Source: an uncultured Candidatus Saccharibacteria bacterium
GTDB taxonomy: Bacteria > Patescibacteriota > Minisyncoccia > Phycocordibacterales > UBA1006
Direction: 5' to 3'
Assembly (NCBI GenBank): GCA_964507625.1
Contig: CAZDPR010000001.1
Location: forward strand, 81,499 to 145,498
DNA length: 64,000 nucleotides
In this document: positions 1-64,000 of the stretch, one piece after another
Layout: each line of letters begins with the position of its first letter
Numbering within the stretch: position 1 is the first letter of the stretch
Position numbers and translations under genes: made by a program
Notes under the pieces: generated by a model
Seen by the model: the letters and a program-made list of their open reading frames with translations, nothing else
What the model was told of the DNA's origin: nothing
The model's database searches: none

Positions 1-111
1 AGCAGATTCAAAATATTTGTCAAGTGTTTTCCTATATTGTCTAAAATCTCCAACAACGGTGCTCAATTTATTGAGGACTTTCGATAAAAATTAAATATTC
101 ATTTTGTCAAA

Positions 112-154
112 AATAAGTCTATTATGTTTAAAATAATAGACTTATTTATTTTTA
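112..154 (+). terminator. Intrinsic terminator-like hairpin (AATAAGTCTATTAT...ATAATAGACTTATT) followed by a T-run; it ends the transcript coming in from upstream of the window
   Basis: 14-bp inverted repeat followed by TATTTTT, read directly. Confidence 0.4.
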
Positions 155-223
155 AAAAATACTTATAAAATAATCTTATTTTTGTATTTATTCAAAATAC
201 TTGTCAATTTTTGTTGGAAATAC

Positions 224-252
224 TTGACAAATATTTTGAATTATGCTAACCT
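224..252 (+). promoter_or_regulatory. Extended -10 sigma70-like promoter P1: TTGACA (224-229), 17-nt spacer, TGcTAACCT (244-252). An upstream half-repeat AATACTTGTCAA lies at 196-207
   Basis: Motif read directly. Near-identical architecture recurs at 6598-6626 (TTGACA-17-TGaTAACAT). Confidence 0.5.
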
Positions 253-254
253 AT

Positions 255-660
255 GGGTACGAGCATGGGACAGATCATGTTCGGAGATCGCGAGAGAAAA
301 CAAAACTATCTGTCTCATTCAGGTAGTCACAATCTTCAAGTTAAGTTCCCCCGATATCAGCTCAGCGTACTGATATCAGGAATACTTAACTTGAACTCGA
401 TTTTGTTCTTTTGAGAGCCGGTTTATCGTTACGGCATGTAGGGTAAGTGGATCATAAAGGCTCCTCGAGGCCTCCGATCTGCGAATAGCTTGGGAATTAT
501 CACCCCAAGAGTTACAGGGTATGGTTCTGTGCGCACAGGATCATAAAGAACTCTGACCGACCACAACGATGAGGGGGCAAACGAGCTGATTACTCGTCTC
601 GTCTTGGTAACAAGACAAAATTGCTCCAATCGGAGAAGCGCCAATCGCGCGCTTCTCCTT
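255..660 (+). ncRNA. Candidate structured non-coding RNA (family unassigned), ~50% GC against ~33% background. Several nested hairpins, e.g. 343-391 GTTAAGTTCCCCCGATATCAG...CTGATATCAGGAATACTTAAC, 520-532 CTGTGCGCACAG, 601-616 GTCTTGGTAACAAGAC
   Basis: Sharp local GC jump in an AT-rich genome. Sits immediately downstream of promoter P1 and has no credible ORF. Flows directly into the first conserved cassette module. Confidence 0.35.
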
Positions 661-717
661 TCTATCAGGATCTCGAACTCTTTCGAGGTTCTGTAGAAAG
701 GTTGTTCTTTGAAAAAG
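632..717 (+). repeat. Cassette junction module copy 1: GC hairpin GGAGAAGCGCC...GGCGCTTCTCC plus T-run, conserved hairpin ATCTCGAA-CTCT-TTCGAGGT (670-689), CUGUAGAAA, GTTCTTTGAAAAAG (704-717)
   Basis: Recurrent module aligned by eye across 8 copies. Arms of the conserved hairpin show compensatory substitutions and position-conserved U-G wobbles on the + strand. Confidence 0.7.
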
Positions 718-768
718 TTTGGTTTGGTTATTTTAGTTTCTTTATGGAGATTAAAATAACCAAACCAG
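718..768 (+). repeat. Long perfect hairpin (17-bp stem TGGTTTGGTTATTTTAG/TTAAAATAACCAAACCA) directly 3' of GTTCTTTGAAAAAG. Homologous, with covariation, to the hairpin at 5683-5737
   Basis: Perfect inverted repeat. Compensatory changes relative to 5683-5737 (G->A paired with C->T; TTTTAG/TTAAAA -> TTTCAG/TTGAAA). Confidence 0.6.
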
Positions 769-982
769 AGACCTGATTGCTTTTTGCACAGGCCTCTCTC
801 TTCTCTTTTTTCTCATGCGTGCTTGGACAAACCCTAAGACTAGTCGTAGAACCTGAGGTCATATAAAACTTCATGATATCAGTGACTAGTATAGGAAGCC
901 GTAACTAGATTGATAAAATCTAGTGAAAACTAAATATATTTACTTGTTGAGTGAATACATTTAGATGTTTGTCCAAATCTTG

Positions 983-1095
983 CCAAGAATGAATTGTTAG
1001 TGTTTGTTAAACACGTATAATAACAGTTCATTCTTGGAAACAAGATTTTTTTATCAGGGTCTCAAATTTATTTGAGGTTCTGTAGAAAAATTCAT
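983..1095 (+). repeat. Cassette junction module copy 2 (divergent): hairpin CCAAGAATGAA...TTCATTCTTGG plus T-run, then conserved hairpin variant GTCTCAAAT-TTA-TTTGAGGT (1059-1077) and CUGUAGAAAAA
   Basis: The CGAA/TTCG to CAAA/TTTG double substitution preserves pairing, which is strong evidence for selection on RNA structure. Confidence 0.6.
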
Positions 1096-1119
1096 TTTCA
1101 AAAATTAAATAAACATAAA

Positions 1120-1398
1120 ATGAAAAACTTTAAAGGATTAACCGGTAGTGATGCAAAATTAGAGTTTGCATTGTGTGTATTACATGCAATACCTAATCAG
1201 AACACTGAGGAAATTACTCAGTTATGTCAAGAGGCTCGTGAAGCGGAGATTATTCCAGATCTTGATTTGGAAAAATTGAAAGCTGAAGCACTTGAGATTC
1301 TCCCAACTGCACAATTTTTTTACCCTACTGGTAAAGAAGCAGAAATGAGAAGGTTTCAAGATTTCCGAGACCGTATCCTTGCAATGGCAATGGAATAA
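1120..1398 (+). CDS. Hypothetical small cassette protein (93 aa from MKNFKGLTG...). The tracked ORF start at 1072 lies inside the conserved hairpin, so I moved the start to the ATG at 1120
   Basis: ORF track 1072..1398, internal ATG chosen. No recognisable domain. Confidence 0.4.
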   Translation: MKNFKGLTGSDAKLEFALCVLHAIPNQNTEEITQLCQEAREAEIIPDLDLEKLKAEALEILPTAQFFYPTGKEAEMRRFQDFRDRILAMAME

Positions 1399-1429
1399 AG
1401 GGTAGGTGATTCTAAAAAATCTACCCCTC

Positions 1430-1591
1430 ATACTCCGTTACCCCGTAAGGTAACTCCTCGCATTGGTGGCTAACAAAAATGTGGAGTATCTGTGGCACCT
1501 CTGATTACATCAGAAAAGCCACACCTGTCCTGGAATGTACTATTCCAGCTGATGAGTCCAAAAGGACGAAACAGGGTGTTCTTTGAAAAAG
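1430..1591 (+). repeat. Cassette junction module copy 3 (hammerhead variant): conserved stem UACUCC[GUUACC-CCGUAA-GGUAAC]...GGAGUA, hammerhead ribozyme, then GTTCTTTGAAAAAG (1578-1591)
   Basis: Block shared with 5540-5682. Same downstream motif and hairpin as the other modules. Confidence 0.7.
1520..1579 (+). ncRNA. Hammerhead ribozyme, type III topology. Stem III 5' strand CACCUGU, cleavage triplet GUC (1527-1529, predicted cut after 1529), stem I CUGGAAU-GUACU-AUUCCAG, core CUGAUGAG, stem II UCC-AAAA-GGA, then CGAAAC plus stem III 3' strand AGGGUG
   Basis: All invariant hammerhead core nucleotides (CUGAUGA, GAAA, GUC) are present in the correct order, with three helices of proper polarity. 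The second copy at 5610-5669 differs only in the stem I loop. Confidence 0.8.
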
Positions 1592-1593
1592 AG

Positions 1594-1647
1594 ATTGGTT
1601 TGATGAATTCAGTTTTTTCTGAAAATTGAATTCATCAAACCAAACGA
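1594..1647 (+). repeat. Long perfect hairpin (18-bp stem TTGGTTTGATGAATTCAG/TTGAATTCATCAAACCAA) immediately 5' of the next cassette ORF
   Basis: Perfect inverted repeat read directly. Same position as the hairpins at 718 and 5683. Confidence 0.55.
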
Positions 1648-1649
1648 TC

Positions 1650-1907
1650 ATGAAATATTTAATATTTGCAGCCTTGTCAACATTACTGTCTATCGGCGCT
1701 CTGATGACTTTTTCTCAAACAGATGAAAAATTCTCTCTGATATTTGGGGTTATATTTGGCGCAATGTCGATCAGTTGGTTGGTTAACTTTTATTACGACC
1801 GTAAAATAAATCGTCGTAATAAAAAAAGAATTAGCTTTGCTAATTCTTTTTTTATTGTGCTTGTTGCCAAAAATTTTCAAAAATCGTTACAAAAAATTCA
1901 TATATAG
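1650..1907 (+). CDS. Hypothetical small membrane protein (two predicted TM helices). Start moved to the MKYLIF ATG at 1650
   Basis: ORF track 1626..1907, hydrophobic stretches. The 3' end overlaps the convergent TrmB gene. Confidence 0.3.
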   Translation: MKYLIFAALSTLLSIGALMTFSQTDEKFSLIFGVIFGAMSISWLVNFYYDRKINRRNKKRISFANSFFIVLVAKNFQKSLQKIHI

Positions 1908-2628
1908 ATTTATTGGTAATAATAACAGATCTCAAACCTTTATCCCAAATGGTTATAGAAACATGATTTTTCCAAATTGAAATATTGAGGTTCGGGTTAA
2001 ATAGTGACTGGGGTAATGTACGGATCTCGCGTAACTTTGTTTTAGATCTCTTCTTCTCCTCCGCTGCTAATGGAGAATCTGACATAATCATACGAGCAGT
2101 AATATTCTTTTTTCTACGGAGATCGCCATAAGTCTTTAAACGTTCTCGAGCAACCGTAAATGTTTCTGTTGCCCCCGAAAAACGTAACACCTCGCCATAT
2201 TTTTCTTGTTCCAACGATCTAAAAAAAGTTTCTACAAAACCATCTTCACCTTCGAGATGTTCGACGTCAATTTGCTCGGAATTACCTCGTAAAGCAAAAA
2301 AGGCGCGCAGTTCAGGGAGAATGAGGTCAATCTCTAATTTCTTTTTAGTAACCAGGGCTTCCTCGTGTTCTATAAAATTTTTTAATTTTTCTGGCTTTTC
2401 AACATAAACCATTCGACGTTTACCAATAGTAGTTGTTCCCAGAACCCCTCGCTCAACGAGTTGCTCAATAGCAAGATGGATGGTAGACCGGGGAAGACCG
2501 GTTCCTTTTGCAATATCGGCAATATTTGAGAAACCATTTTTAAACAAGTAGAAAATACTTTGTTGTTCAGCAAAGTCAAAACCGATTTCTTTAAGAGAAT
2601 CTTTTAATTTTTTTGGTATTTCAATCAT
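1852..2628 (-). CDS. TrmB-family winged-HTH transcriptional regulator
   Basis: N-terminal HTH (FYLFKNGFSNIADIAKGTGLPRSTIHLAIEQLVERGVL) typical of the TrmB family. It is the only minus-strand gene inside the cassette array. Confidence 0.55.
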   Translation of the reverse strand: MIEIPKKLKDSLKEIGFDFAEQQSIFYLFKNGFSNIADIAKGTGLPRSTIHLAIEQLVERGVLGTTTIGKRRMVYVEKPEKLKNFIEHEEALVTKKKLEIDLILPELRAFFALRGNSEQIDVEHLEGEDGFVETFFRSLEQEKYGEVLRFSGATETFTVARERLKTYGDLRRKKNITARMIMSDSPLAAEEKKRSKTKLREIRTLPQSLFNPNLNISIWKNHVSITIWDKGLRSVIITNKSIYEFFVTIFENFWQQAQ

Positions 2629-2672
2629 GCTGTAAGTATAGCATTTTTATTTTAAAATGACAAATATTTTTG

Positions 2673-2704
2673 ACATTTATTAAAAATACATATAAATATC
2701 AATA
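2673..2704 (+). promoter_or_regulatory. Promoter-like TTGACA-17-TAAATA in the divergent AT-rich intergenic region between the TrmB gene and ORF 2750
   Basis: Motif read directly. Confidence 0.3.
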
Positions 2705-2749
2705 AAATAAATACTTTTTTAAAAAAGTATAACAAAAATCGTTGTTAAA

Positions 2750-2998
2750 ATGCTTGACTTATTAAAACTATTATGCTACAATGTTTTTAAGAAGATGAGG
2801 AATAACTATCCGCGAGATCCTGATTCTGTTGCTCTTTGTGAACTATTCGAAAGGAATATCCCCAGCATCATTTATAAAACGGAGATGGTGTTTGGAATAT
2901 TCCTTTCGAGGAGAAAGATTGGAAAGGCAGGTCCCTCTGCCGGTTCGGGAATTCCATGGACAGTTTTGAGCGTGCCACCGTTCAGACTCTTCGAGTAA
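2750..2998 (+). CDS. Hypothetical protein (82 aa)
   Basis: ORF track only. Confidence 0.25.
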   Translation: MLDLLKLLCYNVFKKMRNNYPRDPDSVALCELFERNIPSIIYKTEMVFGIFLSRRKIGKAGPSAGSGIPWTVLSVPPFRLFE

Positions 2999-3153
2999 TT
3001 ATTTGTTTTTACGAATAAGAACTTGATGTTGGTTTTTCAAACAAAATGGGCGGGTGAAGCAGTTCTGGTGGACGGAATCCTAGTATGGAAATTGGTAAAG
3101 GATTACGGTTAAGAAATCGTTCTCTTTTATTAAAGACCATAGTAAAGCTTCGG

Positions 3154-3244
3154 GAGAAGTGGGTGTTTTTAACAACCACTTCTCCTTTCTATCAGGATCT
3201 TAAATTTGTTTGAGGTTCTGTAGAAATATTTGTTCTTTGAAAAG
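3154..3244 (+). repeat. Cassette junction module copy 4: GGAGAAGTGG...CCACTTCTCC hairpin plus T-run, conserved hairpin ATCTTAAAT-TTG-TTTGAGGT (two U-G wobbles), CUGUAGAAA, GTTCTTTGAAAAG
   Basis: Alignment with the other copies. The arm substitutions here are tolerated only as RNA wobbles, which fixes the functional strand as +. Confidence 0.7.
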
Positions 3245-3317
3245 AGATGAAGTGAATATCTTGGATATTACCTTTTTAAACGTTTGTGTAGTATCCAGTA
3301 TATTCACTTCATCTTTA
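3241..3317 (+). repeat. Long hairpin (AGATGAAGTGAATAT...ATATTCACTTCATCT) 5' of the small ORF at 3330
   Basis: 15-bp perfect stem read directly. Confidence 0.5.
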
Positions 3318-3329
3318 AACCCATAAACT

Positions 3330-3488
3330 ATGTCCCAAAGGGAAGCACTTAAAGTAGCAGATATGTTGTTGGCCAAAAAAGGATTTAATCCTGACGGCAC
3401 CCCAAAAGGTAAGGGGCGGAAAAAGTCTCAGTCGTTCTTCGAAAGGAGGATGATCAAGACTGTCCCTATGGGTGGAAAGGTACGATAA
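3330..3488 (+). CDS. Small basic ORF (52 aa, MSQREALKVADMLLAKKGF...). Not in the ORF track because it is under 60 aa
   Basis: Correct cassette position just after the hairpin. Translated by hand. Confidence 0.2.
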   Translation: MSQREALKVADMLLAKKGFNPDGTPKGKGRKKSQSFFERRMIKTVPMGGKVR

Positions 3489-3695
3489 ACCTTTCCACCT
3501 GCATCCCTTGCAGGTTTTGACAGAGTCAAAGGGAAAATTCTAATCATCAGATCGATGTCGTTGTTGTCTATCCGTTTTACGAAAGTAAATGGTGAGCCAC
3601 AGGGAGCAGAACCTGATGAAATCATAACCAGTACGGTTGTGATCTTTATCCAAATCATGAAGCAGTTCGTGGTTTGGTAGAGAAACAGTCAAAAA

Positions 3696-3747
3696 ATGAG
3701 TTTGGTGAAATGAGGTAATTCTAGAAGCCTCACTTCACCAAACTCAC
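3696..3747 (+). repeat. Long perfect hairpin (ATGAGTTTGGTGAAATGAGG...CCTCACTTCACCAAACTCAC) ending 6 nt before the start codon at 3753
   Basis: 20-bp stem read directly. Confidence 0.5.
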
Positions 3748-3752
3748 TCACT

Positions 3753-4055
3753 ATGACTAATATGTTCGTTTCATTATCAGGATGGCAAACAGGTCGCGAA
3801 ATCGTGGAACACGATGGAAAACTGTATTTTGAGGTGGCAGAACAAGGCCACTGCAGTATCTGTCAGTCGAGGATTGATCACGTACGTGCCGTAGTTGCAC
3901 GCAAGAAATTGCAGGTAACTTATGGTCATTTACTAGATCGATTTCCGCGCGATGCACGCACCCTGTGGGTAGGATTAGAGAAACCGAAGTCAGAGATGAA
4001 TAGCGGGGAGGTGAAAGCCTTTTTCCGCGAAAACTTAGAACTTCCGATACTCTAA
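3753..4055 (+). CDS. Hypothetical cassette protein (100 aa). A C-x2-C motif suggests a possible small zinc-binding fold
   Basis: ORF track. Followed immediately by the conserved 3' element at 4070. Confidence 0.4.
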   Translation: MTNMFVSLSGWQTGREIVEHDGKLYFEVAEQGHCSICQSRIDHVRAVVARKKLQVTYGHLLDRFPRDARTLWVGLEKPKSEMNSGEVKAFFRENLELPIL

Positions 4056-4069
4056 CTTGTCGTATGTCT

Positions 4070-4260
4070 CCGGACCGGTTTCACACTACCCAATAGTACG
4101 GGTAGCCGGTTGGCAACAGAAAGTAAGTAATGCCTGCTGTGAAGCATGTATATACTGAAAAAGTGAAGCGGAGAAGTGAATGCTAAAACATTCACTTCTC
4201 ATTTTTATCAGGATCTCGAACTCATTCGAGGTTCTGTAGAAATATTTGTTCTTTGAAAAG
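4070..4260 (+). repeat. Cassette junction module copy 5, full length: 3' element CCGGACCGG..CTACCC-AATAGTAC-GGGTAG-CCGGTTGGCAACAG, terminator hairpin GAGAAGTGAATGC...TCACTTCTC plus T5, conserved hairpin ATCTCGAA-CTCA-TTCGAGGT, CUGUAGAAA, GTTCTTTGAAAAG
   Basis: Over 90% identical to 4684-4874. The 5' 55 nt also match 5404-5459. Confidence 0.75.
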
Positions 4261-4261
4261 A

Positions 4262-4312
4262 GTTTAATTGGTTACATAAGTTTTTTATGAAGATTTATGT
4301 AACCAATTAAAC
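4262..4312 (+). repeat. Long perfect hairpin (GTTTAATTGGTTACATAA...TTATGTAACCAATTAAAC) ending 10 nt before the ATG at 4323
   Basis: 18-bp stem read directly. Confidence 0.5.
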
Positions 4313-4322
4313 AAATAACACC

Positions 4323-4676
4323 ATGTCAGCTTTAAACATACATACACTGATTATTCTGAGAACACAATTTTCTAACCGATTTGAAGGTCCTAAGCCTGCG
4401 TCCCTTACCTATAGTGCAGTTTATTATGGAAATGATAGGGCATATGTTGAATATTACAATGAGAATCTTGTTGATGAAGTGGCTACACAGTGTGATTTTT
4501 GGGAGTGCGTAAACAGATATTGCGAAGAGTTTTTTATTAATGTTAAGGTTCTGGATGAGGTAGATGAAAAAGAAAAAATTGAAGAACATTTAACAAAATT
4601 AATAACTGACAAGATCGTGAAATTAGCCGGTAGACCACTCGGATCATCATTTCGAAATATTAATAAAGATTCTTAA
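4323..4676 (+). CDS. Hypothetical cassette protein (117 aa)
   Basis: ORF track. Flanked by modules on both sides. Confidence 0.4.
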   Translation: MSALNIHTLIILRTQFSNRFEGPKPASLTYSAVYYGNDRAYVEYYNENLVDEVATQCDFWECVNRYCEEFFINVKVLDEVDEKEKIEEHLTKLITDKIVKLAGRPLGSSFRNINKDS

Positions 4677-4683
4677 TACAATT

Positions 4684-4874
4684 CCGGACCGGTCTCACAC
4701 TACCCAATAGCAAGGGTAGCCGGTTGGCAACAGAAAGTAAGTAATACCTGCTGCGAAGCATGTATATACTGAAAAAGTGAAGCGGAGAAGTGAATGCTAA
4801 AGCACTCACTTCTCATTTTTATCAGGATCTCGAACTCATTCGAGGTTCTGTAGAAAGACTTGTTCCTTAAAAAG
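4684..4874 (+). repeat. Cassette junction module copy 6 (full length, near-identical to copy 5)
   Basis: Direct comparison with 4070-4260. Confidence 0.75.
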
Positions 4875-4963
4875 AGAACGAAAGCAGCTAGCAACTTATT
4901 AGATCCGGTTGATAAAACCCCACGATAAGGCGTGGAAAACTGGCATTCAGCTGGTCCGGAATT

Positions 4964-5395
4964 TTGCTTATGGAGAATATTATTCTTAATAAGACGGAGG
5001 ATTCTTCTTTCATCACTATCTCTAAAGACTTCATACCTCGATTGACTTACTTTGTTGTCAAAACATGGGACAGTTATTGGGGTGGTTATCATGAGGTCGG
5101 AGTGAAAACTCTTACCTTAATGGATAAGGATTGTGGTGTTACTCTAAAAGATCTCAAAAAGGCTATTTCGAGAAGAGGATTAGGTGCAAAGATTGTAAAA
5201 GAAAGTCATTCACATAATGGCGATGAACAATCTTTTTACTGGTCTCTTAAGGAGTGGTTCCCTGTCTATAAGATAGGTAATGAGTATTATGTCTATGCTT
5301 TTGACAAAGCTCAGTTTGGTGGTGTTGGAATTACTTTTCAACATGTAAACCATCGGGTAGCGGAAGAGCTGGATATTTTAGAGCAATTTTACTAG
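4964..5395 (+). CDS. Hypothetical cassette protein (143 aa)
   Basis: ORF track. Confidence 0.4.
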   Translation: MLMENIILNKTEDSSFITISKDFIPRLTYFVVKTWDSYWGGYHEVGVKTLTLMDKDCGVTLKDLKKAISRRGLGAKIVKESHSHNGDEQSFYWSLKEWFPVYKIGNEYYVYAFDKAQFGGVGITFQHVNHRVAEELDILEQFY

Positions 5396-5403
5396 AAGAT
5401 CCT

Positions 5404-5682
5404 CCGGACCGGTTTCACACTACCCAATAGCACGGGTAGCCGGTTGGCAACAGAAAGTACCTTGCTTGCGAGGGAAAAAGTGAAAAGGGAATCAGGTTGT
5501 GCCCTCAATAAGGAAAGACAACCACCATATATTGCTCCGTTACCCCGTAAGGTAACTCCTCGCATTGGTGACTAACAAAAATGTGGAGTAAGCGGACGTT
5601 GAACAACATCCGCACCTGTCCTGGAATGGAGTATTCCAGCTGATGAGTCCAAAAGGACGAAACAGGGTGTTCTTTGAAAAAG
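5404..5682 (+). repeat. Cassette junction module copy 7 (hammerhead variant): 3' element CCGGACCGG...GGCAACAG, then divergent linker, conserved UGCUCC[GUUACC-CCGUAA-GGUAAC]...GGAGUA block, hammerhead, GTTCTTTGAAAAAG (5669-5682)
   Basis: Shares its 5' part with copies 5 and 6 and its 3' part with copy 3. Confidence 0.7.
5610..5669 (+). ncRNA. Hammerhead ribozyme, type III, second copy. GUC at 5618-5620 (predicted cut after 5620), stem I CUGGAAU-GGAGU-AUUCCAG, CUGAUGAG, UCC-AAAA-GGA, CGAAAC-AGGGUG
   Basis: Identical core to 1520-1579. Only the stem I loop (GGAGU versus GUACU) and the distal stem III differ. Confidence 0.8.
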
Positions 5683-5737
5683 TTTGATTTGGTTATTTCA
5701 GTTTCTGTATGGAAATTGAAATAACCAAATCAAATGA
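5683..5737 (+). repeat. Long perfect hairpin (TTTGATTTGGTTATTTCAG...TTGAAATAACCAAATCAAA). A covarying homolog of the 718-768 hairpin
   Basis: 19-bp stem. Paired compensatory substitutions relative to copy 1. Confidence 0.6.
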
Positions 5738-6031
5738 ATATGAGTATTAAGCGCGCACGAGATCGTATTTGCCGAAAGGCATAGAGATTATCAAAAATCA
5801 CCCTTACACTCTTAAGGTTTTGTCATTGACATGAGTATTGGGTTTTGTCCCCATCTTACCTAAAAGATGGAGAGCCATGAAAAAGCAGATTTTCATATGA
5901 GTAAACATATTAAAAAATCCACCAAATTGTTGTGTACAGGCGTTTGGTTGGCAGGAGTTATTTTTTTATTTATTCCACGCGGAGCCAGAGTCTCTGTCGG
6001 GTTTATTTAAAAAAAAAGATGTTCTGTCATT

Positions 6032-6120
6032 GAGAAGTGTTTGCCTGGGTGAACACTTCTCTTTTCTATCAGGATCTCGAACCACTTCGAGGTTCTGCAG
6101 AAATAGTTGTTCTTTAAATC
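6032..6120 (+). repeat. Cassette junction module copy 8: GAGAAGTGTT...AACACTTCTC hairpin plus T-run, conserved hairpin ATCTCGAA-CCAC-TTCGAGGT, CUGCAGAAA, GTTCTTTAAATC
   Basis: Alignment with the other copies. Confidence 0.65.
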
Positions 6121-6597
6121 ACAAAAAACTTTAAAATGGAAACTAAAAAACCAAGGGATAGACTTCGAACTATCTAATGAGTTCTTACGCAGAACTCACC
6201 CTTTTAGTCGCTTATCAGTTCGATATTCCTGAAACGATATATGGAAGTGGCAACATCATGATGCTAGCTTAATTGTTAATTAGGTTAGAAGATTGGTGAG
6301 TTTTCGCCGGTTTAAGTGCCGGGATAGTCCCTCTCACTATAAATGTCTAGATCCGTCAAGGGTTGAGGACATAATGAGAGATGCCAAACTGATAGGGGTT
6401 ACGGAAATTAACCTCGCTCTATAAGTTTCCATGTACTGGGTTGTACAGTAAGCGAAATGAGTAAATTTTCCGTTTTTGTTCACTAAACCTTTTATTTGAT
6501 AGATTGGAAAGTTGTTAACTTTCCAATCATCATAAAAGTTTTATTAAATTCTCTAAAGAAGGCCTAATATAGGTTTTTTATTGTATTTATTTTGTAC

Positions 6598-6626
6598 TTG
6601 ACAAAAAAATTAAAATATGATAACAT
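6598..6626 (+). promoter_or_regulatory. Extended -10 promoter P2: TTGACA (6598-6603), 17-nt spacer, TGaTAACAT (6618-6626). A paralog of P1, including the shared TACTTGACAAA context
   Basis: Direct motif comparison with 221-252. Confidence 0.5.
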
Positions 6627-6633
6627 GTATTTA

Positions 6634-6755
6634 AGTCAGTGGTGGAATTTGTTATCAAAATGACAAACTATTCCTGTTAGGAGAAAAGTCCACACAAATC
6701 TCCCTGTTAGGGGGTAAAAACAAAATCTAAAACCACCCTTCCGGGTGGTTTTTTA
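6634..6755 (+). promoter_or_regulatory. ~120-nt leader transcript from P2 ending in an intrinsic terminator (ACCACCC-UUCC-GGGUGGU plus U6 at 6732-6755), 50 nt upstream of the 799-aa gene. Candidate attenuator, riboswitch-like leader or small RNA. Contains the repeated CCUGUUAGG(A/G)G motifs
   Basis: Promoter, leader, terminator and gene in sequence. Upstream GUGGUGG (6642-6648) could alternatively pair with the terminator 5' arm. Confidence 0.4.
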
Positions 6756-6806
6756 CTGATATTATTTTTTATAGGAATCCGTTTCTTATGATATAATAAA
6801 GTTATT

Positions 6807-9206
6807 ATGAAAGAATCGTTTCTACCTGCAAAAAAAACAAATAATAATGAAATATTAATTACTCTAGAATATATTCCTGGAATGCAACCACAAGAAATAA
6901 TATTGGAAAAGTTTACCCCTGAGGAGCAAAAGGTAATAGAAGATCGCAAGGAAATATTAAAAACAATCGTAGGGGCTGTTTCAGGTAATTACTCTATTCC
7001 CGTTGTATTAGGGTTGCCTGAAAGGGTGGGAGATTCAGGTTGGCGTCATGTAAAGTTAAAAGATGGACGTGAATTCATACAACTGAATGCTCATGATATT
7101 TTAACCAAAGAAATGGATTTTTTACGGTTTGTAACAGCTCATGAGGCTGGACATCAAGCAATCACTAAATGGGATTTTATCTTTGACGATCCGGAACTTA
7201 CAGAACTATATACAAATACAACAGGATTTGCATATTTATTAAATTGCACAGAAGATCCTCGGGATAATAATTATGTTGCAGAAGTTTATGAGCCGTTTAC
7301 AGAAGTAATGAAATTAGCATATCGTTTACAAGAAGAATACACAGAAGATATGTTAATTGAAATAAAAAAGAAAATGGGGTTTATTCCAAGACATATATTA
7401 GCAGGTATGGAATATATTCAGCAATGGTACCGTGAATCTCAAACATTACCTTTTGCGATTAATTCTGATTTACCAGGTGATGTGTATGAAGTAGTTCAAA
7501 AAACATTACCATACGCAAAAGATTCATGGTGGAGATTTCCATCCAAAGAAGAGGTTGTTCGTAATCCAGACATTATTCATAAATATGCTCGCATATATTT
7601 TGATATTAATTTAAAAAAAATTTGGCCAGAATTTGCAAAATTAGTAGAAAAAGATAAAAAAGATCAACAGGTACAACAAATGTTGAAAAAGATGAGTCGC
7701 GAACAAAAAGATCAAGAAATTGAGTTGCCTCCTTGGCTTCAAGAGATTTTAAACGAAGAGGATCAAGAGTTTTTAAAAAAAATTTTGCGTGAATATTTGA
7801 AAATGCTCAAAAAGGCAGAACAGGCAGATAAAGAAGAATTGTTGAGTGATCCTGAAAAAAAACAAGAAGATTCAGATTCAGATTTAGAAGAAGGAGAAGA
7901 GGGGGTGGAGACAGGCCCAAACAACAACCCTTCTCCAGAAGAGTCTGATACAGAGAATACAGAGAATACAGGGAATACAGAGAATACAGAGAATACAGAG
8001 AATACAGAGAATACAGAGAATACAGAGAATACAGAGAATACAAAGAATACAGAGAATACAGAGAATACAGATTTACAGAAGAAAGATATTCCGTTTGATT
8101 TAGATCAATTGCCAGATGATTTAAAAGATAAATTAAGTGAAGGTATAGATAAGAATATGGACCCAGGAGAACGTGAAGAGTTAGAAAAAGAGTCAGAAAA
8201 AGCAATAAAAGAGTTAGACGAAGAGATTATTAAAAAAATACAAGACCAAACGAAAAACGATACAAAGAATTATAATGAATCAAAAAAAAGTAATAATGAA
8301 GAGGTTAAAAAAGAAGTTGAACTAAAAGATAAAAGAAAAGAAATTGAAAAAAAACTAAAAACATTTGAAGAAGGACTTGATGAATTGTTCAAATTGAAAG
8401 AAGATTTCAAAAAACAAACTGAAGTGGTTCCTGATAATAAATACCAAAAAGCGCGTCAAGAAAACTTTGAAATAATAAAAAAACTAGAAAATGATTTACG
8501 TATGATTTTTAAGAGTAGACGAGAAGGGTTGACTCAAAAAAATCTTCCCTCTGGTTCACGTATTAACATGTTTAAAAGAATTCAAGAAAAAGCACGTGGG
8601 ATTAGTGTAGTGGAATCACGAGCGTATGAACGAAAAATTTTACCTCAAGAAAAAGATTATGCAATTACGTTATTAGTAGATCTTTCCGGTTCAATGAGCG
8701 ATAAAATAGAAGAAACATTTGCCGGAGTTGTTGCAGTTACTGAATCATTGCATCGACTAGGAATCAAAACAGAAATTTTAGGGTTTAACCATCTCATGTT
8801 TGAATTTAAGAAATTTAATGAAAAAATGACAAGTAAAATACAAGATAAGATGGGTGAAATGATTAATGCAGTAAGTCAACCGGGTGCAAATGGTAATAAT
8901 GATGGTTATGCAGTACTAATTGCATCAGAAAGATTAAAAAAGACTAATGAAAAAGAAAAGATTTTAATTGCTTTTTCAGATGGTCAACCCAATCCTTCTG
9001 GTGAGTATAGTGGTGATAAATATGAGCTAACTAATGTGATTAGAAAAACTAAAGCAGATAACACTATAAAATTAGTAGGAGTTGGTTTAGGAGAAGGAAC
9101 TGATCATGTGTCGCATTATTATCCAAAAAGTGCTGCAAATATTCCCATAAATGATTTATCGAAACAATTAGCAAGAGTGATACGTGAAGCAATTGAAGAA
9201 AATTAA
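6807..9206 (+). CDS. Three-part protein: N-terminal HExxH zinc metallopeptidase-like domain (HEAGH at 7140-7154), central acidic coiled-coil linker with an (ENT)n repeat, and C-terminal von Willebrand factor A domain with the MIDAS motif DLSGS (8679-8693) and the AFSDGQP motif
   Basis: Motifs read from the translation. This architecture (putative metallopeptidase plus vWA, as in DUF2201-type proteins) is the usual partner of MoxR AAA+ ATPases. Confidence 0.7.
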   Translation: MKESFLPAKKTNNNEILITLEYIPGMQPQEIILEKFTPEEQKVIEDRKEILKTIVGAVSGNYSIPVVLGLPERVGDSGWRHVKLKDGREFIQLNAHDILTKEMDFLRFVTAHEAGHQAITKWDFIFDDPELTELYTNTTGFAYLLNCTEDPRDNNYVAEVYEPFTEVMKLAYRLQEEYTEDMLIEIKKKMGFIPRHILAGMEYIQQWYRESQTLPFAINSDLPGDVYEVVQKTLPYAKDSWWRFPSKEEVVRNPDIIHKYARIYFDINLKKIWPEFAKLVEKDKKDQQVQQMLKKMSREQKDQEIELPPWLQEILNEEDQEFLKKILREYLKMLKKAEQADKEELLSDPEKKQEDSDSDLEEGEEGVETGPNNNPSPEESDTENTENTGNTENTENTENTENTENTENTENTKNTENTENTDLQKKDIPFDLDQLPDDLKDKLSEGIDKNMDPGEREELEKESEKAIKELDEEIIKKIQDQTKNDTKNYNESKKSNNEEVKKEVELKDKRKEIEKKLKTFEEGLDELFKLKEDFKKQTEVVPDNKYQKARQENFEIIKKLENDLRMIFKSRREGLTQKNLPSGSRINMFKRIQEKARGISVVESRAYERKILPQEKDYAITLLVDLSGSMSDKIEETFAGVVAVTESLHRLGIKTEILGFNHLMFEFKKFNEKMTSKIQDKMGEMINAVSQPGANGNNDGYAVLIASERLKKTNEKEKILIAFSDGQPNPSGEYSGDKYELTNVIRKTKADNTIKLVGVGLGEGTDHVSHYYPKSAANIPINDLSKQLARVIREAIEEN
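7950..8071 (+). repeat. In-frame 9-bp tandem repeat (GAGAATACA) of about 13.5 units encoding (E-N-T)n. One unit is GGGAATACA and one is AAGAATACA
   Basis: Read directly. The minus-strand ORF 7807..8205 is an artefact of this repeat. Confidence 0.85.
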
Positions 9207-9228
9207 CAGATTTTTAATTAACTATTTT

Positions 9229-9630
9229 ATGCAAAAAAAAGAATTTCTTGATTTTTTAGAGTACACATTATCTCAAGATACTGCATCATTAGCTGTTATG
9301 AATGATATTGATGAAGTGGTATCTTTTCAGACAATTCTAGAAAATAATGAATATATTTTAATACCAAATATGTATGATTTTTTACTTACCATAGATACTC
9401 ATGGAAAGTATTACGTAATTTTAAATGAGGAAAATATTAATCCAATGTATTCATTAGTAAAACAATTTGGATCTGGTCAGATATATAATCCTGAGAATGG
9501 AAAAGCGATTATTCCTAATAAAGAAGGGTCTTTAGTAATACTTATTTCAAAAAACCTATTAAGTAAATTTGAAAATGAGCAGAATGTTTCTTTTCGGTCG
9601 ATCTGCGGGCTCATCTATCAATTAATATAG
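9229..9630 (+). CDS. Hypothetical small protein (~133 aa) between the vWA and AAA+ genes. Start placed at MQKKEF. The tracked start at 9184 overlaps the upstream gene
   Basis: ORF track 9184..9630. Tight spacing suggests operon membership. No recognisable motif. Confidence 0.4.
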   Translation: MQKKEFLDFLEYTLSQDTASLAVMNDIDEVVSFQTILENNEYILIPNMYDFLLTIDTHGKYYVILNEENINPMYSLVKQFGSGQIYNPENGKAIIPNKEGSLVILISKNLLSKFENEQNVSFRSICGLIYQLI

Positions 9631-9634
9631 TCAT

Positions 9635-11500
9635 ATGGAAAAAATACCAAGTAAAAAAACAAATGAACCGATTATTGAGACGGATAAATCTGTTTCTTAT
9701 TTAGGAGTAAATCTGTTAAAAGCAAAAAATCGTGAAGGTGCAGTAGGTCCAGAAAAATATAAATTTTATATCAATGATAAATTTCGATTAGAGTTACAAC
9801 GTGATATTGCAACAGCGTGGGCACTTAATGAACCTTATTTGTTTATAGGTGGGACCTCTATTGGAAAAACAACAACAGTTAATAAAATGTGCGCAGAATT
9901 AGGTTATGAAATGCATTATTATAATTGTACAGGAAATACAGAAGAAATGGATTTATTAGGAAGATATATACCCAATGTTCATAAAAAAACCCCTGAAGAT
10001 CCTGAGTATATTTTCCAACCTGGTCCGGTTACTCGAGCCTTAATGCAAGAGTCAGATAAGGTGAAAGTGCTTTTTCTTGATGAAATTAATGTTTCTCAAC
10101 CAAAAGTTCTGTCACTTTTGCATGACGTTATGGATTCATTAAAAACAAACACTGAATATACACTCAACGTAAAAGATGGTGAAAAAATTCCTACAGACCG
10201 AGAAAAAACAAAAATAATTGCCGCTGCAAACCCGGTATCTGGAGACATGACACATGCAAGTCCACTTTCACTAGCAACTATTCGACGTTTTACTATGCAG
10301 CGAGTTCCAGATACCTTACCTGATGAGGCTTTAAAAAATACGATTTTTAGTAAGTGTGGATTTGGGTCAATTCATGCAATTCCAGCTCCTGAGTCAAGTT
10401 ATCGTTATTCAAACCAAAAAATATTAGATAGTCGTCAATTGTCCCGTATTCCAGGAATGTCATTTATTTTGGATAAATATTTTGAATTTCATAAACATGC
10501 CTCACTTTTGTTGGATAATGGTCAAATCGGGGAAGATGATCGAGTGCAACCATTTAAGTTTGATGCAAACGAAGATGTGGACAGGGTAATTAGATTTGTT
10601 AAACGCTTCTATAATGGTGACATTAATACGGTAATGCAGGATGCAATTAAATATATTTATTTAAATCGATTATCAAATCCTAAGGATCATACAAAATTAT
10701 TAGAAAAAGCTCGAGAAATATACTATGAACCGCCTAAGGGTCAACGAAAAGGGTTAGATGATCCTCTAGATTTAGAGAATATATTATCTCTGCATGAAAT
10801 TGAAACTCTCCTACCTGATAATTTTTACGGTCCTCGTGTTGTAGAAAAAATGCTTAAAACAAGATTAAAAAAAGAAGATATACCTCCAATTCATTTAACA
10901 ATGGAAGAAGTGTTAAAAATAAAAGAAACAAATGGATCATTGATATTAAAATATAATTTTGATGCAGAAGGTAAGCCGTTAACCATTAAAAATATGGAAG
11001 AATTAGACCTTATTAATTTTGCTCCTGGAGTTAGTCGGTTTCTTAAAAGAGATCCTTTTTATACTGATGATACAGAACTGAAAAAAAAGGCAACTTGGCA
11101 AATTGTTTGGGATGTTCCCGAATCAGCAGGATTAGATATTACAAAACAGTTCGAAGTTACTGGTCATTTATACGATAAAAATACAGAAGAAATTATAAAT
11201 TCAAGTGGTGACGAAGAACGGATTACAGAGCTTAAAGATATTCATAAAAACCAAGAAAGATCAGGTATTTTTGAAACTGCTCAAGAAGTACTGTATCGTA
11301 TGGCTTTGTTTAATAAAAAAAATGCGCCTAAAGTACTGTATCCAGACGTCTTTGTTACTACTCAAAATAGAAACGGACTAGGAAAGCCGGTAAATGTTGG
11401 CCATGGAGACAATGGTATTGTAGTTAATGGGTTTGATGAAAATACAGGTAGTCCAAAAAGAATTAGTACAGTAGTTTGGGAACTACCTCCTAATAGTTGA
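9635..11500 (+). CDS. MoxR-family (AAA_5 clade) AAA+ ATPase with a ~370-aa C-terminal extension of unknown function. Walker A GGTSIGKTT (9848-9874), Walker B LFLDE (DE at 10079-10084), box VII-like DEINVSQPKVLSLLHDVMD, sensor-1 IIAAANP, arginine TIRRF
   Basis: The motif string FLDEINxxxPKxxSxLLxxMxx followed by AxANP is diagnostic of MoxR/CbbQ/NorQ-type ATPases. Gene is adjacent to a vWA-MIDAS protein. Confidence 0.7.
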   Translation: MEKIPSKKTNEPIIETDKSVSYLGVNLLKAKNREGAVGPEKYKFYINDKFRLELQRDIATAWALNEPYLFIGGTSIGKTTTVNKMCAELGYEMHYYNCTGNTEEMDLLGRYIPNVHKKTPEDPEYIFQPGPVTRALMQESDKVKVLFLDEINVSQPKVLSLLHDVMDSLKTNTEYTLNVKDGEKIPTDREKTKIIAAANPVSGDMTHASPLSLATIRRFTMQRVPDTLPDEALKNTIFSKCGFGSIHAIPAPESSYRYSNQKILDSRQLSRIPGMSFILDKYFEFHKHASLLLDNGQIGEDDRVQPFKFDANEDVDRVIRFVKRFYNGDINTVMQDAIKYIYLNRLSNPKDHTKLLEKAREIYYEPPKGQRKGLDDPLDLENILSLHEIETLLPDNFYGPRVVEKMLKTRLKKEDIPPIHLTMEEVLKIKETNGSLILKYNFDAEGKPLTIKNMEELDLINFAPGVSRFLKRDPFYTDDTELKKKATWQIVWDVPESAGLDITKQFEVTGHLYDKNTEEIINSSGDEERITELKDIHKNQERSGIFETAQEVLYRMALFNKKNAPKVLYPDVFVTTQNRNGLGKPVNVGHGDNGIVVNGFDENTGSPKRISTVVWELPPNS

Positions 11501-11624
11501 CAAATTAAATATAAAGTATATTATATGTAATAATTCTGTTCTTAAGATCTTTGAACGAGCCACATCACTTGGCTTTATAAAATTACTGTTAGTGATTATG
11601 TGAAAAATACATACGTTCTATGTA

Positions 11625-11652
11625 AAAAACTCCCCGTTGGGGAGTTTTTTGT
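11625..11652. terminator. Bidirectional intrinsic terminator AAAAAACTCCCCGTTGGGGAGTTTTTT
   Basis: Perfect GC-rich hairpin flanked by A- and T-runs. Confidence 0.6.
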
Positions 11653-11670
11653 TGTTAGGGTTTACATAAT

Positions 11671-11701
11671 AAAAAAATACACCGTACGGTGTATTTTTTA
11701 T
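11671..11701. terminator. Bidirectional intrinsic terminator AAAAAAATACACCGTACGGTGTATTTTTT. Serves the convergent rny gene
   Basis: Hairpin plus flanking A/T runs. Confidence 0.6.
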
Positions 11702-13218
11702 CGTGCGTATTCAATAACTCGGTTTTCGCGAATGACGGTGATTTTAATTTCCCCTGGATAACGGAGATCGCGTTCAATTTTTACTGCCATATCACGCGCA
11801 ATGCGGCGTGCCTGGAGATCGTTTAATTGTTCTGGGTGAACAAATACTCTGATTTCTCGTCCTGCCTGGAGAGCATATGATTTGGTTACTCCTTGAAAGG
11901 TGTTTGCAAGTGCTTCGAGTTCGCGTAATCGTTTGAGGTAGTTTTCAAGGGTGTCACGTCGCGCACCAGGTCGTGCACCACTGATCATGTCACAGGTTTG
12001 TACAATGATTGCCTCTAATGATTCGTGTGGGTATTCATCATGGTGACTGCGCATACCAATAATTACCCGCTCATCTACTCCAAATTTTTGGAGAATTTTT
12101 ATTCCAATTTCTACATGGGTTCCTTCGAATTCGTGATCGAGCGCTTTTCCAATATCGTGAACCAATCCTGCAAATTTTGCGATATAAGGATCAGCGCCGA
12201 TTTCGCTTGCCACCATTTCACAGAGATGTGCTACCTCTAGGCTGTGTTTCAAAACATTTTGTCCATAGCTGGTACGGAAATGGAGTCGTCCAAGAATTGC
12301 AACGACCCGGGGATCGATTGTGAATATACCACATTCGTAGACGGCTTCCTCACCTTTTTTCTTCACAATTTCATTAACTTCAGATTGTGCTTTTTCTACA
12401 AATTCTTCAATGCGAGCAGGTTGGATTCTTCCATCCTTGATCAGATTTTCCAAAGCAACTTTTGCAATTTGTCGTCGAATTGGGTCAAAACAAGAAATAG
12501 TAATTTCGTTTGGAGCATCATCAATGATGAGTTCAACTCCCGCCATTCGTTCAAAAGTACGAATATTGCGACCTTCTTTTCCAATGATCTGGCCTTTAAT
12601 ATCATCGTTTTCGAGTTTTACAGTAGTTGTAGTGAGTTCTGTTGCGGTAGAAGAAGCGAGACGATTAACTGCATTAGCGAGGATTACCTTTGCTCGTTCT
12701 TTTAATCGTTCTTCTCCAAATAGTTCAAGTTTTTGCATGCGTGATTGGAGATCTTCATTGTTTTTTCTTTCAATATCATTAAAAAGATGTTCAAGTGCTT
12801 CTTGACTCGTCATGCCTGCAATTTTTTCTAACGTTTGTGTTCTAGTTTTTACGAGATCTTCATTCTTTTCTTTCAATATTCTTACTTCATCCATATGTAA
12901 TTTTAACTTTTCATAATCACGATCAAGGTCTGATTGTCGTTTATCGAGTAATTGTTCCTTACGTTCGATATGTTCTTTAGTTTTTGAGAATTCTTTTTCT
13001 CGTGTTTGTTCTAATTCTCGAGATTGAGCGAGGAGTTTTTCAGATTTTATCTCTGCTTCGGTAATAATTTTTTGCGCATCAGTTCGCGCCTGTAAGAGTA
13101 TTTCTTGCACATCGGTTTCCAGTGATTTTTTCTGAAAACGAGCAATGAATATTCTCATTACGTATCCAATTCCAATCCCAATAATTAGACACAAAACAAT
13201 GCTCAGTGTAAGTGTCAT
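11698..13218 (-). CDS. rny: Ribonuclease Y (N-terminal TM helix, coiled coil, KH domain, HD domain)
   Basis: KH motif IGKEGRNIRTFERMAGVELIID and HD motif HSLEVAHL...VHDIGK in the expected order. 506 aa. Confidence 0.85.
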   Translation of the reverse strand: MTLTLSIVLCLIIGIGIGYVMRIFIARFQKKSLETDVQEILLQARTDAQKIITEAEIKSEKLLAQSRELEQTREKEFSKTKEHIERKEQLLDKRQSDLDRDYEKLKLHMDEVRILKEKNEDLVKTRTQTLEKIAGMTSQEALEHLFNDIERKNNEDLQSRMQKLELFGEERLKERAKVILANAVNRLASSTATELTTTTVKLENDDIKGQIIGKEGRNIRTFERMAGVELIIDDAPNEITISCFDPIRRQIAKVALENLIKDGRIQPARIEEFVEKAQSEVNEIVKKKGEEAVYECGIFTIDPRVVAILGRLHFRTSYGQNVLKHSLEVAHLCEMVASEIGADPYIAKFAGLVHDIGKALDHEFEGTHVEIGIKILQKFGVDERVIIGMRSHHDEYPHESLEAIIVQTCDMISGARPGARRDTLENYLKRLRELEALANTFQGVTKSYALQAGREIRVFVHPEQLNDLQARRIARDMAVKIERDLRYPGEIKITVIRENRVIEYAR

Positions 13219-13335
13219 AGGTTTATAAATTTAAAAACAATAAAATAATACAAAGATTCATTCAACAGTAACAAGTATTTCTGTAATTGTATTATTTAGA
13301 ATATACCACAATCGTCCAGTTTTGCATAGAGTTTA

Positions 13336-13364
13336 TTGACAATATTTTAAAAAGTTGCTATATT
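13336..13364 (+). promoter_or_regulatory. Extended -10 promoter TTGACA-17-TGcTATATT upstream of the secreted-protein gene
   Basis: Motif read directly. Confidence 0.45.
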
Positions 13365-13390
13365 TTATTAAAATTTTTAAAACTTAACAA

Positions 13391-14911
13391 ATGAGAAACC
13401 AAAACACACTTTTCTTTTTCTTGATTATTTTTCTGTGCAGTACTCAGGTCTTTGCATCTGATGAATGTACATGCACCTATACCTATAACGGTATAGGAGG
13501 GAACTACAACCTGGGTACCAATGAGGTACTCTGTGTACAATCCGGTACACTGACTGGAAATGTGAATATCAATGGCAGCAATGTCACGATATGTATTGCC
13601 GAAGGGGCAAACTACAGTCCCAACAATTTCAATTTCATTCACGGCCTGAAAATCGTGAACCGGGGAACCTTTATTATCAATGGTGCCAATGTGAACCATA
13701 AAGGTTACATTGATAATTATGGAACTGTTGAAGTTCGGGGAAACTTGAACTATAACAATGACCTAGAGGTGAAAAATTTTGGGACGTGGATTAATATTCC
13801 CAATTTTGAATTCAAAAGGAATTCATTATTTATCAATGAGGGGTACGTGGAATGCAGGGCTGAATTTAGTTCTGAACCACAGACTTCTTTCGTGAATAAT
13901 GGGCGAATGAAAATTGTTCAGAATTTTAATCCAAACGGGGAATTTATGAATAATGGACCACTGATCACCAATGAATTCATTAACATTAATCCTCAGGCAA
14001 GACTCACAAATCAGTGCTTTCTGTATTCTGGCAAAGGGTTCAATAATAATTCGAACCACACGCAGAACATGGGATTGATTCAGACTTCACCGGGTATGCC
14101 TATACAGTTGAATAATCGGTACTGGCAAGGTGGTAGTGGAACGCTCTGCGGAGGATCACTCATTAATAATGCGGTGGTCACAGGCGATGGTTACTATTAT
14201 TTTACAGGTAATACGGTGAACCATTCCCAGTTTGGGAATGGTAATAGCAATATTCAATTCCACGATGTTTCAAACGGGGGAAATCCGTTTGATATTGAAA
14301 ATGGATTTAGTTACATTGTATCCCATCAGGAATTTGTTCCTATGGATACAATTGCAGTTAAACAGTCAATCTGTCCTGGGTTGGCCGAAATTTTACCAGT
14401 GGAGTTAGTTTCTTTCAGTGCTTCTCGTCAGGGAATGTTGATTGAAATAAGTTGGCAAACAGCTACTGAGTTCAACTCAAGTCACTTCATTGTTGAACGG
14501 TCATATGACGCGATCAATTTTGAAGAAATTGGGAGAGTAGATGGAGCAGGTACTACACTTGTTCCACACAGTTACCACATACTCGATATGGAATCAGTCG
14601 AGTCACTTGAATCGGTTGCATATTACCGATTACGACAAGTTGACTTCGATGGTCAACTTGAAGTATTTCATATCGTTGCGGTTGATTTGGGGGACGTGGG
14701 TGATTTTGAATTACCCATTAGATTTTTCCCTAATCCAACAACGGGAATGTTATATATTCCTGGTAACGATGCAGAAAAAAGACTTTTCTCAATCAATGGT
14801 TCTTTTATTATGATGACGAAAGATCCATTCATTGATATGACTGATTTTTTGCCAGGCTTATACCTCCTGGTAATAAAAAATAAAAAAGTCGAAAAGATTT
14901 TCAAAAAATAA
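13391..14911 (+). CDS. Secreted Asn/Gly-rich repeat protein (probable beta-helix) with a C-terminal T9SS-type (Por secretion tail-like) sorting domain
   Basis: Signal peptide MRNQNTLFFFLIIFLCSTQVFA. C-terminus FPNPTTGMLYIP...INGS...IDMTDFLPGLYLLVIKNKKVEKIFKK follows the Por_Secre_tail pattern (PNP, G-x-Y, terminal K-rich strand). Confidence 0.5.
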   Translation: MRNQNTLFFFLIIFLCSTQVFASDECTCTYTYNGIGGNYNLGTNEVLCVQSGTLTGNVNINGSNVTICIAEGANYSPNNFNFIHGLKIVNRGTFIINGANVNHKGYIDNYGTVEVRGNLNYNNDLEVKNFGTWINIPNFEFKRNSLFINEGYVECRAEFSSEPQTSFVNNGRMKIVQNFNPNGEFMNNGPLITNEFININPQARLTNQCFLYSGKGFNNNSNHTQNMGLIQTSPGMPIQLNNRYWQGGSGTLCGGSLINNAVVTGDGYYYFTGNTVNHSQFGNGNSNIQFHDVSNGGNPFDIENGFSYIVSHQEFVPMDTIAVKQSICPGLAEILPVELVSFSASRQGMLIEISWQTATEFNSSHFIVERSYDAINFEEIGRVDGAGTTLVPHSYHILDMESVESLESVAYYRLRQVDFDGQLEVFHIVAVDLGDVGDFELPIRFFPNPTTGMLYIPGNDAEKRLFSINGSFIMMTKDPFIDMTDFLPGLYLLVIKNKKVEKIFKK

Positions 14912-14930
14912 TTTGTGATTCATATCGCAA

Positions 14931-14957
14931 AAACCTCTCCGACCGGAGAGGTTTTTT
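14931..14957 (+). terminator. Intrinsic terminator AAACCTCTCCGACCGGAGAGGTTTTTT
   Basis: Hairpin plus T-run. Confidence 0.6.
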
Positions 14958-15022
14958 ATTCTATACAAATAATCAAGTAGTGCTATACTATAGTTATTAT
15001 TAGGCAATAATCATATAAATTC

Positions 15023-15337
15023 ATGTTTAATTTTTTCTCAAAGTCAAAAGACTCTACACCAAAATCTATAGAAACAGAAACTACTAACCCATTAGTTTCT
15101 ACAGAACATTCCTCAGAAAATGTTTCAATAGATAGTCAGTGGTATACTCACCTCTTTCCAGATGTGTTAGTTTTGAATTCTCATCAAGCAGAAGAAGCAA
15201 AAAATTTACTCGCTACCATTGAAAATTTACTTCCTGCAGAATATAACAACCTAAAAGAGCGAGCAGTTTCAGAAAAACTTTCTCCAGATGAAATAAAAGC
15301 TGAATTACTCAAATTAAAAGAACAAATTCCTGGATAA
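15023..15337 (+). CDS. Hypothetical protein (104 aa)
   Basis: ORF track. Terminator directly downstream. Confidence 0.35.
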   Translation: MFNFFSKSKDSTPKSIETETTNPLVSTEHSSENVSIDSQWYTHLFPDVLVLNSHQAEEAKNLLATIENLLPAEYNNLKERAVSEKLSPDEIKAELLKLKEQIPG

Positions 15338-15365
15338 CGATAAAAAACCACCTCAGGGTGGTTTT

Positions 15366-15950
15366 TTATCGTTTGGTAATAATTTTATCTACGATTCCGT
15401 ATTTCACTGCTTCTTCTGCTGACATGTAATAGTCTCGATCAGCATCCTTTTCAATTTGAGTAAGTGTTTTCCCGGTATTTTTTGCGAGCATTCTATACAA
15501 TACTTGTTTGGTTTTAAGGATGTGTTCTGCTGCAATTGCAATATCAGAAGCTTGACCTTCGGTTCCACCGAGAGGTTGATGAATCATAACTTCTGAATGA
15601 GGAAGTACGAATCGTTTTCCTTTTGCTCCTGATGATAAAATCATTGCCCCCATTGATGCAGCCATTCCCATACATACCACAGCAACGTCAGGTTTTACAA
15701 AATTCATAGCATCAATAATCGCAAGTCCTGCAGTAACATGTCCACCTGGGGAATTTACATAAATAGTGATATCTTTTTTACTATCTTCGTTTTCAAGGAA
15801 AATAAGCTGGGCAATAATAATGTTTGCAACATCTTCATTAATAGGTCCTGTAAGGAAAATAATTCGGTCTTTTAATAATCGTGAATAAATATCGTACGCA
15901 CGTTCACCCATAGGGGTTTTTTCGAGTACGGTTGGCACTAAGTATGACAT
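15366..15950 (-). CDS. clpP: ATP-dependent Clp protease proteolytic subunit
   Basis: Full-length ClpP signature including the catalytic Ser context GMAASMGA. Adjacent to tig. Confidence 0.9.
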
Positions 15951-16082
15951 AATAATTTCTTTAATTACAATAATTGTTTATAAACAAAGGTGATTTCAAA
16001 ATTTTCGTTTCAGTTTTTCAGAGGTTCACCTATCGCGACTCTAGCATATTTTACAAAAAAATAAAACAACCGTACGGTTGTT

Positions 16083-17147
16083 TTATTTTTGTGCATCAAG
16101 CCAATCAAACACGGCGGTATTGGTCATCATTTGGGTCACATAAGCAACAATATTTGATTCATCTGCTTGCCCTTGATACATTTCTTTTAATTGATTCACT
16201 TGCTCATTAATTTTTTCTTGATCAGGTTTGATAGAAAATTCTTCTGCAATTTTTTCAAGTGATAATTGAGTTTGCACACGTTTTTTAGCTTGCTCTTTCC
16301 ATTCAGTTCGGATATCTGCAATCGTTTTTCCAATATGTCCGAGATATTCATCTATTTTCATTCCAGACATTGCGAGATCGTGTTTAAATTGCTCTATCAT
16401 ACGATCAAGTTCAAAATCAATCATACTCACCGGAATATCAAATGTTCCTTCTGCAATAATTGATTCAATAAGAGCAATTTGTTTTTTTTCTTTTGCTCCG
16501 CGTTCTTTTTCTTTTATCAGATTTTCTTTAAATTTTGCAGTAAAATCTTCTACTGACGCAAAATCTCCAAATGTTTTTATGAATACATCATCTAATGCGG
16601 GGAGTTGATCATCAGGAATATTTTGATGGTTATGGTCATGATGATCTATTCCTTCTTCATGCATTTTATCATGAGCACGCATTTGACGAATTTCTTTGAT
16701 TGCTCGCTCGAGTTCTTCATCAGTTACGGTAATATCAATTTTTTCAGCATTATGTTTTTGAGCTAATTCTTTTACTCGAGCAATTTTTACTGTTGGTAGT
16801 ACATCGCTGGTAATGATAAATTCAACATCATTTTCTGGAGCCAGTTTTCCAAGAGTAATATCGGGTCGTCCAATAGGCTGAGTTTTTGATTCGATAATAA
16901 TTTCTGAATATTTGTCAGTAAGCGCTAGATCTGCCATTTCTGCTAAAAGTCCAAGTGTTCCAACTTTTTCTCGGAGCACTGATTCAGGAATGTGACCTGG
17001 TCGAAAACCATCAATTTTTACAGTTTCTCCTAATTTTTTCAGAGCTGCTTCTTGGTAATCAGTAATTATTTCATAGGGAATAATTGCTTTTATTTCGACT
17101 CGACTCTCTGGGAGATTGGTTACTGTGGTGATTATTTTTTTACTCAT
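16083..17147 (-). CDS. tig: Trigger factor (start at MSKKIITTV)
   Basis: N-terminal ribosome-binding signature GFRPGHIPESVLREKVG and PPIase region. Conserved tig-clpP synteny. Confidence 0.8.
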   Translation of the reverse strand: MSKKIITTVTNLPESRVEIKAIIPYEIITDYQEAALKKLGETVKIDGFRPGHIPESVLREKVGTLGLLAEMADLALTDKYSEIIIESKTQPIGRPDITLGKLAPENDVEFIITSDVLPTVKIARVKELAQKHNAEKIDITVTDEELERAIKEIRQMRAHDKMHEEGIDHHDHNHQNIPDDQLPALDDVFIKTFGDFASVEDFTAKFKENLIKEKERGAKEKKQIALIESIIAEGTFDIPVSMIDFELDRMIEQFKHDLAMSGMKIDEYLGHIGKTIADIRTEWKEQAKKRVQTQLSLEKIAEEFSIKPDQEKINEQVNQLKEMYQGQADESNIVAYVTQMMTNTAVFDWLDAQK

Positions 17148-17259
17148 ACGGTGCACTCTACCAGAAAAAAATGAAATAATCAATGTAGAGAGCATCTTGT
17201 GTTACCAGAAAAAAATTCGTATAATAGAATTATTATTCGCTAGTAATTAATTAACTATT

Positions 17260-17712
17260 ATGATAATACATCGATTGAATCGTTGGTGTTCAAAAATTCC
17301 TGGAACATTTATTCTCAGACTCACATTGGGGGGAGTATTTCTATTTCATGGAGTTACAAAATTAATGGATATGGAATCGACCATTGCCTTTTTTGGGACA
17401 ATTGGGATTTCTGCATTATTTACCTGGATCGTTGCTTTAGTGGAAACGATAGGTGGTGCATTAATTATTCTAGGTATTAAGGTTCGGTTTGCTGCGATAC
17501 TTCTCGCAATTATTATGGCGTATGTTATTTTGTTTGTAAAAAACGGACAAGGTTTTTATGCAATGGAATTAGATATCGTCCTTTTAGGACTTTCGCTGGG
17601 AATGGTATCTTTGGGTTGTGGTAGATATAGTATGTGTTCTGTAGGACATAAAAATTGTTCTGATTGTAGTATGGATGCTAATTGCGAATGTAATTGTAGT
17701 AAAAATAAATAA
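17260..17712 (+). CDS. DoxX-family membrane protein with a Cys-rich C-terminal tail
   Basis: RLTLGGVFLFHGVTKL motif and four TM segments. Confidence 0.55.
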   Translation: MIIHRLNRWCSKIPGTFILRLTLGGVFLFHGVTKLMDMESTIAFFGTIGISALFTWIVALVETIGGALIILGIKVRFAAILLAIIMAYVILFVKNGQGFYAMELDIVLLGLSLGMVSLGCGRYSMCSVGHKNCSDCSMDANCECNCSKNK

Positions 17713-17745
17713 CAAAAAACATCCTGAGTTCAGGATGTTTTTTGT
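17713..17745. terminator. Bidirectional terminator AAAAAACATCCTGAGTTCAGGATGTTTTTTG
   Basis: Hairpin plus A/T runs. Confidence 0.6.
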
Positions 17746-18278
17746 TATTGAAATGTTACCAGTATTGTTGCAGTTGTTTCTGATACTGGAATACTACTTT
17801 CCCCACCTGATGGATCATCACGTGTAAATACAATTTTTCCTGGTCCAGTGTAAGAGAGTGTTTCCGGGAGAGTAATTGTAAACGGAATAATATTAGAGGT
17901 CATCCAGTCTTCTGATGAGGTAGCGAGAACTGTTGCAAACACAACATTGTTGGCGTCTACTAAATCAACTGGGAAACTTCCTTCGAAAAACCAAAATCCT
18001 GGAACTGAACCATTAATCACTTGCTCGGCATTTACTGTTTCGTTTTGATTAACTGAAACAGTAAATGTTTCCGGGTTTACAGGAAAGGTTTCTAATTGAT
18101 TGTTTTGGGATACGTTTTCTTCGAATGATAATTGTTCTGAAGACGGCGCAGGGTAACTAATAATAAGACCAAAAAGAACAATAGCAATAATTATAATTAT
18201 AATACTTCCAATTGTGGTTATTTTTGACGATGTTTCATGCATACGATAAAAGTATACCATAGTATAAAAGCCCAGCAA
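17745..18278 (-). CDS. Hypothetical membrane-anchored extracellular protein
   Basis: ORF track. Single N-terminal TM segment (IGSIIIIIIAIVLFGLIISYP). Confidence 0.4.
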   Translation of the reverse strand: MLGFYTMVYFYRMHETSSKITTIGSIIIIIIAIVLFGLIISYPAPSSEQLSFEENVSQNNQLETFPVNPETFTVSVNQNETVNAEQVINGSVPGFWFFEGSFPVDLVDANNVVFATVLATSSEDWMTSNIIPFTITLPETLSYTGPGKIVFTRDDPSGGESSIPVSETTATILVTFQ

Positions 18279-18293
18279 CGGGCAATATATACA

Positions 18294-18830
18294 CTATTTT
18301 CCAAATTTTTGGTTATAAAGTTCTATTGATTTTTCAACCGCCTTGATTGCATCGAATCGTCCTTTAATAGCTTTGATTTCAACAATATTTTCTTTTCCTT
18401 TGAGCTCTTTGTAGGTTTCAAAAAAGTGGACCCATTCTTTAACATTATGTTTATTAAGGTGTTCTAAATCAGTTACATCATCCCATCGTTTATCATCAAC
18501 GGGGACTGCGATGACTTTAAAATCTGATTCACCGCCATCAATCATTTCCATCACTGCAACTGGTCGAACGCGTACTAAAATTCCAGTAGCTAACGGGAAT
18601 GTAGAAGGGATAATAATATCGAGCGCATCTCCATCTTCCCACAATGTTTGAGGAACAAAACCGTAATCAAACGGGTAGGGTGCAGAACTGTAGTTTGCAC
18701 GATCTAATGCAATGAGACCTGTTTCTTTATCAATTTCGTACTTATTAGGAGATCCTTTTGGGATTTCAACAATACAGTTTATTTCTTCGGGAATGTTATT
18801 TCCCCGAGATATATCGTGCCATAAATTCAT
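18294..18830 (-). CDS. ppa: Inorganic pyrophosphatase, family I
   Basis: DGDALDIII motif (corresponding to DGDPLDVLV) and overall colinearity. Confidence 0.85.
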   Translation of the reverse strand: MNLWHDISRGNNIPEEINCIVEIPKGSPNKYEIDKETGLIALDRANYSSAPYPFDYGFVPQTLWEDGDALDIIIPSTFPLATGILVRVRPVAVMEMIDGGESDFKVIAVPVDDKRWDDVTDLEHLNKHNVKEWVHFFETYKELKGKENIVEIKAIKGRFDAIKAVEKSIELYNQKFGK

Positions 18831-18859
18831 ATAAATGCATTTCAGGTTAACTTGTAAAA

Positions 18860-20107
18860 TTATTCTTCTTCTGAATACTCATCAGTGTTTAATGCTGATT
18901 CATTTTGAACGAGATCTGCGAGTGCAATAAAAGATTCTTCATCTGCAATAGGAGTTCCATCAGCTTGAACTTCTTCTCCTTGGATTCCTTTAATATCTAT
19001 TTTCCAATTTGTTAATCGTGCAGCTAACCGTACATTTTGTCCACTTTTTCCAATAGCTAAAGAAAGTTGATTTTCTGCTACCTCAACACGTGCAATATGA
19101 TCCTCTTCATTTATTTCAAGAGCAATTACTTTTGCTGGCGCGAGTGCGTTCGCAATAAATTCACGTGCGTCTGGTGACCAGGGAACAATATCGATATTTT
19201 CACCAGAAAGTTCTTCTTTTACAGTCTGTACACGAACTCCTCGTTGCCCAACACATGCTCCGATTGGGTCTACATTATCATCATGTGACCACACGGCGAT
19301 TTTTGATCGGGAACCTGGTTCTCGGGCAACTGATTTTATTTCAACAATTCCCGAAGCAACTTCAGGAGATTCTTGTTTAAAAAGTTCAACTACCATTTGA
19401 GGGTGTTTACGAGATAGTCGTAAGGTAATTCCTCGAGAACTTTCATCAATTTCATAAAGATATGCTTTTATGCGTTCTCCAACCTGAAATGTTTCTCCTT
19501 GGATTTGTTCAGAAGTATGAAGAATTCCGGTTGCTTTATTAAATTCGATATAGATATTTCCTCGTTCGATAGTTTGAATAATACCACTCACCAATGTTCC
19601 TTTACGGTCTTGATATTCATGAGCAATTACTCCTTTTTCCGCTTCTCGGAGTCGTTGCATAATTACTTGTTTCGCAGTTTGTGCAGCAATACGGCCAAAT
19701 TCTTTATCAGGTTGTTCCAGGGGGAATATTAATTCTTCACCAATGACCACGTCTGTTTTTATACGTCGAGCATCATTAATGTATAAGTGTTTTTCCTCAT
19801 CAAAACGAGGAAGAACTTCTTCACCTTCTATTGGTTCTGGATCGGTAACACCAGCTTCAATTTCTTCTGCGGTGAGCGCTGGTCGTACCATAGTTTCGTC
19901 AACAACAATTTTAACTTGATAAAATTCAGTGTCTCCTGTTTCCAAGTTAAAATGAGAACGAATAATTTGCCCTCGTTGTCCATAATCTCGTTTATAAGCA
20001 GCAGCAAGTGACTGCTCAATTGCTTCAATAATGGTTGCTTGGGGAATTTTTTTTTCAACCTCGATTTGTTCGAGTGTTGATTTTAATATTTTGAGATCAA
20101 AAAACAT
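18860..20107 (-). CDS. nusA: Transcription termination/antitermination factor NusA
   Basis: N-terminal domain, S1 domain and two KH domains in order. Confidence 0.85.
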   Translation of the reverse strand: MFFDLKILKSTLEQIEVEKKIPQATIIEAIEQSLAAAYKRDYGQRGQIIRSHFNLETGDTEFYQVKIVVDETMVRPALTAEEIEAGVTDPEPIEGEEVLPRFDEEKHLYINDARRIKTDVVIGEELIFPLEQPDKEFGRIAAQTAKQVIMQRLREAEKGVIAHEYQDRKGTLVSGIIQTIERGNIYIEFNKATGILHTSEQIQGETFQVGERIKAYLYEIDESSRGITLRLSRKHPQMVVELFKQESPEVASGIVEIKSVAREPGSRSKIAVWSHDDNVDPIGACVGQRGVRVQTVKEELSGENIDIVPWSPDAREFIANALAPAKVIALEINEEDHIARVEVAENQLSLAIGKSGQNVRLAARLTNWKIDIKGIQGEEVQADGTPIADEESFIALADLVQNESALNTDEYSEEE

Positions 20108-20275
20108 ATTTAATTATGAGTATTAATTTGTGATAATAAAAGCTCTCGGAAAAATGAGAGCTGAGATGAGTATAGCATACTTGTGGATAACTCGCAAAAA
20201 AATATTGCAGGTATTTTTTTTACTATGTTACAATGGAACTATTATTCTGTTAATTAATTTTTTTAAATTTTTTCT

Positions 20276-20617
20276 ATGAAATGGAGTGAAATTCGTACGA
20301 ACGTAAAAGAATCCGTTCGGAAAGTTGCAGAAATGCCACATCAAGTGCGTGAATCAGGGGATCTTCCTGTACAAGGAGTTGCTCAAGAGAAACAGCGTCG
20401 ATTTATGATTATTTCAGGAATATTTTTAGTGATTATTATCTCTGCAATTGTTTTATTTTTATTATTAAACAACCGTGAACAAGATCAAATATTTATTAAT
20501 CAAGAGCAAGTTCAGGTTGTAGAAAGTTTTCTTGAAGAAAACCCGCCAACTTCAGTAGTACCAGATCAGGAATTATTTCTCCAGGAACTCCTTATGTCTG
20601 ATTTTTCCCCTGAATAA
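20276..20617 (+). CDS. Hypothetical single-pass membrane protein
   Basis: ORF track. One TM segment. Confidence 0.35.
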   Translation: MKWSEIRTNVKESVRKVAEMPHQVRESGDLPVQGVAQEKQRRFMIISGIFLVIIISAIVLFLLLNNREQDQIFINQEQVQVVESFLEENPPTSVVPDQELFLQELLMSDFSPE

Positions 20618-20632
20618 TTTTCCATATTTCGT

Positions 20633-21757
20633 ATGAAAAAAATATCACTTTCAATTATTGGGTTAGGTATATTCGTAGCAACTATCATTATTCCTATGAT
20701 GGCTTTTGGTAATGAAAGTAATGTAACTGGCTGGGCATGGGCGTATATGCCAGATTATAATGACGAAAAATTCCCACCTGTAAATGATCGATGCAAACCA
20801 GTTCCTGATGATATTGATAAAAACCGTGAAGGTTGTGGACAGGGATTAGGATGGATTAAATTAAACAGTACTAATTACGGTGTTACCTTAAATAGTACCA
20901 CCGGATTGTTTGGTGGATATGGATGGAACAGTTGGGGAGGTGGTACTGGATCATATCTTAATTTTTCTGGTGCACGAGTAGATCCTGCATGTTTAGCATC
21001 TACTGCATCATGTCCTATTACCGGGAAAATTCAATTCACGAATACTGGTCCTGGTTGGGATGGATTAGTGAGTATGCAGGGTACTAATTATGGGGTAGTG
21101 CTCCAATCACCAGATACAAATGGTGTTCGAAAAATGACTGGATATGCATGGGGTGATCATGTCGCTGGCTGGATTGGGTTTAATGCAACAGTAACTGTTA
21201 CTATTCCTCCGGTACAGTGTACAAATATTCCTGGTTGGACCAGTTCGAGTCTTCCAACAGTAGGGGCTCCAAATATTATTTGGACTTCGGATAATAATCA
21301 ATGTATTCCTAATGCTTGTAAAGATGATAAAGCAAAAAATTATTATGCACCTAATACTGTCACGGTTTTAGAAACATCTCTTACTATTCGATCTAATAAT
21401 GGTTTGTGTGATTACGATAATTCAGGAGGTGATGATTACTGCTCAAACCTTAAGGGTATTCAAACAGAACTTCCTCCAAATAGAGGAGGTGTTGAGTGGA
21501 AATCAGAAACTTCTGGTCCTAAGAAATTATGTATCCCTATGGTATGCAAAGAAAGTTTTTTAATTGGCACTCTCTACAAAGGAGACCCAGCTCCGGAAGG
21601 TGAGGTGGTATATGAAAGCAATGGAAAATCTTGTGGAACTATAACAGTATGTGAGCCACCTAATGAAATAGATAGTCAAGGTAAGTGTTGTCAACCAGGA
21701 AGGAAAAACCCTATTACGAATATCTGTTTACCTGGTTATACCGTAGATGAAGTTTAG
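20633..21757 (+). CDS. Secreted Cys-rich hypothetical protein
   Basis: Signal peptide. Many Cys and Trp/Gly-rich segments. Confidence 0.45.
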   Translation: MKKISLSIIGLGIFVATIIIPMMAFGNESNVTGWAWAYMPDYNDEKFPPVNDRCKPVPDDIDKNREGCGQGLGWIKLNSTNYGVTLNSTTGLFGGYGWNSWGGGTGSYLNFSGARVDPACLASTASCPITGKIQFTNTGPGWDGLVSMQGTNYGVVLQSPDTNGVRKMTGYAWGDHVAGWIGFNATVTVTIPPVQCTNIPGWTSSSLPTVGAPNIIWTSDNNQCIPNACKDDKAKNYYAPNTVTVLETSLTIRSNNGLCDYDNSGGDDYCSNLKGIQTELPPNRGGVEWKSETSGPKKLCIPMVCKESFLIGTLYKGDPAPEGEVVYESNGKSCGTITVCEPPNEIDSQGKCCQPGRKNPITNICLPGYTVDEV

Positions 21758-21771
21758 TAACTTATCAAATT

Positions 21772-22479
21772 ATGAAAACAAACATTTTTAATTTCATACT
21801 CATCGGAACACTCCTAATGACAGGGGTTGTTTCTGCGTTTGAGGAACCATTATTTTTACCTGGGGCAACAGGACCGAGCCCAATTGATACTGGTGCAACT
21901 ACACAGATAAAACAAGGTAATTTTTGGGCGCGATCATTAAAAGCCGGTTTTAATCAGGTTCGCGCAGAACTCCCGGCAATACTTTCAGGTTTTATTATTG
22001 CTGATACGCGTGCAGTAGCACCATATGGATATTTTATAACAGCGGTCCTTCCAGGAAATAGTGGTCAGTTTCTTTCTCAGTTACGATTAGGGTCTCCGGT
22101 AAATAATTTATTTAATGCAGTTTTCACAAATCGTGCCCCTGCAACATTGGATTTAGTAGGTCGTGGTAGCGCTGGATCACAAAAATCTCGTGATGCAGTT
22201 GCTTTTCTTGCAGACCCTGCGGTTTGTACTGAACATGTAAACATGATCACCAATACCCCCGCATTTCATTTTTGGAGTGATTATAATAGTGATTCTGCAG
22301 ATATTTTGGCACGACAGATTCAATTGTCAGGAGGTAATCCTGGAGCAGGAAAAGTATTACTATCGGTTGATAATCAAGGAAATGCAACCTGGGGAACAGT
22401 AATAGTTGATTCATTAGGAAATCCTCAGTACCAAAAAAGTTCATCAATTGTAGCGACAGGTCAAACACTCTGTCCATAA
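21772..22479 (+). CDS. Secreted paralog family member A (signal peptide MKTNIFNFILIGTLLMTGVVSA)
   Basis: Shares its 5' ~80 bp and the conserved block ADILARQIQLSGGNPGAGKVLLSVDNQGNATWGT with the next two genes. Confidence 0.55.
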   Translation: MKTNIFNFILIGTLLMTGVVSAFEEPLFLPGATGPSPIDTGATTQIKQGNFWARSLKAGFNQVRAELPAILSGFIIADTRAVAPYGYFITAVLPGNSGQFLSQLRLGSPVNNLFNAVFTNRAPATLDLVGRGSAGSQKSRDAVAFLADPAVCTEHVNMITNTPAFHFWSDYNSDSADILARQIQLSGGNPGAGKVLLSVDNQGNATWGTVIVDSLGNPQYQKSSSIVATGQTLCP

Positions 22480-22485
22480 TGTATT

Positions 22486-23445
22486 ATGAAAACAAATATT
22501 TTTAATTTCATACTCATCGGAACACTCCTGACTACAGGGGTTGTTTCTGCGTATCAGCAACCACCATTTAACCCGCCGTCTGGAAATGTTGATTCCATAG
22601 TACAAAGTGGTCAAGCAGAACAAAAAAAACAGGGAGATTTATGGGCAAAAACTCTTAAGACTGGATTTAATACTATTTCAGGCGGTTCAGTAAGCTTATT
22701 AGGATATGTAATTGGTGATGTGTTAGGAATCACAAAAAATTCTTTTTTTACCCAATTAGTATTACCTGGTAGCAGTTCACAGTTGCGTATCGGTAATAAT
22801 GGAGGATCAATTGATACTAATAAAAAACTTTATGATTATGTATTTAATAGAAAAACAGAACTTGAAACATTGCTACAAAACAATCGAGCACCGCTCACAG
22901 TAGATCTTTCAGGTCGTGGCGCACAGGGAACAGATGCATCGCGTAATGCTGCAGCACTTTTCTCTAACAAGACAAATATTTGTACGACTAACACTACGAT
23001 TGTAGCAGCGAACACTCCCGCGGTTCGATTCGCAAGTGACTATAGAGACCAAACAACCGCAGATATTCTAGCCCGACAGATTCGATTAAAAGGAGGTAAT
23101 CCAGGAGAAAATAAAGTATTGGTTGCGGTAGATAACCAAGGAAATGCAACTTGGGGAACATTAGTATTTACACCAGTATTTGGAAATGAAATTGGTAGCG
23201 CCTGTGTTGATAATCCAGATTATGTAGGTCCTCCAAATCAAACAGCCTGTGGTGCACTTGGTGACGGGAGTGATTGTCCTCCATGTAACACTCTAAGTCA
23301 ATCAGTTTGTGGTATGGGAATTATGAATCATTGTCGTTGGGAAATTTCAAGAAGTTCAGGATCAGGAACTACGGTAGTTGGTATGAACGTTACCGTACAA
23401 TATGATCAATCCCCAGTAAAAATTTCACAAGCTATGTGTAATTAA
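22486..23445 (+). CDS. Secreted paralog family member B
   Basis: Same signal peptide and conserved blocks (ADILARQIRLKGGNPGENKVLVAVDNQGNATWGT). Confidence 0.55.
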   Translation: MKTNIFNFILIGTLLTTGVVSAYQQPPFNPPSGNVDSIVQSGQAEQKKQGDLWAKTLKTGFNTISGGSVSLLGYVIGDVLGITKNSFFTQLVLPGSSSQLRIGNNGGSIDTNKKLYDYVFNRKTELETLLQNNRAPLTVDLSGRGAQGTDASRNAAALFSNKTNICTTNTTIVAANTPAVRFASDYRDQTTADILARQIRLKGGNPGENKVLVAVDNQGNATWGTLVFTPVFGNEIGSACVDNPDYVGPPNQTACGALGDGSDCPPCNTLSQSVCGMGIMNHCRWEISRSSGSGTTVVGMNVTVQYDQSPVKISQAMCN

Positions 23446-23455
23446 TATGTGTATT

Positions 23456-25015
23456 ATGAAAACAAACATTTTTAATTTCATACTCATCGGAACACTCCTA
23501 ATGACAGGGGTTGTTTCTGCGTTTGAAGAACCATCAGCTGGTTTTCCAAAAGGTGAGGCAAATGCCCCGGTACATATCGGTTCTGTGCAACAGGCAAAAT
23601 CAGGTGAATTTTGGTCTCGTATTATGAAATCCGGACTATCTATAGTACTACCTTCATCTGCTGATGTGGTTGCAGGATTTTTTGCAGCTGATGAAGCACT
23701 GGTTTCACCTCAAGGATTTTTCACACGAATATTATTACCAGGCAATAAATCATTTTTACGGGTAGGAACTATAACAAATGGTCTCTATCAATCCCCTGCA
23801 TCACAAATCGCACCGTTTATGGTTGATCTTTCAGGGCGAGGTACCCAGGGATCTAATACCTCTCGTGATACTTTAGCAATTATGGCAGATTCTGCAGTTT
23901 GTACTCCACATGTGAATTTTATTACCAATACCCCTGCATTTAAATTAGTGAGCAATGTTAACAATGGAGGGAGTGCAGATATTTTGGCACGACAGATTCA
24001 ATTGTCAGGAGGTAATCCAGCACCAGGAAAAGTCCTCGTTTCTTTTGATGGGCAAGGGAATGCAGTTTGGGGAACTCCTAAAATGGTTAAAAATGGAAAT
24101 AATTGGGTTCTATCATTTGATTACAGCGAATCACCAGTTTTTGTCGGACAGAATATTTGTCAGGCCCCAGATGTGTGTCCAAACATTCCAGGTCTTCAAA
24201 CAACAGTACCAGCAGGATATAGTCTCCAAAATGGTCAGTGTATTCAGGATCCAGTTGATGTATGTCCAAATATTGACGGACTTCAAACCACTGTACCGTC
24301 TGGTTACATTCTCCAAAATGGTTTGTGTGTTCGAGAACCAAAAGGTTATTGGGAGCCTGTTACCCAAAACTTAAAAAATATAAATTGGTCTACTGGCCCT
24401 AACTTAGTCTATGCTCCAAAGAATTTTCAAGAATGTGCAGAATATTTGAAATCAGTAGGTGGATATGATCATCCATTGCGTGTTTCTCGATATACAAATA
24501 ACTATGCCAATATTGGTACGCTTAGTAAAAATATGAACTCCCGTGAACTTATGCTTCCTTTGGGAGGAGGAAATACAATTGCGACAAATAATATTGTAAC
24601 AAGTAGTACATCAACACTTAATAATTCACCTGAAGGATTTTGTCTCTATCGTGCCCAGGTGGTTTATACTCCAGGAGATCCGGCAAAACCAAATAATCCT
24701 ATTCCAGTAAATGGAATCTGGGACTCTGCAGTTCCAACAGTTGATTTTAATTCATATTGGAAAGTCGAATGTTTAGTTCTCCCTGTTGGGGAAAAACCTC
24801 CAACGAATGAAAAATGGTCTGATACAACATGGTGGATTAAAAATACCAATCAACCAAATAAGATAAAACAATGGAGGCCTTCAATTAGTTGTACTCCTAT
24901 TGATAAGGTACAAGGCGGGTTTTGTTCAGGAAATCCTCCACTGATGAATCCTTCTATGTGTGCAATTACTCCAAGAGAGAATCCATACCAACTTCAATAT
25001 TATCGAGAAGAATAG
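23456..25015 (+). CDS. Secreted paralog family member C, with a C-terminal Cys-rich extension and an internal tandem duplication (CPNIPGLQTTVPAGYSLQNGQC / CPNIDGLQTTVPSGYILQNGLC)
   Basis: Same signal peptide and blocks. Start moved to MKTN. Confidence 0.55.
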   Translation: MKTNIFNFILIGTLLMTGVVSAFEEPSAGFPKGEANAPVHIGSVQQAKSGEFWSRIMKSGLSIVLPSSADVVAGFFAADEALVSPQGFFTRILLPGNKSFLRVGTITNGLYQSPASQIAPFMVDLSGRGTQGSNTSRDTLAIMADSAVCTPHVNFITNTPAFKLVSNVNNGGSADILARQIQLSGGNPAPGKVLVSFDGQGNAVWGTPKMVKNGNNWVLSFDYSESPVFVGQNICQAPDVCPNIPGLQTTVPAGYSLQNGQCIQDPVDVCPNIDGLQTTVPSGYILQNGLCVREPKGYWEPVTQNLKNINWSTGPNLVYAPKNFQECAEYLKSVGGYDHPLRVSRYTNNYANIGTLSKNMNSRELMLPLGGGNTIATNNIVTSSTSTLNNSPEGFCLYRAQVVYTPGDPAKPNNPIPVNGIWDSAVPTVDFNSYWKVECLVLPVGEKPPTNEKWSDTTWWIKNTNQPNKIKQWRPSISCTPIDKVQGGFCSGNPPLMNPSMCAITPRENPYQLQYYREE

Positions 25016-25046
25016 TAAAAAAAAACCGCACCCGCGGTTTTTTGTT
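25016..25046 (+). terminator. Intrinsic terminator AAAAAACCGCACCCGCGGTTTTTTG
   Basis: Hairpin plus T-run. Confidence 0.6.
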
Positions 25047-25066
25047 TTATGTTATACTGTTAACAT

Positions 25067-25846
25067 ATGAAGTATCATCAGAAAAAAATTCTTATTGGAA
25101 ATTGGAAAATGAATCCAGTTGATGGAAAAACTGCGAATCAATTGTTTAAAAAAATTCAAACTACAGCTCTCAAAAATAAAAAACATGTAGAAACGGTAAT
25201 TTGTCCTCCATCAGTATATTTACAATCTTTGTATGAACTGATTACTGATCGTGCATGTGTATTAGGTGCACAGGATTGTTTTTATGAAACAAGCGGTTCG
25301 TTTACGGGTGAAATTTCTCCTGAAATGATTTTTAATGCAAAAGCGCGTTATGTTATCGTAGGGCATTCAGAGCGTCGTGCTTTAGGTGAAACAAATGAAA
25401 TAATTCACAAAAAAGTGGCAAAAATTTTACAGTACCCATTATCAGTAATTATCTGCGTCGGTGAAACAGAACGATTTGAAAATGGTGCACATATTAAGGA
25501 AATAAAAAAACAAATTACATCAGCATTAGTAGGTGTACCAGAAAACTTTCTCGATCGAGTGATTATTGCCTATGAGCCAGTATGGGCAATTGGCGTAAAT
25601 GCAAAACGAAGTGCAACTCCAGAAGAATGTTTTGAAATGATTACTAGTATTCGTGGAATAGTCAGTGATTTATATCAGAGCACTGCAGTAGGTCATGGAA
25701 TCACAGTGGTGTATGGAGGGTCAACTAATACTGAAAATACAAAAGCATTTCTCACAACGGGTGCAGCCGATGGTTTATTAATTGGTCGATCGAGTTTGGA
25801 TCCACAAGTTTTTTCAGATATGATCCGTATTGCAGCACAATCATAA
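25067..25846 (+). CDS. tpiA: Triosephosphate isomerase
   Basis: VIVGHSERR and AYEPVWAIG motifs. Confidence 0.85.
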   Translation: MKYHQKKILIGNWKMNPVDGKTANQLFKKIQTTALKNKKHVETVICPPSVYLQSLYELITDRACVLGAQDCFYETSGSFTGEISPEMIFNAKARYVIVGHSERRALGETNEIIHKKVAKILQYPLSVIICVGETERFENGAHIKEIKKQITSALVGVPENFLDRVIIAYEPVWAIGVNAKRSATPEECFEMITSIRGIVSDLYQSTAVGHGITVVYGGSTNTENTKAFLTTGAADGLLIGRSSLDPQVFSDMIRIAAQS

Positions 25847-25849
25847 TAT

Positions 25850-26977
25850 ATGAATTTTCTTTCTCAAAATAATTTACATGATTTTACTGGAAAACGAGTA
25901 ATTGTTCGTGTTGATTTTAATGTACCTATTCACGATGGAGTTGTTTCACCTGAAGAATCTTATCGTATTGCATCAGCAGCAAAAACAATTGAATGGTTAC
26001 AAAATGCTGACGCAAAAATAATTCTTTTGAGTCACATCGGAAGAAAAGGAGATACGCTTCGTCCTGTTGCTGATTATATTCACCGCTATTTCCCACAGTG
26101 GAATATGGAATTTATTCCGGCAATTGGAGGAAGTGAAGTATCTCAAAAAATAGAAAGTTTAGAAAATGGTGCATGTTTATTACTCGAAAATGTGAGATCG
26201 CATGCAGGTGAAGAATTAAATGATCTTGATTTTGCAGGACAATTGGCATCGTTTGGTGATTTTTATGTAAACGATGCATTCGGTGCCAGTCATCGAAATC
26301 ATGCCAGTATTGTTGGTATTCCAAAATTTCTCCCGAGTTTCGCTGGATTTTTGATTGAATCAGAACTCCACCAGTTACAACACGCGCTCCATCCTATTAA
26401 ACCTGCAATTCTTATTATGGGTGGAATAAAATTTGAAACAAAACTTCCATTAATTGAAAAATTTCTCCCTAAATATCAAAAGGTATTATTAGGAGGTGGA
26501 TTATTAAATACTTTTTTACATCAATCAGGTTATACGATTGGTAAATCGGTATATGATACAACTGCAAACTTGACATCAATTATCAATGATCGAAAAATTA
26601 TTATTCCTGATCAGGTGGTTGTCGAGCGAAATGAAAATTTAGTAATAACAATACCCGTACAGGAAGTACAAGAAAATGATGTTATTGTTGATATTATTAT
26701 TGATCATGATACTCATGAATATATTGAAAGTGCTCAAACAATTGTTTGGAATGGTCCGTTGGGTTGGTACGAACGTGGATATATTGAAAGTTCTCGAGAT
26801 ATTGCTTTTTCATTGGTGTCAGAAGATCAGATTTCACTTGTTGGTGGTGGTGATACGGTAACACTTTTAAAACAAGAAAAAATTGACGATCGGATTACTT
26901 TTCTATCTACTGGAGGAGGCGCAATGCTTGAATATTTGGAACAGGGGACATTACCAGGATTAGAAGTACTCAAATAA
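25850..26977 (+). CDS. pgk: Phosphoglycerate kinase
   Basis: N-terminal RVDFNVP motif and full-length colinearity. Confidence 0.85.
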   Translation: MNFLSQNNLHDFTGKRVIVRVDFNVPIHDGVVSPEESYRIASAAKTIEWLQNADAKIILLSHIGRKGDTLRPVADYIHRYFPQWNMEFIPAIGGSEVSQKIESLENGACLLLENVRSHAGEELNDLDFAGQLASFGDFYVNDAFGASHRNHASIVGIPKFLPSFAGFLIESELHQLQHALHPIKPAILIMGGIKFETKLPLIEKFLPKYQKVLLGGGLLNTFLHQSGYTIGKSVYDTTANLTSIINDRKIIIPDQVVVERNENLVITIPVQEVQENDVIVDIIIDHDTHEYIESAQTIVWNGPLGWYERGYIESSRDIAFSLVSEDQISLVGGGDTVTLLKQEKIDDRITFLSTGGGAMLEYLEQGTLPGLEVLK

Positions 26978-26984
26978 AAAAACG

Positions 26985-27392
26985 CTATAATGCGTTTTTT
27001 ATTTTTGCAATATATTCATTTTTTTCTTCAGTATTTTCATAGGGTTCGTGATGTCGCATTTCTGGTGGAACATCATCATGAGATGGGGTGATGTATCGGG
27101 GAATGAGGTGAATATGGAAATGAGGAACATCTTTGCCGATAACGCCAACCTGTACGTAATCACATTGAATACCTGATCGTATAGCAGTCATGAGTTTTTT
27201 TGCAACAATAAACATATGACCCACTGTTTCATCGGGTGCATCAATCATCCATGGGTGGGGTTGTTTGGAAACGAGGAGAGTATGCCCTTTGGTGACTGGG
27301 GAAATGTCTAAAAATGCTATACAAGTAGCATCTTCATACACAATGTCCGCAGGAATTTCTCGATCGATAATTTTTTCAAAAATGGTTTTCAT
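26985..27392 (-). CDS. HIT-family (histidine triad) nucleotide hydrolase
   Basis: HFHIHLIP histidine triad. Confidence 0.8.
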   Translation of the reverse strand: MKTIFEKIIDREIPADIVYEDATCIAFLDISPVTKGHTLLVSKQPHPWMIDAPDETVGHMFIVAKKLMTAIRSGIQCDYVQVGVIGKDVPHFHIHLIPRYITPSHDDVPPEMRHHEPYENTEEKNEYIAKIKNAL

Positions 27393-27484
27393 ATAATAAT
27401 GATTATAGCATAAAATTCATCTAACTTATGAAATACTTGACAAATATAAATAATAATGCTATTATTATTTCAAATTATTAAATA

Positions 27485-27988
27485 ATGAAAAAATTTATCT
27501 TCGCTGTAATGCTGGGAGTAGCGACCCTTTTATCTTTTACATCCTGCGAAAAGGATAAATTAGAACCAGAATCATTACCTGAACTCCAGGTGTTGCGTCA
27601 GTACTCGAGCTTGAGTACGAATGGGTTCGTACGGTTTTATTACGAAATTCGGATTCTCTCAGAATCAGGATTTGTTTTGCCAATTGAGTTCAATTTGGAT
27701 CAGGTATCGGTAAAAACAAGCAAGCCAACCACCGATTCAATTTTTAAACAGATTTATCTCCTAGAAATTACTGACGGCGTTAGAATGATGATGCCAGAAA
27801 AACAGGGATATTATCATATTCTCCCTGGAAAAGAGTATCGAATGCAGGTCCTTGTTGATGCACCGGTGATTTCTGCCTCTTTATATGAGGTTTCGGTAGG
27901 AGATTTCGTTTTTAAAAGAGATCTTTTCAAAATCTCTGAATCACTAAAATATCCCGGAGATATGAAAGTAACCTTCTTTCATCCGTAA
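27485..27988 (+). CDS. Hypothetical lipoprotein
   Basis: Signal peptide with lipobox-like LLSFTSC. Confidence 0.4.
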   Translation: MKKFIFAVMLGVATLLSFTSCEKDKLEPESLPELQVLRQYSSLSTNGFVRFYYEIRILSESGFVLPIEFNLDQVSVKTSKPTTDSIFKQIYLLEITDGVRMMMPEKQGYYHILPGKEYRMQVLVDAPVISASLYEVSVGDFVFKRDLFKISESLKYPGDMKVTFFHP

Positions 27989-28051
27989 AAAATATCAGCC
28001 CCGTAAGGCTGATTTTTTGTTACCTATTAATCTGTGCTATAGTACCAAGAT

Positions 28052-29857
28052 ATGAATTATGATGAGCTGATTGATTATTTATTGAAAAAACGTGGTTATG
28101 AAACACCAGAATCACAACACCAGTTTCTCAATCCAGATTATGAAAAACATACCTATGACCCATTTCTTATGTCAGATATGGAAATTGCAGTAGGGAGAAT
28201 TTTACAAGCAATACAAAATGATGAAAAAATTTGCGTATACAGTGATTATGACGCAGACGGAATTCCTGGCGCAACAGTAATGCATGATTTTTTTAAAAAG
28301 ATTGGGTATATTCACAATGTTTCTTTTTATATTCCTCATCGTCATAATGAGGGGTACGGACTCCATTTGGATGCAATTGAAAAAATAACACAAGGTGGTG
28401 CCACCCTACTCATTACCGTTGACTTAGGTATTACTGCAGTTGCTGAGGTTGATTTTGCAAATTCTCTAGGGATGCAAGTAATTATTACAGATCATCACGA
28501 ACCATTGGATGTATTACCGAACGCAGTTGCAATTGTGAATCCAAAAGTTCCTATTGCTGTCATGTCGGGCTTGATCCGGCATCCAAAATTAAATTCTGAT
28601 ACCCTAGATTCCGGATCGGAGTCCGGAATGACAATACAAAATTCAAAATTAAAGCATTACCCTGATACGATGCTTTGTGGGTGTGCTACAGCGTTTAAAT
28701 TAGTACAAGGAATACTTACAGTGATTCGAGGTGAAAAAAAATTAGCACATACTGGACTTGATTTTGAAAAAATTGCACAGAAAATTTCTGTTCCTATGAT
28801 CGGCTGGGAAAAGTGGTTGTTGGATATGGTAGGTATTGCAACATTGTCTGACATGGTTCCATTAGTAAATGAAAATCGCGTTTTTGCAACCTACGGATTA
28901 AAAGTGCTCCAAAAAACCAAACGACCAGGATTATTGGCTTTGTTTGAAATTATGCGTATTCGTCAGCAGTATCTTACCTCCGATGATGTTGTATTTTCAA
29001 TAACACCACGATTAAATGCAGCATCACGTATGGCACATCCAGAAGTTGCTTTTCAGTTATTGATTACCGACGATTGGTATCGTGCCAAAGAAATCGCGGG
29101 AGAACTTTCTCGACTCAACGATGAACGAAAATTAGAAGTTGCTCGTGCTATGAGAGAAGTGCATAAAAAAATGTCAGCACGAGAATCATTACCAAAAATT
29201 ATTGTAACTGGAGACCCGTCATGGAGTCCGGGAATCCTGGGATTAATTGCGTCAAAAGTAGTAGAGGAATATGATCGAACAGTGTTTGTATGGGGCGCAG
29301 AGGGTGATATGGTAAAAGGATCGTGCCGTGCCCGTAACGGTGATCATGTGGTTGATCTAATGACCGCAATTGCGGATCAGTTTACTCATTATGGTGGACA
29401 TGAGGGCGCAGGTGGTTTTTCCATGGAAAAAGAAAAGGTGCATTTTTTAGAGGAAAAATTAAATGCAGTTGCAGGTGAATTTATTCATAGTGATAATTCT
29501 GATCAAGAAACCGAATACGATATTAAACTCTATCCAGAACAGGTAACGCGAGATCTCCATACTAAACTCCAATGTTTGGCACCTTTTGGATTAGGGAATA
29601 GGGCGCCAGTGATTTATGTAGAAAACATTATTCCTGAAAAAGTTCAATCATTTGGAAAGGCAAAAGAACATCTAGAAATCATTCTATCATCAGGAACACA
29701 ACCACTGCGTGCGATTCAGTTTTTTACCAAGCCAGAAACCTATAGAATCAATAGTGAAGAAGTTTCAAAAATTTCACTATTTGGGAACTTGGAATATTCG
29801 TTTTTTATGGGGAAAGGGGAATTGCGATTGCGGATTGTGCATATTAATAAACAATAA
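28052..29857 (+). CDS. recJ: Single-stranded-DNA-specific exonuclease RecJ (DHH/DHHA1)
   Basis: DYDADGI (motif I) and ITDHHEP (DHH motif). Confidence 0.8.
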   Translation: MNYDELIDYLLKKRGYETPESQHQFLNPDYEKHTYDPFLMSDMEIAVGRILQAIQNDEKICVYSDYDADGIPGATVMHDFFKKIGYIHNVSFYIPHRHNEGYGLHLDAIEKITQGGATLLITVDLGITAVAEVDFANSLGMQVIITDHHEPLDVLPNAVAIVNPKVPIAVMSGLIRHPKLNSDTLDSGSESGMTIQNSKLKHYPDTMLCGCATAFKLVQGILTVIRGEKKLAHTGLDFEKIAQKISVPMIGWEKWLLDMVGIATLSDMVPLVNENRVFATYGLKVLQKTKRPGLLALFEIMRIRQQYLTSDDVVFSITPRLNAASRMAHPEVAFQLLITDDWYRAKEIAGELSRLNDERKLEVARAMREVHKKMSARESLPKIIVTGDPSWSPGILGLIASKVVEEYDRTVFVWGAEGDMVKGSCRARNGDHVVDLMTAIADQFTHYGGHEGAGGFSMEKEKVHFLEEKLNAVAGEFIHSDNSDQETEYDIKLYPEQVTRDLHTKLQCLAPFGLGNRAPVIYVENIIPEKVQSFGKAKEHLEIILSSGTQPLRAIQFFTKPETYRINSEEVSKISLFGNLEYSFFMGKGELRLRIVHINKQ

Positions 29858-30073
29858 AAAATAAAGCGTGTACAGCGCTTTTTTTTTGTTAAAATTTTCA
29901 GGAGTGATATACTTATAGGGTATGTCAAACGATGTTGTCCAAAAAACGAAAAATACATTACAAGAACTCGGCGCCAAAAAAAGAAGCATTGTTTCTGCTT
30001 ATATCAAGCGATTACAAGATGCAAAATTATCAGATATCCGTAAGTCGCTCGGATTATAATCTCTTTACCTACT

Positions 30074-31552
30074 ATGAGTCTTGAATCTTTAAAAAATCAA
30101 AAATCAGCATTAGAAACCGAAAAAGCTGAAATGGAAATGATGCAGGATACTACAGAGGTTGTTCGGTTAGAAAAAGAAATTAAAAGTATTGAAAAACAAA
30201 TTGCAGAAATTGAAGCTGCTGCAGAATCTGCAAAAGAAATTCCAGAATACCAATTACAACAAATTGAATCACATGGTGGAAATGTCGCAGAAATTTCAGC
30301 AGAATTATCAGCAGTAGATCAAGAGATTGAAAAAACTGCAGAAGAAGGAATTAAAGAAGTTGAAAATACTCAAATAGATGAACTAGAAGAAATTACAAAG
30401 GATTACAAAAAAATAGCCGAAGAAGATTTTAATTTTAATGATATAGATTATACAGATGAAGAAAAAGAAGCATTATATTTTGATACTGAAATTACAATTA
30501 AACTAAAAATTGCCTCTGAATTAGATAAAAAAATAGATTCTATTAGTGAGTTAATAAATAATACAACTTTAGAAGAAGTAAAGAAAGAGTTAAAAAATCA
30601 AAAAGGTGAAATTTTAAAAGAAAGAGATGAAAAATATGATGAAGCACAGCAAATGATGGATGATAGGAGAAAAAGTAATATTCCAGGTTTTAGACAAGAA
30701 GATATATTTAATGCTAAAAACAAATGGCACCGTTATAATGAAAAAATTAATTTTATTCAAATGAATGAAGATATTTTAGAAACCAAAGAAGCTGAAGGAA
30801 TTCAGGAAGTGCAGGTTGAAGATAGTGAGAATATTGAAAATAAAACAGGCAACACAGAAAAAACTGAAGCTGAAAAAACAGACAGTCAAATAGAAACAAT
30901 TGAAAAATCAGGAGAAGTTACTCCCGAGGAATACGCACAAAGTTTTGAGGATCAATTACAATATCTTGCAAAGAAAGAAGATCAAGCAAATCGATGGATA
31001 CAGGAAAGCAATAGACAATATAAAGAAACTCAGGAAGAATATAAAAAATTTCAAGAGGCAGGTGGAAGTCGTGTAAAACACGAACAGCTATTCTGGACGC
31101 AGGCAAATTTTGATGGCAGACTTAATAGTCTTGTTCGTGATGGAGAGCACGCATCTGAAATGATAAGATCAGTGAAAAAGGCTCGAGAGGATATCGATAA
31201 GTCTATTAAAAATTTTGAGCAAGATAAGAAACAGCTTTTGATTGAAATTAGTAACACTGAGCAAGAGATCAGTGCTATTGAAGCAAATATTAAAAAAAGT
31301 GAGGAAGAAATTGAAAATGCTAGAAAGTCTTACAGAGCATGGGAGAGAGGTGGTTATCTTGGTCCAGAACCTGTTGTTAGTCCAAAATCTATAGCAGAAA
31401 AAAACTCTCACCTTGTATATGATTTACAAAAAGCAAAACAACAACTTAACTCCCTACAGGATAACTACAATTATAAGTATGTTCATGGGTCAAGGAATGA
31501 TGAGAAATATAGAAATAGTGTTTACAATGCATTTCTCGATAAACATAGATAA
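30074..31552 (+). CDS. Hypothetical acidic coiled-coil protein
   Basis: E/K-rich heptad-like sequence throughout. Confidence 0.4.
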   Translation: MSLESLKNQKSALETEKAEMEMMQDTTEVVRLEKEIKSIEKQIAEIEAAAESAKEIPEYQLQQIESHGGNVAEISAELSAVDQEIEKTAEEGIKEVENTQIDELEEITKDYKKIAEEDFNFNDIDYTDEEKEALYFDTEITIKLKIASELDKKIDSISELINNTTLEEVKKELKNQKGEILKERDEKYDEAQQMMDDRRKSNIPGFRQEDIFNAKNKWHRYNEKINFIQMNEDILETKEAEGIQEVQVEDSENIENKTGNTEKTEAEKTDSQIETIEKSGEVTPEEYAQSFEDQLQYLAKKEDQANRWIQESNRQYKETQEEYKKFQEAGGSRVKHEQLFWTQANFDGRLNSLVRDGEHASEMIRSVKKAREDIDKSIKNFEQDKKQLLIEISNTEQEISAIEANIKKSEEEIENARKSYRAWERGGYLGPEPVVSPKSIAEKNSHLVYDLQKAKQQLNSLQDNYNYKYVHGSRNDEKYRNSVYNAFLDKHR

Positions 31553-31766
31553 TTTTTTACAAAAAACTCCAAGAGGATTTTTTTGTGCATTTTTTTTGAC
31601 AAAAACTCTCATCTGACAAGAGAACTTCAATCTGCAATTTCTGAAATTGATCAAAAGATTTATGAATTAAAATCAGATCATGAAAGATATTTTCCAGAAA
31701 AACAAAAACCACTAATGTGGTTTTTGTTTTATTTCAGAACAGTATGTTTCATGCTATACTCGTTTC

Positions 31767-32525
31767 ATGATACGAAAATCAGTACAAAAAAACACTCCAG
31801 ATATTATTATTTACACCGACGGGTCTTCCCTCGGGAATCCTGGTCCTGGTGGTTATGGGTGTGTGATTGTGTTTCAAGGGAAAAACAAAGTTATCGAACT
31901 GGGTGAATTTTCGCCAATGACTACTAATAATAAAATGGAACTGACGGCAATTATTAGATCACTCCAGTTGTTACAAAAAGAAAAAGTTTCATCTGATGCA
32001 ACGGTGGTTATTCGTACCGATTCATCCTATGCTATTAATGGAATTACCAAATGGATCCACGGGTGGAAGAAAAAGGATTGGGTAACGAGTACTAAAACTC
32101 CAGTATTGAACAGTGATTTATGGCAGGAACTTGATCAGGTTCGTTCATTATTTACCAATATTACCTATGACCATGTACGGGGACATGTAGGAATTTTTGG
32201 GAACGAACGGTGTGATACCATTGCAACCAGTTTTGCAAAAGGTGAGAACGTGCAATTATATAATGGAAATTTGAATGATTATGATCCGCGTATTTTAGAT
32301 TCAGGAAAAAGTGTTTCATCGAGCGAGAAAAAACAAAAATCAGTTTCATCAAAAAAATCTGGGAAAGCATATAGTTATGTATCATTAGTGGGTGGTGTAA
32401 TAGAAACGCATACCAATTGGGAAGAGTGTAACCGTCGGGTAACCGGAAAAAAGGCAAAATTTAAAAAAGTGTTTTCAGAAAAAGAAGAACAAGAGCTTAT
32501 CGCAGAATGGAACCGCTTACCATAA
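31767..32525 (+). CDS. rnhA: Ribonuclease HI with a Lys-rich C-terminal extension
   Basis: IYTDGSSLGNPGPGGYG, MELTA and TDSSY motifs. Confidence 0.75.
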   Translation: MIRKSVQKNTPDIIIYTDGSSLGNPGPGGYGCVIVFQGKNKVIELGEFSPMTTNNKMELTAIIRSLQLLQKEKVSSDATVVIRTDSSYAINGITKWIHGWKKKDWVTSTKTPVLNSDLWQELDQVRSLFTNITYDHVRGHVGIFGNERCDTIATSFAKGENVQLYNGNLNDYDPRILDSGKSVSSSEKKQKSVSSKKSGKAYSYVSLVGGVIETHTNWEECNRRVTGKKAKFKKVFSEKEEQELIAEWNRLP

Positions 32526-34027
32526 GCGGTTTTTTGTTTTACACTATTTCTATGCACATGGGAATTTTTTCCGGGGGAATGACTGGATTTTTCTCTGGAA
32601 TCATACTGGGAATGTTTTTTGTGTTTCCAGATATAATACATGAATGGAAATTAATTGGAATAGGAATAGTAATTGCAAGTTTTTTTATCATGCGAATAAC
32701 TCGCTATCAATTACTCATTCCAATAATTATTTCAATAATTATTGGTTTAGTTATTGGATTTTGGAGAACACATCAATTTCATGTACAGTACCCATTTGAA
32801 ACATTTACCGATTATCACAAAAGTAGTATTACGGTTGTAGGGGAAATTTATAAACCTCCAGATATAACTCCTAACCGACAAACTCTTTTAGTGATCCCAA
32901 TGAGTATTAACGAAAAACCAATACGAACAAAAATGATAATTACAGTTCGTGCAACTCCAATGCAGGCGTATCAGTCAGGAGATATTGTTCGCGTACGGGG
33001 ACAGTTTACATTACGTTCAGATTTTATGTCTGAAACAGGGAGACTGGTTCCCTACCGAATGATGAGTTATAGTAAAAAAATTTTAGGGGATATAAGTTTT
33101 CCTACATCGATTCGCTTGATAGGACATGATGCAAATATCTATACTTGGTTAAGTTCTGTAAAAAATATGTTTACCCAATCGCTCCACAGCATATTTACAC
33201 TTCCTGGCTCAGGGTTATTATCAGGGATGATGTTGGGAGATACTTCTGCCCTCGATAATTCAATTTTGGAAACATTTCGTATGGTGGGACTGATTCATAT
33301 TGTAGTATTGTCGGGTTATAACATCACCCTCATTACCAATGCGTTTGTAAAAATATTTGCATTTCGGGGATATTTTGGACGGATTCAATTCGCATTACTA
33401 TCATTAGTTTTATTTATTGGTATTGTTGGCATTTCTGCGACTGCATTGCGAGCAGGAATTATGGCGGCGTGTGTATTTTTAGCTCGGTATTTTATTCGAC
33501 CATCGATTACTACACGGATACTTTTAGTTACTTTGGCAGTAATGGTATTTTTATCACCATACGCACTATTATTTGACTTATCACTCCAGTTATCTTTTTT
33601 AGCGACAATCGGGATTATATATTTGTTTCCTTATGCACAGGAGAAATTTCCACGATTTTCTGAAGGTACATTTTCAGAAATTATATTACAAACTATCACA
33701 GTAAATATTTTAGTCCTGCCGTTGATTTTATATCAAATTGGAACGATTTCACCTATATTTTTACCAGTGAATGTGCTTGTCCTTGGTTTTATTCCTTTAC
33801 TTACTATTGGAGGTTTTATAGTAACTTTTTTAGGTATTTTCGCACCATCTCTTGCCATGATAGGTGCATATCCAATTCAAATACTTACCGACGGGATTAT
33901 TCGTTTTGCAGACTGGACGGCTCGTCACGATCCATTTTTTACTACTATCCCTCAATTTTCATTTATTTTTTTAATTGGCATATATGTGGTGATTTTTGGA
34001 TATATCATTTTTATCCAAAGAAAATAA
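32507..34027 (+). CDS. comEC: ComEC/Rec2-family DNA internalisation channel protein
   Basis: Polytopic membrane protein with the conserved competence-domain block LSGMMLGDTSALDNSILETFRMVGLIHIVVLSGYNITLI. Confidence 0.65.
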   Translation: MEPLTISGFLFYTISMHMGIFSGGMTGFFSGIILGMFFVFPDIIHEWKLIGIGIVIASFFIMRITRYQLLIPIIISIIIGLVIGFWRTHQFHVQYPFETFTDYHKSSITVVGEIYKPPDITPNRQTLLVIPMSINEKPIRTKMIITVRATPMQAYQSGDIVRVRGQFTLRSDFMSETGRLVPYRMMSYSKKILGDISFPTSIRLIGHDANIYTWLSSVKNMFTQSLHSIFTLPGSGLLSGMMLGDTSALDNSILETFRMVGLIHIVVLSGYNITLITNAFVKIFAFRGYFGRIQFALLSLVLFIGIVGISATALRAGIMAACVFLARYFIRPSITTRILLVTLAVMVFLSPYALLFDLSLQLSFLATIGIIYLFPYAQEKFPRFSEGTFSEIILQTITVNILVLPLILYQIGTISPIFLPVNVLVLGFIPLLTIGGFIVTFLGIFAPSLAMIGAYPIQILTDGIIRFADWTARHDPFFTTIPQFSFIFLIGIYVVIFGYIIFIQRK

Positions 34028-34061
34028 GTATATTATTTTTTTTGTGGTATACTATAGCCAT

Positions 34062-36887
34062 ATGGATCAATTAACTTCACGAACACCAAACCCGATGCTT
34101 GCTGAACAATTCCGTTCTGCAATTAAAGGAAAAACTGAATCAGGTAATCAATTTGCAAGTCCACAAGAAGAACTTGAATTTTTGCGTGCAGAACTTGCTC
34201 GAAAAGAGGCGCTCATGAAAGAGGGAAATATTGAAATACCACGAGAAGAAATTGTAACCACACTCGTAGAAACTTACAAGGAAGCTCCTGCAGAAAAAAT
34301 ATTAAAACCAGAAATGCATGTTTCTTCAGAAAAACAGGAAAGCATTGCGCTCGCATTAAAACCAGAACAACACGATTCAATTATGGAAGAACTCATGAGT
34401 TCGCTTATGACCAAGGGTATTCGTAATACCCTCGAAACTGTTCGTGCGATGGATAATCCACATATCGATGATGACTTTCACCGTTTTTTAGTACAATATC
34501 TCGCTGCGTATCATGGGATTCCCGGTCTCGCAAAAGATTCTGAAACATATAAAAATTTAGATACGACATTATTTGAAATTATGTTTCCAGAAGCAGAAGA
34601 AGGAAAAAGTTTCAAAGAATTCATTGGATTAATGGAACAGTTTTATGCAGTTATGCAAGTTGTTGGTCCTGGGAAAAATGAACAGAAACAATATTTTTCT
34701 TTAGAAATTGCACAAGGAAATAATAAGAGTGATGTGGTATTTTATGTTTCAGTACCAAACACTATTGCTCCGTTATTTGAAAAACAAGTATTAGGATTAT
34801 TTCATAAAGCTCAAATTAATACAGTTCCTGATGATTATAATATATTTAATCCAGAAGGGTATACTGCAGGATCATATGCTGTTCCTAAAAATTCTGATAT
34901 TTTGACCATTAAAACTCACGAACAGTTTGAACATGATCCATTAGATTTAATATTGGGTATTTTTGAAAAACTTAAAAAAGAAGGTGAGGGAGCTGCGATT
35001 CAGGTGGTTATCAAGCCGACAGGAGATGTGTTTACAAAACAGTTCGGTAAAATACTCGATCGACTTAATAAGGGTGATTCGTTTAAAAAAATTAAAGAAT
35101 CAATGGAATTTAATATTGGAAAAGAATTGCTTTCTGCAGGGAAAATGTTTATTGATCTTTTTGGTGATGCAAAACCAAAAGATAAAAAGGATGATCATTC
35201 AAAAACTGATGATAAAGCGGTGCAGTCAGTAACCAAAAAATTAGAATCAACAATTGTAGAAACTACTATTCGTATTATTACATCAGCAGAAACACAACAG
35301 CGTGCAAATGATATGTTGCGAGATTTTGAATCAGCTTTTTTACAATTTGAAGATATTCAAGCAAATGGGTTTTCTTTTAAAAAGCCTACCGGTTCAGATT
35401 TTAAAAAAATGATTCGAGATTTTAGTTACCGTCGGTTCGATGAAGCGAAGCGATTTCGTTTGAATTTTCGAGAACTTGCAACTGTGTTTCATTTTCCAAC
35501 TCATACTAAAGGTTCGTCACAACTCAAACAGGCTGGCGCTGCAACACACCCAGCTCCTGCGACTATGGGAACAGAAGGAGTTCTGCTCGGAATAAATAAT
35601 CACCGTGGAACTGCAACTCCTATTTATATGAAACCAGTGGATCGATTACGACACTTTTATACCATTGGGCAAACTGGGGTAGGTAAAACGCAAATTTTCT
35701 TAAAAATGATCATTCAAGATATTAAAAACGGTGACGGATGCTGCTTTATTGATCCTCACGGTACTGATATTAATACAATATTAGCGAATATCCCCCCAGA
35801 ACGGATCGACGATGTGATATTTTTTGATCCAGCATATACACCACGACCCATGGCACTGAATATGTTGGAGTTTGATGAGCGATTCCCGCAACAAAAATCA
35901 CTCGTAATTGGAGAATTGATGTCATTGTTTGATAAGTTGTTTGACATGAAAGCACAGGGAGGTGCGATGTTTGGTCAGTATTTTCGGAACTCGGCACTAC
36001 TTAACATGGAAGACCCTGCATCAGGGAATACGGTACTCGAAATTACTCGAGTGCTCGCCAATAAAGAATTCCGGGATATGAAATTGTCAAAAAATAAAAA
36101 TCCTATTATTGCTGAATTTTGGAAATCTGCAGAAGCAACAAGTGGTGACCAAGGGCTCGAAAACTTTGTGCCATATATTTCATCAAAATTCGATGATTTT
36201 ATTTCTAATGAGTTTTTACGACCAATCATTTTGCAGGAAAAATCAGCATTTAATTTCCGAGAGATCATTGATACGAAAAAAATCTTGATCGTAAACCTAT
36301 CAAAAGGGTTATTAGGAGAAAAGAATGCAAACTTGCTCGGTTTAATATTAATCATGAAGTTGCAAATGGCGGCCATGTCGCGTGCAGATTCGCTTGATCT
36401 GGATAAGTTTCCGCCATTTTATGTATATCTTGATGAGTTTCAAAACTTGGTAACAGAATCCATCTCAGCGATTTTGTCAGAAGCACGAAAATATAAGCTG
36501 TCACTGAATATGACACATCAATATATGGAACAGTTACCTGATTTTATTCGATCGGCAGTATTTGGAAACGTAGGAAATATGGCATTTTTCCGTATTAAAT
36601 CAGAAGATGCAGCTGTTGCTGAGCCACGAATTCTCCCGCGATTTACCAAGGATGATATTATCAAACAGGAAAACTTTAATTGTGTTGCTAGTATGTTGAT
36701 AAATGGAAAACCAGAAGCAGCTTTTAATATAAACACTTTTGAACCAGATGGATACATGGGCCCAGGTAGAGGTAATCCAGAACAAATAGAAAAAATTAAA
36801 CAATTATCCTATATGAAATATGGACGCGATCGTGCAGAAATAGAAGCAGAAATTAATGAAAAGTTTAGAATGATTGCAGGAGGGTAA
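34062..36887 (+). CDS. Large P-loop ATPase of the FtsK/TraD/VirD4-like (DUF87/HerA-type) class. Start at MDQLTSR
   Basis: Walker A GQTGVGKT, Walker B VYLDEFQNL. Large N-terminal non-ATPase region. Confidence 0.55.
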   Translation: MDQLTSRTPNPMLAEQFRSAIKGKTESGNQFASPQEELEFLRAELARKEALMKEGNIEIPREEIVTTLVETYKEAPAEKILKPEMHVSSEKQESIALALKPEQHDSIMEELMSSLMTKGIRNTLETVRAMDNPHIDDDFHRFLVQYLAAYHGIPGLAKDSETYKNLDTTLFEIMFPEAEEGKSFKEFIGLMEQFYAVMQVVGPGKNEQKQYFSLEIAQGNNKSDVVFYVSVPNTIAPLFEKQVLGLFHKAQINTVPDDYNIFNPEGYTAGSYAVPKNSDILTIKTHEQFEHDPLDLILGIFEKLKKEGEGAAIQVVIKPTGDVFTKQFGKILDRLNKGDSFKKIKESMEFNIGKELLSAGKMFIDLFGDAKPKDKKDDHSKTDDKAVQSVTKKLESTIVETTIRIITSAETQQRANDMLRDFESAFLQFEDIQANGFSFKKPTGSDFKKMIRDFSYRRFDEAKRFRLNFRELATVFHFPTHTKGSSQLKQAGAATHPAPATMGTEGVLLGINNHRGTATPIYMKPVDRLRHFYTIGQTGVGKTQIFLKMIIQDIKNGDGCCFIDPHGTDINTILANIPPERIDDVIFFDPAYTPRPMALNMLEFDERFPQQKSLVIGELMSLFDKLFDMKAQGGAMFGQYFRNSALLNMEDPASGNTVLEITRVLANKEFRDMKLSKNKNPIIAEFWKSAEATSGDQGLENFVPYISSKFDDFISNEFLRPIILQEKSAFNFREIIDTKKILIVNLSKGLLGEKNANLLGLILIMKLQMAAMSRADSLDLDKFPPFYVYLDEFQNLVTESISAILSEARKYKLSLNMTHQYMEQLPDFIRSAVFGNVGNMAFFRIKSEDAAVAEPRILPRFTKDDIIKQENFNCVASMLINGKPEAAFNINTFEPDGYMGPGRGNPEQIEKIKQLSYMKYGRDRAEIEAEINEKFRMIAGG

Positions 36888-36914
36888 AAATACACCAATC
36901 GGTGTGTTTTTTGT
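36886..36914 (+). terminator. Intrinsic terminator AAAAATACACCAATCGGTGTGTTTTTTG
   Basis: Hairpin plus T-run. Confidence 0.55.
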
Positions 36915-36949
36915 TGACTTTTCATGTTCAGGTGTTATTCTCTCAAGGT

Positions 36950-37417
36950 ATGCAAATAGAACGATCTTTGATCATTATTAAACCAGACGCGATTCAGCGA
37001 AATTTGGTAGGTGAAATTATTGGACGGTTTGAACGGAAGGGGTTAAAAATTATCGGAATGAAAATGATGCATTTGACTGATGTGTTGCTCGAGGAGCACT
37101 ATGCTCACGTTGCAGATAAACCATTTTTTCCAAGAATTCGGAAATTCATGAAAAGCGCTCCCGTAATCGTTATTGCGCTATCTGGTGTGGGAATTGTTTC
37201 TGCGATTCGTACTATTGTTGGTCCAACAAAATCATTTGAAGCAGATGCTGGAACAATTCGTGGAGACCTTGCAATGAGTATGCAGTCTAATGTGGTTCAT
37301 GCATCAGATTCAGTAGAAAATGGTGAAACTGAAATTAAGCGGTTTTTTGCAGAAGAAGAATTGTTAGATTACGAAAAACTCGGAGAACAGGTAGTGTATT
37401 CAGACTTATTTGAATAA
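36950..37417 (+). CDS. ndk: Nucleoside diphosphate kinase (start at MQIERSL)
   Basis: IIKPDA and NVVHASDS active-site motifs. Confidence 0.85.
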   Translation: MQIERSLIIIKPDAIQRNLVGEIIGRFERKGLKIIGMKMMHLTDVLLEEHYAHVADKPFFPRIRKFMKSAPVIVIALSGVGIVSAIRTIVGPTKSFEADAGTIRGDLAMSMQSNVVHASDSVENGETEIKRFFAEEELLDYEKLGEQVVYSDLFE

Positions 37418-37630
37418 TTTTTTAAAACTTGCTATACTTTGAGTACTGGACTCAGAAAAAAGATTTTTAAACATTTTTTTTCTAGGGAATCCGTGTAATG
37501 GTGCCTCGTGGGGTACTATTCAGGACAACCATTATTTTATATAAAGGTTGTAAATCTCTTTTTACTCTGGTTCAGTATCAAAAAACTCGACTTTGTCGAG
37601 TTTTTTGATACTTTATGATACCCTATTAAT

Positions 37631-38032
37631 ATGAAAATTATCCGTATTGATACATTTTTCTTTCAGTTATCACTATTATTGGGGATTATTTTTCTTTTGG
37701 GACATGTTTTTGCGGTTATGTTCGACTGGTATTATATTTTTCCCTGGTTTGATGCTCCGATTCATATATTGGGAGGAATGTTTTTAATAAGTAGTTTTTA
37801 CATGATTACCCCAGAAATGAATCTTCAAAAGAAGTTGATAGTCACCTTGTTTATTTTAGGTATTGTTGGGATTAGTGTTGAGGTGGGCGAATGGATAATT
37901 GATACCTATATTCGATCTCAATCATATTTAGTATTGCAACAGAATAATTGGGATACTATCACTGATATTATGCATAATTATATTGGGGGTATAACTATAT
38001 TTATTTTTGGATATTCTACTCATAAACTATAA
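37631..38032 (+). CDS. Hypothetical polytopic membrane protein
   Basis: ORF track. Hydrophobic segments. Confidence 0.35.
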   Translation: MKIIRIDTFFFQLSLLLGIIFLLGHVFAVMFDWYYIFPWFDAPIHILGGMFLISSFYMITPEMNLQKKLIVTLFILGIVGISVEVGEWIIDTYIRSQSYLVLQQNNWDTITDIMHNYIGGITIFIFGYSTHKL

Positions 38033-38089
38033 AAATCAACATTAATGGTTTTTTGGTTTATCTTACAAATTAAGGTATACTCAGTATAT

Positions 38090-39469
38090 ATGGAACAAAG
38101 AAAATTATTTGGGAAAATTACTTTTTATGGGGCAGCAGGCGAAGTAACAGGAGCAAACTTTTTACTTGAAATTAATGGGCGGAGAATATTAGTAGATTGT
38201 GGATTAGAACAAGGGATACAGGCTGATGAAAATCCAGAACGGAATTTTGGTGATTTTTATTATGATCCATCATCTATTGATGTCCTTATTGTAACTCATG
38301 CGCATACTGATCATATCGGAAGAATTCCCAAACTTGTTCGTGATGGGTTTAGCGGAATAATTTATTCAACTCCTCCTACTAAAGAAATTTCGGCACTTAT
38401 GTTTGATGACGCACTTGGTTTAATGGTTGCAGAAGCAGAAAAAAAACAAATTCCACCAATGTATAATGAACATGATATTCAGAAAACATTAGCGTTATGG
38501 AAAGTTATTTCATATCATAACCCGCTCGATTTAGGAAATGATATTATGGTTTCATTTTATGATGCTGGTCATGTATTAGGTTCTGCAATGGCTGAATTTT
38601 TTTATGCAGGAAAAAGTTTGTTGTGTACCGGAGATTTAGGAAATACTCCTACAACGCTTCTCAAAGATACAGAAGTGTTTATGACGCCAAATTTCCTTCT
38701 CATGGAATCAGTATACGGTGATCGAAACCATCCCAAAACAAATCGCCGGGAACATCTAGAACGGGTAATTGAAGATGTTGTACAAAAGGGTGGAGCACTC
38801 ATTATTCCTTCATTTTCATTAGAACGAACTCAGGAAGTATTATACGAATTAAATAGTCTCATCGAAGATGGACATGTTCCTAAAATTCCTGTTTATCTGG
38901 ATTCTCCACTTGCAATTAAAATAACTGATATATATCGAAAATCAAAAGAATATTTCAATTCCCAAGCTAAAAAAGAAATAGTGGAAGGTGATGATATTTT
39001 TCAATTTTCAGGATTGACTATTACCGAATCGACAGAAGAATCAAAAGCAATTTTTCAAAAACCAGATCCTAAAATTATTATTGCCGGTTCAGGAATGATG
39101 AATGGTGGACGGGTAGTGCACCATGCGCGACACTATTTACCAGACCCTAAAAACACTTTACTTTTGGTAGGATATCAGGCAGCAGGAACATTAGGGAGGA
39201 TTATTCAGGATGGAATTAATCCTGTAAAAATTTTTGGAGACGACGTTGTTGTTCGTGCTGATATTGATCAAATTACTGGATTTTCAGGTCACAAGGATTC
39301 CGATGAGTTGGTAAAATTTGTGGGATCGATTCAAAAAAATATTGAACAAGTGTTCGTAGTAATGGGTGATACTGAATCTTCTGAGTTTCTCGCAAAACGA
39401 TTGCGTGATAATTTTGCATTGCAAGCCATAACACCAAGTCAGGGACAAACAGTAGAATTATATATGTAA
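38090..39469 (+). CDS. Beta-CASP family MBL-fold RNA-metabolising hydrolase (RNase J / CPSF-like)
   Basis: HAHTDH motif and beta-CASP motif FSGHKD. Confidence 0.7.
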   Translation: MEQRKLFGKITFYGAAGEVTGANFLLEINGRRILVDCGLEQGIQADENPERNFGDFYYDPSSIDVLIVTHAHTDHIGRIPKLVRDGFSGIIYSTPPTKEISALMFDDALGLMVAEAEKKQIPPMYNEHDIQKTLALWKVISYHNPLDLGNDIMVSFYDAGHVLGSAMAEFFYAGKSLLCTGDLGNTPTTLLKDTEVFMTPNFLLMESVYGDRNHPKTNRREHLERVIEDVVQKGGALIIPSFSLERTQEVLYELNSLIEDGHVPKIPVYLDSPLAIKITDIYRKSKEYFNSQAKKEIVEGDDIFQFSGLTITESTEESKAIFQKPDPKIIIAGSGMMNGGRVVHHARHYLPDPKNTLLLVGYQAAGTLGRIIQDGINPVKIFGDDVVVRADIDQITGFSGHKDSDELVKFVGSIQKNIEQVFVVMGDTESSEFLAKRLRDNFALQAITPSQGQTVELYM

Positions 39470-39564
39470 GATAAAAACAACAGCACACACTGTTGTTTTT
39501 ATCTACAGTTTTGTACTAAAAAATTTCTTACTTTATTGTTTTGTTGGTATACTGGTAAGTAATT

Positions 39565-40122
39565 ATGAGCAATATTATTATTTCTGTTTCTGGTGCGCGT
39601 GAATCTGATGCGTGTGGACTAGAAGCGTTACAGCAAGGACAAAAAATTGGTGAAGTATTAGCATTTCACCACTGTACGGTTACCTGTGGTGCGGTAACTG
39701 GTTTTCCGCTGTGGGTTGCAAAAGGTGCAAAACGTAAAGAGGGTGTTGTGATTGCATTTTCTCCTGCGGCAAACTACGACGAACATCGAACGGTATACCA
39801 ATTACCAGAACCAGGAATCTATTTTAATTTAGTCGTATACACTGGGTTTGGCTTCGCAGGATCGGATTTACTGATGACTCGTTCTTCAGATGCGGTAATT
39901 TTTGGATGCGGAAGAACAGGAACAGTGCATGAGTTTACTCTTGCAGTAACAGAAGGTAAAATCATTGGGGTTCTTGAAGGAGATTGGAGCACAGATGATC
40001 TTATCAAAGATATTTTAAAAGCAGATATTACGAGAACGCACGATACGATTATTTTTGATACTGATCCACAAAGATTAGTTGATCGAGTAGTAAAAAAGGT
40101 AAAAGAATTAAAAAAAATATAG
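39565..40122 (+). CDS. LOG/TIGR00725-like Rossmann-fold protein
   Basis: GCGRTGTVHE resembles the LOG PGGxGTxxE motif. Confidence 0.4.
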   Translation: MSNIIISVSGARESDACGLEALQQGQKIGEVLAFHHCTVTCGAVTGFPLWVAKGAKRKEGVVIAFSPAANYDEHRTVYQLPEPGIYFNLVVYTGFGFAGSDLLMTRSSDAVIFGCGRTGTVHEFTLAVTEGKIIGVLEGDWSTDDLIKDILKADITRTHDTIIFDTDPQRLVDRVVKKVKELKKI

Positions 40123-40134
40123 AATAATTTTTAT

Positions 40135-41811
40135 TTGTTTGATATACTTAATATAACTATGAAAAATAATAATAACAATGTAATACTCGATGAACCAATT
40201 TCTATTGATGACTATAAACCTGAAATTAGTATACCTCATCATGGTTCACTCGAAGAACGTTTCGCAATGATGTCAGAAGAGCTTGAACAGAAAAGAAAAG
40301 AAGAACTCCACAGGAGAGAGCAGGAACGATTACGGCCATTTCGTGAAAAAATTGCACAATTAGAATCTCTCAAAAAAGATTTACAAAATATTCACGATAC
40401 AATTCTTCCTCCGAAAGGAAAAAGTAAACAGGAAATTTTAGATGATGCACTGTTTCGCAAACAACAACAAGAAGATCTTTTGGAAATATTAATTACTGAT
40501 AATTATGAAGTTCTTGCACTATCAGGCATTCGATCAATCCAAGATATTATTAACCATTCTGATTTTGCAACAACTCCAGAAGTGGTAACCTATCATGCTA
40601 TTCATGCAGAATTAGATCATATTTATCATGAACAAAAAAATCTTATTGAGAATTTAAAAAAATACAATATCATACTCGCCGACAAAGATTTTACTTATTC
40701 GGCAGTACTTGATGCTGTAGGAACTACCCTTAATACAGTCCACAGAGAGTTGATCACTGAAAAACAAAATACCCCAGAAGGAAGGCAGGAAGTTTCGAGA
40801 AATATTCAAAAACTATTTATTTCTGAACTTCCAGTAATAAAGGCAGAAATCTATTTTTCATCATTACCAAATGAAAAAAGAGTGTCATTTGAAATTCATG
40901 CCTATAATGGAGAATCTCGGGATATTGTTATCAGAAATGATATGTCTATTGCGTTTGATGATCCGACCCATATTTCTTTAATTCCTGTATCGTACACGGA
41001 AATAGAAAAAAATTTTTCAAGGGAAATTGCAGAACAGGCATTGTCAGATAGTTTTCAAGAATTGCTCAAACAATCGTTAATGGAAAATTACGATCTTGAC
41101 CATGAGTTACGATCAGAAATTATTGAAAAAGTTCTTATTATTTTAAATCAAACAGTAAAACTCCAAAGATCTCATGAAAAACTAAAAGAAGTTTCTCCTG
41201 ATGGAAATATTGATTTTTACATTCATCACAAAAATGAATCAAATCGGATAAATCAAGAGGTAAAAGATGTTTATGATCAATTAGAACATATACAAAACGA
41301 GGTTGAACCCAATGAAGTTGTATTTCTTGTAAAAACAGCATTTCGTTTTCCTGGAAAAACTGAATTATATAAACAAATTGTTGTTCAAACTGAATTAGTA
41401 GAAAAATCACTTGCAGAAATTGTAAAAACATTAGTTCGCATAGAACAAAACGAGCCATTTTTTGGAAAACAGATTTGGGAAAATAATATTGCAACCCTGA
41501 AGGCAAAAAAAGTAAGTCTTGAAAAAGAAATTCGAGATTTACAGGAAAAGCAACAACAAACATATGCAGGAAGTGAAGAATATTTACAGTTTAAAAATCA
41601 TTATTCGGAACTGAAAACATTTTTAGATCAGGATATGTTTGCTCAACCTCAAGAAGGAACAATAAGTGATTTGAAAAAAATTGTTCATGAACGCATAGAA
41701 CAATTTTTGGAACAATATGAATCTGAATTAGTTATTATGCAAGCTATTGAACCTTGGTATCAGGTATATAATACAGAAAAAAATAATTTACACCAATTAT
41801 TAGTAAAATAA
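40135..41811 (+). CDS. Hypothetical coiled-coil protein
   Basis: ORF track. E/K/Q-rich. Confidence 0.4.
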   Translation: MFDILNITMKNNNNNVILDEPISIDDYKPEISIPHHGSLEERFAMMSEELEQKRKEELHRREQERLRPFREKIAQLESLKKDLQNIHDTILPPKGKSKQEILDDALFRKQQQEDLLEILITDNYEVLALSGIRSIQDIINHSDFATTPEVVTYHAIHAELDHIYHEQKNLIENLKKYNIILADKDFTYSAVLDAVGTTLNTVHRELITEKQNTPEGRQEVSRNIQKLFISELPVIKAEIYFSSLPNEKRVSFEIHAYNGESRDIVIRNDMSIAFDDPTHISLIPVSYTEIEKNFSREIAEQALSDSFQELLKQSLMENYDLDHELRSEIIEKVLIILNQTVKLQRSHEKLKEVSPDGNIDFYIHHKNESNRINQEVKDVYDQLEHIQNEVEPNEVVFLVKTAFRFPGKTELYKQIVVQTELVEKSLAEIVKTLVRIEQNEPFFGKQIWENNIATLKAKKVSLEKEIRDLQEKQQQTYAGSEEYLQFKNHYSELKTFLDQDMFAQPQEGTISDLKKIVHERIEQFLEQYESELVIMQAIEPWYQVYNTEKNNLHQLLVK

Positions 41812-41836
41812 AAACCGCAGAAGCGGTTTTTATTTT
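41808..41836. terminator. Bidirectional terminator AAAAACCGCAGAAGCGGTTTTTATTTT
   Basis: Hairpin plus A/T runs. Confidence 0.6.
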
Positions 41837-42174
41837 ACTTGATTTACAATATCTTCAAATATTTTTGGTGATTGTTGTGCAATAGACGAAAGTACTTTTC
41901 GGTCAAGAGAAATATTTTTCACCTTGAGCATGTTGATGAATTTACTGTACGAAATTCCAAGTGGGCGAAGCGCTGCGTTCATACGAATAGTCCATAATCG
42001 TCGCATATCTGCTTTTTTATCTTTTCGATGAGCAAATGCATGTGCTCCTGCTTTTCGGAGTGCTACTTTTGCGCTAATTTCTTTACTCTTGCGACCATGG
42101 CGAAATCCTTTAGTTGCAGATAATACATTTTTTCGTCTTTTGAGAGAAGTGGTTCCTCGTTTAACTCGTGTCAT
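41830..42174 (-). CDS. rplT: 50S ribosomal protein L20 (start at MTRVKRG)
   Basis: Characteristic basic N-terminus (TRVKRG). Confidence 0.9.
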   Translation of the reverse strand: MTRVKRGTTSLKRRKNVLSATKGFRHGRKSKEISAKVALRKAGAHAFAHRKDKKADMRRLWTIRMNAALRPLGISYSKFINMLKVKNISLDRKVLSSIAQQSPKIFEDIVNQVK

Positions 42175-42253
42175 AGTATGATAGGTGATAGGGGGCAGCA
42201 AGTGAATGCTTTAAGGGGCCTCATATCATTAAAATTATAATGATTAATAAAAA

Positions 42254-42451
42254 TTATTTTGTTAACCCAGGCATAAATCGTCCTTTTGCTTTGTTATTCA
42301 TTGAAAAATTTGTTTCAACTTTTCCATTAAGCTGCTTTGAGCGACTTTGTTTTGCGTTAAAGTGGTTAAATCCTGGTTTTCGTGCTTTCAATTTTCCAGT
42401 AGAAGTAACTGAAAGTCGTTTGGTATAGGATTTGTTTGTTTTTTGACTCAT
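42254..42451 (-). CDS. rpmI: 50S ribosomal protein L35
   Basis: Size, composition and position in the infC-rpmI-rplT cluster. Confidence 0.85.
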   Translation of the reverse strand: MSQKTNKSYTKRLSVTSTGKLKARKPGFNHFNAKQSRSKQLNGKVETNFSMNNKAKGRFMPGLTK

Positions 42452-42459
42452 ACGATTAA

Positions 42460-42990
42460 TTATTTTTTAGATGAAGCACGTTCCAAGGTAACGACGATAC
42501 CTTTTGGACTTTCTTTGAAACCGTCGATTATTTTATAATCTCCAGTTACTTGATCAATAATTCTTTGGAGTCGATCTTGAAGGAATTGTTTATCCATCCC
42601 TTTTACACGACCACGTAAGAAAAGTTCAAGTTTTACTCGGTGACCATCAGCAAGCCATTCAGAAGCACGTTTTGCTTTGATAGCAATATCGTGATCTCCG
42701 GTACCTACCTTAATTTGAATGTTTTTTACTTCACTTGAGGCGGTATTTTGCTTGTTTTTGATTTCCTTCTGCTTTTTCTTTTGTGCATATTGGAATTTAC
42801 CATAATCTGTAATTTTTGCAACAGGTGGTTTTGCGTCAGGTGATATTTCCACTAAATCCATTCCAAGTTCATATGCTTTCAAAATAGCGTCTTTTGTTTT
42901 CATAACTCCCAAGTTTCCAAGTTCATCAGAAAGAACGCGGACCTCAGGAGATCGAATAGCATCGTTAATTTTTAAGGTTTCAAGTTTCAT
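42460..42990 (-). CDS. infC: Translation initiation factor IF-3 (the true start may be a non-ATG codon upstream)
   Basis: IF3 N- and C-domain signatures. Conserved operon order. Confidence 0.85.
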   Translation of the reverse strand: MKLETLKINDAIRSPEVRVLSDELGNLGVMKTKDAILKAYELGMDLVEISPDAKPPVAKITDYGKFQYAQKKKQKEIKNKQNTASSEVKNIQIKVGTGDHDIAIKAKRASEWLADGHRVKLELFLRGRVKGMDKQFLQDRLQRIIDQVTGDYKIIDGFKESPKGIVVTLERASSKK

Positions 42991-43100
42991 TCAAAATAAA
43001 GAGATTACGTGACTGATAATAGTTTTCAATATAACCTATTTTTCAAGAAAAATCAAGTAATTAACTTTCTTTTGCTTGTGAAATATGATTATATGAGAAC

Positions 43101-43916
43101 ATGGTTATTTTGGCATATAAAAAAAGAGGGGAAACCATGGGTCAGTGTATGCATAGGATAAAAAAAGATGCCTGTGTTTTAGATGATATTCCTATGACCT
43201 ACGCAGGAAGACTTGATCCAATGGCTGACGGGTTGGTTATTTTCCTTGGGAATGAAATGCGTTTTTATAAAGAAAAATTTTTAGGATTACAGAAAACATA
43301 TCAGGCAACTTTTTTCTTGGGTTGGGATACAGATACTTATGATATTTTAGGGATTGCACAAAAAAAATCTCATACTATTGATGTTTCTGATGAACAAGTG
43401 AAAAATACTATAACAACGCTTTATTCGACAGATGTTCCTGTTACCCAAACATTCCCACCTTTTTCGAGTAGAAAAGTATCAGGTAAACCACTTTTTGTTT
43501 TTGCAAAACAAAATATGTATATCCCTCCTGTTTCGCATGAAGTAGTGCTCGAAAAAATATCTCATATTACTTATGAAAAAATAGATCAAAAATTACTCTA
43601 TAAAAAAATTATTCATGACATTGATTTAGTTTCAGGGGATTTTCGTCAAAAGCTTTGCAAGGATTCTTGGAATTCGTTAGTAAATGAATTTCCAAGATTA
43701 ATACCTCTCTACTCTGTAGAATTAACTGTTTCCAGCGGTTTTTATGTTCGATCTTGGGTTCATGCAATTGGTCAAAAATTACACACAGGAGCCGTGACTT
43801 TTTCTATTACTCGTTCTATAATAGGTGTATTCACGTTGTCGATGTTGAATAATCAGTCATATCAATTATTTAAAAGCACTGATCCTTTTATTGGTGATAT
43901 TATTTCCAAAACATAA
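43101..43916 (+). CDS. truB: tRNA pseudouridine synthase, TruB-like
   Basis: AGRLDPMADGLV matches the catalytic GTLDPxAxGxL motif. Confidence 0.55.
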   Translation: MVILAYKKRGETMGQCMHRIKKDACVLDDIPMTYAGRLDPMADGLVIFLGNEMRFYKEKFLGLQKTYQATFFLGWDTDTYDILGIAQKKSHTIDVSDEQVKNTITTLYSTDVPVTQTFPPFSSRKVSGKPLFVFAKQNMYIPPVSHEVVLEKISHITYEKIDQKLLYKKIIHDIDLVSGDFRQKLCKDSWNSLVNEFPRLIPLYSVELTVSSGFYVRSWVHAIGQKLHTGAVTFSITRSIIGVFTLSMLNNQSYQLFKSTDPFIGDIISKT

Positions 43917-43920
43917 TTTT

Positions 43921-45030
43921 ATGAATATAAAACGTTTCCTTTCTATTTTCTCTTTAATTTCTCTTGTTTGTATTGGTGGATGGTTTGCTTTTGCGCAATC
44001 TCAACAAAGTTGTAGGGTTTATACATTAAATACCTGGAAAGGGTGTGCTCCTATTGTTGAAACAGCTGGGGTAATTAGCACTGATAAATATTCAGCAGTA
44101 GTTCAAGCATTTTTTAGTTCAAATGATGCAACTTTTACTATTTATGATTATCCAGAATTAGGTATTGAATTTAGTTCTGTTAAAGATGGTGACTTTAAAT
44201 ATGCTACAAAACTTGAAAAACAACAACCTGGTGTACGAAATCAATCCTTTCTTTTAAATGGACTAACTGAAGGAGAGGTTTATATATATCGAGCAGTACT
44301 TTATTGGACTGGTGGTGTTGAATATGGTACTACAAAAGAATTTGTTGTCGGTCAGAAAAAAATGGGTTCAGGTGGTTCAGTTACAGAAACTGTTACAGAT
44401 AGACCTATAACATCTTCTTCAAACTCAAACATCTCTCCTGATTCAGGGGTAAACCTTTCACCCTTCGGGAATCTTTTTGGAAACAAATCTACTCAACAAA
44501 CAAAAAAAACTATTTATCATCAAACAGATGAAAAATCAGGATTTACATTAGCTATTGATAACGGAGAATCATTGATTCGTCAGGGTGATACTGTAACTAC
44601 AAAAGTGCGTTATGAAAACAATAATACTCGTTCCTATAACAATGCAACGGTTGAAATATTTTTTCCAAAAGAATATTCTGTTGATTCAACAAACAAAGGA
44701 ATTGTTGACCGGGTGAGTAATAAAGTTATTGTAAGTATTGATCAATTTCCAGCGGGGGGATATGGGACAATTATTGCGACTGCCAGAGCTACAGGAAAAG
44801 TTGGAAACATTGATCAGGTATTAACTCAATCAACATTGACTGTGGGGAGTGTAAAACTTGCAGTAACTGATGCCGATGAATATGGGGAAGGTTCAGTGCG
44901 TAAAACTCAAAATTCTGTTTCAGGGATTGGATTTTTACCAGGAACATTAATTGGATGGATTGTTCTTCTTATCGTTCTTGCGCTCATTGTGGTTATCGGA
45001 CGACGGTATTTTATTAAAAAAGATTATTAA
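43921..45030 (+). CDS. Hypothetical secreted protein with a C-terminal TM anchor
   Basis: Signal peptide and terminal hydrophobic segment plus RRYFIKKDY. Confidence 0.45.
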   Translation: MNIKRFLSIFSLISLVCIGGWFAFAQSQQSCRVYTLNTWKGCAPIVETAGVISTDKYSAVVQAFFSSNDATFTIYDYPELGIEFSSVKDGDFKYATKLEKQQPGVRNQSFLLNGLTEGEVYIYRAVLYWTGGVEYGTTKEFVVGQKKMGSGGSVTETVTDRPITSSSNSNISPDSGVNLSPFGNLFGNKSTQQTKKTIYHQTDEKSGFTLAIDNGESLIRQGDTVTTKVRYENNNTRSYNNATVEIFFPKEYSVDSTNKGIVDRVSNKVIVSIDQFPAGGYGTIIATARATGKVGNIDQVLTQSTLTVGSVKLAVTDADEYGEGSVRKTQNSVSGIGFLPGTLIGWIVLLIVLALIVVIGRRYFIKKDY

Positions 45031-45133
45031 TAATATAAAAACAGTAATGTGTACACTTGCTGTTTTTTGTTTTTTTTGTTAGGATGTTCCTGTAGAAAAC
45101 AATATTGATTCTCCTGATGATATATTGTTTCTT

Positions 45134-45177
45134 ACATTCCCCTGTAGCTCTCTGCCGGCTGGCGGAGGTAGAGCAAA
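45134..45177 (+). repeat. Partial 5' copy of tRNA-Asn (ATTCCCCTGTAGCTC...TAGAGCAAACG) with a substituted D-loop
   Basis: 26 of 44 nt identical to the 5' half of the tRNA at 45440. Confidence 0.6.
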
Positions 45178-45194
45178 CGTTGTATACTTTTGTT

Positions 45195-45449
45195 ATGTTT
45201 TTTGTTTATTGTATTTTTAATAAAAACCATAACAAAATATACATTGGTCAAACAAGTGATATTCATGAACGAATAAAGTTACATAATAATCACGAATTTA
45301 AAAAAGGTTTTACCTCACGTTTTTCTGGCGAATGGAAACTTGTTTACTCAGAATCTTTTCAAACCCGACTAGATGCTTTGAAAAGAGAAAAGCAGCTAAA
45401 AAGTTTTCGTGGGAGAGAGTTTATTAAGAAAAATTATATTCCCCTGTAG
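45195..45449 (+). CDS. Stand-alone GIY-YIG nuclease domain protein
   Basis: KIYIGQTSDIHERIKLHN...REKQLK matches GIY-YIG motifs. The tracked N-terminal extension is just translation of the tRNA fragment. Confidence 0.6.
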   Translation: MFFVYCIFNKNHNKIYIGQTSDIHERIKLHNNHEFKKGFTSRFSGEWKLVYSESFQTRLDALKREKQLKSFRGREFIKKNYIPL

Positions 45450-45511
45450 CTCAGCGGTAGAGCAAACGACTGTTAATCGTAAGGTCGCAGGTTCGAATCC
45501 TGCCGGGGGAG
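45440..45511 (+). tRNA. tRNA-Asn (anticodon GUU), 72 nt, CCA not encoded
   Basis: Cloverleaf folded by hand: acceptor 7 bp, D stem GCTC/GAGC, anticodon loop CUGUUAA, T stem GCAGG/CCTGC, T loop TTCGAAT. Confidence 0.85.
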
Positions 45512-45566
45512 CAATATGCATTTTTAATGTATTTGAACTTATTATGTTTTTAGGTATACTGTATAT

Positions 45567-47663
45567 ATGGATGCATCTCAATTACATACACTCTTTTTAA
45601 TAATTCACTTATTAGGTGTCACCATTGGCGCAGGAGGTGCCTTTTTTTCAGATGGAGTATTTTTTACATCCATAAAAGACCGAAAAATATCAAAAGATGA
45701 ATTCGGTATTATTAAATATGCAAGCCAGATGACATGGGTTGGACTCACTTTATTACTTGTATCAGGAGCAGGACTATTCGGAATGAATACTGAAAGTTTA
45801 TCTAATTCTGTAAAGTTTCTTGTAAAGATGTCTATTGTTGGAGTACTACTCTTGAATGGGATTATTTTCCATATAGTCCACCTACCATTTATTGGGAAAC
45901 ATATTGGAGAATTTTTAGTCAAAAAAAACAAACCAAGTAGTTTTAAAGATGGGCCGTTTTTATTGTTCAGCGGGGTAATTTCTGTGACATCTTGGATTTT
46001 TGCATTAGTTTTAGGAGCGCTTGGATCCATACCTTTTTCTTATCTTGGAGCTATGAGTATATATATAGGAATAATCGCACTGGGAACATTGCTTTGTTAT
46101 CTCATGTTTTCCAAATTCCTTGACCATGATAATAAAAAAACATTAGTAAAAATTACCCTAATAAATATTATTGTGGTATTGATATTTTTTGGTAGTTCAT
46201 TATTAACCACTGGTTTTATTAGTAAAGCTCCCATAGTCGATGAAGCGAAAATAGAAGTTCCTGCAGATTCATATTCAAGAGATGACGTTGCGCTGCATAA
46301 CAATTCAGAGGATTGTTGGCTTATCGTAGACGAATTTGTTTTTAATGTAACAACAGCTTCTAAATTACACCCGGCATTGTTTAATTGTGGTTCCGATGCA
46401 AGTGAAAATTATCACAAGAATCATGGGACAGGTATACGGGATAAAATGATGGCTTTTAAAATAGGAACCTTGAATAATTTAAAAGGAGTTCATAATAGTG
46501 ATATTCCTTTTACAAAAGCCGAAAGTTTAAACCCAAAACCAGAACTATACGCTGTTGCAGGGTCTTGGGATAATAAAAACCTGATTGTTGTTGTAGAAAA
46601 GGATGCAGAAAAATTATTGTTTATAGACGGTACAACTCATGAGTCTATAGGCCGAATTCATGATATTGGATTTCAACCACATACTTCCGTATTTTCTCCT
46701 GATGAAAAGTATATGTATATTATTTCACGAGATGGATGGCTTACAAAGATCAATTTAAATAATCTTGATATTGAAAAAACAATTTCTGTTGGAGAAAATT
46801 CTCGGGGAACAGCACTGACTGAAGATGGTAAATATATTGCTATTGGAAATTACGAGCCCGGAAATGTAGTTATATTAGATGCGTATAGTATGGAGATTTT
46901 AAAAGTAATACCCTTAATTGGCGAGAAGGATGGGAAAAGTGTATCATCTCGGGCGGGAGCACTTGTTGAAAGTGGGCAAAAAATTATTGTTGCCTTAAAA
47001 GATTTAACAAGTGTATGGATTATAGACACCGATCAAGATTTTAAAGTTACGAATAAATTTGGAGGAATTGGAAATAATATTCCTGCTCTGCATGATGGAT
47101 ACTTAACGCCAAAAGGAAAACATTTTATCGTGTCATCTCAAGGATCAAAGACTGTCTGGGTATTGGATACAGAAACAATGAAGCCTATTGCAGAAATTGA
47201 AACAGGAGAAACGCCTCATACAGGACCTGGTGCGACATGGGGAGATACGACATATATTCCAGCTCTAGGCGAAGGACTCATTACCGCTATTGATATGAAT
47301 ACTTGGAAAGTGAAAGCCAAAATAAAAACAGGTGGGCCGGGATTGTTTATTAGAAGCTATTTAAAAGATCCATCATATCCCTATGTTTGGGCTGATACTG
47401 CCTTTGGGGATCATAATGATGAGATTTATGTAATTGATGCTCGAGTAAACAAAATAATAAAAACACTCAAACCTGTCGAAGGTGAAGGTTCTTGGCATCC
47501 AGAATTTACTTATGATGGTAAATTTGTATATATTGTTTCTCAAACTGCAAATGAAATAACTGTATATGATTCGTATACATTTGAAGTAGTAAAAAGAATC
47601 ACTGCAAATACTCCTTCTGCTGTTTCGAATGTAGGACTCAGGATTGAGGAACTTGGCTTGTAA
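45567..47663 (+). CDS. Membrane protein with N-terminal TM bundle, cytochrome b5-like heme-binding domain and C-terminal beta-propeller
   Basis: HNNSEDCWLIV...VT...LHP...CGSDASENY...H matches the cyt b5 fold pattern. Confidence 0.5.
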   Translation: MDASQLHTLFLIIHLLGVTIGAGGAFFSDGVFFTSIKDRKISKDEFGIIKYASQMTWVGLTLLLVSGAGLFGMNTESLSNSVKFLVKMSIVGVLLLNGIIFHIVHLPFIGKHIGEFLVKKNKPSSFKDGPFLLFSGVISVTSWIFALVLGALGSIPFSYLGAMSIYIGIIALGTLLCYLMFSKFLDHDNKKTLVKITLINIIVVLIFFGSSLLTTGFISKAPIVDEAKIEVPADSYSRDDVALHNNSEDCWLIVDEFVFNVTTASKLHPALFNCGSDASENYHKNHGTGIRDKMMAFKIGTLNNLKGVHNSDIPFTKAESLNPKPELYAVAGSWDNKNLIVVVEKDAEKLLFIDGTTHESIGRIHDIGFQPHTSVFSPDEKYMYIISRDGWLTKINLNNLDIEKTISVGENSRGTALTEDGKYIAIGNYEPGNVVILDAYSMEILKVIPLIGEKDGKSVSSRAGALVESGQKIIVALKDLTSVWIIDTDQDFKVTNKFGGIGNNIPALHDGYLTPKGKHFIVSSQGSKTVWVLDTETMKPIAEIETGETPHTGPGATWGDTTYIPALGEGLITAIDMNTWKVKAKIKTGGPGLFIRSYLKDPSYPYVWADTAFGDHNDEIYVIDARVNKIIKTLKPVEGEGSWHPEFTYDGKFVYIVSQTANEITVYDSYTFEVVKRITANTPSAVSNVGLRIEELGL

Positions 47664-47697
47664 CAAAAAACACCTAATTCATAGAGGTGTTTTTTGT
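47662..47697 (+). terminator. Intrinsic terminator AAAAAACACCTAATTCATAGAGGTGTTTTTTG
   Basis: Hairpin plus T-run. Confidence 0.6.
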
Positions 47698-47737
47698 TAC
47701 CGTTGGTAGGTAATCGAACCTGTGATAGAATTTTGGT

Positions 47738-48214
47738 ATGGAAAATAAAAATAATCATATTGTAAGATTAGATAATAATTTGACTGAAAACAAATCAGAA
47801 GGTCCAGTACGAAAATACCTAGAGATAATAAAAGCTTTTGAAAATTTACAATCTACTGAAAATAAGGAAAGAGAAAAGGATTTTCATGCTGTTTTAAGAA
47901 ATAATGAGCAAGCATATAGAATATTTAGAACACACAAACAAGGAAGTAATGATAAGGAAAAAATTGTTACCGATTCCATTAATGATAATGCATATGGTCA
48001 GAACAAGGAGTGTATAATCATGTATACCCTTAAAAAAAATATTAATGGAAACATAGGTGCGATAATCAGCAGTACGAGTGACAATATTGCTCAGGATCTT
48101 CCAGTTTTGGTTAAAAAAATTGAAAGTATTGTTAAACAAAAAGGTACAAAGATTATATTTATACCAGGTAAAACTTTTGAATTTGATGGTAGAGAGTGGA
48201 AAGAAATTACATAA
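47738..48214 (+). CDS. Hypothetical protein
   Basis: ORF track. Confidence 0.35.
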   Translation: MENKNNHIVRLDNNLTENKSEGPVRKYLEIIKAFENLQSTENKEREKDFHAVLRNNEQAYRIFRTHKQGSNDKEKIVTDSINDNAYGQNKECIIMYTLKKNINGNIGAIISSTSDNIAQDLPVLVKKIESIVKQKGTKIIFIPGKTFEFDGREWKEIT

Positions 48215-48483
48215 AGTAAAGGTGTTATATTGAATTGGAAATGTAAGTATTAGGACGAGGTAATTAATACTGAAATATCACCATTCTAACATAGTCTCAG
48301 GTTCGAAGTGTAACTGATAGTCTGAATATTGTAAACCAAAGTAAAGTGTTATTTGGTTTATATTTTTGGTATAATCAAAAAATGAAAACTCTCATTATTA
48401 ATAATTATTTATAACAATATTTTTTTATTTACAAGTAGTAGTCTATGACACAAAAAAACACCTTTCGGTGCTAATAAAAAATT

Positions 48484-48690
48484 TTAAGAAAACTGATCAT
48501 GTTCATCGCCTACTTCACGTTTAGATTGAGTAGGATGATTAATTAACTTACTCATCCTTGAAAGAATTTCAGCTTTAATTTGTTCAGTGTCAAAGGGGCT
48601 TTTTCCATCACTGAGTTCAATTGATCTCTGGAAAAACTTAAGCAAGTCTTCATCGCTGGTAAGTTTTAATTCTTCTGTTTTCATGCACAT
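48484..48690 (-). CDS. Hypothetical small protein
   Basis: ORF track. Terminator-like hairpin downstream on the minus strand. Confidence 0.3.
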   Translation of the reverse strand: MCMKTEELKLTSDEDLLKFFQRSIELSDGKSPFDTEQIKAEILSRMSKLINHPTQSKREVGDEHDQFS

Positions 48691-48945
48691 GTATTAAGAT
48701 TTTATTATATTTTAGCATACTAAAGTATTAATATTTGTCAAATGCCTACATGTTAATATTGAATTATAATTAATTACCATAGTTACCTTATATTGGCATA
48801 CATCTCATTAACCTCCGTATTTCCAATGAACAAGTTTTAAGTGTGATTAATAGTTGGAGTTGTATAAAAAGATATTCTTACACAAGGTCTTTTTATACGA
48901 CTCAAGCAAGGTTCAGAATTTTTTTAAATCTGATATACTATTTAT

Positions 48946-49401
48946 ATGAATACATTACATTTTTCAATTACTATTCATGCATCCAAAGAAAAAGTATGGC
49001 ATACCATGCTTGATGATGCTACATACCGAGAGTGGACGAAACCTTTTAATGAAGGTTCACGCTATGAAGGTGTATGGGAAACAGGATCAGAGATGAAATT
49101 TATTGGTTGTGACGAAAACGGAAAACAATCTGGTGGTATGTACAGCAGAATTGCAGAAGTTCGACCATATGCTTTTGTCTCTATTGAGCACCTTGGAATG
49201 ATTAATGAAAATGGTGAAATAGACACTACGAGTGAATCTGTAAAAAAATGGACACCTGCTTTTGAAAACTATACTTTTAAAGATGTAGATAGTGGAACTG
49301 AAGTATTGGTAGATATAGATATTTCTGACGAATGGAAAGATATGTTTAATGATATGTGGCCAAAAGCTTTGGCTAAATTGAAAGAAATTGCTGAGGAATA
49401 A
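48946..49401 (+). CDS. SRPBCC (START/AHSA1-like) domain protein
   Basis: N-terminal pattern typical of AHSA1/SRPBCC. Confidence 0.55.
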   Translation: MNTLHFSITIHASKEKVWHTMLDDATYREWTKPFNEGSRYEGVWETGSEMKFIGCDENGKQSGGMYSRIAEVRPYAFVSIEHLGMINENGEIDTTSESVKKWTPAFENYTFKDVDSGTEVLVDIDISDEWKDMFNDMWPKALAKLKEIAEE

Positions 49402-49660
49402 TATAGTAGATTCAGATTATTTATATGTGTTCAGGACGCGTCGATATGCTATACTAAAAGAATTATAAACTACCTTACTCTGTAACGAACTGAAAGTTCC
49501 GGTCTCGAGACGGGGAGCAAATTTGACAAAAAATAAAAGAACTGTATTATATTGAACAATACAGTTCTTTTATCCTTTGAGTTGTTATTGTATATTGCTC
49601 TGTAAACGTCATTTATTGGTTTTTATTGAGCAGTATTGCAAAACAATTAAATGTACAAAA

Positions 49661-50596
49661 ATGAAAAACTATCTAGACCTCTTCCAGCTCTTAAAAACCA
49701 ATGAAGATCAGTTTAAAGCTGCAGTTGAGTTAATTCCTGCCGAGAAGTTTGATTTTGAAGAACTTCTTAATTATTTTAATCACGGAGACAGTTATATTCA
49801 ACACGGATCCATTTGTATTTTATTAAAATATTTTTCTGAAAAACTTGATTACCAAACCTTATTGAAAGCAAATAACATCCTTTTTCTGGACGAGGGCGCA
49901 TTAAAAAAGACTCAAGATCTTTTAAGTAAAATTCCTGTTGAAAAGTTGAGCTATAAAACCTTGCTTGTTTTCACTAAGAGTAACAGTAAGAGTGTTCAAC
50001 AACCAGCAAAGTTACTTATCTTGAAACATTTTCCAGAAAAAATAACTTTTGACGACATGGTTCCATGGCTTAGAAAAAATAATATTGATGATTCGGTTGA
50101 CCGTGAGATTATGAATCAGGTGCGATTACTTATTCTAGAGTATTTTCCAAAAAAAGTTGACCAGCAAACACTTATTGAGTATCTTGGTTGTTCTGATAAT
50201 AAGGTTTATGAGAAAGTGTTTGCTTTACTTGAAAAGATTCCTTCCGAAGAACTTTGTCTTGAAGAAATACTTAAAAGTATTAACTTTAATTCACTGTCTA
50301 AAGATAATCAGGATAGGGTAAGTAATTTTCTGCATAGAATTCCTATTGAAAAGTTTGATCAAAAAAGAATCTTAAGTGGAAATATTTTTTTTCAGCCAGG
50401 TCAAAAAAAATTACAATTTCTAATCTTGAACATGATTCCTGTTGAGAGTCTTGATAAGGCAGAGATTGAGGAATATTTAAGAAGTCTTAGTTATAAAGAC
50501 TATGATAAAGACCGAAGAGAGTATATTGAAAACCTCCTCAACAAAATTAAAAAACATCCAACCAAGGAAACTTTAGAGATAGTTTCAAGGTTTTAA
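49661..50596 (+). CDS. Hypothetical alpha-helical repeat protein
   Basis: Recurrent ~40-aa units with an (I/L)P.EK(F/L) motif. Confidence 0.4.
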   Translation: MKNYLDLFQLLKTNEDQFKAAVELIPAEKFDFEELLNYFNHGDSYIQHGSICILLKYFSEKLDYQTLLKANNILFLDEGALKKTQDLLSKIPVEKLSYKTLLVFTKSNSKSVQQPAKLLILKHFPEKITFDDMVPWLRKNNIDDSVDREIMNQVRLLILEYFPKKVDQQTLIEYLGCSDNKVYEKVFALLEKIPSEELCLEEILKSINFNSLSKDNQDRVSNFLHRIPIEKFDQKRILSGNIFFQPGQKKLQFLILNMIPVESLDKAEIEEYLRSLSYKDYDKDRREYIENLLNKIKKHPTKETLEIVSRF

Positions 50597-50794
50597 ACCA
50601 AAACCAGTTCTTCATGTTTATGAACGAGCTGGTTTTTTATTTTACGTACTATTTAATTAGTGAAACTACTTCAAAAATCTGAGAAACTTCCAATTCTCTT
50701 TTAATTTGAAGCCAATTGAGAGTTCTGAACCTATACGAGGGAGCAACTTGACTTTTAATATATTTCATTATTTTATGTTTTAAAATCAAAAAAA

Positions 50795-51016
50795 ATGAAG
50801 GAATCAGATTCAAGATCCCAATTGCATACCTTGGTTGGGAATGAAATGAGGTTAAGAAAACGTGTTGATATGTATGGAGGAAAAGTTCCTCACCATGTCG
50901 AAGAGCACGAAAAAGCAAAGAAAGAACTTGAACAGTTTTTGAAAGACAATCCATCAATGGTGGAACACGTGGAAACTGTCGAGGATCACTTCTTAAAGAA
51001 GTTGTATTCGCAATAA
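50795..51016 (+). CDS. Hypothetical small protein (73 aa)
   Basis: ORF track. Intrinsic terminator immediately downstream favours this strand over the overlapping minus-strand ORF. Confidence 0.35.
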   Translation: MKESDSRSQLHTLVGNEMRLRKRVDMYGGKVPHHVEEHEKAKKELEQFLKDNPSMVEHVETVEDHFLKKLYSQ

Positions 51017-51052
51017 TTCGATTGCAAAAAACCGTCATCTGTGACGGTTTTT

Positions 51053-51481
51053 TTATTTACATAATTCCATAACACAAATTTTATATCCAAACATCGGTGC
51101 AAGGAAAAGATTAAACAATTTTTGTCGTAGCTGTATTATGGTAGGTGATTTTTCAGTAGTGCGGAAATTACATTTTTCATACAATGGTACTAGGTTAGGA
51201 TGGCAGAGGAGAAAGCAAGAATCGATGTTGTTCGTAATTTCTTTGATTAATGTTTCCGCGTATCCATGACCGCGGAATTCTGGATATACAAACACAGTTC
51301 CAAGTTCGATAGTATTGTTAAATTTTTTAATACTTGCAAAACCGACAATATGATTATTATTTTTTATTACATATACAACACTGTTCATAAGAATTACGAG
51401 AGGGTCGAGTGTCGGAGTGTTTTTAATAATGGTGGGAATAATTGATGGTTCTGACCATATAGTTGTTTTTAAGAGTTTCAT
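51053..51481 (-). CDS. GNAT-family N-acetyltransferase
   Basis: VFVYPEFRGHGYAETLI acetyl-CoA binding motif. Confidence 0.7.
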   Translation of the reverse strand: MKLLKTTIWSEPSIIPTIIKNTPTLDPLVILMNSVVYVIKNNNHIVGFASIKKFNNTIELGTVFVYPEFRGHGYAETLIKEITNNIDSCFLLCHPNLVPLYEKCNFRTTEKSPTIIQLRQKLFNLFLAPMFGYKICVMELCK

Positions 51482-51522
51482 GTGTAGTCTTAGTATAATT
51501 CTTTTTCAAAAAAAGTCCCGCT

Positions 51523-52113
51523 TTATGCGGGACGATATATGGTTTTATAAATAACAGCAGGTGCAATAATTGCAAAGGTAATGATAACTATTCTTGCAAT
51601 TGCAATATGATTCTCAATGGTAAAAAATATCTTTCCGAGAGTCATAAAATTTACCGCAAATGTTACTGCACTATAGAAACCAAAAAGGCCATAGGTCAAT
51701 ATTCTCTCTATTCTAGTGAATGTGTTTTGTTTCAAGAATAATATAAAACCAGTAATAAGCGCACTTTCAAAAGCAATAACTGGTAGAGTATAAAATGATA
51801 CTCGATGCCAAAATGATAAAGGAAGATCTATTGCGTAACTAAAATACTCTTCATTACCAAAGAAAACGCTTGCACTTATTAAAAATAATCCAACAATTAA
51901 TTTCACCAAAAACAAATCCGATACAGGTTTTCCTATCACCATAATGATAGTAGTAACACAAACAACCAATAATAATAAAATCATAATGATTACTTGTAAA
52001 TGGCTGATTAATGAAATGTTGGTGAAAAATTCAGGTGTTGTAAAAAAAGCTGTAATGACTAAACCAATAATAATGGTTCCGATTATTTTAAAGTTGTTCA
52101 TTATTTTTTTCAT
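51523..52113 (-). CDS. Hypothetical polytopic membrane protein
   Basis: ORF track. About 6 TM segments. Confidence 0.4.
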   Translation of the reverse strand: MKKIMNNFKIIGTIIIGLVITAFFTTPEFFTNISLISHLQVIIMILLLLVVCVTTIIMVIGKPVSDLFLVKLIVGLFLISASVFFGNEEYFSYAIDLPLSFWHRVSFYTLPVIAFESALITGFILFLKQNTFTRIERILTYGLFGFYSAVTFAVNFMTLGKIFFTIENHIAIARIVIITFAIIAPAVIYKTIYRPA

Positions 52114-52181
52114 TTTATATACGATATCATAAATAAAAAAAATAACTAGTAGTTAAAAAACTTTTTTGGTATACTCAATAT

Positions 52182-52925
52182 ATGAAACTTCGCCATTCAC
52201 CAATTAAAATTTTTTTACTCATACTGGTTATTGTAGTTATTATTGTCGGTGGTAGTGTTTTTCTCAATAAACGAAAGCAGTCATTCATTGTAGTTTCTGA
52301 AAAACCATATCAAGAAAGAATTACAGTAACGCTTCCTGATCCAGAAACAAAACTAATTGTTAAACAAGAAAAGACATACGAATATCGTATTGAATATCCA
52401 TTTTTTAATAATATTGTTGTTGACAGTGAAATTCAAAATTATATAGATACGGCGCATACGAATTTTGAAACAGATTTACAACAAGCTTATGTTCCTGAAT
52501 TATTAAGCGAATTTATTCCTATTGCAGAAATAGATTATCAGGTGAAACGGTCAGGGACTATCACTACAATTGTTTTTAATGGATATCAATACACAGGAGG
52601 GGCTCACCCAAATTCTTTCGTACATACGATGACTTTTCAGGGAGAGCAAAAAATTCTTTTAGATTCATTGTTTACGGTGTCACAATCGGAATATTTGATT
52701 CGGTTACAAGCAATCGCAACACTAGCTTTGGAGCAAAAATTAGGTAAAGAATCTTTGTTTTATGAAGGTCTTGAACCGAGAATTGAAAATTATCAACACT
52801 GGTATGTAATTGATAATGCATTGGTAATATTATTTTCACCTTATCAGGTAGGTCCTTATGCGATTGGTATGCCAGAGGTTACGATTCCATTTGCTCAGAT
52901 CCAAGATATTATCAAGGGACAATAA
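52182..52925 (+). CDS. Secreted DUF3298/DUF4163 (RsiV-like) domain protein
   Basis: N-terminal TM/signal segment. Weak family resemblance. Confidence 0.4.
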   Translation: MKLRHSPIKIFLLILVIVVIIVGGSVFLNKRKQSFIVVSEKPYQERITVTLPDPETKLIVKQEKTYEYRIEYPFFNNIVVDSEIQNYIDTAHTNFETDLQQAYVPELLSEFIPIAEIDYQVKRSGTITTIVFNGYQYTGGAHPNSFVHTMTFQGEQKILLDSLFTVSQSEYLIRLQAIATLALEQKLGKESLFYEGLEPRIENYQHWYVIDNALVILFSPYQVGPYAIGMPEVTIPFAQIQDIIKGQ

Positions 52926-52947
52926 AAACACTCAGTAAAGGGTGTTT

Positions 52948-53181
52948 TTATTCTAAAATTTCAATTATTTTTCCTTGTGCGTGATGTCCATGAATTATAC
53001 GAATTTTTGCAATAGGAACCCTATAGAATTCCGCGACTATGCGCGTGATTGCTTTATTTGCACGGTTATCTCGTGCTGGTTCTCGAGTAAAAATTCGCAA
53101 TTTCCCAGGAGAAATTTCCTCAATAAATTCTTTTTTGGCATTAGGGAATACTTTTAGTGAAATGTGTCGAAAAGGGTTCAT
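52948..53181 (-). CDS. DUF167/YggU-family small protein
   Basis: Size and conserved R..A.DN.AN pattern. Confidence 0.5.
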   Translation of the reverse strand: MNPFRHISLKVFPNAKKEFIEEISPGKLRIFTREPARDNRANKAITRIVAEFYRVPIAKIRIIHGHHAQGKIIEILE

Positions 53182-53284
53182 AAGAGGGTGTTTTTAAGAG
53201 GCGTTACTAAAACTGTGGATTCTAAAATATCCTTATTTTATAAGGTTATTTTTTGTTCATTCATCATTTTACCACAAAAAATGC

Positions 53285-54055
53285 TTGACAGCAAGACCAT
53301 ACTATGCTACCATATGGGTGTACCCAATTTTCGGGTTTTTTATTATCAAGGTTATCTTGGTGATAAGCAAAATATTCAAGACAAGGAGTTTGACGGAGCA
53401 CATACCGTCGATTATGCCCAAAAATATATTTGATATTTATTTCGCATCCAAAGCAATTACTAGTAATATTCATGTATTTATTCACTCTTTCTGGAGATCT
53501 ACAACCGCTTTCACTCTTGTGATCGCGCTTGTGATCACCACGCTTTGGGCGCATACTTCTCAAGCAGAAGCTCCATTTCTTGGAACCGATGAAGTAGTCG
53601 CAGAAAAAATCGTTGACGGTTTAACGACTACAGAACGGGCCCAGAAAATTGACGCCTTCTATATCGCAAAAGGAGATTTACCCCTTGCTGGTTACGGTCT
53701 TGCCATGGTGCAGGCTGCTGACGAGTATGGAGTCGACTGGCGATTAGTTGCTGCTATTGGATTCATTGAATCTACTGGTGGTAAATTTGCATGTAAAGGT
53801 GCAAGTTATAGTGCGTTCGGTTGGGGGTCATGTAAAATTAACTTTTCAAGTTATGAGGAATCAATTGATGTGATTACGAAAAACTTGGGAGGACATAACC
53901 CAAACACTGCGCGGTATTATAAAGACAAGACGCTTGGTCAAATTATTGATACATACAACCCTCCATATATTCGTCCAAACTACAAAAAATTAGTAACGAA
54001 AACAATGGATCAGATTGCAACGATTGATGCACCAACGATTCTTGCTAAAAAATAA
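53285..54055 (+). CDS. Secreted lysozyme-like (SLT/glucosaminidase-type) domain protein. The true start is probably internal
   Basis: FIESTGG Glu-Ser motif after a TM/signal segment. Confidence 0.35.
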   Translation: MTARPYYATIWVYPIFGFFIIKVILVISKIFKTRSLTEHIPSIMPKNIFDIYFASKAITSNIHVFIHSFWRSTTAFTLVIALVITTLWAHTSQAEAPFLGTDEVVAEKIVDGLTTTERAQKIDAFYIAKGDLPLAGYGLAMVQAADEYGVDWRLVAAIGFIESTGGKFACKGASYSAFGWGSCKINFSSYEESIDVITKNLGGHNPNTARYYKDKTLGQIIDTYNPPYIRPNYKKLVTKTMDQIATIDAPTILAKK

Positions 54056-54083
54056 CAAAAAACACCTCCGGGTGTTTTTTGTT
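54056..54083 (+). terminator. Intrinsic terminator AAAAAACACCTCCGGGTGTTTTTTG, followed by a second hairpin at 54087-54110
   Basis: Hairpin plus T-run. Confidence 0.6.
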
Positions 54084-54123
54084 ATAAAAAATCGCGACAA
54101 TTGTCGCGATTATAAACCAATTC

Positions 54124-54507
54124 TTATTTCTTTACCCAGCGACCTGCTGGCCAGTCAACTCGATCATCTTCTTCCCATTTATATTCTGGGTTATTCATTA
54201 ATTCTTGGAGAGAGGTTGTTTTTTTTAAACTATTCTCTACCTCTTTGTTTTTTATATTAATAAAAGACAACCAATCTCCAATGGAAATGTTGACTGGACG
54301 GTATTCTTTTATAATATTTATCCAAACATTTTGAAACTTCTCTCCAATAGGTTTACTGTTTTTGAGCTTGGAATATTTTTTTCTGATTTCCTCCAGTTTT
54401 TTTTTCCATTCTGGGACGTGTTGTTCCATGGCTTGCACCCAAGCCTCTCGTTCTAAATCTTCAGTTTTCATGGTTTTCGATTTTTTTGATAATACCTTTT
54501 CTATCAA
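54124..54507 (-). CDS. Hypothetical protein
   Basis: ORF track. Confidence 0.35.
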   Translation of the reverse strand: MIEKVLSKKSKTMKTEDLEREAWVQAMEQHVPEWKKKLEEIRKKYSKLKNSKPIGEKFQNVWINIIKEYRPVNISIGDWLSFINIKNKEVENSLKKTTSLQELMNNPEYKWEEDDRVDWPAGRWVKK

Positions 54508-54537
54508 TAATAGTCAAATAGTCACCTTTCCCAAAAT

Positions 54538-56109
54538 ATGCTTTTTATGTATAGTATGGATATGAATAAAAAACCGTTTTATCTCACCACAACACTACCC
54601 TACGTGAATGCACCGTTGCATATGGGGCATGCGTTAGAATTTGTACGTGCTGATATATTGGCTCGCTACAAAAAACTCATGGGGTATGAGGTATTTTTTA
54701 ATACTGGAACTGATGAACATGGGGTAAAAATTTATAACAAAGCACTTGAACAGGGTACAACTGCTCAAGCATTTGTTGATCAAGGATTTGCAATATTCCA
54801 AGAACAAATCAAACAATTCGGTATTGTTGATGATATTCATTTTATTCGTACCACTGATCCACATCACATTGCATTTGCACAAGCGTTCTGGAACAAGGTT
54901 GCTGAAAACGGATATATCTATAAGAAAAATTATCAAGCAAAATATTGTGTAGGATGTGAATCAGAAAAAACAGATTCTGATTTGGTAAATGGGGAATGTC
55001 CGAACCATCCAGGAATTCCACTGGAATTCATTGATGAAGAAAATTATTTTTTCAAATATTCTGCATTTACCGAAAAATTACTTGCACTCTATGAATCACG
55101 GCCAGATTTTGTGGTGCCAGATTTCCGATTGAATGAAGTTCGAGAATTTGTAAAACAAGGATTACAAGATTTTTCTATTTCACGAAAGGTGGAAAAAATG
55201 CCGTGGGGAATTCCCGTGCCAGGCGATGACGGTCAGGTAATGTATGTATGGTTTGATGCGCTTACTAATTACATTTCTACATTAATGAATCAAGCTGATA
55301 CTGAGTCAGTTTTCTCGTCTTCAATAATTCCCTCACAAGGTTCGGCTTCATCTGTTCACGCAGATTCGATTTTATCCTCGCAAACTGACTCAGTATCAGA
55401 TATGCATCAAAACCTATTTGAAAAGTTCTGGGTGAACGGAATGCCAACTCAATATTGTGGGAAAGATAATAACCGATTTCAGTCTGCAATGTGGCAAGCA
55501 ATGCTCATAGCAGCGGGATTACCGAATTCTCATCAGATTATCATCAATGGATTTATCACGGGTGATGGTGGAATCCGCATGTCTAAAACCCTTGGGAATG
55601 TGATTGATCCACGAGATGTAGTGAATGAATATGGAACTGACGCACTGCGTATGTTTTTAGCAAAAGAAATCAGTCCGTGGGATGATTCGCCGTTTACGAT
55701 GGAACGGTTTGCGGCAGCGTATAATGCAAACCTGGTAAACGGATTAGGGAATCTAGTTTCGCGAACGCTCACCATGGCAGAAAATTACGGCGTTGATGTT
55801 TCTGATGTCGTATTCCCAGTATTTGCTAACATTGCACATCCAGCATATGAACGATTTGATTATGCCGAGGTTACCGCAGATCTATGGCGAGAAATTGCAG
55901 ATTTAGATAAATATATTACTGATACGGAACCGTTTAAAATGTTTAAAGTAAATCCAGATCAGGCAAAATCAGACGTACATCATGTGGTCACAGGATTAGC
56001 ACGGATTTCGGTACTACTCCAGCCGATCATGCCAGGTACTGCAGAAAAAATGATGGAATTAATCAAGGCAGGTAAAAAACCAAGTGAGCCGTTGTTTGGA
56101 CGGAAATAA
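54538..56109 (+). CDS. metG: Methionyl-tRNA synthetase (short form) with a Ser-rich ~35-aa insertion
   Basis: HMGH (HIGH) and RMSKT (KMSKS) class I motifs. Confidence 0.85.
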   Translation: MLFMYSMDMNKKPFYLTTTLPYVNAPLHMGHALEFVRADILARYKKLMGYEVFFNTGTDEHGVKIYNKALEQGTTAQAFVDQGFAIFQEQIKQFGIVDDIHFIRTTDPHHIAFAQAFWNKVAENGYIYKKNYQAKYCVGCESEKTDSDLVNGECPNHPGIPLEFIDEENYFFKYSAFTEKLLALYESRPDFVVPDFRLNEVREFVKQGLQDFSISRKVEKMPWGIPVPGDDGQVMYVWFDALTNYISTLMNQADTESVFSSSIIPSQGSASSVHADSILSSQTDSVSDMHQNLFEKFWVNGMPTQYCGKDNNRFQSAMWQAMLIAAGLPNSHQIIINGFITGDGGIRMSKTLGNVIDPRDVVNEYGTDALRMFLAKEISPWDDSPFTMERFAAAYNANLVNGLGNLVSRTLTMAENYGVDVSDVVFPVFANIAHPAYERFDYAEVTADLWREIADLDKYITDTEPFKMFKVNPDQAKSDVHHVVTGLARISVLLQPIMPGTAEKMMELIKAGKKPSEPLFGRK

Positions 56110-56147
56110 AAGCGCGAAAGCGTTTTCTCTGTTATAATAATAGCTAT

Positions 56148-56705
56148 ATGGAAAATTCATTATTCAAGAAGAAAAATATACAAGAAGCAAAACAAGAAAT
56201 TCCAAAAATAAAAGAGGGGGTTGATTTTGTATTTGAGCAGAATCCTGAAATTTTATCTATTGGAACAAAAGAAGAATATTCTGAATATTTAGATACTATT
56301 TTTCCAAAGAGTTTATTAAAAGGAATAGCTTTTCATGGTACAGATGGAAATTTTGAAAATTTTAATAATAACTTTCTTGGGAAAAAAGATTCTGGTTACT
56401 ACGGTAAAGGTTTTTATTTTTGGATAGGAAAAAGTGCTCTTGAAGGGGCTCAACAGATTGTTTTCTCTTACACTAATAGGCAGCCTGTTCATAAAGATAT
56501 AAAAGCCGCTTTGCTTAATATACAAAATCCGCGACCTACTCAACAATTTGACTTTTCTTATACAGGTAAAAATTTTGATGATTATGATGGTGCAATAATA
56601 AAGAATCAAGTTGTTGTAAAATCATCAGAACAAATTCATGTTCTTGGTGCTCAATCAGATATTGAAAATTTCAAAAAATTTGTTGAAAATAAAAACACTG
56701 CATAA
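56148..56705 (+). CDS. Hypothetical protein
   Basis: ORF track. Confidence 0.35.
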   Translation: MENSLFKKKNIQEAKQEIPKIKEGVDFVFEQNPEILSIGTKEEYSEYLDTIFPKSLLKGIAFHGTDGNFENFNNNFLGKKDSGYYGKGFYFWIGKSALEGAQQIVFSYTNRQPVHKDIKAALLNIQNPRPTQQFDFSYTGKNFDDYDGAIIKNQVVVKSSEQIHVLGAQSDIENFKKFVENKNTA

Positions 56706-56733
56706 GTGTTTTTATTTTGGTATACTCTATGAT

Positions 56734-57141
56734 ATGCTCCAAAAACTCTTCCAAATCCCCAAACTTGCAAAATACGCAACCGCTTCAAAAAAGTGGTTAG
56801 ATTTGCTGGAATTCGATATTCGCAACATTTCTCTTGATAATGATCAGGTTACTTGCACCATTTCATTCCCAGAAAAACTGACGGGGAATGATGAAATTAT
56901 TCATGGAGGAATTACTTGTTTTATTATTGATTCGGTAGCAGGAATTCATGCGCAGATGTTTTTTGATAAAAATGGAATTGCACTTACCAAAAATCTTTCA
57001 GTTGATTTTTTACAACCTATCATTCCAAACGATGTGTATACGGTGACTTCTCGGACAGAAAATGAAAAGGTGGTGGTACTTTTCCAAAAGGATGAATCAG
57101 TATATGCACGGGGAACTGTAGAGATGGTGGTAAAAAATTGA
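56734..57141 (+). CDS. PaaI/hotdog-fold thioesterase (start at MLQKLF)
   Basis: HGGITCFIIDSVAG motif. Confidence 0.6.
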   Translation: MLQKLFQIPKLAKYATASKKWLDLLEFDIRNISLDNDQVTCTISFPEKLTGNDEIIHGGITCFIIDSVAGIHAQMFFDKNGIALTKNLSVDFLQPIIPNDVYTVTSRTENEKVVVLFQKDESVYARGTVEMVVKN

Positions 57142-57345
57142 TGAGTGTGATATACAATTTTAAGGCGAGATTGATCTTAGATCTAAAAAATCAAGACTGG
57201 GAAAATGCCGCGGGAGAAACACCTCCCGTCTCGGTTCACGAGACGGCCCTCTTGTTACCGTAGATATACCTATTACAAGGTTGGTAGCATCAGGGCTTTT
57301 TTTATGCTAAAATAAAGGTATTATTCGTTAATATAATAAAAATAT

Positions 57346-57735
57346 ATGATTACTCCTTATGTAAATAATATTGAAAATGAAACTCTGGAAAATGAATATT
57401 TCCGTAAAGAAGTATTCACGGGAGAACATCTCCAAATGACCGTAATGTCATTATTACCAGGTGAAGATATCGGTGCCGAAGTTCACCCTAACACTGATCA
57501 ATTTTTACGGATTGAACAAGGAACAGGGCGTGCCATTATTGGGGATCAAGAATATGATGTGCGTGACGATTTTGCAATTATTATTCCTGCTGGAATGCAT
57601 CATAATGTGATTAACACAGGAGATGTTGCAATGAAATTATATTCAATCTATACCCCCGTAGAACATCCAAAAGGAACCATTCACAAAGATAAAGCAGAAG
57701 CAATAGCAGCCGAAGCAGAACATCATCACAGTTAA
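57346..57735 (+). CDS. Cupin-domain protein
   Basis: Two-His cupin motifs (HPNTDQF...G, PAGMHHNV). Confidence 0.6.
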   Translation: MITPYVNNIENETLENEYFRKEVFTGEHLQMTVMSLLPGEDIGAEVHPNTDQFLRIEQGTGRAIIGDQEYDVRDDFAIIIPAGMHHNVINTGDVAMKLYSIYTPVEHPKGTIHKDKAEAIAAEAEHHHS

Positions 57736-57782
57736 TTATATAAAAAAGGTATCCAATGGATACCTTTTTATTACAATCGTAA

Positions 57783-58046
57783 TTAATTTGATTCTTCTAG
57801 GCTGTTTATTAATTTCTTACCTATTAAGGTAAGTTCGAAGTAAACAATTTGTGCCCCTTTCTTTATTTTAATAACATTTAAAATTAGGAGTCTTTTAATT
57901 TTTTCTCTCAAACCCTTTAATTCTGAGGGTTTACAAGATGTTCCTCCACCATCAAATTTGGACAGGAAAAGTACTTCTTCCATTTTTAATTTTAGGTCGA
58001 AAACCATACCAGGTTTTACTGTAAAAATAACATGTACTTTTTGCAT
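57783..58046 (-). CDS. Hypothetical small protein
   Basis: ORF track. Confidence 0.3.
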   Translation of the reverse strand: MQKVHVIFTVKPGMVFDLKLKMEEVLFLSKFDGGGTSCKPSELKGLREKIKRLLILNVIKIKKGAQIVYFELTLIGKKLINSLEESN

Positions 58047-58095
58047 GTGACTAATTTTTTACTATTATAATTTTTTTTATTACTATGTCAATAGC

Positions 58096-59502
58096 TTATA
58101 TTTTCTCTACAATCATCATATTCGTTGCACCCGTTTGCCGCATGGTACCACCACTCGCGATAATAACGATATCGTTTTTCTTGAGTTTGTGATATCCACT
58201 CGCTATTTTTTTGATTTCTTCTCGTGATTCTGCAATTTGTTCATGAGGTTCGTAGAGAGCTGGAGTAACACCACGGATAATGCTCAATTTTTGTGCCGTA
58301 GTGATATTGGGAGTAAGTGCCAATACTGGTTTGGTTCCGTGGAATTGTGAAATTGATTGGGCGGTTCGTCCTGTTTCTGTTAGGGCAATTATTAGCGATG
58401 CATCCAATCGTTCTGATGCTTCTTGGACACTGTGTGCAATGGCATGAGTAACAGGGAATTGGTTATCAGGAATAAATTGGAAATTACGTAATTCAGTGTC
58501 TTCTACTTGTTGTGCAATAGTCCCCATCATCAGCACGGTTTCAACTGGGTATTGTCCCAGCGATGTTTCTTCTGATGTCATTATTGCATCGGTCCCATCA
58601 AAAATTGCATTTGCAACATCAGAAACTTCTGCACGGGTTGGTTGCGGTGCATTAATCATTGATTCCATCATTTGCGTTGCTACGATAGTGTATTTACCTT
58701 TTGCAATTGATTTCCGGATGAGTTCTTTTTGATAGATTGGGGTTTTCTCTCGTGGAGTTTCTACTGACAGGTCACCACGTGCAATCATTATGCCGTGAAT
58801 CGTTTCGAGTATTGCATCAAAATGTTCGATCGCTTCTGCAGTTTCAATTTTTGCAATAATTTCTGGAAACTTGTTTTTCTTTTTCAAAATTTTATGGAGA
58901 TCGAGTACATCATTTGCAGTGCGTACAAATGATAACGCCACAAAATCAATTGGTTGTTCTAGTGCCCAGTCTAAATCTTTTTTATCTTTTGCAGTGAGTG
59001 AAGCAATAGACAAATTTCCGTTTGGAATATTTACCCCACGACGCGGTTTAATAATTCCTCCAATTTCAATCGTACAGTGAATTTCTTTTCCATCTACTTT
59101 GGTTACTACTAATTTCCGGCGCCCATCGTCGAGCATAATAATAGAACCTTTATGGACTTCTTCGGGTAGTTTTGGATAGGAAATAGAAATTCTTTTTTCA
59201 TCTCCGATAATAGTTTCTGTGGTCAGGATAATTTTTTTACCAGGAACCAAATCTATCATAGGAGTAATATAATCTCCTGTTCTAATTTTGGGTCCTGATA
59301 GATCAATTAAAATTCCGCAATGAATACCAAGTTCTGCTGATGCGGTGCGGAGATTGGTAATTCGCTCCTCGTGTTCGTTATAATTTCCATGACTCATATT
59401 AATACGGGCCACATTCATTCCTGCTTGGATCATTTTTTTAAGTATGGATATTTCTGTGGTTGCGGGTCCTAATGTACAGACGATTTTTGTTTTTTTCATA
59501 TT
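58096..59502 (-). CDS. pyk: Pyruvate kinase (start at MNMKKTKIVCT)
   Basis: N-terminal KIVCTLGPA motif and full-length colinearity. Confidence 0.85.
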   Translation of the reverse strand, partial: NMKKTKIVCTLGPATTEISILKKMIQAGMNVARINMSHGNYNEHEERITNLRTASAELGIHCGILIDLSGPKIRTGDYITPMIDLVPGKKIILTTETIIGDEKRISISYPKLPEEVHKGSIIMLDDGRRKLVVTKVDGKEIHCTIEIGGIIKPRRGVNIPNGNLSIASLTAKDKKDLDWALEQPIDFVALSFVRTANDVLDLHKILKKKNKFPEIIAKIETAEAIEHFDAILETIHGIMIARGDLSVETPREKTPIYQKELIRKSIAKGKYTIVATQMMESMINAPQPTRAEVSDVANAIFDGTDAIMTSEETSLGQYPVETVLMMGTIAQQVEDTELRNFQFIPDNQFPVTHAIAHSVQEASERLDASLIIALTETGRTAQSISQFHGTKPVLALTPNITTAQKLSIIRGVTPALYEPHEQIAESREEIKKIASGYHKLKKNDIVIIASGGTMRQTGATNMMIVEKI

Positions 59503-59577
59503 CATTACTATAGCACGGGTTATAAAAAAAGGAGAATAGGTCTGTTCAAAACGGTAAATCTGTGCTATATAGTCATT

Positions 59578-60483
59578 ATGAACACAGGAGTTAAAACAAC
59601 AACCGAACATAAAAACGCGCTCCAAAAAATTATTTTATTTTATAAATTTATTCCGGTTCCTGACCCAGAAACAATTATGTTCTGGCAACGGAATTTGGCA
59701 GAAAACTTAAACTTGAAAGGGCGAATTTTAATCAGTGAACATGGAATCAATGGGACATTGGGTGGTGGAATCGAGGATTTAAAGGCATATATCAAGGAAA
59801 TGAATAAACATTCACTGATGAAAAAAATCACTTATAAATGGAGTGATGGGGGGCGAGATAATTTTCCCAAGTTACGTGTAAAAGTAAAATCAGAAATTGT
59901 TGTATTCGGTGCACCTGATGAAATTACCGTGGATGAAAACGGGGTAACCAACGGAGGGATTCATTTAAAACCAGAACAAGTAAATGAATTGGTTGCGCAA
60001 TATGGAGACGAGGTAATTTTTTATGATGGACGGAATCAGTATGAGGCAAAAATTGGAAAATTTAAAAACGCGATTGTACCACCGATTAAAACCTCAAAAG
60101 AATTTATTAAAGATATCGAGGAAGGGGAAATTAGTAACTATAAAGACAGGCCAATTGTAACGTACTGCACTGGCGGAATCCGTTGTGAAATTTTATCAGC
60201 AATGATGAAAAATCGAGGATACAAAAATGTGTATCAAGTAGACGGGGGAATTGCAAAGTATGGTGAAAAATTTGGAAGTAAAGGATTATGGGAAGGGGAA
60301 ATGTTTGTGTTTGATGGGCGTATGAAAATGTCATTTGATGAAGATACGCAACAAATTGGAACCTGTGAAATATGTGGAAATAAAACAGGGAATGTAATCA
60401 ATAGTGGTGACATTCGTAGACATTTACATGTGATTTGTGAAAATTGTGTAGAACAAGGAAAACATATTGGGGTGATTCAATAA
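59578..60483 (+). CDS. trhO: Rhodanese-domain tRNA U34 hydroxylase TrhO (UPF0176/YceA)
   Basis: EGINGT motif, rhodanese active-site CTGGIRCE, C-terminal Cys cluster. Confidence 0.7.
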   Translation: MNTGVKTTTEHKNALQKIILFYKFIPVPDPETIMFWQRNLAENLNLKGRILISEHGINGTLGGGIEDLKAYIKEMNKHSLMKKITYKWSDGGRDNFPKLRVKVKSEIVVFGAPDEITVDENGVTNGGIHLKPEQVNELVAQYGDEVIFYDGRNQYEAKIGKFKNAIVPPIKTSKEFIKDIEEGEISNYKDRPIVTYCTGGIRCEILSAMMKNRGYKNVYQVDGGIAKYGEKFGSKGLWEGEMFVFDGRMKMSFDEDTQQIGTCEICGNKTGNVINSGDIRRHLHVICENCVEQGKHIGVIQ

Positions 60484-60508
60484 AACCGCGTACGCGGTTT
60501 TTTTATTG
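60482..60508 (+). terminator. Intrinsic terminator AAAACCGCGTACGCGGTTTTTTTATT
   Basis: Hairpin plus T-run. Confidence 0.6.
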
Positions 60509-60588
60509 AATCACTAGTATTCACGCTGATTGACCTTTTTAAGGGGTGGACGTATAATTACCATATTAATACTAAATAAATATGTTAT

Positions 60589-61131
60589 ATGGAAAATTTT
60601 AATACAAAAAAATATCGTGATAATTTAGCAGAAGACTTAAGAAATGTTCGTAAAAATGACCCTGAAAAAGCTCAGCAAATATTAAATGAGGAGCAGCAAA
60701 CTATTCGCTACAAAGAAGCAGATTTGGCTCACGATAAAGAAAATAGAAAGCCGTTGCAGGATGAGTATAAGGTAAAACAAGAACTAGAAAAAAACTTGGA
60801 AATTTTTAATGAATGGGAAAAAGAATTTGATTCATTTTTACAACAAATAAATTCTTTACCTGAAGATCAAAAAGAAGAATTCATTACAATTAAAAAAAAT
60901 ACACTTACTCATCAACTTCAAGTAGTTAAATTGATCCCATGGGAGCTATATCTAGAACTATCTAGAACTAGTAAAGAACTACGTCGTACCGCAGAAGATC
61001 TACCTCAAGGATATAGAGAAAAAGCATTAGATTTAATAAGTAAGTATTCAACTGAGCTTGATGAGTCAGGTATTTCTAAAGGCGGTTCTGTTATAAACTT
61101 AGAAACCTTTAATAAGTTAAAAAAAAACTAG
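60589..61131 (+). CDS. Hypothetical coiled-coil protein
   Basis: ORF track. E/K-rich. Confidence 0.35.
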   Translation: MENFNTKKYRDNLAEDLRNVRKNDPEKAQQILNEEQQTIRYKEADLAHDKENRKPLQDEYKVKQELEKNLEIFNEWEKEFDSFLQQINSLPEDQKEEFITIKKNTLTHQLQVVKLIPWELYLELSRTSKELRRTAEDLPQGYREKALDLISKYSTELDESGISKGGSVINLETFNKLKKN

Positions 61132-61183
61132 AGACTCTCTCGACGAAGAAAAACGTAATGAGAAAACAGAAAGTATAAAACCT

Positions 61184-62008
61184 GTGGATGGGTCTTTGAA
61201 TCAAAACTTTGAAAGTCAAGAATCTAAAGAAGAAAAATCAAAATTAGAAAAATGGAAAATACTTTTTCAACGATTAGTATTAGAAATAGATCGAATTTCT
61301 GATCCTAAAGAAAATAATAAAGTTAAAAATCCAATAAAATTTTTAGAAGAAATAATTGAAATTTTCATTATTCTTAAAACAAATGTTAAAAAACTACCGG
61401 CAAAAGATCAAGAAGAAGCATTAAAATTTATTGAATCATATGAAAAAAAGATAATAAAAATTCATAACGATGATCTTCCTAGGTTGCGTAGAGAAAAAAA
61501 AGAAGGTCTTCTTCTTGAAGAATCAAAAGAAAAAGTTAATAAAACTTTAAAGATGCTCACCGAGAATATTTACTTAGAATCTAAAAATTTACTTAATGCT
61601 TTAGATGAAAGATTAGAAAATCCTTTTATTACTCAGGTTCAAGATCGTGACTCTTTTTATGAAATGGTTTCTATTTTGAAAAAATTTGAACAATTAAAAG
61701 TAAGTATAGACAATGAAAATAGTGTATTAGAACTTTTAGATATTATTAAAAAAATAACAAATCTGTATAATGAGTTTAAAGCTAAGAATTGGGATGATTC
61801 AGATGTAGTAGAAGATTATAATGCAATTGAAATTTTCAAACAGTTATCATTCTTTAATAACTTTGTCTACGAAATTGGAACCAAACTTCGAATGGAAAAG
61901 AAAAATTACAATAAATTTACAGAAAAGCTTGAATTATTAGAGTTAGCTCTTAAAAAATTTAATGATGCAATAAATCATGCTCAGTATGAAATAAAAAAAA
62001 ATTACTAA
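61184..62008 (+). CDS. Hypothetical coiled-coil protein
   Basis: ORF track. E/K-rich. Confidence 0.35.
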   Translation: MDGSLNQNFESQESKEEKSKLEKWKILFQRLVLEIDRISDPKENNKVKNPIKFLEEIIEIFIILKTNVKKLPAKDQEEALKFIESYEKKIIKIHNDDLPRLRREKKEGLLLEESKEKVNKTLKMLTENIYLESKNLLNALDERLENPFITQVQDRDSFYEMVSILKKFEQLKVSIDNENSVLELLDIIKKITNLYNEFKAKNWDDSDVVEDYNAIEIFKQLSFFNNFVYEIGTKLRMEKKNYNKFTEKLELLELALKKFNDAINHAQYEIKKNY

Positions 62009-62057
62009 TAAAAAAATAACTTATATACAAGTTTCTTTTTTATGCTAGAGTGTATTC

Positions 62058-62867
62058 ATGAGACTCGATTATATTGATATTCATTCGCACTTGAACTTGT
62101 CTCCATTGTATGAACAAAGACAAGAAGTTCTATTGAGGATGAAGGAAAAAAACATTGGAACGATTACCGTTGGGATTGACTTAGAAACATCTCAAAAGTC
62201 AATTACTATTGCACAGGAAAATCCAGAACATTGTTGGGCTATTGTTGGGATTCATCCATTGAGTATTGATAGTGTTGAGCTTGATCAAGAGTTACAGGAT
62301 ATTGAAGCTTTGATAACTCATGAAAAGGTAGTTGCGATCGGGGAAACTGGTTTGGATTATTTCCGTGATCAATCACCAGAAACAAAAGCACGGCAGGGAG
62401 AAGTTTTTAAAAAACATATTGCATTTGCTCTACAATATCAAAAACCACTCATGCTCCATGTACGTGCCAGTCGGGGAACTGATGATGCATACTATGACGC
62501 ACTCCAAATATTGCAAGAAATGAATTATCAAGGGAAGGCAGATTTTCATTTTTTCAGTGGTTCAATGAAATGTATGCAGGATATTGTGAGTGCTGGGTAT
62601 ATGATTTCTGTTGATGGTCCAATTACATTTGTTTCTGAATACGATGACATGATTCGTGCATGTCCGATCGAAAAGCTCATGATTGAAACCGATGCGCCCT
62701 ATGCAGCGCCTGCGCCATATCGAGGATCTGTCAACCAGCGGACGTGTGAACCGTGGATGGTAGAAGAGGTTGCCAAGAAAATTGCCGAATTAAAAGGGTT
62801 GGATCTAGAAACTGTACGGGAACAAATGATGAAAAACACACAAGACTTTTTCGGATTAAATACCTAG
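62058..62867 (+). CDS. tatD: TatD-family metal-dependent DNase
   Basis: N-terminal IDIHSHL motif and TIM-barrel hydrolase layout. Confidence 0.8.
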   Translation: MRLDYIDIHSHLNLSPLYEQRQEVLLRMKEKNIGTITVGIDLETSQKSITIAQENPEHCWAIVGIHPLSIDSVELDQELQDIEALITHEKVVAIGETGLDYFRDQSPETKARQGEVFKKHIAFALQYQKPLMLHVRASRGTDDAYYDALQILQEMNYQGKADFHFFSGSMKCMQDIVSAGYMISVDGPITFVSEYDDMIRACPIEKLMIETDAPYAAPAPYRGSVNQRTCEPWMVEEVAKKIAELKGLDLETVREQMMKNTQDFFGLNT

Positions 62868-63073
62868 ACAATTTCCGTAAAATATGCTAGTTTGAAAGCA
62901 CTTTGGATTACATTCAAAGTGCTTTTTATTATTAATCGATAATCGTTAATTAGTGAGCAATAATAGAAATATTCTATTAAGCACTGATTATTGTTTATCA
63001 TCTTATGTTATATAATCGAATACGTGTAATTAATTGTTATTGATTATATGTTATTGATTATTATTTAATTATT

Positions 63074-63637
63074 ATGGCACGAAAAAAGGCAGTTACTACT
63101 CCTTCTTCTGAAGCACTGGAGCCACGAGTATATGAACTTGGCTTCCTATTGTCACCAGCTGTTCGCGAAGAAGATCTTGATGCGCGAGTTGCAGAACTCA
63201 AAGACATTATTACTGAAAAATCAGGAACAATTATTGCAGAAGGGCGACCTGAATTCATTGATATTGCATATGAAATGATTAAGGTTATTGAAAACAAAAA
63301 TATTCGATTCCGACAAGGATATTTCGGATGGTTAAAATTCAACCTTACCCCAGATGTATTAAAATCAATTACTGAATTGTTTGAAAAAAAACAATTTATC
63401 ATTCGATTTTTGATTACAAAAACAGTTTCAGAAAATACGGTGATCAGTAAAAAACCACTATCAAAAATTTTAAAAGCAACTGAACGAGAAGAAATTCTTG
63501 ATGAAGAAATTCTTGATGATATTGAAGATGATATTGATTTGGGAATTGCAGCAAACGAACTTCCTACGCCGATTAATGAATCTGCAGAAGAAGATATGGT
63601 CGATTCTTTAGAAATTGAATCAGAATCAGCTGAATAG
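63074..63637 (+). CDS. rpsF: 30S ribosomal protein S6 with an acidic C-terminal tail
   Basis: YELGFLLSP N-terminal signature. Followed by ssb as in the rpsF-ssb-rpsR operon. Confidence 0.7.
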   Translation: MARKKAVTTPSSEALEPRVYELGFLLSPAVREEDLDARVAELKDIITEKSGTIIAEGRPEFIDIAYEMIKVIENKNIRFRQGYFGWLKFNLTPDVLKSITELFEKKQFIIRFLITKTVSENTVISKKPLSKILKATEREEILDEEILDDIEDDIDLGIAANELPTPINESAEEDMVDSLEIESESAE

Positions 63638-63703
63638 TTCTTGCAAAGATAATCGCTTTCTTATACAATAGTATTGTTCTTATTAGTTAATGTAAGAGAA
63701 TTT

Positions 63704-64000
63704 ATGTATATCAACAAAGCAATTATTGCAGGAAATGTTACTCGAGATCCTGAATTGCGTGCGCTTCCATCAGGGGTGAAAGTTACTACTTTTTCAGTAG
63801 CAACTAACCGATTTTGGAAAGACGCAGCAACTGGTGAACGAAAAGAAATGGCAGAATATCATAATATTGTCGTGTTTGGACGCCAAGCGGAAAACTGCGC
63901 ACAATATGTTAAAAAGGGAAGTCAGATTTGTATCGAAGGACGCATTCAGACGCGTTCTTGGGAACAAGATGGACAAAAAAAATATAGAACCGAAATTATT
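63704..64000 (+). CDS. ssb: Single-stranded DNA-binding protein. The 3' end runs off the window
   Basis: OB-fold N-terminal signature NKAIIAGNVTRDPELR...RFW...HNIVVFG. Confidence 0.8.
   Translation, partial: MYINKAIIAGNVTRDPELRALPSGVKVTTFSVATNRFWKDAATGERKEMAEYHNIVVFGRQAENCAQYVKKGSQICIEGRIQTRSWEQDGQKKYRTEII

Follow-up and report, generated by a model that had tools for sequence, protein, structure and literature searches.

A modular, structured non-coding leader at the head of an orphan small-ORF array in Patescibacteria

Positions 250-660 of the window, as we call the whole 64,000-nucleotide stretch of DNA analysed here, hold a non-coding leader that is conserved among Patescibacteria, structured at the RNA level on the plus strand and modular in its anatomy: it is built of modules that can be separated, and is neither a single monolithic ~400-nt RNA nor restricted to the head of this array. 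By sequence and structural comparison its core appears to be a previously uncatalogued RNA family, and the leader represents a new RNA family whose kind of context is partly known. With slightly better than even confidence, we read the region as the non-coding first unit of a polycistronic transcript punctuated by D2 hairpins and type III hammerheads, in which it would act in cis as a leader.

Composition, coding status and promoter of the leader region

The sequence-only reading had described a GC-rich island behind a promoter, with multiple stable hairpins and palindromes and no plausible reading frame, running without a break into the first junction module; each part of this description held. 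The island at 250-660 has 44-53% GC; in 100-nt windows the GC content is 40-53% over 251-650 compared with 12-22% over 51-250; the 64-kb window has ~35% GC overall, with 500-nt windows mostly at about 27-43%. The plus strand of 250-700 folds with a minimum free energy (MFE) of -167.2 kcal/mol (z = -7.1 against 100 dinucleotide shuffles); folding z is -4.8 for 259-631, without the junction hairpins, and -5.6 for the minus strand of the leader region. Palindromes can be read directly in the sequence (CTGTGCGCACAG, 527-538; GAGGCCTC, 467-474; GTCTTGGTAACAAGAC, 601-616), and the long hairpin first noted as 343-391 is hairpin M1, larger at its full extent. The leader continues directly into D2 copy 1, at 644-727. 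Its only open reading frames, 253-414 on the plus strand (53 aa) and 429-644 on the minus strand (71 aa), have no Pfam match at E<=1, and tblastx of the leader against 13 homologous leaders returned self-palindromes alone, with no protein-level similarity. Conserved motifs lie in differing reading frames across winA, L005, winB and L002. The reading of the leader as a protein-coding gene or pseudogene was rejected on these grounds, and a check set beforehand, for the coding-type homology of a decayed gene, came back empty.

The extended -10 promoter claimed ahead of the region reads as described, and the same architecture, TTGAC(A/T)-N14-TGnTAnnnT, occupies the same place in 13 homologous leaders. 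Transcription would begin at about 259. A generic promoter scan did not list this promoter because TAACCT fits 3/6 positions only. The element is thus promoter-proximal, directly after the same promoter type in 13 leaders, in agreement with the earlier proposal that it leads the cassette transcript. The 13-mer TGACAAATATTTT occurs as an inverted pair, one arm of which overlaps the -35, and again at 10-22 on the minus strand and at 2658-2670, in the intergenic region between the TrmB-like gene and array B. At <=1 mismatch there are 5 matches to the 13-mer compared with 1.06 expected, 4/5 of them in the two array promoter regions. Judged from this placement, the TrmB-like protein may bind the 13-mer as its operator.

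The leader lies outside known RNA families, as had been proposed, in that a check against Rfam 15 set beforehand gave it no match at gathering score; a tRNA was the only match in the whole window. At E<=10, a search of window positions 1-1500 returned only microRNA-type noise of <=26 bits for the leader, and the homologous leaders L002 and L010-L012 and the D6/D11 stretch gave no family beyond tRNAs and hammerheads. The leader gave no Rfam 15 match to RNase P, tmRNA, SRP, 6S, glmS, OLE, GOLLD, ROOL, HEARO, raiA, T-box, EAR, Y RNA, c-di-GMP-II, twister, pistol or hatchet. Apparent resemblances of block c to c-di-GMP-II (GUGGGACGC, GCAAAGCC) and of D11 to twister were not borne out by the Rfam searches. 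Phage and plasmid collections contained no blastn match to 250-720.

Modules of the leader and their conservation

Leader homologues were found on other Patescibacteria contigs; each shares its orientation with an array of orphan small ORFs that lies next to a gene for a TrmB-like regulator. Four further contigs carry the core (L002, L010, L011 and L012), with two copies each in L010 and L012; the core sample comprises 5 genomes and 8 copies. A covariance model of the 3' domain, R1, scores the window site at 70.7 bits, recovers L002, which was outside its seed, at 41.7 bits (E about 1e-6) and gives the second L012 copy 24.4 bits; its 3'-domain matches are the window, L002, L010 (two), L011 and L012 (two). 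The divergent paralogue leader B, in the same window, scores 12.8 bits, the second-best match in 1-7000. Everywhere the core stands upstream of and co-oriented with ORFs. The second copy in L010 directly adjoins the start of an ORF, no D2 intervening, and that in L012 is array-internal, with a hammerhead upstream of it; core, hairpin P1, D2 and a small ORF are duplicated in L012 as one block. The related leaders L006, L009 and L017 lack the core. Nor is the region confined to this array head: the core is duplicated in L010 and L012, and leader B (2783-3170) is present in the same window. Its description as a large unclassified non-coding RNA survives in part: the region is non-coding, structured and without a known family, but it is not monolithic, modules being absent from L006, L009 and L017.

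Table 1. Features of the leader, its promoter and the neighbouring array (window coordinates)
Feature	Position	Strand	Remarks
13-mer TGACAAATATTTT, inverted pair	194-206; 225-237	-; +	Candidate operator; 225-237 overlaps -35
Promoter P1	224-252	+	-35 TTGACA 224-229, 17-nt spacer, extended -10 TGcTAACCT (TGCTAACCT) 244-252
H0, 5'-terminal hairpin	260-283	+	CGAGCAUG/CAUGUUCG; MFE fold and sequence comparison by eye
CGCGAGA motif	289-295	+	Conserved
M1 hairpin	335-395	+	Long, irregular, ~24 bp; conserved C-A or C-U mismatch, variable apical loop
GUUCUUUUGAG	405-415	+	Variant of GUUCUUUGAAAAAG box; pattern list
Core	417-631	+	~220 nt, three ordered islands
Core island 1	417-435; 436-447	+	Hairpin Ha GCCGG/CGGC; purine block AUGUAGGGUAAG
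Hc	447-482	+	Variable hairpin with GAGGCCUC palindrome; MFE
Core island 2	484-509	+	AAUAG, then hairpin Hb CUUGGG/CCCAAG
Hd	521-544	+	10-bp hairpin around CUGUGCGCACAG
Core island 3 (3' domain)	544-631	+	Hairpin and three-way junction
3' domain hairpin	553-573	+	CUGACCG/CGAUGAG
Three-way junction, P0	574-580; 621-627	+	GGGGCAA with UUGCUCC
Three-way junction, hp1	581-597	+	
Three-way junction, hp2	601-616	+	GUCUUG-GUAA-CAAGAC, GNRA loop
Hairpin P1	632-658	+	10 bp, GC-rich, GGAGAAGCGC/GCGCUUCUCC then UUUCUAUC; terminator-like listing
D2 junction hairpin, first copy	657-701	+	18-20 bp helix, one bulged U (665), loop CUCU
GUUCUUUGAAAAAG box and long AT-rich hairpin	704-717; 718-770	+	D10 repeat
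Type III hammerhead	1522-1577; second copy 5613-5668	+	Array junction
TrmB-like winged-helix regulator gene	1852-2628	-	Pfam TrmB, E 2.9e-6
Leader B, divergent paralogue	2754-3228	+	Divergent from TrmB-like gene
Leader B, promoter	2754-2782	+	
Leader B, M1 copy	2847-2916	+	
Leader B, degenerate 3' domain	3024-3111	+	
Leader B, hairpin P1 and D2	about 3150-3228	+	

The modules differ in how they are conserved (Table 1). Compared by eye, other leaders show a GAAGAU/AUCUUC pairing at the H0 position and a conserved 5' UAAGAAGAUGAG. In L005, leader B, L002 and L010 the CGCGAGA motif has the form CCGCGAGAU; in L009 it comes after D2. A stretch of 70 nt of the M1 copy is 100% identical in L005, with unrelated flanks. 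Throughout the arrays, the box of which GUUCUUUUGAG is a variant comes after each junction module and each hammerhead. Core islands 1 and 2 were aligned visually. MAFFT applied to whole leaders gave an alignment too noisy for use. Island 1 is present in 8-9 copies, and by eye its Ha stem shows a compensatory swap, with GCCAG/CUGGC in L010, L011 and L012 and GGCAG/CUGCC in L002 and leader B. The (G/A)AUAG-plus-stem element of island 2 was recognized by eye in 7/7 core copies, its Hb stem being CUUGGAG/CUCCAAG in L012 and CCUAAGGAG/CUUCUUAGG in L010. Hc is not conserved in sequence among the copies, where no homologous block was found, and the position of Hd is taken in L011, L012 and L010 by a hairpin of other sequence. 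The unpaired nucleotides CUGACCGAACAAAAUGG of the 3' domain and its junction residues are strongly conserved.

Pair counts support the structures of three modules. In the 3' domain (alignment A7) 85.9% of positions are paired, with slid controls at 37-52% and 2-5 compensatory pairs; in M1 (alignment A9, 7 copies) the figure is 92.9%, with slid controls at 33-47%; and in D2 (alignment A10, 19 copies) it is 90.5%. The check for homologues and covariation set beforehand thus yielded homologues together with 14, 11 and 12 compensatory pairs in the 3' domain, M1 and D2, respectively, counts to be read with the caution that covariation tests on related sequences may overstate support. G-U and U-G pairs, which would be A-C on the opposite strand, are frequent in M1 (U-G at one pair in 5/7 copies) and D2 (G-U at three positions in 11-13/19 copies). 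The compensatory changes and strand-specific G-U pairs in the three modules indicate that the element is an RNA of the plus strand.

Longer-range pairing is less certain. The core is perhaps tied together by a loop-to-strand pseudoknot between the Ha loop and the 3' domain, which reaches 6 bp in the window (as do 24/2000 shuffles); the own-versus-cross comparison across copies is weak (3.9 vs 3.0 bp), and we therefore treat the pseudoknot as a lead only. An antiterminator-type pairing against hairpin P1, of UUGCUCC with GGAGAAG, could plausibly form in the window but lacks conservation in L010-L012, and inspection of the copies gave no convincing or conserved case of mutually exclusive terminator and antiterminator pairing.

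Pattern scans for D2 found one Patescibacteria MAG among genome representatives, L004/L005 in metagenomes and none in viral contigs; a further metagenome match, L003, was a GC-rich chance match. A viral scan with a block-c 17-mer found 63 phage contigs, mostly from one metagenome, which score only ~19 bits with R1 and are therefore unrelated to the core; the matches of a second viral pattern were unrelated too.

Junction elements and the array locus

Hairpin P1 lies 0-16 nt past the three-way junction in most copies and, as modelled, is probably the 3'-end hairpin of the leader after processing. It is among the terminator-like junction hairpins, at 632, 4171 and 6032 (10 found in the scan, 4.5 expected). 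Its U-rich tail doubles as the 5' strand of the D2 lower stem, and the hairpins before the hammerheads have no U-rich tail, so that the likeness to a terminator may be incidental. D2 itself occurs in six copies in the window and is strongly conserved in sequence across genomes whose genes share only ~65% identity.

Both predicted hammerheads carry a complete CUGAUGA...GAAAC core, three stems and a GUC cleavage triplet, as expected of type III, and match RF00008 with 41.2 bits, short of its gathering score of 48.5 (E of 1.7e-6 and 8.6e-8). Like D2, both have a hairpin before them and GUUCUUUGAAAAAG plus a hairpin after, and the copy at 5613-5668 is trailed by the same box and hairpin arrangement as that at 704-770. 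By this shared arrangement D2 appears to take the place that type III hammerheads have at other junctions, which suggests that processing of the polycistronic transcript probably releases the leader as its unit 0; cleavage would, by analogy, fall at D2.

The TrmB-like gene is a conserved marker adjoining the arrays. We found 64 homologues, and the order RNase Y - array - TrmB-like gene is kept in nine loci (L002, L006, L009-L012, L014, L016 and L017). An exact-protein look-up of the window gene gave a sole match, on a 1.7-kb contig broken at repeats, and a protein search with a 57-aa fragment upstream of the L005 leader gave one uninformative 99-aa protein on a 501-nt contig. The ORFs downstream of the core are unrelated orphans (a small membrane protein, a lipoprotein-like protein and others) and match no Pfam, PHROG or PADLOC family. 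Cassette content varies among relatives, L006 being without the units at window 3244-3752 and 4316-5401.

A cis-acting leader, its alternatives and known systems

In the explanation that we favour, transcription would start near 259 at the extended -10 promoter, whose -35 is overlapped by the operator-like 13-mer common to the intergenic region of the TrmB-like gene. The transcript would fold as it is made into the 5'-terminal hairpin, M1 and the ~220-nt core (Ha, Hb, then the hairpin and three-way junction), hairpin P1 would form the 3' end of the leader RNA, and the leader would probably be separated from the downstream cassette RNAs at the adjacent D2 helix. Acting in cis, with a factor or ligand bound, it could control how much transcript reaches the cassettes beyond P1/D2, whether by passage, survival or processing. 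The co-oriented placement of the core upstream of ORFs, the second L010 copy abutting an ORF and the block duplication in L012 argue for a role in cis. More tentatively, the core (~220-360 nt: Ha, Hb, hairpin and three-way junction) may represent a class of functional RNA not described before, either a switch that senses a ligand or protein or a director of processing, that controls undescribed Patescibacteria arrays of strain-exchanged orphan small-protein cassettes parted by interchangeable hammerhead and D2 modules. The unrelated orphan genes downstream argue against a classical metabolite riboswitch.

With orphan leader RNAs and riboswitch candidates the element shares a promoter-proximal position, the same orientation as the ORFs downstream, several helices meeting at a junction whose unpaired nucleotides are conserved (7-8 copies known), occasional tandem copies and a terminator-like 3' hairpin. 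Unlike these, its downstream genes have no common function, no alternative-pairing expression platform was identified on inspection, and the element is modular, partly dispensable among relatives and without an Rfam family.

The leading alternative, which we regard as possible though clearly the less probable, is that a stable ~400-nt RNA is freed by D2 processing or P1 termination and acts in trans, for example as a protein sponge or scaffold. The protective-type hairpins at both ends (H0 and P1), the processing-type elements that flank the leader like every other unit, the cassette-like shuffling of modules seen in the M1 copy shared with L005 and the tandem core copies in L010 and L012 would all suit such an RNA, as would a Ro60/TROVE gene, whose products bind structured RNAs, found next to a TrmB homologue in L007 only. 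Yet every occurrence of the element comes with a co-oriented ORF array downstream of it, the second L010 copy leads without interruption into an ORF, and no partner protein gene is consistently linked to it except that of the TrmB-like regulator. A bacterial Y RNA was rejected: the predicted folds leave the 5' and 3' ends unpaired, without a Y-RNA-like terminal stem, and Rfam gave no Y RNA or YrlA match.

Processive antitermination of the HK022 put or Bacillus EAR type, in which the RNA would modify the polymerase to read through the P1 hairpins at every junction, seems unlikely to us. Like those elements, the leader is a cis-placed structured RNA just past the promoter, here in 13 leaders, of a long, hairpin-rich operon with terminator-like hairpins and U-rich tails at junctions 632, 4171 and 6032. 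Unlike them, it has no sequence or structure similarity to the antiterminator RNAs catalogued in Rfam; core copies also lie inside arrays (L012b), some arrays have no core (L006, L009 and L017), and the U-tracts of P1, besides being weak, also serve as one strand of the D2 stem.

It is less probable still that the 3' domain, P1 and D2 form a new self-cleaving ribozyme, or part of one, that does the hammerheads' job. The position of D2 in the hammerhead slot and the strong conservation of CUGACCGAACAAAAUGG and the junction residues would fit, and Weinberg and colleagues reportedly found new ribozyme classes in 2015 by searching near hammerheads. Most D2 copies (1033, 4187, 4801 and 6048), however, have no upstream 3' domain, so the function of D2 cannot depend on it, and D2 is a nearly perfect helix with no internal loop for an active site. 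RNase III processing hairpins are known from phage T7 early mRNA and rRNA operons; D2, an intercistronic helix of ~20 bp, resembles them in a size and position that suit a double-strand-specific endonuclease, and differs in its strongly conserved sequence and in swapping position with a self-cleaving ribozyme.

A DNA-level element, either an integron-like platform (D2 as attC, the head region as attI) or a decayed gene or imported GC-rich DNA with functionless hairpins, can be given very little credence: the promoterless small cassettes are parted, as in integron attC and Vibrio VCR arrays, by similar imperfect palindromes with an extrahelical base, their content differs between strains and relatives (L006) and the GC content exceeds background, but every related locus has a TrmB-like regulator, and never a tyrosine recombinase, as the gene divergent from its array (no IntI lies beside the related arrays), the D2 consensus UAUCAGGAUCUCGAA...UUCGAGGUUCUGUAGAAA has no RYYYAAC/GTTRRRY (R''/R') core sites, protein-level similarity is nil in Pfam and tblastx, compensatory changes preserve the structure, and the G-U pairs and the hammerheads in equivalent slots point to RNA on one strand.

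Among the closest known settings for the favoured cis-acting leader are the clustered hammerheads that flank genes and cut polycistronic RNA in bacteria and prophages (Perreault et al., 2011; PMC3088659). As there, type III hammerheads lie here between small genes of varying identity, and the implied logic is the conversion of a long transcript into gene-length RNAs. Unlike those clusters, most junctions here use the D2 helix and P1 hairpin, the array has a set place in the Patescibacteria chromosome, next to the TrmB-like regulator, and the structured leader has no counterpart in that description.

The leader is a defined, testable RNA with a covariance model, heading a hypervariable, ribozyme-cut array of orphan small proteins. 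Bacteria have few large conserved structured RNAs, and to our knowledge almost nothing is known of the non-coding RNA of Patescibacteria (CPR), which are mostly uncultured episymbionts. The D2 module may be a new processing signal or a new ribozyme. Should the leader prove to sense a signal or to direct processing, it would reveal the way in which a strain-variable gene set is controlled in these reduced genomes.

Setting and layout of the arrays

The window is a segment of bacterial chromosome that encodes RNase Y, NusA, trigger factor and RecJ, and its relatives, found through the pattern of the junction hairpin D2 and through the TrmB-like protein, are Patescibacteria MAGs. The D2 scan of genome representatives gave one such MAG (L002), and two informative metagenome matches (L004/L005) proved to be one sequence on opposite strands. 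Contigs L006-L021 were reached from the TrmB-like protein by way of 64 homologues. Two transcription units occupy 1-6500, one on either side of the gene for the TrmB-like regulator (minus strand, 1852-2628). In both, repeated junction modules separate small orphan ORFs and stretches of non-coding sequence. Except for a weak Tmemb_14/holin-like match in 1650-1907, the cassette ORFs (52-143 aa; 1120-5395) belong to no family of Pfam, PHROG or PADLOC; they also lack a Shine-Dalgarno sequence, and each start codon lies ~10 nt downstream of a 50-75-nt hairpin.

Nine loci (L002, L006, L009-L012, L014, L016 and L017) share one order: RNase Y, then the array, then the TrmB-like gene, with array and regulator on opposite strands. 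Cassette content varies among close relatives, and L006 (83% protein identity) is without several units. The TrmB homologue adjoins Ro60/TROVE in L007 (2111-3688, minus strand) and a Shedu SduA_C nuclease in L019-L021, and recombinase (integrase or resolvase) genes lie by the regulator in L012 (12532-13447), L013 (11793-13112) and L017 (9620-11248). Neighbouring genes thus differ among relatives, and the stretch between RNase Y and TrmB resembles a variable island. In L005 the part that would correspond to DNA upstream of the window contains a distant TrmB-like paralogue.

Two repeated non-coding modules are present 3' of cassette ORFs: D6 (4068-4125, 4682-4739 and 5402-5459; ACCGG...CUACCC-loop-GGGUAG...CCGGU) and D11 (1433-1488 and 5535-5590; CUCC-hairpin-...GGCUAACAAAAAUGUGGAG). 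Neither has a match in Rfam; possible identities are 3' UTR elements and additional processing motifs. The segment 6137-6480 contains a 13-codon mini-ORF (METKKPRDRLRTI), kept in L006 as MQTKKPRDRIRTI, followed by ~300 nt of non-coding sequence 76% identical to L006; a further leader peptide or structured RNA may lie here, ending the array. Elsewhere, a 9-nt tandem repeat (ATACAGAGA, ~14 copies, 7921-8098) lies in frame within a 799-aa VWA-domain ORF (6807-9206), and three neighbouring paralogous ORFs (21769-25015) share near-identical 5' ends (90-99% identity over 82 nt), all encoding one signal-peptide-like N-terminus, with more internal repeats at 22297, 23059 and 23975.

Promoter, composition and conserved structure of the leader

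Comparison of 13 leaders established the promoter layout TTGAC(A/T)-N14-TGnTAnnnT, common to all homologues, and transcription of the window leader would start near 259. The 13-mer TGACAAATATTTT (225-237) overlaps the -35 element, with inverted copies at 194-206 and 10-22 and a further copy at 2658-2670 in the TrmB/array-B intergenic region; its 5 matches, against 1.06 expected, fall mainly in the promoter regions of the two arrays. The 13-mer is a candidate operator, which the TrmB-like protein may bind. At 2658-2675 it forms TGACAAATATTTTTGACA, and a similar ATGACAAAT...TGACA precedes the TrmB-like gene in L002, L007, L009, L010 and L017.

The GC island at 250-660 described in the sequence-only reading is borne out, with 40-53% GC in 100-nt windows over 251-650 against 12-22% in the 200 nt upstream (most 500-nt windows of the 64 kb have about 27-43%), and every palindrome listed there was found. 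The plus strand of 250-700 folds much better than shuffles (z = -7.1), as does 259-631 without the junction hairpins (z = -4.8). The absence of a plausible ORF was likewise upheld: the sole ORFs, of 53 aa (plus strand) and 71 aa (minus strand), match nothing in Pfam, nor does tblastx show any similarity to homologous leaders; a decayed gene was rejected. The leader matches no Rfam 15 family at the gathering score or at E<=10, in agreement with the earlier view that RNase P, tmRNA, SRP and glmS signatures do not fit; identity as a Y RNA was also rejected.

The same reading had left homologues and covariation to be sought; both were found, with compensatory pairs in hairpin M1, the 3' domain and D2. 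For M1 the figures are 92.9% pairing (33-47% in slid controls) and 11 compensatory pairs, and one pair is U-G in 5/7 copies. The core (417-631) comprises three islands in constant order across all copies, which are few and from a single clade. In L010-L012 hairpin Ha of the first island reads GCCAG/CUGGC; L002 and leader B, the divergent paralogue at 2754-3228, have GGCAG/CUGCC. A pseudoknot between AUCGUU (425-430) and AACGAU (565-570) is only suggestive. The P1 3' arm and linker (650-666 and equivalents; CACUUCUCCUUUCUAUC in several copies) resemble the 3' tail of 16S rRNA, and conserved purine blocks of the leaders, including AAGGAGGUGAGG in L010, could pair with them.

Features of the leader and of the array junctions (window coordinates unless a locus is named)
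Feature	Position	Strand	Description
Promoter			TTGACA-17-TGcTAACCT
H0	260-283	+	5'-terminal hairpin; GAAGAU/AUCUUC elsewhere, from conserved 5' UAAGAAGAUGAG; by inspection
CGCGAGA motif	289-295	+	
M1	335-395	+	~24-bp hairpin; also in L005, leader B, L002, L006, L010, L014
Core island 1			hairpin Ha and purine block, GCCGG/CGGC then AUGUAGGGUAAG; by inspection
Core island 2			(G/A)AUAG and hairpin Hb; by inspection
Core island 3 (3' domain)	544-631		hairpin CUGACCG...CGAUGAG and three-way junction of P0, hp1 and GNRA-capped hp2
P1	632-658		GC-rich hairpin, then UUUCUAUC; terminator-like in scan
D2 of leader	657-701	+	
Type III hammerhead	1522-1577, 5613-5668	+	complete CUGAUGA...GAAAC core and GUC triplet, 41.2 bits
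Type III hammerhead	L006 about 8975-9030; L011 6398-6452; L012 7009-7063	-	array junctions
Variant junction hairpins	3637-3683; L005 1286-1332; L007 430-463 (-); L009 about 8365-8400 (-); L010 about 7290-7335 (-)		

R1, a covariance model built from five copies of the 3' domain, scores 70.7 bits at the window site, 41.7 bits (E about 1e-6) on L002, which lies outside the seed, and 24.4 bits on the second L012 copy. Its best remaining match in 1-7000 (12.8 bits) falls at the expected place in leader B, whose 3' domain looks like a degenerate paralogue. Over seven credible copies 85.9% of cells are paired (37-52% slid) with 14 compensatory pairs (2-5 slid), values reached by 0/500 shuffles; such controls can be too lenient towards related sequences, and R1 itself guided the alignment, but the signal is nevertheless consistent over four helices.

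The leader is a modular RNA element. The core occurs without M1 in L011 and L012, and M1 without an R1-detectable 3' domain in L006 and L014; L009 and L017 have neither M1 nor that domain. Leader B shares 70 nt of M1, 100% identical, with L005 between unrelated flanks. L010 and L012 each have two core copies; the second in L012 is internal to the array, 3' of a hammerhead, where core, P1, D2 and the ORF of a small membrane protein were duplicated together. The proposal of a large unclassified ncRNA thus stands as to a non-coding, structured RNA absent from Rfam 15, but has to be modified in that its modules are separable among relatives.

Hammerheads and D2 at the array junctions

All five hammerheads have complete cores and score 37.6-41.2 bits, below the Rfam gathering threshold of 48.5 (E 1.7e-6 and 8.6e-8 for the two in the window). 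At six other junctions in the window we find D2, whose core, 5'-CCUUUCUA-U-CAGGAUCUCGAA-loop-UUCGAGGUUCUG-UAGAAAGG-3', is a helix from which a single U bulges out. Across 19 copies from 10 loci, 90.5% of D2 cells are paired, against 35-52% with the partner strand slid, and 12 pairs show compensatory changes; G-U or U-G at three positions in 11-13 of the 19 copies fits an RNA read from the plus strand. Hammerheads and D2 alike have a hairpin on their 5' side, a short one at the hammerheads, and, 3', box GUUCUUUGAAAAAG and a long AT-rich hairpin before the next ORF, which makes D2 the positional equivalent of a self-cleaving ribozyme. The variant junction hairpins keep the D2 architecture with different compensating stems (UAUCCAAAUCAUGAA-GCAG-UUCGUGGUUUGGUAGAGA), and L010 has a third type.

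Proposed role of the leader

The leader is a genuine non-coding RNA element on the plus strand, of a family absent from Rfam 15; its promoter layout, position, strand, non-coding nature and RNA-level structure are firm. The RNA would fold into the hairpins and core described and, because D2 and hammerheads are interchangeable within the array, would be separated from the cassette RNAs at the D2 helix, with P1 then serving as a hairpin that protects its 3' end. We lean towards a leader that acts in cis and governs passage of the transcript into the cassettes, its stability or its processing, since the core invariably precedes ORFs and shares their orientation, can directly adjoin an ORF and was duplicated with its ORF. 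Its position and architecture are like those of orphan structured leaders and riboswitch candidates, but it fails their gene-association criterion and matches no family. Three points count against a classical riboswitch: the downstream genes are unrelated orphans, no conserved alternative pairing was found, and the terminator-like scan result for P1, shared by its equivalents at 4171 and 6032, may be incidental, as the U-rich tail of P1 is also a strand of the D2 lower stem.

Release of the leader as a trans-acting RNA is a possible, if doubtful, reading. A processive antiterminator is unlikely. The leader is most improbable as part of a new ribozyme, because most D2 copies are without the 3' domain. 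There is very little to be said for a DNA-level recombination platform or junk; an integron platform was rejected, with no integrase, no core sites and structure kept at the RNA level.

Clustered hammerheads that flank genes and cleave polycistronic RNA have been documented (PMC3088659), and the array logic here is similar, but with a second, uncatalogued junction element. The leader represents a new RNA family, set among processing elements whose logic is known in part.

Follow-up and report, generated by a model that had tools for sequence, protein, structure and literature searches.

Arrangement of the arrays and their junctions

The window, a 64,000-nucleotide stretch of DNA from an uncultured Candidatus Saccharibacteria bacterium, contains arrays of small genes separated by structured junctions. 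Array 1 starts with a sigma-70-type promoter (224-250, + strand; TTGACA-N17-TATGCT) that aligns to its counterparts at related loci and is followed by an untranslated leader of ~380 nt (251-631, + strand). A TrmB-like wHTH regulator gene (1852-2628, - strand), the conserved anchor of the locus, is divergent from the sigma-70-type promoter of array 2 (2754-2782, + strand; TTGACT-N17-TACAAT with TG), which is followed by a leader of ~360 nt (2790-3151, + strand). Every array consists of a promoter, a leader, and repeated units, each comprising P1-P2 or P1-hammerhead, a box, an optional P3, and an ORF. The arrays, including a single-gene array, end at plain strong terminators that lack the module, and no consistent promoter-like site was found inside the junctions. 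The genes within the arrays are mutually unrelated, and their content is almost wholly replaced between genomes while the junctions persist; the only constant neighbor across loci is the TrmB-type DNA-binding regulator. The window also holds an RNase Y gene and, by regex scan only, an ORF with the RNase J-like metallo-beta-lactamase motif HxHxDH. No RNase III signature is present within the 64-kb window, a result that concerns the window only and says nothing about the whole genome.

Seven copies of the hairpin lie in the window, six near-identical and one diverged, all on the + strand within 653-6125; with two hammerheads they make up the junctions of the arrays. The initial annotation counted eight copies, a figure that roughly equals the number of junctions but overlooks the diverged copy. 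The recurrence it described on the + strand is borne out by the pattern ATCAGGRTCTYRAA-N3-5-TYRAGGTTCTG, which matches six times (664, 1053, 3191, 4207, 4821, and 6068) against a shuffle expectation of 0. A covariance model locates the diverged seventh copy at 3637-3702; with filters off, every other site in the 64 kb falls short by more than 38 bits. Eight related genomes of Patescibacteria yielded approximately 19 further copies, each time in a small-ORF array between the TrmB-like regulator gene and rny, and none was found outside the arrays in the 64-kb window (filters off) or in ~150 kb of related loci. Sense copies score 55-80 bits, except for three diverged subtype-C copies (32-39 bits), and antisense scores are 17-27 bits. 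Among the families of Rfam 15, including the ribozyme classes and the RAGATH and Drum motifs, none reaches its gathering threshold on the hairpin module, in agreement with the initial annotation, which could match it to no named ribozyme or RNA family. The two-hairpin RNA element is previously uncatalogued, a new RNA motif whose general kind is already known.

Copy 1 comprises a GC-rich P1 hairpin (632-658, + strand; GGAGAAGCG..CGCUUCUCC) that adjoins the next helix without a spacer and a core (659-699, + strand) composed of UUUCUA / bulged U665 / CAGGAUCUCGAA-CUCU-UUCGAGGUUCUG / UAGAAA, which forms an 18-bp helix. The remaining copies, likewise on the + strand, each precede an ORF: copy 2 (1032-1088; P1 1032-1045, core 1048-1088) lies upstream of ORF 1120-1398, copy 3 (3152-3226; P1 3152-3185, core 3186-3226) upstream of ORF 3330-3488, copy 4 (4171-4242; P1 4171-4200, core 4202-4242) upstream of ORF 4323-4676, copy 5 (4785-4856; P1 4785-4814, core 4816-4856) upstream of ORF 4970-5395, and copy 6 (6032-6103; P1 6032-6061, core 6063-6103) upstream of a conserved 13-codon micro-ORF (6136-6177). 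Copies 4 and 5 share 94% identity across 194 nt. The diverged copy 7 (3622-3683; P1 3622-3642, core 3643-3683), upstream of ORF 3753-4055, has the core UCUUUA U CCAAAUCAUGAA GCAG UUCGUGGUUUGG UAGAGA and retains 18/18 pairs, several by two-sided changes.

Downstream of the core lies the box GTTCTTTGAAAAAG (704-717 at copy 1, + strand), which is common to hairpin and hammerhead junctions, with further + strand copies at 1578-1591, 3232-3245, 4248-4261, and 5669-5682 and degenerate ones at 4862-4875 and 6109-6120. The box had been described as near-invariant. It is exact at both hammerhead junctions and at one hairpin junction, but carries 2 mismatches at two hairpin junctions (3232 and 4248) and is degenerate at four (1053, 3637, 4821, and 6068). 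P3, where present, is a long near-perfect hairpin directly 5′ of the start codon (718-769, + strand); others occur on the same strand at 1595-1643, ~3243-3316, 3697-3746, 4262-4312, and 5683-5734.

Fold, covariation, and strand of the element

Twelve base pairs of the 18-bp helix belong to P2 and six to a basal extension, with an invariant bulged U between them. The initial annotation correctly paired the hairpin arms but drew the helix too short: the UUUCUA it had assigned to a terminator U-run pairs with UAGAAA to add 6 bp below the bulged U. Across 24 sense copies from 9 genomes, 95.8% of the cells are paired, 10 of the 18 pairs show two-sided changes (57 cells), and 0/500 shuffle controls equal this result; slid controls reach 38-55% pairing. 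RNAalifold and, separately, a MAFFT-only alignment recover the identical helix. The proposed + strand structure with covarying arms is thereby confirmed, as are the individual changes cited for it, a compensatory CGAA/UUCG to CAAA/UUUG exchange (G-C to A-U) in the copy at 1053 and, in the copy at 3191, a C-to-U substitution that creates a U.G pair. The six exact-pattern copies share two constant wobble pairs, where one had been noted, and have variable loops. The basal extension covaries as well, with U-A in 11 copies, C-G in 12, and A-U also seen; RNA read through P1 therefore appears to be under selection.

Loops vary in sequence and in length (3-12 nt), and the sole invariant unpaired base is the bulged U; the invariant positions are this U, A24-U42, A54, and A58. 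No conserved unpaired core, junction, internal loop, or pseudoknot partner is present among the 24 copies. Distinct subtypes are each kept across genomes, and diverged copies within one genome have most stem bases altered with pairing retained. Between the window and a related locus (L135), the 37 stem positions are 100% identical, whereas the adjacent trmB genes share only 62% DNA identity. This stem identity, together with the conserved subtypes, suggests a sequence-specific partner or horizontal movement of junctions.

The sense strand is fixed by the excess of G.U over A.C cells (68 vs 8) and by folding energies of -16 to -20 kcal/mol for sense compared with -4 to -13 kcal/mol for antisense. 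The wobbles had also been taken to prove RNA. Folded single-stranded DNA tolerates G.T wobbles too, so the wobbles alone are no proof of RNA. The evidence supports a selected single-stranded structure formed by the sense strand. Its reading as RNA rests on three points: it is oriented like the genes, internal promoters are absent, and it exchanges with a ribozyme.

P1, an 8-13-bp GC hairpin of unconstrained sequence, adjoins and stacks on the 18-bp bulged helix in 25/26 copies, with sequences that are unrelated to one another. As initially reported, a GC-rich hairpin and a U-rich run lie upstream in every window copy, and several P1 hairpins followed by UUUUU resemble efficient terminators. 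A consensus scan assigns a terminator-like score to P1 and its U-run in 3/7 window copies. Diverged copies have only 3-4 U in the 8 nt after P1, and at subtype C junctions the U-run 3′ of P1 is poor or missing. Hammerhead junctions have the same adjoining hairpin without a U-run; P1 is therefore probably not primarily a terminator.

Hammerheads in the same slot

Two junctions carry type III hammerheads on the + strand. The first (1522-1577) has an intact CUGAUGA..GAAA core, with a hairpin (1509-1524) adjoining stem III and the box directly 3′; at the second (5613-5668) the upstream hairpin and box are arranged in the same way. Both show the features that define the type III class, namely an intact core, closed stems I and II, an open stem III, and a GUC cleavage triplet, and are predicted to be catalytic. 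Full-length alignment to RF00008 places every core base (E = 1.7e-6, 41.2 bits; gathering score 48.5), and the homologous hammerhead at related locus L132 scores 49.5 bits. The hairpin module itself is not a hammerhead, a fold of three helices around a CUGAUGA / GAAA core with a cleavage-site H17: these core strands occur in 0/24 copies, and Rfam Hammerhead gives no match at E up to 10.

The same box follows 4/5 hammerhead junctions. The initial annotation placed module and hammerhead in one slot, and this arrangement recurs in four genomes. At one orthologous junction P1 is followed by P2 in the window (copy 6) and by a hammerhead in L132, a close relative, with homology beginning again at the box; the two loci are also chimeric with respect to each other in their junction parts. 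Clustered hammerheads flank single genes in bacterial and prophage arrays (Perreault et al. 2011, PMC3088659). The loci described here resemble those arrays in having genuine type III hammerheads among the junctions and co-oriented small genes of unrelated function, each after a compact structured RNA domain. They differ in that most window junctions have a plain module of two hairpins where a ribozyme would be and in occupying a fixed chromosomal site, trmB to rny, in Patescibacteria, with no recognizable prophage.

Possible roles of the element

With the structure, strand, and anatomy of the element, its restriction to the array, and its slot exchange with the hammerhead established here, we infer read-through, cleavage, and the identity of the enzyme. 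In our preferred reading, to which we give roughly an even chance, the element is a cis-acting RNA “punctuation mark” in long transcripts, an intercistronic processing or insulation hairpin cut by an RNase III-like protein RNase. Transcription would start from one strong sigma-70-type promoter, divergent from the TrmB-like gene, and pass through a ~400-nt leader. Ahead of every ORF, P1 would stack directly on the 18-bp bulged helix. Because the U-rich run after P1 is the 5′ strand of this helix, the helix would form solely on read-through RNA, and P1 would be a leaky terminator at most. A protein endoribonuclease, most simply a double-strand enzyme of the RNase III type, would then cut in or beside the helix and separate the cistrons, leaving P1 as a 3′ protective hairpin on the upstream RNA and a structured 5′ end (helix remainder, box, and P3) on the downstream mRNA. 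Hairpins at the 5′ end stabilize mRNAs in bacteria relying on RNase J and RNase Y. A type III hammerhead in the same slot would make the same cut without protein, and processing of long transcripts is the role suggested for clustered hammerheads on either side of single genes in bacteria (PMC3088659, PMC6765202).

The window hairpins resemble the RNase III hairpins of phages T7 and SP82 in being repeated, sequence-related, irregular, and intercistronic on a long transcript and, as predicted here, in leaving a hairpin that protects the upstream 3′ end. They differ in having a shorter helix (18 bp plus bulge), in being always stacked on a second hairpin, and in residing on a cellular chromosome. 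RNase III cleaves the conserved intercistronic hairpins of T7 and SP82 early mRNAs. The intercistronic position and lack of internal promoters are as at such sites, and the helix, set against the approximately two helical turns of an RNase III site, is borderline at the short end. Several observations count against processing by this enzyme. RNase III would be expected to prefer the long perfect P3 hairpins to the helix, and efficient termination at P1 would leave little read-through RNA. RNase III requires no particular sequence, so the complete stem identity between the window and L135 also weakens this assignment.

An unlikely though still substantial alternative is that nothing is cut: P1 and its U-run would act as a leaky intrinsic terminator that attenuates gene by gene, and P2 would merely fold read-through RNA into an inert form, sparing neighboring UTRs from misfolding. 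The terminator-like copies noted above are consistent with this, as is the self-contained helix, which brings both ends together as in the hammerhead domain, and mutually unrelated genes could make a context-independent insulator useful. P1 shares with Rho-independent terminators the layout of a GC-rich hairpin and, after it, a U-rich run. The differences are that this run is also the 5′ strand, under selection, of the helix that follows, that P2 lacks a U-run, and that no proper U-tract occurs at subtype C and hammerhead junctions. Passive folding would also require neither the near-perfect conservation of the stem nor an invariant bulged U, and the element’s exchange partner is a self-cleaving RNA.

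Somewhat less probable still is a site for a dedicated sequence-specific RNA-binding protein encoded elsewhere, such as a Cas6/Csy4-like hairpin endonuclease, an antiterminator, or a translational regulator. Stem identity far above that of the flanking genes, the invariant bulged U, A24-U42, A54, and A58, and the maintenance of subtypes across genomes all argue for such a partner. The locus offers no linked candidate protein, however, its only constant neighbor being a DNA-binding regulator, and the retention of pairing in diverged same-genome copies fits recognition of shape rather than of bases.

A DNA-level role, as a recombination site or cassette boundary of attC or REP type or as the operator palindrome of the TrmB-like regulator, is improbable. 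Near-complete replacement of genes between persisting junctions, the chimeric junction parts, and the near-identity of copies 4 and 5 would suit it, although such repeats promote homologous recombination in any case. Against it stand the strand-specific sense pairing, arms that covary to unrelated sequences within one genome, unlike an operator, the confinement of copies to one locus across the 64 kb and ~150 kb of related loci, and an RNA enzyme as the other occupant of the slot. Integron attC sites have intI/attI next to them, carry the cores R″ RYYYAAC and R′ GTTRRRY, and fold from the bottom strand. Like attC and Vibrio VCR arrays, the present loci are series of small, mostly unknown ORFs in one orientation, whose content turns over rapidly and between which lie imperfect dyad repeats conserved in structure rather than in sequence; unlike them, no integrase adjoins the array in the window or the 8 related loci, attI and the R′/R″ cores are missing, the sense strand folds, and a ribozyme can replace the element. 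REP/BIME sequences occur as many genome-dispersed copies with GTAG 5′ of the palindrome. Here all copies lie in one array, and on the folding strand GTAG comes after the hairpin, on its 3′ side.

The initial suggestion of an undescribed self-cleaving motif fares worst and is very improbable: despite the slot shared with the hammerhead, and although searches of ribozyme-rich neighborhoods yielded pistol, hatchet, and twister-sister (PMC10085705), the module is two regular hairpins with free loops and lacks the conserved unpaired core expected of a new class. Twister, twister-sister, pistol, hatchet, hairpin, HDV-like, and glmS give no match to P2 at E up to 10, and the only ribozyme line, Hairpin ribozyme on P1 (14 bits vs 65), is noise. 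The module resembles the RAGATH motifs as a conserved structured RNA from a ribozyme-rich neighborhood and differs from them in matching no Rfam RAGATH family (best RAGATH-14, 18 bits vs a gathering score of 149). RAGATH members are themselves heterogeneous, RAGATH-18, for example, being the source of a TnpB guide RNA.

A hairpin module in regulator-linked small-gene arrays

The large ORFs of the window encode RNase Y, trigger factor, NusA, and RecJ, identifying it as low-GC bacterial chromosome, and its proteins have their nearest relatives in assemblies of Patescibacteria, Paceibacterota, and Minisyncoccia. Small + strand ORFs to which no family could be assigned occupy positions 1-6200, arranged around a minus-strand gene (1852-2628) for a TrmB-like wHTH regulator; nothing usable on what the array proteins do comes from Pfam, PHROGs, PADLOC, or NCBIfam. 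We fetched contigs around eleven of the 64 homologues of the TrmB-like protein, module homologues being reached only via this neighbouring protein. Nine of the eleven loci share an order of trmB, a divergent sigma-70-type promoter, an untranslated leader, and an array of co-oriented small ORFs, with rny convergent at the far end in six of the nine. VWA/AAA genes lie between array and rny in the window and in the related locus L132, and unrelated genes and tRNAs in L134 and L138. The leader spans ~400 nt in most loci and is short in L147, which has no module. L140, containing a distant TrmB homologue (48% identity), has other neighbours and likewise no module.

The initial annotation described a hairpin pattern recurring in eight copies on the + strand. 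Its recurrence is borne out by six exact matches in the window against zero expected, and the compensatory and wobble changes it named are present. The number of copies is seven: a covariance model built from the window copies and homologues recovers one further, diverged copy at 3637-3702 and, with filters off, no other match in the rest of the 64 kb within 38 bits of the module copies. With model searches included, the count is 26 copies across 9 genomes, with matches confined to these arrays and to the gene-sense strand. Exact-pattern scans of viral_contigs and metagenome_contigs yield nine matches, all due to chance in coding sequence, and one chance match in a high-GC gene, respectively; a loose-pattern scan of genome_contigs gives at least 119 chance matches, with the tail and flanks in none among the matches listed. 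A search of phage DNA gives no match, and a search of the window for a trans antisense partner returns only the copies themselves. No family in Rfam 15 matches the module, including the RAGATH motifs, which came from the same type of neighbourhood reasoning (PMC11061315). The module is a new RNA family and a variant of the known “ribozyme-punctuated gene array”.

Structure, covariation, and strand of the module

Folding of each junction produces three successive hairpins: a GC-rich P1, an 18-bp helix that directly abuts it, and usually P3. The U-run that gives P1 the appearance of a terminator, UUUCUA, pairs with UAGAAA beneath a bulged U and the 12-bp P2. A short spacer then leads to the box GUUCUUUGAAAAAG, usually followed by P3, a long near-perfect hairpin just before the ATG.

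We measured covariation on 24 sense copies. Standard pairs occupy 95.8% of cells, and 10 of the 18 pairs are changed on both sides (57 cells). None of 500 shuffles attains the observed pairing or covariation score, and sliding the partner by 1-3 columns leaves pairing at 38-55%. RNAalifold, run on its own, predicts the same helix, and a MAFFT alignment built without fitting to the model points in the same direction. Diverged copies retain the stem: the arms of window copy 7 (CCAAAUCAUGAA/UUCGUGGUUUGG) still pair, one L137 copy has arms AAGGGUUUCGAU/AUCGGAAUCCUU, and the L134 copies have a distinct 13-bp upper stem with a 12-nt loop. The basal extension beneath the bulge also covaries (U-A in 11 copies versus C-G in 12), so selection acts on RNA extending past P1. 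All 24 copies keep the bulged U, and loops are free in sequence and length. Members of the diverged subtype C carry a constant 1x1 mismatch, and the subtypes are each kept across genomes. Over 37 stem positions, identity reaches 100% between genomes with 62% identity in trmB DNA.

The 24 copies contain 68 G.U cells versus 8 A.C cells, pairing on the antisense strand reaches only 81.9%, and fold energies are -16 to -20 kcal/mol for sense and -4 to -13 kcal/mol for antisense. The wobble counts and fold energies fix the strand, upholding the + strand assignment of the initial annotation. Its use of the wobbles as proof of RNA does not hold, since folded single-stranded DNA is compatible with them; we favour RNA because of gene co-orientation, the lack of internal promoters, and exchange with a ribozyme. 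Two other readings of the module sequence were rejected: a frame, SPFYQDLEL.RGSVE, is open through copies 1, 4, and 5, stopped in 2 and 3, and lacks a start codon, and no -35/-10 match to an internal promoter occurs, the real promoters of this genome being near consensus.

Exchange of the module with hammerhead ribozymes

Hammerhead and hairpin module occupy the same slot, as the initial annotation noted. Hammerheads of type III, their cores intact, lie at two junctions of the window, and type III hammerheads are also present in three related arrays. In 25 of 26 module copies, 0-2 nt separate P1 from the helix, and P1 sequences are unrelated to one another. All five hammerheads have an abutting upstream hairpin, here without a U-run, and in four the same box follows. 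L132 (TrmB 83% identical) has a stretch orthologous to the 13-codon micro-ORF, with its flanks, that lies downstream of window copy 6 (6032-6103). In this orthologous slot L132 carries P1-hammerhead and the window P1-P2, and homology starts again exactly at the box. Array ends, and likewise a single-gene array, have ordinary strong terminators and no module, which places the module at internal junctions. Within the library searched, no paper links hammerheads with CPR/Patescibacteria. What is new here is that a hairpin module can stand in for a hammerhead and vice versa, at a chromosomal site in Patescibacteria that is fixed and linked to a regulator.

Self-cleavage is the sole known activity of the hammerhead, whose biological role in bacteria is not yet settled. 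Where they are clustered, bacterial hammerheads are believed to divide long transcripts into gene-length mRNAs (PMC3088659, PMC6765202). On the simplest account, the plain helix would mark the same cut, made by a protein endoribonuclease, most naturally one of the RNase III type; P1 would stay on the upstream RNA as a 3′ protective hairpin, and the downstream mRNA would keep a structured 5′ end. The early mRNAs of phages T7 and SP82 are the classical analogues of such processing. Cleavage, read-through, and the enzyme are all inferred here. The stem is conserved far beyond the needs of RNase III; this excess, with the conserved subtypes, points to a partner that reads sequence, to junctions moving between genomes, or to both. 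Array ORFs are almost wholly unrelated from genome to genome and, between the window and L132, parts of the junctions are chimeric; it is therefore very probable that the repeats also mediate the shuffling of cassettes through homologous recombination. A broader reading, tentative and rather unlikely, casts the locus as a cassette array of Patescibacteria, integron-like though lacking an integrase, that would place foreign small genes behind one regulated promoter. A hammerhead or P1-P2 would make each gene expressible, a dedicated sequence-specific endoribonuclease would read the hairpin, and the modules would double as recombination handles within and between genomes.

The shared slot had also suggested that the module might itself be an undescribed self-cleaving motif, and neighbourhood reasoning is a legitimate route to ribozyme discovery (PMC10085705). 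The module, however, has neither conserved junction or loop nucleotides nor tertiary partners, and the Rfam search proposed alongside this idea gives no match to the ribozyme models even at E up to 10. To our knowledge, such nucleotides and partners are present in every known self-cleaving class, and we consider a ribozyme very improbable. Reading P1-P2 as a degenerate hammerhead (CUAUCAGG versus CUGAUGAG, with UAGAAA as GAAA) fails at stem III pairing in all copies.

We know of no earlier link between the proposal that hammerheads process polycistronic RNA and a non-ribozyme counterpart. Here ribozyme and plain hairpin share a slot, in one case orthologous between two genomes; should a protein RNase cut the hairpin, this would be direct comparative evidence that the job of the hammerhead in such arrays is cistron separation. 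The two would form an experimentally simple pair that can be swapped in a reporter operon, and the modules could offer natural insulator parts for synthetic operons. The poorly studied Patescibacteria also gain a well-supported new RNA family and, at a fixed place on the chromosome, a hypervariable small-gene array linked to a regulator.

Other conserved elements of the arrays

The window leader at 251-631 (conserved at ~560-625) and those of L146, L134, and L137 share an invariant CUGACCGAACAAAAYGG, followed by two hairpins that covary between genomes (e.g., CGCG..CGCG, CGAG..CUCG, UGCA..UGCA). This ~400-nt leader has no Rfam match and could be a regulatory or antitermination RNA governing read-through into the array. 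In a second leader type (window 2790-3151, hairpin ~2838-2925; L132, L135, L137, and L142), the promoter divergent from trmB is immediately followed by a long conserved hairpin, UUCGAAAGGAAUAUCCCC...GGAAUAUUCCUUUCGAGG, with CUCGAA/UUCGAGG at its base as at the top of P2. Direct repeats ATGACAAAT-N-TGACA adjoin promoters at window 2655-2680, 190-240, and 1-30 and are kept upstream of trmB in five genomes (alignment columns 25-48), making them a candidate operator of the TrmB-like regulator.

P3 hairpins (718-769, 1595-1643, 3697-3746, 4262-4312, and 5683-5734) are near-perfect, span 18-24 bp, and lie just upstream of start codons. TTGGTT/AACCAA is common among them, and the 3′ arm sets AACCAAA 7-20 nt ahead of the ATG. 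One and the same P3 sequence stands before different ORFs in the window and in L132, and the L146 array has no P3 hairpins. A 56-nt repeat, CUCCGUUACCCCGUAAGGUAACUCCUCGCAUUGGUGRCUAACAAAAAUGUGGAG, precedes both window hammerhead junctions (1433-1488 and 5535-5590) and the L132 hammerhead; hammerhead junctions therefore have a conserved upstream element of their own. A 58-nt repeat, CCGGACCGGUUUCACACUACCCAAUAG.ACGGGUAGCCGGUUGG, directly follows the stop codons of three unrelated ORFs (4068-4125, 4682-4739, and 5402-5459) as a conserved 3′UTR hairpin with an asymmetric internal loop. The conserved 5′UTR element CCCACGAYAAGGCGUGGAAAACUGGCA...GCUGGUCCGRA, before a 141-aa ORF in the window (~4895-4965) and a 102-aa gene at an L146 junction, may be a gene-specific regulatory RNA. 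The 13-codon micro-ORF METKKPRDRLRTI (MQTKKPRDRIRTI in L132) and the ~100 nt of conserved non-coding sequence after it, together at window 6136-6290 and L132 ~8760-8940 (minus strand), are common to both genomes.

Beyond the window array, 6598-6760 combines a near-consensus promoter with a strong terminator (AAAACCACCC..GGGUGGUUUUUU) ~130 nt on and no ORF between, and by this arrangement looks like a small RNA gene. A 9-nt tandem repeat at 7948-7998 encodes a run of TEN repeats in a 799-aa VWA/CobT-like ORF. LOOT RNA (RF03000, 81-83 bits) occurs in L135 (16835-16957) and L138 (13516-13641), on the minus strand in both, adjoining large serine recombinase genes.

Follow-up and report, generated by a model that had tools for sequence, protein, structure and literature searches.

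The long hairpins that lie between a hammerhead ribozyme, or a hairpin element in its slot, and most unit starts in an array of repeated small-gene units are, as their patterns of covariation and wobble pairing support, selected structures of the sense-strand RNA. They fold from the plus strand, sit just upstream of start codons, are conserved in related arrays, and are optional and modular parts of the junctions. The array belongs to an uncultured Candidatus Saccharibacteria bacterium (Patescibacteriota, CPR; assembly GCA_964507625.1, contig CAZDPR010000001.1) and was analysed within a stretch of 64,000 nt, referred to here as the window. Its layout is integron-like, with a single promoter, co-oriented small ORFs without known function, and repeats between them. 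Each junction follows the same order of Y element, small hairpin, hammerhead or motif X, GUUCUUU, A-rich spacer, optional long hairpin, and AUG (Table 1).

Table 1. Coordinates of the hairpins, junction elements and flanking features in the window.
Feature	Position	Strand	Description
Hairpin H1	718..769	+	UUGGU/ACCAA family, 24 bp including G.U; after motif X and linker; CM 71 bits
Hairpin H2	1593..1645	+	UUGGU/ACCAA family, 23-24 bp; after hammerhead and linker; CM 67 bits
Hairpin H0	2843..2913	+	Separate sequence type, 28 pairs, small internal loops
Hairpin H3	3243..3316	+	Third type, about 29 pairs, two 1-nt interruptions
Hairpin H4	3697..3746	+	Distant UUGGU-family member, 19 bp, one A.C mismatch; CM 39 bits
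Hairpin H5	4262..4312	+	UUGGU family, 24 bp; CM 72 bits
Hairpin H6	5682..5735	+	UUGGU family, 25 bp, H1 paralog; after hammerhead and linker; CM 79 bits
Linker GTTCTTTGAAAAAG	704..717	+	Further copies 1578-1591, 3232-3245, 4248-4261, 5669-5682
Linker variants	2831-2837; 4862-4868; 6109-6115	+	GCTCTTT; GTTCCTT; GTTCTTT, respectively
Type III hammerhead ribozyme (predicted)	1522..1577	+	Second copy 5613-5668; 41.2 bits, gathering score 48.5
Motif X	632..700	+	Terminator-like hairpin GGAGAAG..CTTCTCC, then 18-bp bulged hairpin UAUC..GUAGR
Motif X, further copies	1052-1086, 3152-3228, 3647-3681, 4171-4244, 4785-4858, 6032-6105	+	
Motif Y	4068..4169	+	Conserved structured element directly 3' of cassette ORFs; further copies 4682-4783, 5402-5486
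Sigma-70-type promoter, second array	2754..2782	+	TTGACT-17-TACAAT with TG
TrmB-like HTH regulator	1852..2628	-	Homologs adjoin related arrays

The initial annotation of this DNA, which had described the hairpins, was partly confirmed: the hairpins are real, while several of its details were not. Six of them (H1 to H6) were recovered as inverted repeats where it had placed them, and a seventh (H0) had been overlooked. The six fold as single hairpins with free energies of -27.8 to -35.8 kcal/mol and z scores of -6.5 to -9.4, and none of 200 shuffled sequences folded as well as the native hairpin. The stems are, however, not perfect ones of 15 to 20 bp, since they measure 19-29 bp and contain 2-5 G.U pairs each, so that they are perfect only as RNA. 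Nor does every cassette begin with one, because the long hairpin is missing at three of the ten window junctions (1052-1119, 4820-4969 and 6067-6135), and the two linker variants at 4862-4868 and 6109-6115 have no hairpin downstream. The upstream sequence said to be shared by all stems is also not universal: H4 follows an X2 variant and has no GTTCTTT before it. The spacing of 6 to 12 nt to the ATG held for H2 (6 nt to the ORF at 1650-1907, or 4 nt if the limits 1593-1645 are used), H4 (6 nt to the ORF at 3753-4055) and H5 (10 nt to the ORF at 4323-4676), and roughly for H3 (13 nt to the ORF at 3330-3488). It failed for H1, which has no credible ORF downstream, and for H6, which is followed only by a 16-codon ORF whose homolog is absent from the loci compared. 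H0 likewise heads a non-coding unit, and is preceded by the promoter of the second array, a leader of ~45 nt and GCTCTTT.

The hairpins are a property of the array. No comparable non-terminator hairpin was found in the other 58 kb of the window, and a covariance model (CM) of the UUGGU/ACCAA family matched the window only at 713-774, 1589-1649, 3691-3752, 4257-4317 and 5678-5739. None of the seven hairpins resembled an intrinsic terminator, which has a G+C-rich stem with a U tract behind it; their 3' flanks are A-rich. A covariance search with Rfam 15 (including pistol, hatchet, twister, twister-sister and RAGATH-n) assigned the hairpins to no family and returned on them only chance matches to microRNA precursors far under threshold; motifs X and Y are likewise not in Rfam. 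The hairpins are similar to RAGATH motifs in being conserved RNAs without known function near bacterial hammerhead or twister loci, but they matched none of these families, with the best scores being 18 bits for RAGATH-14 (gathering score 149) and 16 bits for RAGATH-27 (gathering score 76).

Conservation of pairing was examined most fully in the UUGGU/ACCAA family. Among its 12 members compensatory changes were observed at 17 of 25 pairs and 96% of cells could pair, a level that none of 500 shuffles matched and that fell to 32-53% when the register was slid. The copies at 718 and 5683 had been called homologous with paired substitutions, and their alignment indeed contains two double compensatory changes (G-C to A-U and U-A to C-G), together with two switches between wobble and Watson-Crick pairs and no disruptive change; pairing is more conserved than sequence, as had been suggested. 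Over 23 units, reading the sense strand gave 74 G.U against 7 A.C pairs, which points to a structure of the sense-strand RNA. The plus strand also folds better than its complement by 6-10 kcal/mol in four of the six window hairpins and by ~3 kcal/mol in H3, with H4 folding worse. Across CPR classes the family keeps an invariant UUGGU/ACCAA core, conserved G.U pairs, a semi-conserved loop and a narrow stem length of 24-26 bp. It is confined to arrays and is more conserved than the adjoining coding sequence.

The same arrangement, with hammerhead or X, GUUCUUU with an A-rich spacer, hairpin, 4-13 nt and AUG, recurs in other Patescibacteria, namely in Saccharibacteria, Paceibacterota and other CPR contigs. 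In the window, the predicted hammerhead aligns at all 54 model positions with a score under the gathering score, and its ortholog in the closest related locus (L047) reaches 49.5 bits, which is above it. Its architecture is that of type III: a CUGAUGA...GAAA core and a GUC cleavage triplet, with stem III open and stems I and II closed. The two closed stems show covariation in L001 and L043. Where no hammerhead is present, motif X fills its slot. Within this common frame the hairpins are exchangeable. Orthologous ORFs in related arrays carry another hairpin or none, the equivalent of H3 in L047 precedes another small ORF, and so does a near-identical copy of H5 in the same locus. H4 has relatives in L018 and L046, and H0 is conserved with covariation in L018, L047, L050 and L060. 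In L047, junction and hairpin are ~93% identical to those of the window up to the hairpin foot, after which a different ORF follows, so that breakpoints fall at the foot. Hairpins that are optional and can be swapped in this way are as expected of a tuning module. Since some of the units that carry them are non-coding (those of H0 and its homologs, and of H1), their role is not purely translational.

Our preferred reading, which we hold tentatively as a serious possibility rather than a probability, is that the hairpin serves as a stem-loop module of the 5'-UTR, either blocking 5'-to-3' decay or insulating the processed cassette RNA. One promoter would give a long array transcript, a cut at the junction by the hammerhead or at X would free the upstream RNA, and the ribozyme and linker left on the downstream RNA would be removed, whether through 5'-to-3' exonuclease digestion or through cleavage within the conserved single-stranded linker. 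The 21-29 bp stem would then halt decay and shield the variable cassette body, giving as end product a stable RNA with a hairpin 4-13 nt 5' of its AUG. Hairpin-less cassettes would decay sooner, and the hairpin would in this manner tune relative expression. Stem-loops at or near the 5' end are known to stabilise primary or processed bacterial mRNAs, with examples in E. coli ompA, in B. subtilis gapA once RNase Y has cleaved cggR-gapA, and in the aprE and ermC leaders. The array hairpins have the stability of such elements, and would, like them, place a stem-loop at or near an mRNA 5' end so as to hinder 5'-end-dependent decay; processing combined with a hairpin may likewise yield differential stability within an operon. 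The window encodes RNase Y, which is syntenic with the arrays and adjoins them together with a TrmB-like regulator, a VWA protein and an AAA protein. It also encodes a beta-CASP nuclease. The latter had been taken for an RNase J-like enzyme at 38090, but it is an aCPSF1/Cas14-like beta-CASP protein (38045-39469) scoring below the family cut-offs, and not a canonical RNase J.

Several observations sit uneasily with a protector. Known 5' stabilisers have short stems a few nt from the 5' end, whereas the array stems are far longer and belong to sequence families whose core is invariant. The cleavage site of a type III hammerhead is close to the 5' end of the ribozyme, so that ~70 nt of ribozyme and linker sequence would stay 5' of the hairpin, which would therefore be only a roadblock, or would become terminal after more trimming. 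A simple roadblock needs no 24-25 bp, and the invariant core, conserved G.U pairs and semi-conserved loop suggest a sequence-specific partner and not a plain roadblock. Hammerhead folding gained nothing from the hairpin in silico, perfect duplexes this long are typical targets of RNase III, and the tight spacing of 4-13 nt to the AUG, when the host lacks Shine-Dalgarno sites, hints at some connection with translation.

These points lead to the alternatives. One that we consider somewhat unlikely is that the hairpin is a site for RNase III or another dsRNA nuclease, which would cut both strands of the perfect 21-29 bp duplex and detach the ribozyme remnant. The AUG would then be preceded by ~15-25 nt of leader, rich in A and C and poor in G, made up of the lower 3' arm and the spacer. 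Bacterial RNase III needs roughly two helical turns (~20 bp or more of continuous dsRNA), which the stems provide. Their lower 3' arms, A/C-rich and devoid of G, resemble the leaders of hairpin-less cassettes, and motif X, the substitute for the hammerhead, likewise contains an 18-bp hairpin. Processing hairpins for RNase III lie between the cistrons of early transcripts of phages T7 and lambda, and are similar in their intercistronic position in a polycistronic RNA and in their length. However, in the T7 sites, which lie at product 3' ends, internal loops restrict RNase III to a single nick, while the array duplexes are perfect, lack such bulges or loops and stand beside a separate cleavage element. 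A cut in them would duplicate the hammerhead or X cleavage only ~10-80 nt upstream. No rnc signature was found in ~400 kb of CPR DNA searched, which carries little weight because the genomes are incomplete. Translational control, which we take to be unlikely, could operate through a gate that locks the A-rich leader, in that version the ribosome landing site, in duplex, or through a 'split-leader' hairpin that keeps GUUCUUU near the AUG. It would account for the foot lying 4-13 nt from the AUG in every ORF-bearing unit of a host without Shine-Dalgarno sites. The single-stranded length around the hairpin (10-26 nt in 12 units) is nearly equal to the distance from linker to AUG in eight hairpin-less units (12-25 nt), and the hairpin thus looks like an insertion that preserves effective spacing. 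Leader hairpins of phage T4 genes 38 and 25 form 'split' ribosome binding sites and similarly bring an upstream element effectively closer to the AUG, but that element is a Shine-Dalgarno sequence, absent here, and a ribosome-binding role of GUUCUUU would be a guess. The presence of hairpins on non-coding units speaks against control of translation, as does the folding of the start region: the start codon and early coding sequence are unpaired, with no sign of a sequestered ribosome binding site or thermosensor, and the mean unpaired probability was 0.57 natively, 0.55 after deletion of the hairpin and 0.50 after shuffling it. An alternative fold for a ligand or temperature switch was not evident. 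It seems doubtful that the hairpin is recognised by a Cas6/Csy4-like, sequence-specific endonuclease whose cut, at the foot or immediately 3' of it, would make near-leaderless mRNAs of internal cistrons. Such an enzyme would suit the core, wobbles and loop conserved across CPR classes, the 4-13 nt from foot to AUG, and a host without Shine-Dalgarno sites in which leaderless genes are numerous and many -10 boxes end 6-11 nt upstream of the ATG. Yet no candidate nuclease was identified, the core is missing from the other hairpin types, cassettes without a hairpin would have to be processed differently, and the variable 4-13 nt would give no 5'-terminal AUG.

It is very improbable that the hairpins are neutral palindromic insertions in the leader, with pairing kept because an unfolded insert would disrupt it. 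Their variable presence in orthologous cassettes and the preserved single-stranded leader length would fit, but a family that is confined to arrays, outconserves the adjoining coding sequence, keeps its wobbles and recurs across CPR classes argues otherwise. The initial annotation had left room for structure-specific recombination substrates like attC sites; its placing of conserved structures between ribozyme and start codon stands, and a DNA-level recombination substrate that moves cassettes, attC-like or a transposon-end hairpin, we regard as extremely improbable. Like attC sites, the hairpins are repeated palindromes at cassette boundaries of a one-promoter array, and homology with L047 breaks at their foot, but the junction modules are repeats of 80-95% identity, enough for homologous exchange, which explains the breaks equally well. 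The excess of G.U over A.C on the sense strand, with A.C consequently on the other strand, runs against selection on DNA. In the search for attC features, the feet read GTTT(R)AT...AT(Y)AAAC, opposite in polarity to the R''/R' core sites RYYYAAC...GTTRRRY, and the linker is GTTCTTT and not GTTRRRY; the stems have 23-25 uninterrupted pairs without extrahelical bases, unlike the imperfect attC stem with its unpaired central spacer, their mismatches being G.U on the sense strand. The hairpins also lie 5' of the ORF by a ribozyme, and no IntI-type tyrosine recombinase or other integrase adjoins the window array or most related arrays; the only recombinases are stray ones in L057 and L058, at a distance of 3-4 kb. 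We give equally little credence to a mini-ORF running from an AUG in the loop to a UAA at the foot, which would feed ribosomes to the main AUG by termination-reinitiation. The host does depend on translational coupling within operons, at one and the same position in the loop AUG is found in five of the 12 members and GUG in another three, and of those eight frames six stop at or a few nt from the foot. However, the near-identical hairpin of L047 has AUA, H2 has CUG, a start codon is missing from H4 and L045, the frames of L001 and L043 differ, and stops are expected by chance in AU-rich stems.

If the hairpin is a protector or insulator, it is the natural counterpart of RiboJ, a widely used synthetic-biology part. 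RiboJ-type insulators (sTRSV hammerhead plus a 23-nt hairpin) have the same order of a hammerhead cutting close to its 5' end and a hairpin directly upstream of the translation start, and the RiboJ hairpin is believed to make the processed mRNA more stable and to leave the ribosome binding site and start region accessible (PMC6206723). The present case differs in its natural origin and in recurring at many junctions of a single transcript, with stems of 21-29 bp, a conserved GUUCUUU linker and the option of a non-ribozyme hairpin (X) in place of the hammerhead, in a host without a Shine-Dalgarno sequence to expose. The role of most bacterial self-cleaving ribozymes and the cause of their clustering with certain small genes are still called largely elusive (PMC6765202), and full-text searches returned no paper in which Patescibacteria, Saccharibacteria or the candidate phyla radiation occur together with hammerhead or self-cleaving ribozymes. 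The locus and its relatives reveal a repeated junction grammar (Y, hammerhead or X, GUUCUUU, optional hairpin, AUG) that can be dissected, and the hairpin family is a covariation-backed handle for testing stabilisation and translation of ribozyme-cut RNAs. A further and unlikely possibility, which starts from Patescibacteria without Shine-Dalgarno sites that initiate mainly in leaderless or coupled mode, is that the ribozyme-linker-hairpin junction is a device making internal cistrons into independent, near-leaderless and stable mRNAs from one promoter, with UUGGU/ACCAA read by a nuclease or binding protein dedicated to it. If true, this would supply a biological rationale for the long-unexplained link of bacterial hammerhead and twister ribozymes to particular small-gene neighbourhoods.

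The first 6200 nt of the window hold an array of short units, all on the same strand, and a repeat search of the window recovered seven inverted repeats within it (see table). The hairpins exist, far beyond chance: each folds as RNA into a single hairpin of -27.8 to -35.8 kcal/mol, with z-scores of -6.5 to -9.4, and none of 200 dinucleotide shuffles folded equally well. The initial annotation, which had placed six perfect stems of 15 to 20 bp directly before the start codon of every cassette and judged them unlikely by chance, was therefore right about their existence, and all six were located; it had overlooked a seventh, H0. Measured stem lengths of the window hairpins are 19-29 bp, and the stems are perfect solely as RNA; with G.U pairs allowed, four are uninterrupted over 23-25 bp. 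The word "every" did not hold, since a long hairpin is absent at 3 of 10 junctions (1052-1119, 4820-4969 and 6067-6135), nor did the position before a start codon hold throughout, as no ORF follows H1 and only a 16-codon ORF, without homolog in the related loci compared, follows H6. A linker, GTTCTTTGAAAA(A)G, stands 5' of five of the six hairpins noted initially, H4 being without it. The remaining long hairpins of the 64-kb window are bidirectional A-run/T-run terminators.

Hairpins and junction elements of the array (window positions)
Feature	Position	Inverted repeat	Description
H0	2843-2913	2847-2909	separate hairpin type
H1	718-769	720-767	UUGGU/ACCAA family; uninterrupted with G.U
H2	1593-1645	1595-1643	UUGGU/ACCAA family; uninterrupted with G.U
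H3	3243-3316	3245-3314	separate hairpin type
H4	3697-3746	3697-3746	distant UUGGU/ACCAA family member
H5	4262-4312	4262-4312	UUGGU/ACCAA family; uninterrupted with G.U
H6	5682-5735	5683-5734	UUGGU/ACCAA family; uninterrupted with G.U
Hammerhead ribozyme	1522-1577, 5613-5668		full-length type III model alignment, 41.2 bits, below gathering score 48.5
X	632-700, 1052-1086, 3152-3228, 3647-3681, 4171-4244, 4785-4858, 6032-6105		repeated element at remaining junctions
Y	4068-4169, 4682-4783, 5402-5486		directly 3' of cassette ORFs

Each window hairpin contains 2-5 G.U pairs, and the + strand is stabler than its reverse complement by 6-10 kcal/mol in four of the six and by ~3 kcal/mol in H3, with H4 as the exception. 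In the stems of 23 units of linker plus hairpin, taken from the window and from related loci, 499 Watson-Crick and 74 G.U pairs stand against just 7 A.C oppositions. A binomial test of this imbalance gives p = 3e-15, which is overstated because some units are homologous to one another and G.U pairing was permitted in finding them, but its direction is clear. Since a palindrome acting in DNA should give G.T and A.C equally, the excess points to RNA structure in the sense transcript. The hairpins are clearly sense-transcript structures, sharing their strand with the ORFs and ribozymes.

One hairpin family, named after its UUGGU/ACCAA core, was aligned from 12 hairpins (four of the window, one each from L001, L009, L024, L043, L045 and L047, and two from L057). 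The RNAalifold consensus is a single 25-bp stem with compensatory double changes in 17 of the 25 pairs. With the structure held fixed, 96% of cells are paired and 59 carry double changes; the covariation score of 0.61 compares with 0.22 in column shuffles, none of 500 of which reached it, and sliding the partner by 1-3 columns lowers pairing to 32-53%. The paired substitutions previously reported between H1 and H6 were confirmed as two double changes and two wobble switches, with no disruption. The core shows little or no variation and the loop is partly conserved; the G.U pair of columns 25/41 and the U.G pair of columns 30/36 persist in 11 of 12 hairpins. Searched with a covariance model built from the family, the 64-kb window gave only the five array copies, H4 with 39 bits, and further members were recovered in L060, L038 and L018; a negative control of 734 kb of viral DNA, unrelated but chosen beforehand for a look-alike pattern, gave no match. 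Further hairpin types are H0, H3 and those of L003, L025, L043 (at 2600) and L045 (at 5885); of these, H0 recurs in L018, L047, L050 and L060, where it is conserved and covaries.

The related loci were reached by several routes. A homolog of ORF 4970-5395 (65% identity) led to L001 and L002; scans with an 18-mer and a 20-mer from Y yielded, among chance matches, ~19 true CPR contigs assigned to Nomurabacteria, Saccharibacteria, Paceibacterota and Minisyncoccia; and the TrmB-like regulator (1852-2628, minus strand) led through its homologs to 14 further loci with a common gene order of TrmB-like gene, array, (VWA/AAA genes) and RNase Y. On the strength of these relatives the host is assigned to the Patescibacteria (CPR). 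In the window and in L047-L060 this HTH regulator consistently adjoins the arrays, and in most loci RNase Y is encoded within a few kb of the array, in conserved synteny; the identity of RNase Y in the window was confirmed. Scans of genome, viral and metagenome collections for exact DNA patterns of X plus linker were negative. The linker plus TTGGTT...AACCAA gave only chance matches in viral contigs, a stricter palindrome scan gave no genuine family member, and pattern scans did not find the hairpins in IMG/VR. Rfam returned for the hairpins just sub-threshold microRNA-precursor look-alikes and weak RAGATH-14 and RAGATH-27 matches. Pfam and PHROGs were uninformative on the cassette proteins; among these, a small membrane protein of 85 aa gave a weak holin-like match. 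A full-text literature search returned no paper joining hammerhead or self-cleaving ribozymes with Patescibacteria, Saccharibacteria or the candidate phyla radiation.

In related loci, a junction runs from the ORF through Y, a small hairpin, a hammerhead or X, G(U/C)UC(U/C)UU and an A-rich spacer, frequently continuing into a long hairpin, 4-13 nt and the AUG. X consists of a terminator-like hairpin (GGAGAAG..CTTCTCC) and, after it, a second hairpin of 18 bp that has a single bulged U and is flanked by UAUC...GUAGR; 8 of its 18 pairs covary among 13 sequences, its G.U pairs are conserved, and it matches no Rfam family. Because it occupies the hammerhead slot, X is a candidate cleavage element, either ribozyme or nuclease site. 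Y, ordered CGGACCGGUnUCAC-[variable hairpin]-CCGGUUGGCAACAGAAAGUA-[variable hairpin]-GAAAAAGUGA, is present in 16 distinct copies from several CPR classes (also in L003, L009, L014, L025, L035-L039, L041, L043, L045 and L047) and has no Rfam match. Its short invariant strands and variable stems make it look like a ribozyme or riboswitch, with a possible UCAC/GUGA pseudoknot.

Several other elements were observed in these arrays. A conserved structured leader (..ACCCCACGAUAAGGCGUGGAAAAC..CAUUCAGC..) lies 5' of the ORF 4970-5395 family, at 4905-4965 in the window, at 5630-5685 in L001, and in L035, L036 and L003; it replaces the long hairpin, both being present in L003. A 13-codon micro-ORF, METKKPRDRLRTI, at 6136-6177 is conserved in L047 as MQTKKPRDRIRTI, and the ~270 non-coding nt 3' of it (6210-6480), at the array end, are 71% identical there; the L047 region for both is 5943-5572 on the minus strand. 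Downstream of array promoters lie two ORF-free, G+C-richer stretches of 240-380 nt (250-632 and 2914-3150) containing several imperfect long hairpins, e.g. 335-395, with no match in Rfam or, by blastn, among the related loci. The motif UUGUCAUnGACAUGAG..UUUUGUCCCC-[hairpin]-GGAGAGCC is common to 5815-5877, immediately before a 47-aa ORF (5867-6010), and ~1990-2050 of L037. A LOOT RNA (Rfam RF03000, 81 bits) lies at 13835-13957(-) of L050, near DUF3800/DUF3892 genes and several kb off the array.

Cassette exchange with breakpoints at the hairpins, which the initial annotation had suggested looking for, is borne out by the nearest relative, L047 (TrmB-like protein 83% identical). There, the ortholog of ORF 3753-4055 (79% identity) stands after variant X1, linker and an H5-type hairpin, a stretch ~93% identical to window 4200-4312 as far as the hairpin foot, where similarity ends; in the window this ORF is preceded by variant X2 and H4. 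The H3-type hairpin of L047 heads another small ORF. Members of the ORF 3330 family are headed by H3 in the window, by an unrelated long hairpin in L043 and by no hairpin in L018; a membrane protein has a hairpin in L001 and its homolog in L037 has none, and L049 and L050 contain X junctions without hairpins. Since hairpin presence and identity thus vary before the same ORF families, comparison of these sequences indicates that the hairpin is optional and a property of the junction, not of the ORF, with homology breaking at its 3' foot.

With respect to translation, no Shine-Dalgarno-like motif precedes any of 38 ordinary window genes, and in about half of them a -10 box, frequently TGnTAnnnT, ends 6-11 nt 5' of the ATG (e.g. 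starts 31767, 45567, 48946, 52182 and 1852-2628(-)), which implies (near-)leaderless mRNAs; within operons, each gene abuts or overlaps the one before it. Array-bearing CPR loci other than the window have Shine-Dalgarno-like motifs at 2% of ORFs and TGnTAnnnT beside the start at 16-30%; the corresponding figures for non-CPR control loci are 34% and 0%. Leaderless mRNAs thus seem to be the rule in this genome. The cassette ORFs are spaced by 200-400 nt of structured RNA, with neither promoter nor Shine-Dalgarno motif, and the hairpin, whose distance to the AUG is always 4-13 nt, may play a part in their translation. As read from the sequences, 10-26 nt around the hairpin are single-stranded, similar to the 12-25 nt that separate linker and AUG in units without a hairpin. 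Type III hammerheads cleave after their GUC, giving a 5'-OH end, and predicted cleavage would leave about 55 nt of ribozyme, together with the linker, 5' of the hairpin. The enzyme at 38090 that had been called RNase J-like is not a canonical RNase J; the gene (38045-39469) encodes a beta-CASP/RMMBL nuclease whose best models, Cas14 (type VII CRISPR) and archaeal aCPSF1, score well below cut-offs, and a 5'-3' exo- or endonuclease is plausible.

What, then, could the hairpin do? A terminator was rejected, since the U tract is absent and a terminator scan calls none of the hairpins, as was an internal promoter, scanning and inspection having found no -35/-10 match. A mini-ORF in the loop is barely credible, as its start codon varies. 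A part in DNA recombination can be given no more weight: the attC-like substrate put forward initially was rejected, the stems having neither attC core sites nor extrahelical bases, and the observed cassette exchange need not have taken place at the hairpin, given that the 200-300 nt junction modules are themselves highly similar repeats. Neutral insertion is also very unlikely. A translational role, for which the short distance to the AUG would speak, appears unlikely; sequestration of the ribosome-binding site was rejected because the AUG comes only after the foot of the stem, and insulation of the start site because deleting the hairpin is nearly without effect on start-region accessibility (0.57 native vs 0.55 deleted, p ~0.06). 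Assistance to hammerhead folding was likewise rejected, the native-fold probability, in an equilibrium model, not being raised in five junctions.

We tentatively prefer the possibility that the hairpin is a modular 5'-UTR stem-loop acting against 5'-to-3' decay or trimming of ribozyme-cut RNA and insulating the cassette. The stem would halt such decay or trimming, the variable cassette would be walled off from the junction, and the stability of individual cassette RNAs would thereby be tuned. This modular stem-loop fits the strand, the place after either cleavage element, the non-coding units, the optionality and the non-occluding geometry. It leaves unexplained the invariant core, the conserved wobbles and the constant ~25 bp, which favour a specific protein partner. 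That partner might be RNase III, which we consider rather doubtful; its gene signature was not found in the CPR DNA scanned, which is uninformative as the genomes are incomplete. The same features would suit a hairpin-specific nuclease creating near-leaderless mRNAs, an improbable alternative.

A modular protective stem-loop would make these hairpins a natural counterpart of RiboJ, a synthetic hammerhead-plus-hairpin insulator (PMC6206723). The hairpin, a genuine RNA element that is conserved and covaries, is described in no database, and its setting is an unusual, widespread CPR array. Stem-loops that follow a processing site in a 5'-UTR are a known kind of element, and the function of the present one is what we infer; new are this variant and the setting in which it occurs.
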